From an uncultured Clostridia bacterium (lineage in GTDB: Bacteria; Bacillota; Clostridia; Christensenellales; UBA3700), in NCBI GenBank assembly GCA_947646415.1, contig CANSGN010000009.1, positions 18,354-42,353 on the forward strand: DNA of 24,000 nt, written 5' to 3'. Every line of letters starts with the position of its first letter. Position 1 is the first letter of the stretch. This document shows positions 1 through 24,000 of the stretch, in pieces. A program made the translations under genes and the position numbers. The notes beneath the pieces are model-generated. The model did no database searches and had not been told where the DNA came from. It saw only the letters and a program-made list of their open reading frames with translations.

Positions 1-606
1 AGCGTAAACAGGATTGAAAGTTATTTATATGCTGTAAAACTTAAAGGCGGTAGACAATGTTCGGTACAAATTGCAAAAAAAGGCGGATTATTGTTGCTTA
101 TGGACTTATTTCACGAAGTTGTAGAGCCTAGCTTGACTATTGAACAATGTCAAAAGGTAGCAGAACAATACTGCGAGTCTATCGGACTTAAAAATATGAA
201 AGCTGTTTGGATAAACAATAATCAAAGCAATATTTATATCAATATGTGTTACGAACAGGACGGCATTGTAAACTATGCGGATATGGTTAAGATAAAAATA
301 AGTTTGGATACAGGCGAGGTTATTGGATATGAGGGGTTGAACTATGCTTTTAACCATGTAACCAGAGTATATGACGCTCCTACAGTCAGCGAAGAACAAG
401 CCGTTTTAAATGTTTCCGCTATTTTGGACAATATAAAGTGCAGATTGGTTACAATCCCTTGGAATGTCACTGCTGAAAAAGTTGCTTATGAAATCGTGGG
501 AGAGCTTGACGGCGAAAAATATTTCGTTTATATCGATGCTTATAACGGCGACGAATTAAATGTATTGAGAATGATTGACAGTAACCAAGGCGATTTGTTA
601 ATGTAA
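1..606 (+). CDS. ypeB: Spore germination protein YpeB-like, C-terminal portion (5' end lies left of the window)
   Basis: Frame 1 is open from base 1 into the listed ORF 91..606 with no stop, so the TTG at 91 is not the true start. The translation shows two PepSY-type modules (..VKIKISLDTGEVIGYEGLNYAFNH.. and ..YEIVGELDGEKYFVYIDAYNGDELNVLRMID..), as at the YpeB C-terminus. A strong terminator follows. Confidence 0.7.
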   Translation, partial: SVNRIESYLYAVKLKGGRQCSVQIAKKGGLLLLMDLFHEVVEPSLTIEQCQKVAEQYCESIGLKNMKAVWINNNQSNIYINMCYEQDGIVNYADMVKIKISLDTGEVIGYEGLNYAFNHVTRVYDAPTVSEEQAVLNVSAILDNIKCRLVTIPWNVTAEKVAYEIVGELDGEKYFVYIDAYNGDELNVLRMIDSNQGDLLM

Positions 607-673
607 TTTATTAAATAATAGACAATATTTGACTATAATTTTGATAATTTAGCAATAAGACAATATAAAAATA

Positions 674-709
674 CACCCTGAAACTTAAAGTTTCGGGGTG
701 TTGCTTTTT
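674..709. terminator. Rho-independent terminator hairpin, usable in both directions
   Basis: caccctgaaac (674-684) / loop ttaaa / gtttcggggtg (690-700) gives an 11-bp stem with one G-T pair, followed by ttgcttttt on the + strand. The A-rich run ataaaaata 5' of the stem supplies a U-tract for minus-strand transcripts. Confidence 0.8.
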
Positions 710-710
710 G

Positions 711-808
711 TGTAAAGTTTAAAGTAGGCAAAAAAGGCTGTTCACTGCAATAATCCTATCAAAAATCGGGACTATTGGGGTTGAAATTTTGCCTTTAATG
801 TAAAGTTT
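711..808. repeat. MITE-like or structured 80-bp insert (719-798) with imperfect terminal inverted repeats, flanked by the direct repeat tgtaaagttt
   Basis: The 10-mer tgtaaagttt occurs at 711-720 and 799-808. The left end ttaaag-tag-gcaaaa (719-733) pairs with the right end ttttgc-ctttaa (787-798): 12 bp with a 3-nt bulge. The interior carries one copy of the caaaaatcgg word (760-769). Confidence 0.3.
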
Positions 809-811
809 GGG

Positions 812-838
812 TACATGGAATAAGTATATCTATGTACA
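812..838. repeat. Left inverted repeat of the candidate switch
   Basis: tacatggaataagtatatctatgtaca is the reverse complement of 960-986 except for g817 opposite t981. Confidence 0.9.
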
Positions 839-850
839 TATTATATGTAT

Positions 851-880
851 ATTTTAAACTAAAATGTAAGATAATGTCAA
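851..880 (-). promoter_or_regulatory. Sigma-A-type promoter inside the invertible segment, currently facing away from the surface-protein gene
   Basis: The minus strand reads TTGACA (880-875), an 18-nt spacer, then TAAAAT (856-851). This is the best -35/-10 pair I can find between 700 and 1007. A weaker + strand candidate also exists: TTTACT 907-912, 18 nt, TATATT 931-936. Confidence 0.4.
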
Positions 881-959
881 CGTTATAGCAAAGGTTTTGT
901 AAACTCTTTACTTTAAGCATACAAAAATTATATATTCAAACTCAAAAAATCTTCGATTT

Positions 960-986
960 TGTACATAGATATACTTATTCTATGTA
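960..986. repeat. Right inverted repeat of the candidate switch
   Basis: tgtacatagatatacttattctatgta is the reverse complement of 812-838 with one mismatch. Confidence 0.9.
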
Positions 987-1007
987 AGTAAAATTGGAGG
1001 TTTTATT

Positions 1008-4000
1008 ATGGCAAAGATAATAAAAAGAGCGGGAATGATATTTTTTGTGTCAGTAATATCTTGTCTAATAGCTTTGGGCTGCGTAATAACAATGCAAGTT
1101 ACGGAAAGTAGCAATAACGGCATTGTAAATGCAGACACACAAAATAACATTTATACCGGTCAAAATAACGAGGATGGTAGTTATACTGTGCCAAAGACAG
1201 AGGTACCCGAAGTGCCAAAGTCAGACTATGAGTTTGAATTGGGACATAAGGCGAACTGTACAGAGCAAACAACTTGCACCTGTATGCAAGATATATGGAA
1301 CAGTGCGGTACAAAAATCTTTGGATACAGGTAAAAATGTAAAAGTAACATTATTAAACGATTGGATTGCCTCTACCGATGATGCAATGCACAAATTGGGA
1401 ACGGGAATTGGATTTGTAAGTCAAGATGGTACATTACATATTCCTCTAGATGCCGAGATTACTTTGGATTTGAACGGACATGATATAGATAGGAAATTTG
1501 ATGCAAGCAATGCTATACCTGGAGGTTTAATTTTTAGATTTCAAGGTACTTTGAATCTTGTGGACAACAAATATAATACTGTTGAAATAGAAAATATCTA
1601 CAATCAAACCAAAGGCAATAAAGATAATTTTGTGTCAGCTTTAAAGAACTATAAAGCCGGTCAAATACGCGGAGGTGGCAGAAGTGAGAATTCTGGCGGA
1701 GCAATAGTTTTGGACCCGGGTGCAGTTTTAAATATGTATGGCGGTATTATAACAGAAAATTATGCATTTGTTTCAGGCGGTGCTATTTGTTCAACAAATG
1801 GTACAAAAGTTAATATCTATGACGGGGTTATAACAAATAATTATTCCAATAGAGTTGGTGGATTGTTTATTCAAGACGATATTGATATTTATGGCGGAAT
1901 AATTGCATACAATCACGATTTGATTGAAGAAAATGTAGTTAATCAAGCGGGCGGAATGTATGTGATTTCTCCTACTGCGGATGTAAACATTTACGGAGGA
2001 AAAATCACTCACAATACATCTACGGGCAGAGCAGGCGGAGTTTATTTTCATAATGCAAACAAAGTAAATATTTATGATTGCGATATAAGCTATAATCAAG
2101 CAGGCAGCTACGGAGGTGGTATATATTCAAGAACTGTCAACGAGTTTAATTTTTACAATGGTAAAGTTAACCACAACACTACTGAAGCTGACGGCGGAGG
2201 AATGATTTTGTATTTGACAAAGGTTGTACGTATATACGATGGACAAATCAATAACAATACCGCAAGTTATGGCGGCGGTATAAAAATTGACTCTGTCGAA
2301 GATGCGTATTTATATGGTGGAGAGATAAGTGGTAATGTCGGTGACAATGGTGGCGGAATATATGTAAACTGTCGGTTGTATTTGAAAGGTGGAACTATAG
2401 TAAATAATATTGCCGAAAATGGTGGAGGTATTTATGTAGCCGGAAAAGTCTCATTAGGTGCAGGAACACAAGTTTATGGCAATAAATTAAAAACAAATGC
2501 CGAATCGGATATATTGTTACATAATGGAACTAAACTCCAAATATTTGAAAAATTAGGTACTGATTCAAAAACAACCCGTGTAGGAGTTGCTTTAGCTAGT
2601 GATTACGGCAGTGGATATTTTACATCAGGCTATAAGTATTTTAACGAATCGGCAACTTCTATTTCTCCGTCGGTTTATTTCTTCTCGAATGCAAGCAACA
2701 CAAGTGTAGTTTTAGACGGAGAAGATTTGAAAATGAGTACAGGAACAAAACCGACTGCGACATGCGATTGGATAATTTCCAACAAAGGTACGGAAGAAAG
2801 GTTTAATAAAGATAATGTTATAAGAAAAACTTATAATGGCTCGATATTTACTATTTCAAATTCAAAAGGTGCATTTTATATCGGGGGCAGTTATAATACA
2901 TCAATAAATTCATATACGCAAGCTTTAAATGTTGGAGAATACGCTTTTTATACAAAAGAAAATGTGACAAATCCTGTATTTACGTTAATAATTGAACCAA
3001 AACAAGTGGATTTGGAGTGGCAAACAATTTTAACATATAACGGAACTGTTCAAAGTCCTATAGCAAATGTGGCAGAAAATGAAATCTTAAACTTAGACAG
3101 CTGTAATGTTTTAGTAGATGGCAGTGCAATAAATGTTGGTACCAATTACTATGCAACTGCAATAAGTTTGCAAAATATCAATTACAAAATTAATCCATTG
3201 ACAAAAAGCACGACTTATAAAATATTACCTGCAGAACTCGAAATAAATATTTCAACAAACGATAAAAGTGCTGTATATAGCGGACAGGAAATTAAACTTG
3301 ATAAATGGTTTAGCGTGAGTGCAACTTTACTTGGCAATGATAAATTGAAACCATTAACTAATGTATTTAATATAGACTACAGCAAAATAGTGCCACAGTT
3401 TACAAAGGACGGAGTGACAACGGATAGTGCCGTAAATGTAGGAGAGTATGCAATAAGCATAAAACCATTTGACGTAAGCAAAGTGTTTAGCGGTAACAGT
3501 AACTACAATGTAACAGTCAATTATTTAAATGGAGGAAAACTTACAATAAGCGAGGCAAATGTAATAAGACCAGCAGCAGAGTCTAAATACGATTACTTAA
3601 TCCTAGAGGGAGATAAGAGAGTAAGTTATAAAGACAAAGGCTTGATACACGGGGATAATGACAGCAATGTAAATGTAGTAGAAGGAAAAGCAAACTACTA
3701 TATGGGAAATATAAGCCCAAATACAAGCGTAAACACGTTTATAAGCAACTTGGTATATGACAAAACACAAATACAAATCTACAACAGCAAAGGCGCAATA
3801 ATCTACGATAAAGGCAATACAAGCGTAAATGCGGAGTTGTTGAATAATGGAAAAGAGTTAGCAGTAGGAACAGGTTGGTATATAGAGTACAGTAAAGACG
3901 GAGTAACTGAAAGAGTAACCTTATCCGTACTAGGCGACGTGAACGGAGACGGTAGGATAAGTGCAAGCGATGTTACATACCTAAGACAAATAGCAAGTGA

Positions 4001-4139
4001 TAGCGCGTTATATGAAAAATTAAGTGTGGAAAAGAAACTCGCAAGTATGGTAATAAACAAAGGCAATGTGACAAGTGCAGATGCGGAAATCGTAAGAAAT
4101 GTTGTGGACAAATTTATAACTATTAACATGTTTTTTTAA
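1008..4139 (+). CDS. Large secreted or cell-surface protein: signal/anchor, beta-helix (PMP-type GGxIY) repeats, MBG-like adhesin modules, C-terminal dockerin-like module
   Basis: SD GGAGG at 996-1000, 7 nt before the ATG. The N-terminus is hydrophobic (MIFFVSVISCLIALGC). About ten degenerate repeats of the form GG(G/A)IY....NIYGG.I..N span roughly aa 228-490. They are followed by modules of the pattern ..YNGT.Q.P...NVG.YYA....NYKI......Y.I.PAEL.. and ..VNVGEYAI......NYNVTV..L.GGKLTISEA... The C-terminus has GDVNGDGRISASDVTYLRQ plus a degenerate second segment INKGNVTSADAEIVRNVV, a dockerin-type Ca-binding duplication. Confidence 0.85.
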   Translation: MAKIIKRAGMIFFVSVISCLIALGCVITMQVTESSNNGIVNADTQNNIYTGQNNEDGSYTVPKTEVPEVPKSDYEFELGHKANCTEQTTCTCMQDIWNSAVQKSLDTGKNVKVTLLNDWIASTDDAMHKLGTGIGFVSQDGTLHIPLDAEITLDLNGHDIDRKFDASNAIPGGLIFRFQGTLNLVDNKYNTVEIENIYNQTKGNKDNFVSALKNYKAGQIRGGGRSENSGGAIVLDPGAVLNMYGGIITENYAFVSGGAICSTNGTKVNIYDGVITNNYSNRVGGLFIQDDIDIYGGIIAYNHDLIEENVVNQAGGMYVISPTADVNIYGGKITHNTSTGRAGGVYFHNANKVNIYDCDISYNQAGSYGGGIYSRTVNEFNFYNGKVNHNTTEADGGGMILYLTKVVRIYDGQINNNTASYGGGIKIDSVEDAYLYGGEISGNVGDNGGGIYVNCRLYLKGGTIVNNIAENGGGIYVAGKVSLGAGTQVYGNKLKTNAESDILLHNGTKLQIFEKLGTDSKTTRVGVALASDYGSGYFTSGYKYFNESATSISPSVYFFSNASNTSVVLDGEDLKMSTGTKPTATCDWIISNKGTEERFNKDNVIRKTYNGSIFTISNSKGAFYIGGSYNTSINSYTQALNVGEYAFYTKENVTNPVFTLIIEPKQVDLEWQTILTYNGTVQSPIANVAENEILNLDSCNVLVDGSAINVGTNYYATAISLQNINYKINPLTKSTTYKILPAELEINISTNDKSAVYSGQEIKLDKWFSVSATLLGNDKLKPLTNVFNIDYSKIVPQFTKDGVTTDSAVNVGEYAISIKPFDVSKVFSGNSNYNVTVNYLNGGKLTISEANVIRPAAESKYDYLILEGDKRVSYKDKGLIHGDNDSNVNVVEGKANYYMGNISPNTSVNTFISNLVYDKTQIQIYNSKGAIIYDKGNTSVNAELLNNGKELAVGTGWYIEYSKDGVTERVTLSVLGDVNGDGRISASDVTYLRQIASDSALYEKLSVEKKLASMVINKGNVTSADAEIVRNVVDKFITINMFF
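1689..2478 (+). repeat. Tandem degenerate coding repeats (beta-helix / polymorphic-membrane-protein type) inside the surface-protein gene
   Basis: Protein-level periodicity of about 24-30 aa: GGAIVL..NMYGGIITEN, GGAICS..NIYDGVITNN, GGLFIQ..DIYGGIIAYN, GGMYVI..NIYGGKITHN, GGVYFH..NIYDCDISYN, GGGIYS..NFYNGKVNHN, GGGMIL..RIYDGQINNN, GGGIKI..YLYGGEISGN, GGGIYV..YLKGGTIVNN, GGGIYV. Confidence 0.7.
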
Positions 4140-4177
4140 TATTTAATACCAGCATTAAAAAATAATCTATTAAGTAA

Positions 4178-4220
4178 AAACAGCAAAGTGAAGTTATGAA
4201 CTCGCTTTGCTGTTTGTTAT
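4178..4220 (+). terminator. Rho-independent terminator of the surface-protein gene
   Basis: aaacagcaaag (4178-4188) pairs with ctttgctgttt (4205-4215): an 11-bp stem with a 16-nt loop, followed by the T-rich gttattat. Confidence 0.65.
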
Positions 4221-4363
4221 TATCCGATTAGCTATAAAATACTTATAAACTTGGGTTTTAAAGAGGTTTTGCAATTTTTGAAATATAATAGTATAAAAAT
4301 AAATTATGGAAAATATAACAAATTGTAATATTCAAAAATAACTAAAAATTTACATAAAAAAGA

Positions 4364-4392
4364 TTGAAAAAGTACAAATAAAATGTTATCAT
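4364..4392 (+). promoter_or_regulatory. Sigma-A-type promoter for the DUF1846 gene
   Basis: TTGAAA (4364-4369), 17-nt spacer, TATCAT (4387-4392), with a TG at 4384-4385 (extended -10). Confidence 0.45.
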
Positions 4393-4494
4393 ATTATAGT
4401 AAGCTATTTGGAGTTTAATCGGATTAAATTTAATGACATATTAGTTTAATACAATAAACCAAAAGAAAGGAAAAATTTGCTAAAGAGGTTTGTT

Positions 4495-5973
4495 ATGGAA
4501 TACGGTTTTGATAATGAGAAATATGTCAAAATGCAAAAAGAAAATATCTTAAAAAGAATCAGTCAATATGACAAGTTGTACCTTGAATTCGGTGGCAAGT
4601 TATTTGACGATTGTCATGCATCAAGGGTATTGCCCGGTTTTGATGTAAATGCTAAAGTTAAACTGCTGGTTACATTAAAAGATAAAGCCGAAATTATCAT
4701 TGCAATCAGTGGCGAAGATTTAGCTCGAAATAAGATTAGGGCAGATTATGGTATAGGTTACGATGCCGACGTAATGCGCTTGATTGACAATATGAGAGAA
4801 CTTGGCATTTACATAGGTAGTATTGTTATAACTAAATATGAGGGACAACCATCTGCCGACTTATTCAAAACAAAAATGGAGCGTAGGGGAGAAAAAGTTT
4901 ATATTCATACAAAAACAAAAGGTTACCCTACGGATATAAATACAATTATTAGTGACGAGGGATATGGTAAAAACCCTTATATCGAAACAACAAGACCGTT
5001 GGTCGTGGTTACTGCACCCGGTCCCGGCAGCGGAAAGCTTGCAACGTGTTTGGGACAATTATATCATGAGTATAAAAGGGGAAATCGTGCAGGATATGCT
5101 AAGTTTGAAACATTTCCTATTTGGAATTTGCCTTTAAAACACCCTGTAAATGTTGCGTATGAGGCTGCAACAGCCGATTTAAAGGATGTTAATATGATTG
5201 ACCACTTCCATTTGGAAAAATACGGTGTCAGCACAGTAAACTATAACCGCGATATCGAGGTGTTTCCTGTAGTAAGAACTATTTTGGAAAGGATAACAGG
5301 CCATTGTCCTTATTGTTCGCCAACTGAAATGGGCGTAAATATGGCGGGTTTTGCGATTGATAATGACGAAGTAGTTCAAAAGGCTGCAAAACAGGAAGTT
5401 ATACGCAGATATTACAAGGCTTGTTGCGATTATTTGCAAGGCAATGGGGATATTTCCACAAAGGAAAAAATAGAGCTTTTGATGGGCGATTTAGGGATTA
5501 CCCCTGATGATAGAAAGGTTGCGGTAATTGCAAGAGAAAAGTCAAACGATTGCGGAGTACCTGTTGTGGCATTGGAATTGCCAAACGGTAAAATTGTGAC
5601 AGGTAAAAAATCCAACTTACTTTCGGCATCTTCCGCTGTACTGCTAAATGCTATTAAAGAGCTTGCAAACATTAGTGACGATATAAATTTGATTTCCCCA
5701 CTTACAATCGAACCTATTTTGAAAATGAAAAAGGAGCTTTTGAAAGAAAAATACGATTTCTTGACATTGGAGGAAATGTTGATTGCATTATCTATTGGTG
5801 CGGTAACCAATCCGACAGCTGCAAAAGCAATGTCTAAGGTTAAAGAGTTGTTTGGATGTGAGGCACACGGCAGCTGTATACTTCCTGTGACGGACGAAAC
5901 TGTTATCAAAAAACTTGGTATTAACATAACAACAGAAGCAGTTTTTGGTAGTAACAATCTATATAATTTGTAA
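4495..5973 (+). CDS. DUF1846 / UPF0371 family protein (function unknown)
   Basis: The translation MEYGFDNEKYVKMQKENILKRISQYDKLYLEFGGKLFDDCHASRVLPGF.. and the conserved TAPGPGSGKLATCLGQLYHE segment match what I recall of the UPF0371/DUF1846 family of about 490-500 aa. I prefer ATG 4495 (SD AAGAGG 4483-4488) over the track's TTG 4477. Confidence 0.75.
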   Translation: MEYGFDNEKYVKMQKENILKRISQYDKLYLEFGGKLFDDCHASRVLPGFDVNAKVKLLVTLKDKAEIIIAISGEDLARNKIRADYGIGYDADVMRLIDNMRELGIYIGSIVITKYEGQPSADLFKTKMERRGEKVYIHTKTKGYPTDINTIISDEGYGKNPYIETTRPLVVVTAPGPGSGKLATCLGQLYHEYKRGNRAGYAKFETFPIWNLPLKHPVNVAYEAATADLKDVNMIDHFHLEKYGVSTVNYNRDIEVFPVVRTILERITGHCPYCSPTEMGVNMAGFAIDNDEVVQKAAKQEVIRRYYKACCDYLQGNGDISTKEKIELLMGDLGITPDDRKVAVIAREKSNDCGVPVVALELPNGKIVTGKKSNLLSASSAVLLNAIKELANISDDINLISPLTIEPILKMKKELLKEKYDFLTLEEMLIALSIGAVTNPTAAKAMSKVKELFGCEAHGSCILPVTDETVIKKLGINITTEAVFGSNNLYNL

Positions 5974-5992
5974 TAAGTTTGATAAAAACTTA

Positions 5993-6010
5993 TCAAAAAT
6001 CGGTATTAAA
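5993..6010 (+). repeat. Copy of the dispersed word tCAAAAATCGGTATTAAA, in the intergenic region after the DUF1846 gene
   Basis: Exact 18-mer shared with 16540-16557. Related copies are listed in the findings. Confidence 0.6.
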
Positions 6011-6136
6011 AATTATATACTATAACAAAACAGTTTTATTGAACAGACAAAAAACTATTTGGTTTGCAGTTTAGTTTATTAGATATTAAATATACATAAA
6101 ACAGAAAAGATAAAAAATTTAAATGAGGAGAACCTA

Positions 6137-7297
6137 TTGATGGTAACTGAAGAAATCTTTAAGATTAGTGAAGTAAAAGATGTTGATTTGGCTGTATTGC
6201 CTACAGAGGGGGCAAAAGATCTTGCTAAAATGGTGGATAAATATTTGGTGCAATGGTATAACGAAGCTGCTGAAAAAAGTAACTTGCCAAAAAAGGATAC
6301 CTTTTTGATTAACAGTAAATGCCCAAGATTTACTACCGGTGACGGAAAAGGAATTATAAATGATTCCGTAAGAGGTAAGGATTTATTTTTCATTTGCGAT
6401 GTCGGTAATTACAGCATAGAATATACTATGTTCGGCACTCCTAACAGAATGTCTCCGGATGACCATTATTGCGATTTAAAAAGACTTATTTGCGCAAACG
6501 CAGGCAAAGCAAGACGTATGACGGTTATAATGCCTATTTTATATGGTGGCAGACAACACAGAAGAAACAGCCGTGAGTCTTTGGACTGTGCACAAATGCT
6601 TAAAGAGCTTGAGTCAATGGGAGTAACTGATATTATCACTTTTGACGCTCATGACCCAAGAGTACAAAATGCAGTGCCGGAAATGGGATTTGACAACTTT
6701 TTTGCTACATACCAAATTTTAAAAGCATTGCTAAAGGAATATCCTCAAGTTAACTTGGGCAAAAACCATTTTATGATAGTCAGCCCTGACGAGGGTGCAA
6801 TGGGAAGAAATATCTACTATTCATCCGTGCTTGGCATCAACTTGGGTATGTTCTACAAACGCCGCGATTATTCTACTATCGTAAACGGACGTAATCCTAT
6901 CGTTAGTCACGAGTATATCGGTAACGATGTTAAAGGTATGGATATTTTTGTTGCGGACGATATTATTGCAACAGGCGACAGTATGTTGCACCTTTGCAAG
7001 GAACTAAAGGAAAGAGGTTGCAAAAACATATTTATTACAGCAACTTTTGCATTGTTTACCGAAGGAGTGGAAAAGTTTAACAAAGCTTACGAAGAGGGCT
7101 TGTTCACAGCTGTATTGTCCACAAATTTAACGTATACCCCTGAAATTGTTAAAAACTGCAAATGGTTTATAAGTGCAGATATGTCAAAATTTATCGCAAA
7201 TATAATTGCAACCTGCAATCAAGACAAGTCTGTTTCGACTTTGCTTGACCCACACGACAAAATCAATGATATGCTTATTAATAGCGGCATAAAATAA
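6137..7297 (+). CDS. Ribose-phosphate pyrophosphokinase (PRPP synthetase) homologue, long divergent form
   Basis: Prs-like segments: RFTTGDGKGIINDSVRGKDLFFI, IMPILYGGRQHRR (canonical is ..YARQDRK), FDAHDP, VSPDEGAMGR, and the PRPP loop DIFVADDIIATGDSM. At 386 aa it is longer than the canonical ~315 aa. The start is TTG 6137 or ATG 6140, after GAGGAG 6125-6130. Confidence 0.75.
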   Translation: MMVTEEIFKISEVKDVDLAVLPTEGAKDLAKMVDKYLVQWYNEAAEKSNLPKKDTFLINSKCPRFTTGDGKGIINDSVRGKDLFFICDVGNYSIEYTMFGTPNRMSPDDHYCDLKRLICANAGKARRMTVIMPILYGGRQHRRNSRESLDCAQMLKELESMGVTDIITFDAHDPRVQNAVPEMGFDNFFATYQILKALLKEYPQVNLGKNHFMIVSPDEGAMGRNIYYSSVLGINLGMFYKRRDYSTIVNGRNPIVSHEYIGNDVKGMDIFVADDIIATGDSMLHLCKELKERGCKNIFITATFALFTEGVEKFNKAYEEGLFTAVLSTNLTYTPEIVKNCKWFISADMSKFIANIIATCNQDKSVSTLLDPHDKINDMLINSGIK

Positions 7298-7334
7298 AAA
7301 TGGAGTATAACTATAAAAATATAGAGAGTTTTTG

Positions 7335-7381
7335 GCTGAAATAAAAACTTTTAATCTTTAAAACGAGATTTTTATTTCAGC
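7335..7381 (+). terminator. Long hairpin after the prs-like gene (probable terminator, no clean T-tract)
   Basis: gctgaaataaaaa (7335-7347) pairs with tttttatttcagc (7369-7381), a 13-bp stem. The inner ttttaa/ttaaaa can extend it. It is followed by ttaaaaaac. Confidence 0.4.
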
Positions 7382-7642
7382 TTAAAAAACTTAACAGCTT
7401 TGAATTTAAAAGCTAATTCGTCAAAATAATCTATAAAAATTTTGTTTACGTAAAATAAAATTTAATTATTTAGACAAAAAATATAGCAAAACTTATTTTT
7501 TTATTATATAATATCTATAGGAATTAGAATGATATTTTAAATTAACAAACATTATTTAATAATAACATTGTATTTATTTAACAAATTTATCAAAAATTAT
7601 TTAATGTAATGATTATTTAAAATAATTTTAAGGGAGATAAAA

Positions 7643-8290
7643 ATGAACATTCAATGGCTAGGGCATTCTGCCTTCAGGCTAGTGGAATCAACAGGAACAA
7701 CAATTATAACCGACCCGTATAAAGGGGAGATGGTTGGTTACGATATGCCAAAAGGTATAAATGCAGATATTGTCACTTGCTCACATGAACATGAAGACCA
7801 TAACTATTTGGCAGCTGTAGACGGTAACCCTACTATTTTAAATCAAGAGGGTGCGTTTGAAATTAACGGCGTTCATATTACAAGTATGGAGTCCTATCAC
7901 GACCATCACAATGGTAGTCGCAGGGGCGGCAATCTTATTTTTAAATTCCGTATGGATGGCGTGGACATTTGCCATTTGGGCGATATAGGCGAAGCTTGCA
8001 GTATTGATATTTGTTCGCAAATCGGCTCGGTTGATATTTTGTTAATACCGGTTGGCGGAAATTATACAATAGATGCACAAACAGCAAAGGAATTTGTAGA
8101 CCTTCTTATGCCGGATGTAGTTATTCCTATGCATTACAGAACACGCGATTGCGAGATGGATATTGATAAAGTTGACAGCTTTTTAAAATTATTTGAGGAA
8201 GAGCAAATAATTTATGCTAACAGTGCTATCGATTTTGATAGGACGGATTTTGACGGCGAAGACACAAAAATAATTGTTTTTAATAGATAA
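7643..8290 (+). CDS. MBL-fold metallo-hydrolase (UPF0173-like)
   Basis: SD GGGAG lies before the ATG. The N-terminus MNIQWLGHSAFRL and the metal motif CSHEHEDHN (HxHxDH) are typical of the small beta-lactamase-fold hydrolases. Confidence 0.8.
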   Translation: MNIQWLGHSAFRLVESTGTTIITDPYKGEMVGYDMPKGINADIVTCSHEHEDHNYLAAVDGNPTILNQEGAFEINGVHITSMESYHDHHNGSRRGGNLIFKFRMDGVDICHLGDIGEACSIDICSQIGSVDILLIPVGGNYTIDAQTAKEFVDLLMPDVVIPMHYRTRDCEMDIDKVDSFLKLFEEEQIIYANSAIDFDRTDFDGEDTKIIVFNR

Positions 8291-8497
8291 TTATATTTTA
8301 ATGTTTTTTTATTATAATTTCTTTTTGTTTTTACACTATTAAATTATTTTGAATATAACATTTAATTATTAAAAATTATAAACTATTTTTGCATACTGAT
8401 TATCTTAAAAGTCATTATGCCAAATTTTGTATTAATCAATTTATAAATTATAATTGCTACCGTGTTATTACAAATTAATTGATTAAAAGGAGTATTT

Positions 8498-10000
8498 ATG
8501 GTAGATTTAACCTATTTAACACTTAGGGATATGTTTAGAATGCCGATTGGGAAATTACGTGACGTTGCGGCATATTTGGGAGTTGAATCTCCTACCACTT
8601 TATCCAAAAGCGAACTTGTAGAAGTGACGTATAAGGCTAAATGTGGTGTAGATATAGATAATATTCCTGTAAGGAGAGGTCGTCCGACAAAGCCTGCAAA
8701 AGGGGAGTATTCAATCGATTGGGACAATGTTCCCGAGAGGAATTGGACTTCGGAACAAATTGGCGAAAGTTTAGGTAAGTTTTCGAAATTTAATGACAAT
8801 GTGGCAGGATACGATATACAGGATTCAAATGATAAACGCGTTTCAAACGACAATTCCGATTTGACAAATATTATCGAACTCGGATATTTGGAAATTATGG
8901 ATGACGGCTACGGATTTACACGTTCCACTTACGGAAAAAATAACGATGCTTATGTTTCTTCAAGACTTATTCGTACTGTAGGATTGCGTAAAGGCGATGT
9001 TTTGACAGGTACTGCAAGGGCACAATATGAGGGTAAACCTTATGCTGTCGTTAATGTTTCAAGAATAAACGGTATGCCTGTTGCAGCGCTTGCACAAAGA
9101 CCGCGTTTTGACGAGCTAACGCCTATTTATCCTGACCAAATGCTAAGATTGGAGAAAGACAAATCTAAAAATAGCGATATTACTATGCGAATGATAGATT
9201 TGATTTGTCCTATCGGTAAAGGCCAAAGAGCACTTATCGTAGCACCTCCTAAAGCAGGTAAAACCACAATTATTAAAAAAATCGCATCCAATATAATGAA
9301 TAACAATCCAAACATTATGTTATTTACTTTGCTTATCGACGAGCGTCCGGAGGAAGTTACCGATATGCAACGCAGCGTTCCTGGAGAAGTTATTTATTCA
9401 ACTTTCGACGAAACTGCAGAAAACCATATAAAAGTTGCCGAAATGCTTATCGAGCGTGCAAAAAGACAGGTAGAAGTTGGTGCTGATGTAGTAATTATTA
9501 TGGATAGTTTGACAAGACTTGCGCGTGCATACAACACTGTTACCGAGTCAAGCGGCAAAACTTTATCGGGTGGTATTGACCCTAAAGCATTGCATTTCCC
9601 TAAGAAATTTTTTGGTAGTGCAAGAAAAATCGAGCATGGCGGAAGTTTGACTATTATAGCAACAGCTTTGGTTGAGACGGGTAGCCGTATGGACGATGTT
9701 ATTTTTGAAGAGTTTAAAGGCACAGGCAATTTAGAGTTAAGGCTTGACAGAAAATTATCCGAAAAAAGGATTTTCCCTGCTATCGATTTGGAAAAATCGT
9801 CTACAAGACGTGATGATTTGCTACTTACTCAAAAAGAGCTTGAGGCAAGTATTGCGCTTCGTACATTGCTTGCCAATAACGAGCAGGAGGCAACAAAAAT
9901 ATTTATTAATCTATTGCTAAAAACAAAGAACAATAAAGAGCTTTGCGAACAACTGCTTTTGCAATATCGTGCATCCGAGAAAAATGATTTTCAAATGTAA
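8498..10000 (+). CDS. rho: Transcription termination factor Rho (with an N-terminal insertion)
   Basis: SD AAGGAG at 8487-8492. The Rho N-terminal helix region is present, followed by GYLEIMDDGYGFTR (RNA-binding domain), the Walker A VAPPKAGKTT, LIDERPEEVT, and the C-terminal ATPase motifs. At 500 aa it carries about 70 extra residues (aa ~58-125). Confidence 0.95.
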   Translation: MVDLTYLTLRDMFRMPIGKLRDVAAYLGVESPTTLSKSELVEVTYKAKCGVDIDNIPVRRGRPTKPAKGEYSIDWDNVPERNWTSEQIGESLGKFSKFNDNVAGYDIQDSNDKRVSNDNSDLTNIIELGYLEIMDDGYGFTRSTYGKNNDAYVSSRLIRTVGLRKGDVLTGTARAQYEGKPYAVVNVSRINGMPVAALAQRPRFDELTPIYPDQMLRLEKDKSKNSDITMRMIDLICPIGKGQRALIVAPPKAGKTTIIKKIASNIMNNNPNIMLFTLLIDERPEEVTDMQRSVPGEVIYSTFDETAENHIKVAEMLIERAKRQVEVGADVVIIMDSLTRLARAYNTVTESSGKTLSGGIDPKALHFPKKFFGSARKIEHGGSLTIIATALVETGSRMDDVIFEEFKGTGNLELRLDRKLSEKRIFPAIDLEKSSTRRDDLLLTQKELEASIALRTLLANNEQEATKIFINLLLKTKNNKELCEQLLLQYRASEKNDFQM

Positions 10001-10036
10001 TTTTAATAGCTCAAATTAAAAGCGTAAATTTATAAA

Positions 10037-10070
10037 ATAACTTCAATTTAATATTGGAGTTATTTTTTTA
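10037..10070 (+). terminator. Rho-independent terminator of rho
   Basis: ataacttcaa (10037-10046) pairs with ttggagttat (10054-10063) with one G-T pair, followed by a run of T (10063-10069). Confidence 0.6.
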
Positions 10071-10084
10071 TTGGCTTGCGAAAA

Positions 10085-10103
10085 CCACTAGATATTCTAG
10101 TGG
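10085..10103 (+). other. IS left-end subterminal hairpin
   Basis: ccactag / atatt / ctagtgg: 7-bp stem, 5-nt loop. Confidence 0.7.
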
Positions 10104-10124
10104 TACAAAAGAAGGCTTTTGCCG

Positions 10125-10153
10125 TTGATTAATAAAACCTCCTAATGTATAAT
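10125..10153 (+). promoter_or_regulatory. Sigma-A-type promoter for tnpA
   Basis: TTGATT (10125-10130), 17-nt spacer, TATAAT (10148-10153). Confidence 0.5.
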
Positions 10154-10187
10154 ATAGAGTGCCAACTGTATATTAAAACATAGGAGG
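10138..10187 (+). promoter_or_regulatory. Hairpin able to sequester the tnpA Shine-Dalgarno
   Basis: cctcctaatgt (10138-10148) pairs with acataggagg (10178-10187), which includes the SD, with one bulge. The inner taatata (10150-10156) pairs with tatatta (10169-10175). The left arm lies upstream of the predicted tnpA start site, so only read-through transcripts would fold this way. Confidence 0.45.
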
Positions 10188-10195
10188 ATTTAAAA

Positions 10196-10660
10196 ATGGA
10201 CAATAAAAATAGTTTATCACACACAAAGTATAGGTGTCATTATCATATAGTATTTGCACCAAAATATAGAAGACAAGTAATATATGGTAAAATCAAAAAA
10301 GATATAGGTGTTATGTTAAGAAAATTATGTGAATGGAAAGGAGTAGAAATAATAGAAGCCGAAGCATGTCCCGACCATATACATATGTTAGAAACAATAC
10401 CACCTAAATTAAGTATAGCACAATTTATGGGATATATCAAGGGAAAAAGTTCAATAATGATATTTGACAAATATGCAAATTTAAAATATAAATATGGAAA
10501 CAGAGTGTTTTGGTGTAGAGGGTATTATGTAGATACAGTAGGAAAAAATAAAACTGCGATAGAAGAATATATAAGAAATCAGATACAAGAAGATTTAGCA
10601 TATGAGCAAATAACAATGAAAGAATATTTGGACCCGTTTACGGGTAGCAAAGAAAAGTAA
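10196..10660 (+). CDS. tnpA: IS200/IS605 family transposase TnpA (HUH, Y1)
   Basis: SD AGGAGG at 10182-10187. The translation shows YRCHYHIVFAPKYRR, the HUH motif PDHIHML, and the catalytic-Tyr region WCRGYYVDTVG. The length of 154 aa fits the family. Confidence 0.92.
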   Translation: MDNKNSLSHTKYRCHYHIVFAPKYRRQVIYGKIKKDIGVMLRKLCEWKGVEIIEAEACPDHIHMLETIPPKLSIAQFMGYIKGKSSIMIFDKYANLKYKYGNRVFWCRGYYVDTVGKNKTAIEEYIRNQIQEDLAYEQITMKEYLDPFTGSKEK

Positions 10661-10769
10661 TAAATAAAAAATCGCCACTTGAGTGGCGATTAGTAACGAT
10701 ATGCAGTTGGCGAAATTTAAGAGGGCGGTTAGCCCTGCCTGTAATAAAGCCTTATAGGCTAAGTGCAAG

Positions 10770-10788
10770 CCACCAGATTATCTGGTGG
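10770..10788 (+). other. IS right-end subterminal hairpin
   Basis: ccaccag / attat / ctggtgg: same architecture as the left-end hairpin, differing by one compensated base pair in the stem (t/a versus c/g) and by the loop sequence. Confidence 0.7.
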
Positions 10789-10926
10789 TCTTGACTATTA
10801 TACAATTAATTTTTAGAATTTTTATTTAGATTAAAATACAATCGATAAATAAGCAGAGTAGTATGTAAGTATATATTCATATCTGCATATCAACATACGA
10901 TGATATAAAAATTTGTAATAACCGCA

Positions 10927-10961
10927 CAAAAATCGGGATTAAAATCATTTAATCCCGATTT
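10927..10961 (-). terminator. Terminator of the minus-strand DUF421-DUF4363 operon (perfect palindrome, bidirectional)
   Basis: aaatcgggattaaa (10930-10943) / atca / tttaatcccgattt (10948-10961) forms a 14-bp perfect stem. The minus strand continues tttttgtg and the + strand continues gtttatat. Both arms are copies of the dispersed AAATCGGKATTAAA word. Confidence 0.8.
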
Positions 10962-11045
10962 GTTTATATAAATATATCAAAATATTATAATATGCAGATA
11001 TTTGCAAATGAACATTATTACAAAGTTAGATATAAATTAATTTTT

Positions 11046-11426
11046 TTAAAAAATGTTTTTAGGCGCAAATTTTAAAAGACCTAATCTGGTTTTTGCATCT
11101 TGCTCAAGTGACAAACTTATTGATAGAGCATCTTGATAATTTTCCGCATAAATCGCACCGTGAAGAGAAGCTAAATTAGTCATAAAGTCTTTTATTTCAT
11201 TGTGCGGACAGGTAAGTTCCAACACATTCCGCCTTTTATTCCACCAATCGACGCTGTCTTTTGCAAGTGTTTTGGCAGTTTCGTAGTCATGAACTTCGAT
11301 ATGCTTTCTTATTTCTACACAGCGAACGCTAATTTCGTTAAAGGAATTGTGAATATACACTTCATTGAGTATTCCAAAGGTTAAAATAAGCACAACTACA
11401 ACAATAGCTATTATAATTCTATTCAT
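11046..11426 (-). CDS. DUF4363 family protein (small N-terminally anchored helical protein)
   Basis: SD AAGGAGG is 6 nt upstream. It overlaps the end of the DUF421 gene by 8 nt. It has one N-terminal TM (IIIAIVVVVLILTFGIL), then a helical body ..DYETAKTLAKDSVDWWNKRRNVLELTCPHNEI.. that matches what I recall of DUF4363, the usual partner of DUF421 genes. Confidence 0.65.
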   Translation of the reverse strand: MNRIIIAIVVVVLILTFGILNEVYIHNSFNEISVRCVEIRKHIEVHDYETAKTLAKDSVDWWNKRRNVLELTCPHNEIKDFMTNLASLHGAIYAENYQDALSISLSLEQDAKTRLGLLKFAPKNIF

Positions 11427-12165
11427 TTACTACCTCCTTAACGCTAGTATTTATAGCAGGCTTTTTGATTGGTTGTAAAAATACATTTTCGTTGTTATCC
11501 ACTGATGCCATAAGCACATTTTTTTGTTTTAAGTCGTATTTTTGCAAAAGTTTGTCAATAAAATCATTGCGTATGCCTGAAAGTTGCATATTTTGTGATA
11601 AAATTTTTCCTTCGCAAATAAGCACATAAGGTATGCCCTTAGGGTCTGTCTTTATGCCCATATCGGCAGGAGTAAGAGGTGCGTTTTCTGCTTTAGGCAC
11701 AACTGTTAAGTCTCCGTTTGTTTCTACTATCGCATACTGCACCTCACTAGGGGAAAAGTATCCGCATCCTCTAAGCGATTCCAAAAGGTCATTTACAGTC
11801 ATATCCAATTTGCTTATCGCATCGTAGTTTATACCGTTTGAATCAATTATAATAATTGGTTTACCGTTTATTACACGTCTGATTTTTATAGAATGTTTAA
11901 TAATTTTTGTCAATATCAAATGTATGACAAACAGCGTGAAAATCGGTATTAAACCGTAAAAAATAGGCACGGTTGTATCCGACATCGGTATGCAGGCAAG
12001 TTCTGCCGCTACTAATGTTACTGCAAATTCGAACGGTTGTAATTCTCCTAATTGCTTTTTGCCCATAAGTCGCATTGCAAAAAGCAGACAAATATAAATT
12101 ATTATTGCACGAGTAAATACTATTAACATATTTTTAGTATTTGAAAGGTTTACAGTTTTATACAT
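11419..12165 (-). CDS. DUF421 (YetF/YdfS-like) membrane protein
   Basis: The N-terminal TM region with the MRLMGKKQLGELQPFEFAVTLV motif, plus a C-terminal soluble domain, is typical of DUF421. The track start at 12204 lies inside the upstream terminator hairpin, so the start is more likely ATG 12165 or ATG 12129. Neither has a visible SD. Confidence 0.7.
   Translation of the reverse strand: MYKTVNLSNTKNMLIVFTRAIIIYICLLFAMRLMGKKQLGELQPFEFAVTLVAAELACIPMSDTTVPIFYGLIPIFTLFVIHLILTKIIKHSIKIRRVINGKPIIIIDSNGINYDAISKLDMTVNDLLESLRGCGYFSPSEVQYAIVETNGDLTVVPKAENAPLTPADMGIKTDPKGIPYVLICEGKILSQNMQLSGIRNDFIDKLLQKYDLKQKNVLMASVDNNENVFLQPIKKPAINTSVKEVVNE
11938..11953 (+). repeat. Copy of the dispersed word (g)AAAATCGGTATTAAA, inside the DUF421 CDS on the antisense strand
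   Basis: Exact 15-mer shared with 5996-6010 and 16543-16557. Confidence 0.6.
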
Positions 12166-12171
12166 ATACAC

Positions 12172-12208
12172 AAAATTAAAAAAAGTGCTTTTGGGTAAGA
12201 GCACTTTT
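12172..12208 (-). terminator. Rho-independent terminator after the SpoVB-like gene
   Basis: aaaagtgct (12181-12189) pairs with agcactttt (12200-12208), a 9-bp stem with a 10-nt loop. On the minus strand it is followed by tttttaatttt. Confidence 0.7.
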
Positions 12209-12248
12209 TGTTCCTTTTTTTAATTTAATGCAATTAAAGATAAATTGT

Positions 12249-13742
12249 TTATTTGTTTTCGCTAGTTATTTTGTTTTTCTTTTTGTAATACAAAAAAGTA
12301 GGCAATGCAAATGTAGCGGAAAGCAATGTGGATATTATCGTAGTAATGCTTATCCTTGCAAATATGCTTAAATTGCTATAACTTAATGAAATTAATTTTG
12401 ACAAGAATCCTACGCCGATAGATAGTCCGAAGGTAATAAAGCAAACAATCAAGTATTTAAGTGAAACCGCAGTACATTTTTTAAGTTTTATTGTATTGAT
12501 AATTAAACCAATAGTGTGATATACAAGAAGAGCTGCGGGATATGCGTAAATGCCGATAGGCTTTGCAAATAAAACCAGCGTTATAATCAAACCGACCGAA
12601 GATACTATGCTTGCCCAAAATGTTGTTTTTTCATTGCCCAATGTGTTAAGCAGTGAAACAGTTAGTTGATTAATTACAAGCGGGATAATAATCATTGCTG
12701 TTATTACAAGCATTTTTCCTGCTTTTTCGTCTCGGTAAAACAAGACCGAAATATCTTCTCCCGCGCCTATAAATATTGACATTAAAAATGCGGAAATTAT
12801 TGCTGTAAATACCATTGAGTAACCTATTTTGCCGTTTGCTGCGCTTTTACCTTGTTTTGCTACTTGGCTTGAAATTTCAGGTATCATTATAACAAGTAAC
12901 GAGCCGATTATAGTGTTTGGTGCAAGTGCGATTGGCAAAACCATACTGCTCATTCTGCCATAATCGGCAGTTGCCATATCCATGGAGATTCCGCTGTGTA
13001 CCAAAAGGCTAGGTAACATAAGAGCGATGACAGAACTCATAAGCGAGCCGATTATTCTTGTAGTTGTTATAGGCAGTGAGGAAGTTGTAATTTCGGCAGC
13101 GTAGTTAGGTCTTTTCATTTTTCCGCCAAAAGCTATAAACATTATTACTATAATAATCATACAAAATACGTCGCCTAGCACATTTGCCAATGCAAAAGCG
13201 TTGTATGGCTCGCTTACGTAAAATTTTGTTAGCCAAACTATAAGCACTCCGACAAGCAAAAAGGCCTCGTCAGCAAACTCCAAAAGCGAATATGTAGTGT
13301 ACTTTTTCTTTCCCCAAAACCATGCTCTGAAAGTAGCGTAAATGGCTGTGGAAATAAGTGTAGGCGATAGTATGCGAAAAACTTCACGGCATTTGGGATT
13401 GGAAAACAGCAAGTTTAACGACGACGGAAATACATTGAAAAACAAACATATCAAAGTAGATATTCCTGCTGTAATAAGCAATGTTGAGGCAAGTATGCTA
13501 TTTGAATGGTCAAAGTCCCCAAGTGCATCGTAATGTGCTATTTTTCGTGATAGTGTAACGGGAAAACCGCTTGCCGCGAAACATGCAAACATTACAAAAA
13601 CCGAACTCGCTATGGAATAAATACCAATATTCAATGCTCCGAATATTCGTGACAAATATATATGGAAAATAAAAGAAACGAGCCTTGTAATTATACTTAT
13701 AGAAGTAACTTTAAAAAAAGATTTTACGAAGTTATTAGCCAT
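12249..13742 (-). CDS. MOP-superfamily polysaccharide/peptidoglycan-precursor flippase, SpoVB-like
   Basis: SD AAAGGAG. The protein is 497 aa and polytopic (about 14 hydrophobic segments). The N-terminus ..ITRLVSFIFHIYLSRIFGALNIGIYSIAS...SGFPVTLSRKIA follows the SpoVB/MurJ-type pattern (..R.lgF....l.r..G.e..G.Y......sGlP.a.Sk..A). Assignment to SpoVB itself is only suggested by the sporulation neighbourhood. Confidence 0.6.
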   Translation of the reverse strand: MANNFVKSFFKVTSISIITRLVSFIFHIYLSRIFGALNIGIYSIASSVFVMFACFAASGFPVTLSRKIAHYDALGDFDHSNSILASTLLITAGISTLICLFFNVFPSSLNLLFSNPKCREVFRILSPTLISTAIYATFRAWFWGKKKYTTYSLLEFADEAFLLVGVLIVWLTKFYVSEPYNAFALANVLGDVFCMIIIVIMFIAFGGKMKRPNYAAEITTSSLPITTTRIIGSLMSSVIALMLPSLLVHSGISMDMATADYGRMSSMVLPIALAPNTIIGSLLVIMIPEISSQVAKQGKSAANGKIGYSMVFTAIISAFLMSIFIGAGEDISVLFYRDEKAGKMLVITAMIIIPLVINQLTVSLLNTLGNEKTTFWASIVSSVGLIITLVLFAKPIGIYAYPAALLVYHTIGLIINTIKLKKCTAVSLKYLIVCFITFGLSIGVGFLSKLISLSYSNLSIFARISITTIISTLLSATFALPTFLYYKKKNKITSENK

Positions 13743-13780
13743 ATTGCTCCTTTTGTCGTTTAATTTCTTTATCCTTATAT

Positions 13781-13808
13781 CATATTACACAAAAACTAAA
13801 AATAGAAT
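13781..13808 (+). promoter_or_regulatory. Possible sigma-E-type promoter for the LysM gene
   Basis: tCATATT (13780-13786), 14 nt, AATAGAAT (13801-13808). The B. subtilis sigma-E pattern is ATATT-N14-CATACAAT. The match at -10 is partial. Confidence 0.3.
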
Positions 13809-13831
13809 AGAAAGGAAAGGAGAGTGTGCTT

Positions 13832-14119
13832 ATGTTATACATTTACAAAGTCAAAAAAGATGAGAGTTTGCAGGATGTTTGTATAAAATATTCGGTGTTT
13901 AAAGACGATTTGTTGAGTTTAAATAATATTACGGAAGAAAATGTTCGCGAAGGACTGTTATTGGTAATCGACATACCGGACGGCAAAAGATATGTAGTAA
14001 AACCTTTTGATACGATTACAAAAATTGCAAATAAATTTAATATTCCCGAAAAAGAGATTTTGGATTTTAATAATATTTCTCAAATATTTTTGGGACAAAT
14101 ACTTTATATCCCAATATGA
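13832..14119 (+). CDS. Small protein with two LysM peptidoglycan-binding domains
   Basis: Two LysM-like halves are visible: YKVKKDESLQDVCIKYSVFKDDLLSLNNI...GLLLVIDIP and YVVKPFDTITKIANKFNIPEKEILDFNNISQIFLGQILYIP. ATG 13832 (SD AGGAG 13818-13822, 9-nt spacing) is preferred over the track's GTG 13826. Confidence 0.75.
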   Translation: MLYIYKVKKDESLQDVCIKYSVFKDDLLSLNNITEENVREGLLLVIDIPDGKRYVVKPFDTITKIANKFNIPEKEILDFNNISQIFLGQILYIPI

Positions 14120-14162
14120 AATTAAAAAGTGTATTTAATTTGGACATTTGCCTAAAAGTTAG

Positions 14163-14190
14163 CATATTACAAAAGGCTTGGACATAAAAT
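14163..14190 (+). promoter_or_regulatory. Sigma-E-type promoter for the membrane-protein/spoIIIA operon
   Basis: gCATATT (14162-14168), 14 nt, CATAAAAT (14183-14190), against the sigma-E consensus ATATT-N14-CATACAAT. It sits about 20 nt upstream of the SD at 14198-14202. In B. subtilis, spoIIIA is sigma-E dependent. Confidence 0.5.
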
Positions 14191-14207
14191 TTAGCGTGGA
14201 GGTTGAT

Positions 14208-14612
14208 ATGGACAAGAAGTTGAAATTTGGAAAAGACGATTTAATAGATATAGTAAAAAGCAGTTTGATAGCGGTTGTTTGCTCATTGGTATTGATTTTG
14301 GTATTTGCCATCATTATCAAATTTACGGGTATTGAGGACAATATTATTTTGGTAATCAATATGATTATAAAAAGTTTGAGCATAGTAATCGGAATATTGT
14401 TTGGTATAAAAAATGCCAGATTAGGTGCGGTTAAAGGGCTTTTTAGCGGACTGTTGTTTGTGCTTGTTTCGTACATATTATTTGCAATAATCAATTTGGA
14501 TGCAAAAATCGATTTGATGATGTTGATTGACAGTTTGATAATCTTGGTTGAAAGTTTAATTGCAGGTATTATCGCTGTAAATATTAAAGATAAAAGAGCG
14601 GAAAGAAGATGA
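14208..14612 (+). CDS. Small 4-TM membrane protein (resembles the TIGR04086-type family), translationally coupled to spoIIIAA
   Basis: ATG 14208 with SD GGAGG 14198-14202. The track's TTG 14178 would overlap the promoter. There are four hydrophobic segments with the central motif ..KNARLGAVKGLFSGLLF... Its stop overlaps the spoIIIAA start (ATGA at 14609-14612). Confidence 0.6.
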   Translation: MDKKLKFGKDDLIDIVKSSLIAVVCSLVLILVFAIIIKFTGIEDNIILVINMIIKSLSIVIGILFGIKNARLGAVKGLFSGLLFVLVSYILFAIINLDAKIDLMMLIDSLIILVESLIAGIIAVNIKDKRAERR

Positions 14613-15454
14613 AACCGTCTTTAAAAAGGTTATTCCGAGAGCGTATGTGCGAGTGCTTGGAGAAGTATGAAGAGCTTCGCGAAATTAGGGTAAGGAGCAA
14701 TAAAAATTTAGTAGTTTACACTTTTGGCGGCAGGCATGTTACCGACTACATTGCAACGCAGGAAGATATTGACTATATTTTGAAAATTGCTACCTCCCGT
14801 TCGCTTTATGCGGTGGAAGAAAGCATAAAGTGCGGATACATAAGCTGTGACGGCGGTATAAGAATAGGGGTAAGCGGCGAAGCGGTTTTGGATAACGGTA
14901 AACTGAGGTCAATCAAAAATATTAATAGTTTGGTTATCAGAATTGCAAAGTCAGTGCAAAACTTGCCGACGGAAGTGCTACCTATCATTAATAATTTTGA
15001 TAACACTTTGATTTTATCCCCGCCTTTTTTAGGTAAGACCACCTTGCTTAGGGAAATGACAAGGCGTCTTTCGGATAAAGGTAATGACATTTTAGTCATC
15101 GACGAGCGAAACGAAATTTCCGCAACTGTGGACGGCAAGCAAAATTTGGATTTAGGGGCAAATACGGATGTTATGGTCGGAGTACCTAAAATAGCTTGTT
15201 ATGAGGGGGCAGTAAGGACAATGGCACCGGATATTATCGTAACCGACGAAATTTTTGGCGAAAGGGAAGTAGATTGTTTGGTGGATAGTGTTCGAAGCGG
15301 TGTTAAAGTTATGGCGACAGCTCATGCTTGCAATATAGACAAGTTCCTTTTAAATAAAAGTTATGCACCGCTAAAAGAAATAATGGCAAACTATCTTTTG
15401 CTTGGGGATTCGGTAGGTGCTGTCAAGGAGGTTCGGTATAATTGTTCGGTTTGA
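14609..15454 (+). CDS. spoIIIAA: Stage III sporulation protein AA (ATPase)
   Basis: Walker A SPPFLGKTTLLRE, Walker B-like ILVIDERNE, and DIIVTDEI. It is first in a run of eight genes with the spoIIIA order and sizes. Confidence 0.85.
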   Translation: MKPSLKRLFRERMCECLEKYEELREIRVRSNKNLVVYTFGGRHVTDYIATQEDIDYILKIATSRSLYAVEESIKCGYISCDGGIRIGVSGEAVLDNGKLRSIKNINSLVIRIAKSVQNLPTEVLPIINNFDNTLILSPPFLGKTTLLREMTRRLSDKGNDILVIDERNEISATVDGKQNLDLGANTDVMVGVPKIACYEGAVRTMAPDIIVTDEIFGEREVDCLVDSVRSGVKVMATAHACNIDKFLLNKSYAPLKEIMANYLLLGDSVGAVKEVRYNCSV

Positions 15455-15936
15455 TTTGCGGGGCAGCAATTTGTATTGCCGTATCATTTGTAGGACTTAT
15501 TATAAAAAGAAAATATAAAACAAACGCCGATTTTATGGCAATTTATCTGGATTTTATCGGTTATGTCAAAACGGAAATTGCAAACAACAAAACACCGATT
15601 TTTACTATTATAGATAATTATATATCGCGTGATGTAAATGTATTTACCAAAGTGCTAAAAGTTATAAACGGCAATTTAAAAAAAGACATTGTGGACAACG
15701 AAAATTATCCTAAGGAATGTGCACTCGTAGATAAAAAACGAATACAATGGTTGATTTCGGATATCGTAAGTATTGGAAAATACGACAGCATCACAGAGGT
15801 AAACAAGCTTAAAAGTATAGAGGAAAGGGTAAAAATAGATTGCGATTTGGCGGCGACTAAATATAAAAAGGACGGTGTTATGGCATTCAAATTATCTGTA
15901 CTTATTGGCATTGCCATTATGATAATTTTATGCTGA
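15442..15936 (+). CDS. spoIIIAB: Stage III sporulation protein AB
   Basis: TTG start after AAGGAGG (15425-15431), overlapping the end of spoIIIAA. The protein is 164 aa with N- and C-terminal TM segments flanking a helical soluble domain, and it occupies the second position in the operon. Confidence 0.7.
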   Translation: MFGLICGAAICIAVSFVGLIIKRKYKTNADFMAIYLDFIGYVKTEIANNKTPIFTIIDNYISRDVNVFTKVLKVINGNLKKDIVDNENYPKECALVDKKRIQWLISDIVSIGKYDSITEVNKLKSIEERVKIDCDLAATKYKKDGVMAFKLSVLIGIAIMIILC

Positions 15937-15943
15937 TAAAAGT

Positions 15944-16141
15944 ATGGGGATTGATATAGTTTTTAAAATTGCGGGAGTAGGGCTAATAACTTGGATAATC
16001 AATAGTGTGCTCAAAAAAGCGGACAAGGATGAAATTGCATCTTTTGTTACCATTGCTGGGCTTATTATTGTGCTTTCAATCATTTTGGATATGATAGGTG
16101 GTTTGTATAGCAGTATAAAATCACTTTTGCAGTTATATTAA
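15944..16141 (+). CDS. spoIIIAC: Stage III sporulation protein AC
   Basis: A 65-aa two-TM protein (MGIDIVFKIAGVGLITWIINSVLKKADKDE..), typical of SpoIIIAC in size, sequence and position. Confidence 0.85.
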   Translation: MGIDIVFKIAGVGLITWIINSVLKKADKDEIASFVTIAGLIIVLSIILDMIGGLYSSIKSLLQLY

Positions 16142-16527
16142 TGGATATTTTTAAAATTATAGCAATAGGTTTGATAGGGGCGATAATAGTGGTTATGCTG
16201 AGGGCGATAAAGTCGGATTTGAGTATCATGGCGACTCTTGCTACAGGCATAGTTATTGTAATAATAACGCTTACATATATAAGCGATGTCATCGTTGCCT
16301 TTAATCAAATAGTGGACAAGACCGGTTTGAACAGCAAACTTTTTGCATCCCTGTTAAAGATTGTCGGTATAGGTTATCTTACCGAATATTCAAGTGGAAT
16401 GTGCGAAGATATGGGCAGTCCAAGCCTTGGCAAAAAAATTCAGTTTAGCGGTAAGATAGCAATATTTTTGATGGCTATCCCTGTGGTTACCGCGCTTATA
16501 AATACAGTAGCAAATTTGTTAAAATGA
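16141..16527 (+). CDS. spoIIIAD: Stage III sporulation protein AD
   Basis: A 128-aa polytopic protein (MDIFKIIAIGLIGAIIVVMLR...KIVGIGYLTEYSSGMCEDMG). Its start overlaps the spoIIIAC stop (TAATG). Confidence 0.85.
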   Translation: MDIFKIIAIGLIGAIIVVMLRAIKSDLSIMATLATGIVIVIITLTYISDVIVAFNQIVDKTGLNSKLFASLLKIVGIGYLTEYSSGMCEDMGSPSLGKKIQFSGKIAIFLMAIPVVTALINTVANLLK

Positions 16528-16534
16528 GGTAAGT

Positions 16535-17749
16535 ATGCGTCAAAAATCGGTATTAAATCGTAAAATTTTGATTTTTTTATTAATAACTTTGATATTGGTT
16601 TTAACGCTTTGTATATTGCCGCTAATGTCTACAAATGTAAGTGCAACCACTAAAGCAGAGGAAGAAATAAAAGAAGAATTGGAAAAAAATGTGGACGAAA
16701 ACCTGAATGATATTGACTTTTCCGAGCTTGTGGATTTTGAAAACAAGTTGGGAGGCAATGTTTACGAGGGCGGAGTAACTCAGCTTATCAAAGACATATT
16801 GTCGGGGGAGTATTCCGGTGGATTTGCCGATACGTTTAATATGCTTATAAATATGCTTGGAACTTCCGTAAAAGGGTTTATCCCATTGCTTGTGACATTG
16901 ATTGCAGTAAGCATAATTTTTAGTATTGTAAACGGTTTGACATCGGGCTTTATGTCCAAGTCTACAACGGAGATTATTCACTTTGTGTGTTACTCAGCAA
17001 TAATCGTTTTGCTTATGACGGAAGTTACTTTTTTGATAAGCGACAGTGTCAAAGCCATACAAAATATGGCAAAGTTTATGGAAATTATTTTCCCTATTAT
17101 GTTAACTTTGGTAACGGCTCTTGGAGGGATTGCGACTACAGCGACCTACAGCCCTATGATGACAGTGCTTTCCGTAGGTGTAACCAAAATTATAAGTAAT
17201 GTAGTTTTGCCGTGCTTTATTGCGACTATGGCTTTATCGATAGTCGGCTTTATTTCAAAGGACATAAAATTAAACAAACTGACAAAGTTTTTTAAAAGTG
17301 CGGGAGAAGTAATAATCGGGGTAGTTTTTGGACTATTTACAACATTTATTACGACAAACGGGATAAGCGGTGCTATTACGGATAATATCTCAATAAAGTC
17401 TGCAAAGTTCGCAATATCTAGCTATGTACCCGTGCTAGGCGGATATTTGAGTGACGGGTTGGATTTGGCTGTCGCAAGTGTAATGCTTGTTAAAAATGCA
17501 GTAGGTGTCGGTGGAGTTATATTGATGCTTTCTATTATACTATCCCCGGTTATTAAAATATTGGTTTTTTCGCTAGGCTTAAAATTGGTGGCAGGTATTA
17601 TAGAGCCTATCGGCAATAAGCGTATGAGTGAAATTGTTTATGCAATCAGCAAAAATTTAACTCTGCTTGTCATTGCTATGCTTGGTATGGCTTTTATGTT
17701 TTTTATAATGATGATTTTGATATTGCTTACCTGCAATGCGGGGATATAA
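16535..17749 (+). CDS. spoIIIAE: Stage III sporulation protein AE
   Basis: A 404-aa protein with a signal/TM segment, an acidic N-terminal region, then multiple TM segments. It is the largest membrane component and sits at the expected position. SD GAGGT. Confidence 0.88.
   Translation: MRQKSVLNRKILIFLLITLILVLTLCILPLMSTNVSATTKAEEEIKEELEKNVDENLNDIDFSELVDFENKLGGNVYEGGVTQLIKDILSGEYSGGFADTFNMLINMLGTSVKGFIPLLVTLIAVSIIFSIVNGLTSGFMSKSTTEIIHFVCYSAIIVLLMTEVTFLISDSVKAIQNMAKFMEIIFPIMLTLVTALGGIATTATYSPMMTVLSVGVTKIISNVVLPCFIATMALSIVGFISKDIKLNKLTKFFKSAGEVIIGVVFGLFTTFITTNGISGAITDNISIKSAKFAISSYVPVLGGYLSDGLDLAVASVMLVKNAVGVGGVILMLSIILSPVIKILVFSLGLKLVAGIIEPIGNKRMSEIVYAISKNLTLLVIAMLGMAFMFFIMMILILLTCNAGI
16540..16557 (+). 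repeat. Copy of the dispersed word tCAAAAATCGGTATTAAA, in the first codons of spoIIIAE
   Basis: Exact 18-mer shared with 5993-6010. Confidence 0.6.
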
Positions 17750-17852
17750 TTACTGCTAAAAAGCTTGTATCGATAATTAAAATAAAAAATAATTTTACGG
17801 TTATAAATGCTTTATGTTTATAGTAAAAATTATTGATTTGACGGAGAGATAA

Positions 17853-18302
17853 ATGAATGCTTGGTTACTTTCAATCGTAGGGGTAGTGTCCTTGGGAGTA
17901 CTGCTTGAAATATTGCTTGCGGATGGCGAAACTTCCAAATACATAAAAGGGGTGTTTGCTTTGGCAGTTGTGTTGGTACTTGTTGCACCGATACCCAAAT
18001 TTTTGAATAAAAATTTTGACATAAACGAATTTTTTGGGGATGAAATAGTTGCTCAATCTACATTTTTGCAGAGTGTAAACGAAAGACGCAATACAGAAAG
18101 AGAAAATAAAGTTTTATCCGAACTGAAAAAATCTAATATTTTAGCCGAAAAGGTGCGTGTTTATTATCTTCGCGGAGATTTAGACTATATCGATGTTGTA
18201 AAAGTTTACTTAAAAGCAGATTATGACAATGATAAAATTTTGGATATAGTATCGCAAAAGGTCGGTTGTGACAAAAGTAAAATAAAAATATATTCTTCTT
18301 GA
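17853..18302 (+). CDS. spoIIIAF: Stage III sporulation protein AF
   Basis: SD GGAGAG. The N-terminus MNAWLLSIVGVVSLGVLLEILL..GE.SKYIKGVFALAVVLVLVAPI has two TM segments, followed by a small soluble domain. It is sixth in the operon. Confidence 0.72.
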   Translation: MNAWLLSIVGVVSLGVLLEILLADGETSKYIKGVFALAVVLVLVAPIPKFLNKNFDINEFFGDEIVAQSTFLQSVNERRNTERENKVLSELKKSNILAEKVRVYYLRGDLDYIDVVKVYLKADYDNDKILDIVSQKVGCDKSKIKIYSS

Positions 18303-18354
18303 TATTAATTTGTTTAGATAATTAATAATATAAATAAATTTTTGGGGGCATTGT

Positions 18355-18906
18355 ATGGAAAACAATAATATTATTGATAACCGCGGTAAAAACAGCGGCA
18401 GCAAAAGCGATAAATTGAACAAATTGATAAAAAATAAAAAATTTCAAATTATTTTTGCAGTTGTTGTTCTATTTGTTGTAATCGTTGCATACTTTAGTTA
18501 TGTAAATGTGAAAGACAAGGACAAGCAAGTAACGCTAAGTGACGGCACGGAATTAACTTCACAAATTCAAAAAGTATTGAGCAAAATAAAGGGGGTAGGT
18601 GATGTAAACGTTTTGATAGTGTATGACGGTGGCGAGCAACTTGAAATTGCTTCAAAAGTAGATAAAAGGACAGACAGAGTGGAAGACGACGGAAGAGTGA
18701 CCGAAATAATCGAAGAAACAATAACACCTATCCTTACAAACGGCAACGAGCCATTGGTTATAGGCACGAAAAGGGCTAAAATCGACGGCGTTGTAGTAGT
18801 GGCAAAAGGTGGAGATGACCCTAAGGTTAGAGTAGCTATTATGCAAGCCTTAGCGACTTTATTAAAAATTGAATATAATTGCATAAATGTATTTAGTATG
18901 GAATAA
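18355..18906 (+). CDS. spoIIIAG: Stage III sporulation protein AG
   Basis: One TM, then the C-terminal ring-forming domain ..VNVLIVYDGGEQLEIA....PLVIGTKRAKIDGVVVVAKGGDDPKVRVAIMQALATLL.., as in SpoIIIAG. Confidence 0.85.
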   Translation: MENNNIIDNRGKNSGSKSDKLNKLIKNKKFQIIFAVVVLFVVIVAYFSYVNVKDKDKQVTLSDGTELTSQIQKVLSKIKGVGDVNVLIVYDGGEQLEIASKVDKRTDRVEDDGRVTEIIEETITPILTNGNEPLVIGTKRAKIDGVVVVAKGGDDPKVRVAIMQALATLLKIEYNCINVFSME

Positions 18907-18931
18907 AATATATTAGAAATCGGAGGTAGTT

Positions 18932-19432
18932 ATGAAAATTAAATTGACAGAAAACAGAAAGAAAATCCTTGTACTTAGTTGTATGGTAGTGCTATTGGTT
19001 GTAGCAGGCACATTGAGCATTGTATTGAACTTAAATGCCGGTAAAACTCCGGATAACAGTTTGGACGGAACTCAAAGCACTTTCTTCAGTGAGCTTCAAA
19101 GCGACAAAGAACTTAGAAAAAATGAGCAAATTGCTTTATTGGATGCAATTATCAATAATGATAATTCTACTAAGGAAGCTATCGCAAATGCAGAGGCAGA
19201 GAAACTTGCAATCGTTGCAAATATCAAAACTGAAATGGCTTTAGAGTCTATGATTAAATCTAAAGGTTTCCAAAATGTTGCAGTTATGATTGGAAATGAA
19301 AAGATTAACGTGTTTGTTGACAAAGCAGAGCTTTTGGACGAAGAGACAGCAACAATTTGCTCTTTGATTATGGAACAAACAAAGTTCACAATCGCTGACA
19401 TCATTATCAATCCTACAGTTCAATCTAACTGA
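18932..19432 (+). CDS. spoIIIAH: Stage III sporulation protein AH
   Basis: SD GGAGG. One N-terminal TM, then a C-terminal YscJ/FliF-like region ..EMALESMIKSKGFQNVAVMIGNEKINVFV....ETATICSLIMEQT... It is the last gene of the operon and a terminator follows. Confidence 0.8.
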   Translation: MKIKLTENRKKILVLSCMVVLLVVAGTLSIVLNLNAGKTPDNSLDGTQSTFFSELQSDKELRKNEQIALLDAIINNDNSTKEAIANAEAEKLAIVANIKTEMALESMIKSKGFQNVAVMIGNEKINVFVDKAELLDEETATICSLIMEQTKFTIADIIINPTVQSN

Positions 19433-19451
19433 AATTAGCTAAAATAAATTA

Positions 19452-19486
19452 AAGCGGCACTAAGGTGTCGCTTATTTAATTTTTTG
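19452..19486 (+). terminator. Rho-independent terminator of the spoIIIA operon
   Basis: aagcggcac (19452-19460) / taag / gtgtcgctt (19465-19473), with one G-T pair, followed by atttaatttttt. Confidence 0.7.
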
Positions 19487-19634
19487 GCTTTAACCCCGAT
19501 TTTTGTCGGTTTTTTGTTGTTTTTGTGTTTTGATTTTTTACATACAAAAAATATTTCGTATTTGGTATTGTGTTTTGTTTGTAAATATAGTACAATTAAC
19601 ATGTAGATAAAAATGTATAAAATTTAGGTAAATT

Positions 19635-22265
19635 ATGATTAAGTTGGAAAAAGTAAGTAAAGTATATGAGAACAGCACAGTCGCATTGAGCGACATTAGT
19701 TTACAGTTGCCAAAAAAAGGTATGGTCGCAATTATCGGGACTAGCGGCTCAGGTAAATCTACGCTGTTAAATTTGCTATCCGATAACGATTTTCCGACAG
19801 ACGGAAAGATTACTTACTTGGACAAAACTTATAACGAAATTGGCAAAGATCAGTTGATATCACAATTTGGATATATCTATCAAGATTTTAAGTTGATTGA
19901 CAATTTGACCGCATATCAAAATATTATGATAGGGCACGAATTGAAAGAAAGTAATATAGATTATGATTTTGTTATAAACATTGCAGCCGAGCTTGGCATA
20001 AAAGATATTTTGGATGAAAAAGTATATTCATTATCTGGCGGTCAAATGCAAAGAGTTGCCATTGCAAGGGCGATTGTAAGAAACCCTAAAGTTATTTTTG
20101 CAGACGAGCCGACAGGGAATTTGGATAATTCAAATTCGGTAAATGTATACAATATATTGCGAAAACTTGCCAAAGACAAATTGGTAGTTATAGTCACTCA
20201 TGACAGCAAAATTGCGACTTGGGCAGATAGAGTAATAACTTTGTCGGACGGACAGATTGTATCCAACATTGCAGGCAAATCGGTTGATTATGTGGATGTC
20301 GAAAGCAACAGTAACACAGCGGAAGAGGAAGATATACAAGAAATTTTGCAAATGCAAAAGTCTGTAAAAAGCAAAAAAACCAGCAAGATTTTTTCATTCT
20401 CAAATAAACCCAAAAGTCTTAGGAAAAAAGCGGGATTATCACCTGTTTCATCTTTAGGACTTAGCTTGTCGCTTTTAAACAAAGATATTGTAAAAAAAGT
20501 TTTTTTGATAATCGTTACCGTTATTTTAATCTCCTTAATGACGGTATCTGCGGCAATGGCTTTTGCAAATGTTGAAAAAACAATGGCGAATGCTATAAAT
20601 AGTGCAAATGGCGATAAAAAGATATTTACGGTCAGCCCCGTAATCGAAAAACCTAACTATTTTATTTCCTACAAAGATATGCAAAAGTTTGACGAGATTT
20701 TAATAGACAACAAACTTGATTTTTACGAGATTGCAACAGGGGAAGTCATTGCAAATAGTTGGGATAAAATGTATGCTAATAACAGCAATGCAAAGCAGGT
20801 AGCGTATTTTGCGCCATTGGATATAAGCGATATGCAAAATGCAATTTTTACGGATTATCCTAAAGAAGTCGGGATAGATATAATTTTAGGAAATTCCCCG
20901 AAAAAGACAAACGAAATTGCAATTTCCAAAACTTATTACGAATATTTGTTGCATTATAAGTATTTTGCTTTTGATAGTGACGGCTATACTTACGACATAA
21001 TTTTTACAAAGGATAATTTGATAAAAAATCAAAATATTAAAGACATTTTTGGGGTTGAAATATGCGGTGTATTTGAAGATAATAACGGGTTAGACGCAAA
21101 TTTAAAGGAAAAAGAATTTTCCAGCCTTACCGAAAGCGAACAAGAAAACTTGGTAAAATTAGTTGAGCAAGAGTATTCAACTAATCCGCTGATAAATTTG
21201 ATTGTAAAATGCGAGAGTGCAAAAAATGATTGGAGACAATTTGCGGGTGTAGGCTCAAACGTAAAAATGACGCTAGAAAATTGTTATGGGGTAAATAACA
21301 GCGATTATTATTTTGATTTTGCTCCGCTAGCGGATAGTACTATCAATTACTTTGGCATGGGGTATGAAGTTTCGTCGTATAATTTAGCGGATAATCAAAT
21401 TGTGGTTGATAGAGCGACTTTGCAAAAAATAAATACATTTTTGCAAAGCAGAGATAAGGATAATTTTACGGAGATTACGGAGAGTAGCACTTTTGCTATG
21501 TGCATTGTAGGTATGGCTACAATGGGTAATGACATGTATTTCCCCGAAGTTGAGTATGTGAACAGAAAATTTACCATAGCAGGAGTAGTGGAGAGTTTGG
21601 GGGACAGTGAGGGGCTTATCGTTATGAACGAAAAGACTTTTAACGAAATCAAAACAATTCCTAAATTTTCGGGTGTAAGAATGGTCAGCGGAGAACATAT
21701 TTCGGCAAGCAGTCTTAAAAAATTGAATAAAGGCTTTGCAAAATATGTACAGAGTTTGTTTGATAGTTACACTAATTGTACGGTTTCATATCAAATTAAA
21801 AATTGTCCTATGAAACAATCAAACGACTACGGAATTATTTATATTTGCCAGCAATATTTGTGCATACCGCTTTTGCTAGCAACTATTGCTATGACAATAG
21901 GCATAATTGTTATATTTTATTTTGATTTTATAAAAGCAAAAGCAAAAGATTTGTTGATATTAAAATCTTTGGGTGCAAAAACTTATGACTTTTTGAGTAT
22001 TTATTTGATATTTTGTGTGGCACTAACAATCATTCAGATGTTGTTCGGGTTATTGTTTGGCAATTTGTTTATAGGTTTGATTAATGGCTTTGTATCATCT
22101 TTAAGCGGTTATGTAAGTACTTTTTCGGTATTCTATTTGGATGCGTTTTCTTGGGTATTTACAATTTTTAGCGTGATTGCCGTAAATGTAATAAGCCTTA
22201 CTATAAGTTTGGCAGGGATAAGTAATAAAAATCTGCGAAAAGCTTTTCAAAAATTAAAAAAATAA
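19635..22265 (+). CDS. Fused ABC transporter: N-terminal ATPase plus MacB/FtsX-type 4-TM permease with a very large extracytoplasmic domain
   Basis: Walker A GTSGSGKSTL, signature LSGGQMQRVAIARA, Walker B VIFADEPTGNLD and H-loop VTHD lie in aa 1-215. TM1 is around aa 290-315, a non-hydrophobic domain of about 420 aa follows (aa ~316-738), and three C-terminal TMs carry an FtsX-type segment (LLILKSLGAKTYDF..). Confidence 0.85.
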   Translation: MIKLEKVSKVYENSTVALSDISLQLPKKGMVAIIGTSGSGKSTLLNLLSDNDFPTDGKITYLDKTYNEIGKDQLISQFGYIYQDFKLIDNLTAYQNIMIGHELKESNIDYDFVINIAAELGIKDILDEKVYSLSGGQMQRVAIARAIVRNPKVIFADEPTGNLDNSNSVNVYNILRKLAKDKLVVIVTHDSKIATWADRVITLSDGQIVSNIAGKSVDYVDVESNSNTAEEEDIQEILQMQKSVKSKKTSKIFSFSNKPKSLRKKAGLSPVSSLGLSLSLLNKDIVKKVFLIIVTVILISLMTVSAAMAFANVEKTMANAINSANGDKKIFTVSPVIEKPNYFISYKDMQKFDEILIDNKLDFYEIATGEVIANSWDKMYANNSNAKQVAYFAPLDISDMQNAIFTDYPKEVGIDIILGNSPKKTNEIAISKTYYEYLLHYKYFAFDSDGYTYDIIFTKDNLIKNQNIKDIFGVEICGVFEDNNGLDANLKEKEFSSLTESEQENLVKLVEQEYSTNPLINLIVKCESAKNDWRQFAGVGSNVKMTLENCYGVNNSDYYFDFAPLADSTINYFGMGYEVSSYNLADNQIVVDRATLQKINTFLQSRDKDNFTEITESSTFAMCIVGMATMGNDMYFPEVEYVNRKFTIAGVVESLGDSEGLIVMNEKTFNEIKTIPKFSGVRMVSGEHISASSLKKLNKGFAKYVQSLFDSYTNCTVSYQIKNCPMKQSNDYGIIYICQQYLCIPLLLATIAMTIGIIVIFYFDFIKAKAKDLLILKSLGAKTYDFLSIYLIFCVALTIIQMLFGLLFGNLFIGLINGFVSSLSGYVSTFSVFYLDAFSWVFTIFSVIAVNVISLTISLAGISNKNLRKAFQKLKK

Positions 22266-22273
22266 CTAAAAGT

Positions 22274-22301
22274 AAAAAAACTCCCGAGAGGGAGTTTTTT
22301 T
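22274..22301. terminator. Rho-independent terminator (bidirectional shape) after the ABC gene
   Basis: aaaaaaa-ctccc-gaga-gggag-ttttttt: a 5-bp GC stem extended by A/T pairs, with an A-tract 5' and a T-tract 3'. Confidence 0.8.
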
Positions 22302-22411
22302 AATATTAAAACAGTAAATTAGAAGTTTTTCCTTTTTTGTTTGAAATTGTAGCAAAATTGTGCATAATTTTTGTATAAATTTATAAAATATATAAAATTA
22401 TAAATTAAATC

Positions 22412-22440
22412 TTGATTTTATAATATTTTTATGCTAAAAT
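22412..22440 (+). promoter_or_regulatory. Sigma-A-type promoter for asp23-nusB-folD
   Basis: TTGATT (22412-22417), 17-nt spacer, TAAAAT (22435-22440), about 40 nt upstream of the asp23-like start. Confidence 0.5.
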
Positions 22441-22480
22441 ATATTCGTATAATTATAAATAAATTATTAAAAGGAGCGTT

Positions 22481-22813
22481 ATGGATAATACACTTAATCA
22501 AAATACTTATATAAGTCTAATAGGCTCAATTATTTCGGCTGCCGCATCCAAAGCAAAAGGCGTTGCATCTATCAGTACCGAAAGTGGAATAACAAATAAA
22601 TTTACGTCCAAAAACGGTTTTGACGGTATGGAAATCGTTATAACTCATTCTAATTTGGTGGTAATATCATTGTCTATCAATGCATATTACGGTTATCCGT
22701 TGCCGGAAATCGTAAGTGAATTGCAAAATGCAATTAAACAAGGTGTAGAGGAACAAACAAACTTTAAAGTAAAAGCTATCAACGTAAACGTTGTTGGCGT
22801 TGTTTTTGTTTAA
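22481..22813 (+). CDS. Asp23/Gls24 family (alkaline shock protein-like; YqhY-position) protein
   Basis: SD AAGGAG. The 110-aa translation ..IISAAASKAKGVASIST......GMEIVI......ISLSINAYYGYPLPEIVSELQNAIKQGVEEQTNFKVKAINVNVVGV fits the Asp23 family. It lies directly upstream of nusB, as yqhY does in B. subtilis. Confidence 0.8.
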   Translation: MDNTLNQNTYISLIGSIISAAASKAKGVASISTESGITNKFTSKNGFDGMEIVITHSNLVVISLSINAYYGYPLPEIVSELQNAIKQGVEEQTNFKVKAINVNVVGVVFV

Positions 22814-22845
22814 TAAATACGCAAGAAGATAAAAGGAATTTAGTA

Positions 22846-23253
22846 ATGAATAGGAAAAAAGCAAGAGAATACGCTTATCAAATGATTTTTAGTTATCTTT
22901 TTAACAACGAAAAAGATGAGTATATATTGGAAAAATGCAATGCGGACAAAGATTTGTCAAATGAAGATGTTGAGTATATAAATTTGACTTTCAACAATGC
23001 AACCGCAAATTTGGACGAGATTAAAAGCTGCATACAACAGTATGCAATAGGTTATCAGTTGGACAGAATTTATAAGCCTGACTTGGCTGTGTTGATTTTG
23101 GCCATTGCGGAAATGAAGTATAATGACGAAGTTCCTGACAGCGTTGCTATCAGCGAAGCAGTTTGCATTATAAAAAAATATTCTACTGCAAAAAGTGGTC
23201 CGTTTGTCAACGGAATTTTGGCAAGCGTGTATAAGGAGCTAAATAAACAATGA
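22846..23253 (+). CDS. nusB: Transcription antitermination factor NusB
   Basis: MNRKKAREYAYQMIFSY.. and ..LDRIYKPDLAVLILAIAEMKY.DEVPDSVAISEAV.IIKKYS....GPFVNGILASV are NusB hallmarks. The length of 135 aa fits. Confidence 0.9.
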   Translation: MNRKKAREYAYQMIFSYLFNNEKDEYILEKCNADKDLSNEDVEYINLTFNNATANLDEIKSCIQQYAIGYQLDRIYKPDLAVLILAIAEMKYNDEVPDSVAISEAVCIIKKYSTAKSGPFVNGILASVYKELNKQ

Positions 23254-24000
23254 ATATAATAAACGGAAAAGAAGTATCTAAAAAAACAAGGGAAAAAGTT
23301 GCCCTTATGGTAAAGGATTTTGTTGCCGAAAAAGGTAGAATACCTTGCCTTGCGGTTATATTGGTAGGGGAAGACCCTGCATCGCAAACTTATGTTAAAA
23401 ACAAAATCATAGGTTGTGAAGAAGTAGGTATGAAATCGTTATCTTATAGGTTGCCTGCAAACAGCACAAATGACGAGGTTGCAAAAATTATAAAAGATTT
23501 GGCATCGGATAGTACTGTTGACGGGATTTTGATTCAGTTGCCTTTGCCAAAAGGTTTGGATGAAAGATATTTGCTTTCGCTTATACCTGACAGTAAAGAT
23601 GTGGACGGCTTTAGTCCTAACAATTTGGGTTTGCTTGCAATGAACAATCCAAGGACTGTAAGTTGTACCCCTTACGGAGTTATGGAGTTATTGGCATCTA
23701 CAGGGGTTAACTTGAGCGGCAAAAATGCGGTTGTAATCGGCAGGAGCAATACTGTAGGAAAGCCTATGGCAATGCTGCTTTTAAATGCAAATTGTACGGT
23801 TACCGTTTGTCACTCAAAAACTCAAAATATGGCAGAGATTACAAAACAAGCGGATATTTTGGTTGTTGCAATCGGCAAACCTAAGTTTGTAACCGAAGAT
23901 ATGGTAAAAGAGGGCGCAATCGTAATAGACGTGGGCATAAACAGAGTGGACGGCAAACTTGTCGGAGATGTGGATTTTGAAAATGTAAGCAAAAAAGCAT
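23250..24000 (+). CDS. folD: Bifunctional methylenetetrahydrofolate dehydrogenase/cyclohydrolase FolD (3' end beyond the window)
   Basis: This ORF is not in the track because no stop falls inside the window. ATG 23250 overlaps the nusB stop (ATGA). My translation reads MNIINGKEVSKKTREKVALMVKDFVAEKGRIPCLAVILVGEDPASQTYVKNK...VDGILIQLPLP...DVDGFSPNNLG...CTPYGVMELL...GKNAVVIGRSNTVGKPMAMLLL..NCTVTVCHSKT..., which is FolD throughout. Confidence 0.92.
   Translation, partial: MNIINGKEVSKKTREKVALMVKDFVAEKGRIPCLAVILVGEDPASQTYVKNKIIGCEEVGMKSLSYRLPANSTNDEVAKIIKDLASDSTVDGILIQLPLPKGLDERYLLSLIPDSKDVDGFSPNNLGLLAMNNPRTVSCTPYGVMELLASTGVNLSGKNAVVIGRSNTVGKPMAMLLLNANCTVTVCHSKTQNMAEITKQADILVVAIGKPKFVTEDMVKEGAIVIDVGINRVDGKLVGDVDFENVSKKA

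Follow-up and report, generated by a model that had tools for sequence, protein, structure and literature searches.

Directly before the ribosome-binding site of a gene for a large secreted protein, the DNA analysed here carries a short segment enclosed by inverted repeats, and the question that it raises is whether this segment is a promoter that is turned over by site-specific recombination and, if so, in which state it was sequenced. The window, meaning the whole 24-kb stretch that was analysed, had been given an earlier reading from its letters and open reading frames (the sequence-only reading), which proposed an invertible promoter in the OFF state. We conclude that positions 811-987 are very probably a promoter switch of this kind (an inverton), seen in its OFF orientation. 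The switch is not a lone one, and represents one of ~23 near-identical cassettes per genome, each placed before a paralogous surface-protein gene.

The repeats and the promoter in the window

A repeat finder paired 812-838 (TACATGGAATAAGTATATCTATGTACA) with its reverse complement at 960-986, the arms lying 121 nt apart and differing at a single position (G817 opposite T981), and on extension the pair 803-838/960-995 reached 36 nt at 86%. With up to three mismatches allowed, these two copies were the only ones in the 24-kb window, and 100 dinucleotide shuffles of the window contained none. The paired repeat on which the sequence-only reading was built is therefore confirmed. We treat the element as a pair of 27-bp sites (811-837 and 961-987, with one mismatch) around a 123-bp interior, and its features and surroundings are as follows.

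673-701, no strand assigned: hairpin terminator found by the terminator scan, with a 13-bp stem, an A-run before and a T-run after; upstream edge of the repeated cassette
702-810, plus strand: conserved left flank of the cassette, common to all copies, with motifs kept across four or more lineages
811-837, plus strand: left recombination site, GTACATGGA-ATAAGTATA-TCTATGTAC (outer arm, asymmetric centre, inner arm); the same site is found at 65 switches
838-960, no strand assigned: predicted invertible segment of 123 bp, seen with its promoter directed away from the gene (OFF); homologous segments are exactly inverted at two loci
851-880, minus strand: predicted sigma-70-type promoter, TTGACA (880-875), 18 nt, TAAAAT (856-851), with 11/12 matches and top-ranked in the promoter scan
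961-987, minus strand: right recombination site, an inverted copy of the left site (GTACATAGATATACTTATTCTATGTAA on the plus strand)
996-1000, plus strand: ribosome-binding site (RBS) GGAGG, 7 nt before the ATG, conserved in the family
1008-4139, plus strand: controlled gene for a 1043-aa secreted protein with the family signal/anchor N-terminus MAKIIKRAG..., GGA(I/L/V)-type beta-helix repeats and a C-terminal dockerin

Each site in the window is itself a dyad, GTACATGGAA / TAAGTAT / ATCTATGTAC, which can be laid out as 10-7-10 or as 9-9-9, and in sister lineages the 9-bp arms GTACATAGA and TCTATGTAC form a perfect dyad. The right site ends 8 nt before the RBS, and GGAGG at 996-1000 and the ATG at 1008 follow the right repeat just where they had been placed. 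The window thus holds a short segment bounded by inverted repeats upstream of a gene, as is required of an inverton.

Strong conservation within the segment is confined to a consensus-like promoter. In each of the 45 distinct interiors, TTGACA is followed after exactly 18 nt by a -10-like hexamer, which is TATAAT in 30, TAAAAT in 10 and GATAAT in 5. A TTTGTAA motif in the interior is conserved as well. The claim that the best enclosed promoter is on the minus strand and faces away from the gene is upheld both by its first place in the scan and by this conservation. The promoter scan also recovered the weaker plus-strand candidate that had been named as a caveat, TTTACT-18-TATATT at 907-936 (9/12 matches), and a second plus-strand candidate upstream of the left site, TAGGCA-18-AATAAT with TG at 725-754. 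In a model of the ON state of the window, the end of the -10 hexamer would stand 60 nt from the ATG and the leader of ~53 nt would contain the right site, in agreement with the leader of about 50 nt that had been predicted. As judged by sequence, the segment therefore has an internal promoter whose direction would follow its orientation.

We found no terminator-like site inside the segment, the sole one in 550-1100 being the hairpin at 673-701, which lies outside it. A switch of the cwpV type, in which a fixed promoter is followed by an orientation-dependent terminator, was considered and rejected on this ground. An Rfam search of 550-1150 gave only a chance-level match to Thr_leader (E=0.92). 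The switch also contains a 41-aa minus-strand ORF at 795-920, which we judged incidental.

The stem of the hairpin at 673-701 is maintained across lineages via compensatory changes (CACCCC/GGGGUG, GCGGUG/CGCCGC, CAGCC/GGCUG, CAAGG/CCUUG), and with an A-run on one side and a T-run on the other the hairpin could act as a terminator in either direction. Within the flank the motif TGTAAAGTTT occurs twice (711-720 and 799-808), TGCAATAAT at 746-754 (TGcAATAAT) is a possible extended -10, and CTATCAAAAATCGGG lies at 756-770. These conserved motifs could be accessory or regulatory sites. RNAalifold, applied to the putative OFF-state transcript, returned the left-site hairpin and the terminator and no further conserved structure. 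The 3' end of ypeB lies upstream of the switch. Elsewhere the window carries housekeeping and sporulation-type ORFs, and its only transposase-like gene encodes an IS200-type Y1 transposase (10196-10660).

The 1043-aa protein has a Pfam Dockerin_1 domain at residues 975-1031 and a weak POMP_repeat match, and its homologues carry Beta_helix or Chlam_PMP domains. Its N-terminus is common to the switch-linked genes. An exact-protein look-up of the product found no record.

Copies of the switch and their orientation

A search for further copies of the site, which the sequence-only reading had put forward as a check, found many. When one genome per species was scanned with the 21-mer common to both arms, 38 loci were recovered, among them 23 switch copies in MAG MGBC162486 (uncultured Christensenellaceae, mouse gut) and 14 in its sister MAG MGBC121002 (Christensenella sp.). 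The paired copies in MGBC162486 all have the same 121-nt spacing, and when compared with the window their interiors fall into two classes, class A being ~95% identical (93-97%) and class B ~65%. L008, L039 and L065, which represent the same locus as the switch of the window, are 91% identical to it on the ypeB side and 97% in the gene, and the window comes from a close relative of MGBC162486.

Sixty-five switches are complete with the gene at the right. The promoter is directed away from the gene (OFF) in 63 of these and into the gene (ON) in 2. The first ON case, L036 in MGBC121002, is the same locus as L060, which is OFF in the metagenome contig OFGN01001298.1. Their 123-bp interiors are exact reverse complements and their flanks are collinear, the right flank being 97.7% identical over 1417 nt and the ~250 nt compared at the left near-identical. 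The orthologous locus in MGBC162486 (L017) is OFF, in the orientation of L060, so that two species are represented. The second case is a locus with the order recombinase, metallophosphoesterase, switch and 1013-aa family gene, found in five independent assemblies, of which four are OFF (L067, L068, L069 and L072) and one is ON (L073). The 124-bp interior of L073 is the exact reverse complement of that of L067, and the two are 100% identical over 3300 nt at the left and 2300 nt at the right. In both ON cases TTGACA-18-TATAAT is directed into the gene. The segment of this switch family thus inverts in nature. Reads, and the k-mers of the final assembly step, are typically longer than repeats of 27 bp, and an assembler should therefore make flipped junctions only if the reads contain them.

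The inversion that the sequence-only reading had predicted was accordingly seen at two related loci and not at the locus of the window, where all four assemblies (the window, L008, L039 and L065) are OFF and none shows the flipped state; we infer that the segment flips there as well. The assignment of the window to the OFF state, which that reading had also made, is supported by the direction of the predicted promoter and by the two flipped cases in which it points into the gene. A metagenome scan for the ON-specific junction (interior end, right site, RBS) gave no match, and the 26 loci recovered with an orientation-neutral junction were all OFF. The two closest homologues, P0001 and P0002, gave one locus each, both OFF, and three loci recovered with P0064 are OFF as well. 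The bias of 63 OFF to 2 ON could reflect rare flipping, or some copies could be locked. It fits the expression of few family members per cell and fits rare switching equally well.

The polarity of the switch could nevertheless be reversed or graded, such that the majority orientation would be transcribed from 907-936 or 746-754 and inversion would modulate the level of expression or the interference by a convergent promoter. Both plus-strand candidates are listed by the promoter scan, yet they are weak (9/12 matches) and their conservation does not extend to the P0128 lineage, even though TGCAATAAT and TTTAc/g...TATATT are kept in four of the six cassette classes. The minus-strand promoter, by comparison, is conserved in 45/45 interiors, and a strong promoter is directed towards the gene in both flipped cases. 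It is true that with 63 of 65 copies in the majority orientation a population in which all are silent would be in an odd state unless expression is leaky; however, if few members of a large family are ON in any one cell, the consensus at every locus is predicted to be OFF. We therefore regard a reversed or graded polarity as unlikely, and take the majority orientation, including that of the window, as OFF.

Core sites, candidate recombinase and the repeated cassette

The arms of the sites, GTACATAGA and TCTATGTAC, are constant across lineages, and the central 9 bp differ by lineage as follows.

ATAAGTATA: window lineage and MGBC121002
TTAAGCATA: P0122 lineage
ATACATATA: P0128 lineage
ATAAATATA: P0064 lineage (L092 and L093)

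Within a switch, the centre of the left site equals that of the right site (inverted) in 65/65 cases, which cover three of the lineage variants, and the left and right centres of L092 and L093, which have the fourth variant, are likewise matched. The layout of arm, asymmetric 7-bp centre and arm that had been read in the window is thus general: in the window and in the 65 switches, inverted arms surround an asymmetric centre that is identical in the partner sites, as is required of a tyrosine-recombinase core site with its crossover spacer of 6-8 bp. In Cre/loxP, Flp/FRT and XerCD/dif the protein binds the arms, and the spacer need only match between partner sites. Fixed arms with centres that vary by lineage and yet are matched are the pattern expected of tyrosine-recombinase core sites. 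The window lineage shows a consistent difference in the outer arm, with G at 817 in the left site and the equivalent of A in the right, which would fit a crossover internal to the arms. With its fixed arms and with spacers that drift while staying matched within each switch, the family offers a clean natural data set on site recognition by a tyrosine invertase.

ORF and domain searches found no recombinase gene in the 24-kb window, in line with the sequence-only reading. That reading had also advised a search for recombinases elsewhere in the genome, and this search, run on the DNA around the switches (motif and phmmer screens of all ORFs), gave one tyrosine recombinase and no second. The gene encodes a 309-aa protein and lies at L003, in a near-identical genome, ~2 kb from a switch. 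The protein matches Pfam Phage_integrase (PF00589, E=1e-26) and Phage_int_SAM_3 (PF14659), and the TGIR, HSLRH and LGH...RY motifs of a tyrosine-recombinase catalytic domain are visible in it. Among solved structures the closest is that of an 'Int protein' (PDB 6EN0), and the protein reached no curated NCBIfam equivalog. A resolvase-domain ORF, as would be expected of a serine-invertase system (Hin/Gin/Mpi type), was absent from every locus examined around the switches of the two MAGs.

Orthologues of the 309-aa recombinase are present at 89% identity in P0122 and 77% in P0128. The order PI-PLC (divergent), recombinase, metallophosphoesterase, switch and family gene is kept in the three lineages, with switch spacers that differ between them. 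In addition, distant homologues of the recombinase (56-59% identity) also directly adjoin similar sites. At L083 a 59% homologue stands directly before an arm-spacer-arm switch upstream of a Flg_new surface-protein gene, where the site pair GTACATATAA-TATCTCA-TTCTATGTAC encloses 108 nt whose left end again carries a promoter-like sequence that faces outwards. At L087 a GTACATAGAT-TAGAGTA-ATCTATGTAC site follows the recombinase gene in a context like that of a mobile element. Proximity and synteny in several lineages support a link between enzyme and site, and the 309-aa enzyme is our candidate for the recombinase.

These data also bear on the possibility that the cassette is static, its palindromic sites being operators for a dimeric protein around a divergent promoter and the inversions being rare accidents of homologous recombination between the 27-bp repeats. 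Each site is indeed an operator-like dyad, but an operator model does not require asymmetric centres that are matched in every lineage while the arms stay fixed. Almost all copies share one orientation, as a static element would; against this, a strong promoter would have nothing to transcribe if its orientation were fixed, and two independent inversions are exact, with flanks that are otherwise identical or nearly so. The part given to the recombinase rests on sequence comparison, yet a tyrosine recombinase is syntenic with the switch in three lineages. A static cassette is in our judgement very improbable, and site-specific recombination is the reading that we retain.

The unit that is repeated in these genomes extends well beyond the sites. 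Its order is terminator, conserved flank, site, promoter segment, site, RBS and signal peptide. Similarity among paralogous loci starts at ~660, and the ~150 nt to the left of the sites, from the terminator hairpin onwards, are common to the copies. To the right, the copies share the RBS, the ATG and a signal/anchor peptide, MAK(I/C)IKR(A/V)GI.FF, with similarity over >70 bp. The position of the cassette relative to the start codon is always the same, the RBS and ATG being found at a fixed short distance on one side in 65 complete copies. They are missing from four, of which one (L021) is cut by the end of the locus and three (L003, L007 and L050) look degenerate. The downstream family ORFs are ~480-1050 aa long, and by a crude pattern roughly 60% of the complete ones have a dockerin motif.

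The spread of a MITE to ~23 sites, which the multiple copies, the size of ~175 bp, the terminal inverted repeats and the constant length might suggest, can be given almost no credence and is excluded because the flanks are homologous, with similarity reaching ~150 bp to the left and >70 bp to the right of the repeats into the RBS and signal-peptide codons, and because the position relative to RBS and ATG is fixed in the 65 complete copies; moreover, no target-site duplication stands beside the repeats (...aagtttgg / GTACAT ... ATGTAA / gtaaaatt) and the interior flips in place with its flanks unchanged. Given the lack of a target duplication and the constant distance to the start codon, we regard the repeated unit as the complete 5' cassette of a paralogous gene family and not as a mobile element.

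We also noted signs of traffic between the copies. L092 and L093 have the same flanks and different interior classes, positions 781-1070 of the window are identical to a segment of L066 although L066 sits in another genomic context, and L055 and L066 have the gene and the upstream side in common and differ downstream. Cassettes and gene ends thus appear to be exchanged among paralogous loci. Several contigs terminate at or within the left site, and assemblies and MAGs of these organisms are predicted to break or to be mis-joined at the cassettes.

Proposed mechanism and comparison with known systems

In the mechanism that we propose for the window, a tyrosine recombinase would bind the arms GTACATAGA(A/T) and (A/T)TCTATGTAC and synapse the two sites, and strand exchange within the identical asymmetric 7-bp centres, TAAGTAT, would flip the segment. 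The candidate enzyme is an orthologue of the 309-aa recombinase, which would act in trans on all copies. In the OFF state the promoter would fire leftwards and give a short transcript of ~150-180 nt ending at the bidirectional terminator at 673-701, which would also insulate the switch from ypeB read-through. Because the promoter faces left and the terminator would stop read-through from ypeB, the gene for the 1043-aa protein is expected to be silent or to be expressed at a basal level. After inversion TTGACA-18-TAAAAT would face the gene, and the transcript would cross the right site before reaching GGAGG and the start codon at 1008. The same would apply to each of the ~23 cassettes in a genome, each before a paralogous secreted protein, many of them with a dockerin. 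That nearly all cassettes are OFF in consensus assemblies is what would be expected if each cell displays few family members, as in phase or antigenic variation.

The ON switch of L036 heads the gene of a DUF6273 and dockerin protein that is also the target of a diversity-generating retroelement. In this retroelement a 117-nt template repeat (4049-4165) lies next to bAvd and a reverse transcriptase. It matches the variable region of the gene (2284-2400) at 87%, with 16 A-to-N substitutions that make up essentially all the differences in the repeat. Diversification of at least one switch-controlled gene by such an element may add a second layer, and L036 is a case in which one surface-protein gene is subject both to a phase switch and to a diversity-generating retroelement. 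The short conserved transcript of the OFF state, with its left-flank motifs, might also feed back on the family, for example on directionality or mutual exclusion.

Invertible promoters are a well-known route to surface variation in gut bacteria, and detailed knowledge of them comes mostly from Bacteroidota and Clostridioides difficile. It is probable that the uncultured mouse-gut bacterium studied here varies its surface coat in this known way, on a large scale, and this member of the Clostridia labelled as Christensenellaceae appears to devote ~23 identical switches to one family of large secreted dockerin/beta-helix proteins. A more far-reaching picture, which we offer tentatively and think somewhat doubtful as a whole, is that one tyrosine recombinase runs all ~23 switches, such that each cell would present few members of a large repertoire of beta-helix adhesins, which carry a dockerin tag and might be held by a common cohesin anchor. 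This would amount to antigenic variation of proteins in Clostridia on the scale of the mpl family of Mycoplasma penetrans, possibly with added layers from the retroelement and the OFF transcript.

We found no literature that links Christensenellaceae or dockerin proteins with invertons or that reports the site sequence, and comparisons were drawn with known systems of similar design. The fimS switch of Escherichia coli is a single locus with FimB and FimE encoded alongside, 9-bp repeats, a 314-bp segment and defined IHF and Lrp sites. It resembles the present family in its promoter-bearing segment, its adjacent tyrosine recombinases (a candidate enzyme in our case) and its ON/OFF control of the surface. 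In contrast to this single locus with defined accessory sites, the present family is multi-locus.

C. difficile has ~eight switches with dissimilar repeats, and its RecV switches include cwpV, flgB and cmrRST. The cwpV switch uses an orientation-dependent terminator downstream of a fixed promoter. Both systems belong to Clostridia and place short invertible segments before surface or motility genes, with a tyrosine recombinase as the enzyme (a candidate one here). However, the segment here holds a promoter and no terminator-like site, and ~23 switches have one site. Within gut Clostridia, 'inverton group 139' has been linked to tyrosine recombinases of 'invertase group 35' in the hCom2 community, with one example having 26-bp repeats and nearly all members having a tyrosine recombinase within 5 kb (PMC11892184). 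By description, this group is like the present family in being formed of gut Clostridia invertons with nearby tyrosine recombinases. The median given in the same work is 3 invertons per Clostridia-like genome (PMC11892184), compared with ~23 switches of one type in the present genome.

The Mpi regulon of Bacteroides fragilis shares with our family a common inverted repeat and the proposal that one type of recombinase acts in trans on many dispersed promoters. In both, individual loci are mostly OFF in the population consensus, and a gut commensal varies its surface, as is predicted for the present bacterium. The enzyme Mpi belongs to the serine recombinases and controls mainly polysaccharide loci. 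Here a tyrosine recombinase is the candidate, each target is a single protein gene, and duplication has affected the whole 5' cassette, not the repeat alone. The regulon of invertible promoters is described by Coyne et al. 2003 (PNAS), which we cite as it is given in PMC11602134.

The closest analogue in architecture, as far as the account in PMC2268961 goes, is the mpl (P35) family of M. penetrans, in which an invertible promoter of its own is ascribed to most of the 38 genes (PMC2268961, with reference to Horino et al. 2003, J Bacteriol 185:231), and for which the tyrosine recombinases MYPE2900 and MYPE8180 are the candidate enzymes (PMC2268961). From that account, both are large paralogous families of surface proteins in which each gene would have its own short invertible promoter and switch independently, with loci spread over the chromosome and candidate tyrosine recombinases encoded near some of the family genes. 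The mpl products are described there as lipoproteins, in a different phylum, whereas the present family consists of secreted beta-helix/dockerin proteins. Set beside the mpl genes as they are described, the present family, which is known from sequence, has 27-bp arm-spacer-arm dyads, a putatively insulating terminator upstream and extra conserved motifs. The type of switch is already known, and the notable point is its copy number, with ~23 switches of one type.

Retroelement and conserved motifs around the switch

At L036, a locus whose switch is in the ON state, we identified a diversity-generating retroelement adjoining the switch (L036:1710-5904, CAJTYW010000011.1). This is the same locus as the OFF-state L060, and an orthologue is found in L017. 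The components of the retroelement, in L036 coordinates, are as follows.

Components of the L036 retroelement
2284-2400: variable region, within the switch-controlled DUF6273 and dockerin gene
4049-4165: template repeat of 117 nt, placed after the reverse transcriptase and bAvd-like protein
4232-4735: bAvd-like protein
4732-5904: reverse transcriptase

The template repeat matches the variable region at 87%, and inside the repeat essentially all of the differences are A-to-N substitutions, of which there are 16. Since the template repeat matches a region within the switch-controlled gene, phase switching and targeted hypermutation both seem to act on this single surface-protein gene.

We also found motifs in the switch cassette, lying in neither the recombination sites nor the promoter, that are kept in at least four lineages.

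Conserved cassette motifs, in window coordinates
711-720 and 799-808: TGTAAAGTTT, two copies in direct orientation
746-754: TGCAATAAT, a possible extended -10
756-770: CTATCAAAAATCGGG
898-904: TTTGTAA, within the invertible segment

These motifs could be sites for accessory proteins or part of an OFF-state RNA. The window also houses an IS200-like Y1 transposase gene (10196-10660; Pfam Y1_Tnp, E=1.7e-39) downstream of an ORF of 500 aa that by eye resembles transcription terminator Rho; this transposase is unrelated to the switch.

Copies that look mosaic or degenerate

Among the paralogous loci, cassettes and gene ends look mosaic. L092 and L093 encode one and the same protein and share their flanks, yet their interior sequence classes differ. 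Positions 781-1070 of the window, comprising the switch and the opening 60 nt of the coding region, match L066 exactly; L066 lies between GH16 and recJ, whereas the window copy lies between ypeB and DUF1846. In L055, the gene and the upstream side are as in L066, and the downstream side is as in the window. The mosaic pattern suggests that these loci exchange sequence by gene conversion or recombine with one another from site to site, or possibly that the assemblies are chimeric.

L052 (OFFU01001109.1, about position 1015, minus strand) is a ypeB-linked locus resembling that of the window. Here the left site and an interior of class B (the class about 65% identical to the window) continue straight into the middle of a gene's coding sequence; the right site, ribosome-binding site and signal peptide are all missing. 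This arrangement reflects either a deletion that locked or killed the gene or a misassembly. Three further copies, at L003, L007 and L050, have no switch-headed secreted-protein gene to their right. The L003 copy (L003:4341-4517, CAJUOU010000003.1) is the one nearest the tyrosine recombinase gene. Beyond the right site of this copy come some 160 nt of unrelated sequence, and after them an ORF of 432 aa that by eye looks like an AAA ATPase. The right sites of L007 and L050 have diverged and are followed by non-coding sequence. These three copies are probably remnants left by gene loss.

Contig ends and binning

Many contigs end at the left site or a few bases beyond it, and three Logan contigs end inside it. 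The loci with ends at or near the left site are L001, L019, L027, L041, L044, L054, L058, L070, L071, L074, L077 and L079. Mixed orientation, a multi-copy cassette or the palindromic site itself may have broken the assembly graph at this point. One of these loci, L027 (CBFGCD010000030.1), is a 1.9-kb contig that shares 98% identity with the GH16-cassette locus (L055, L066); its assignment to a MAG titled Candidatus Gastranaerophilaceae is most likely a binning error.

Recombinase homologues in other Clostridia

Homologues of the recombinase with 56-59% identity were found in two loci from other Clostridia, L083 and L087, directly before similar arm-spacer-arm sites.

Arm-spacer-arm sites beside the homologues
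L083:6950-7170
L087:6940-7115

At L087, one palindromic site is nearly perfect and a second is partial; a large serine recombinase is encoded in the surroundings, as is a chloramphenicol acetyltransferase, and this context may be that of a mobile element. L083 looks like a further promoter switch, positioned ahead of a Flg_new surface-protein gene.
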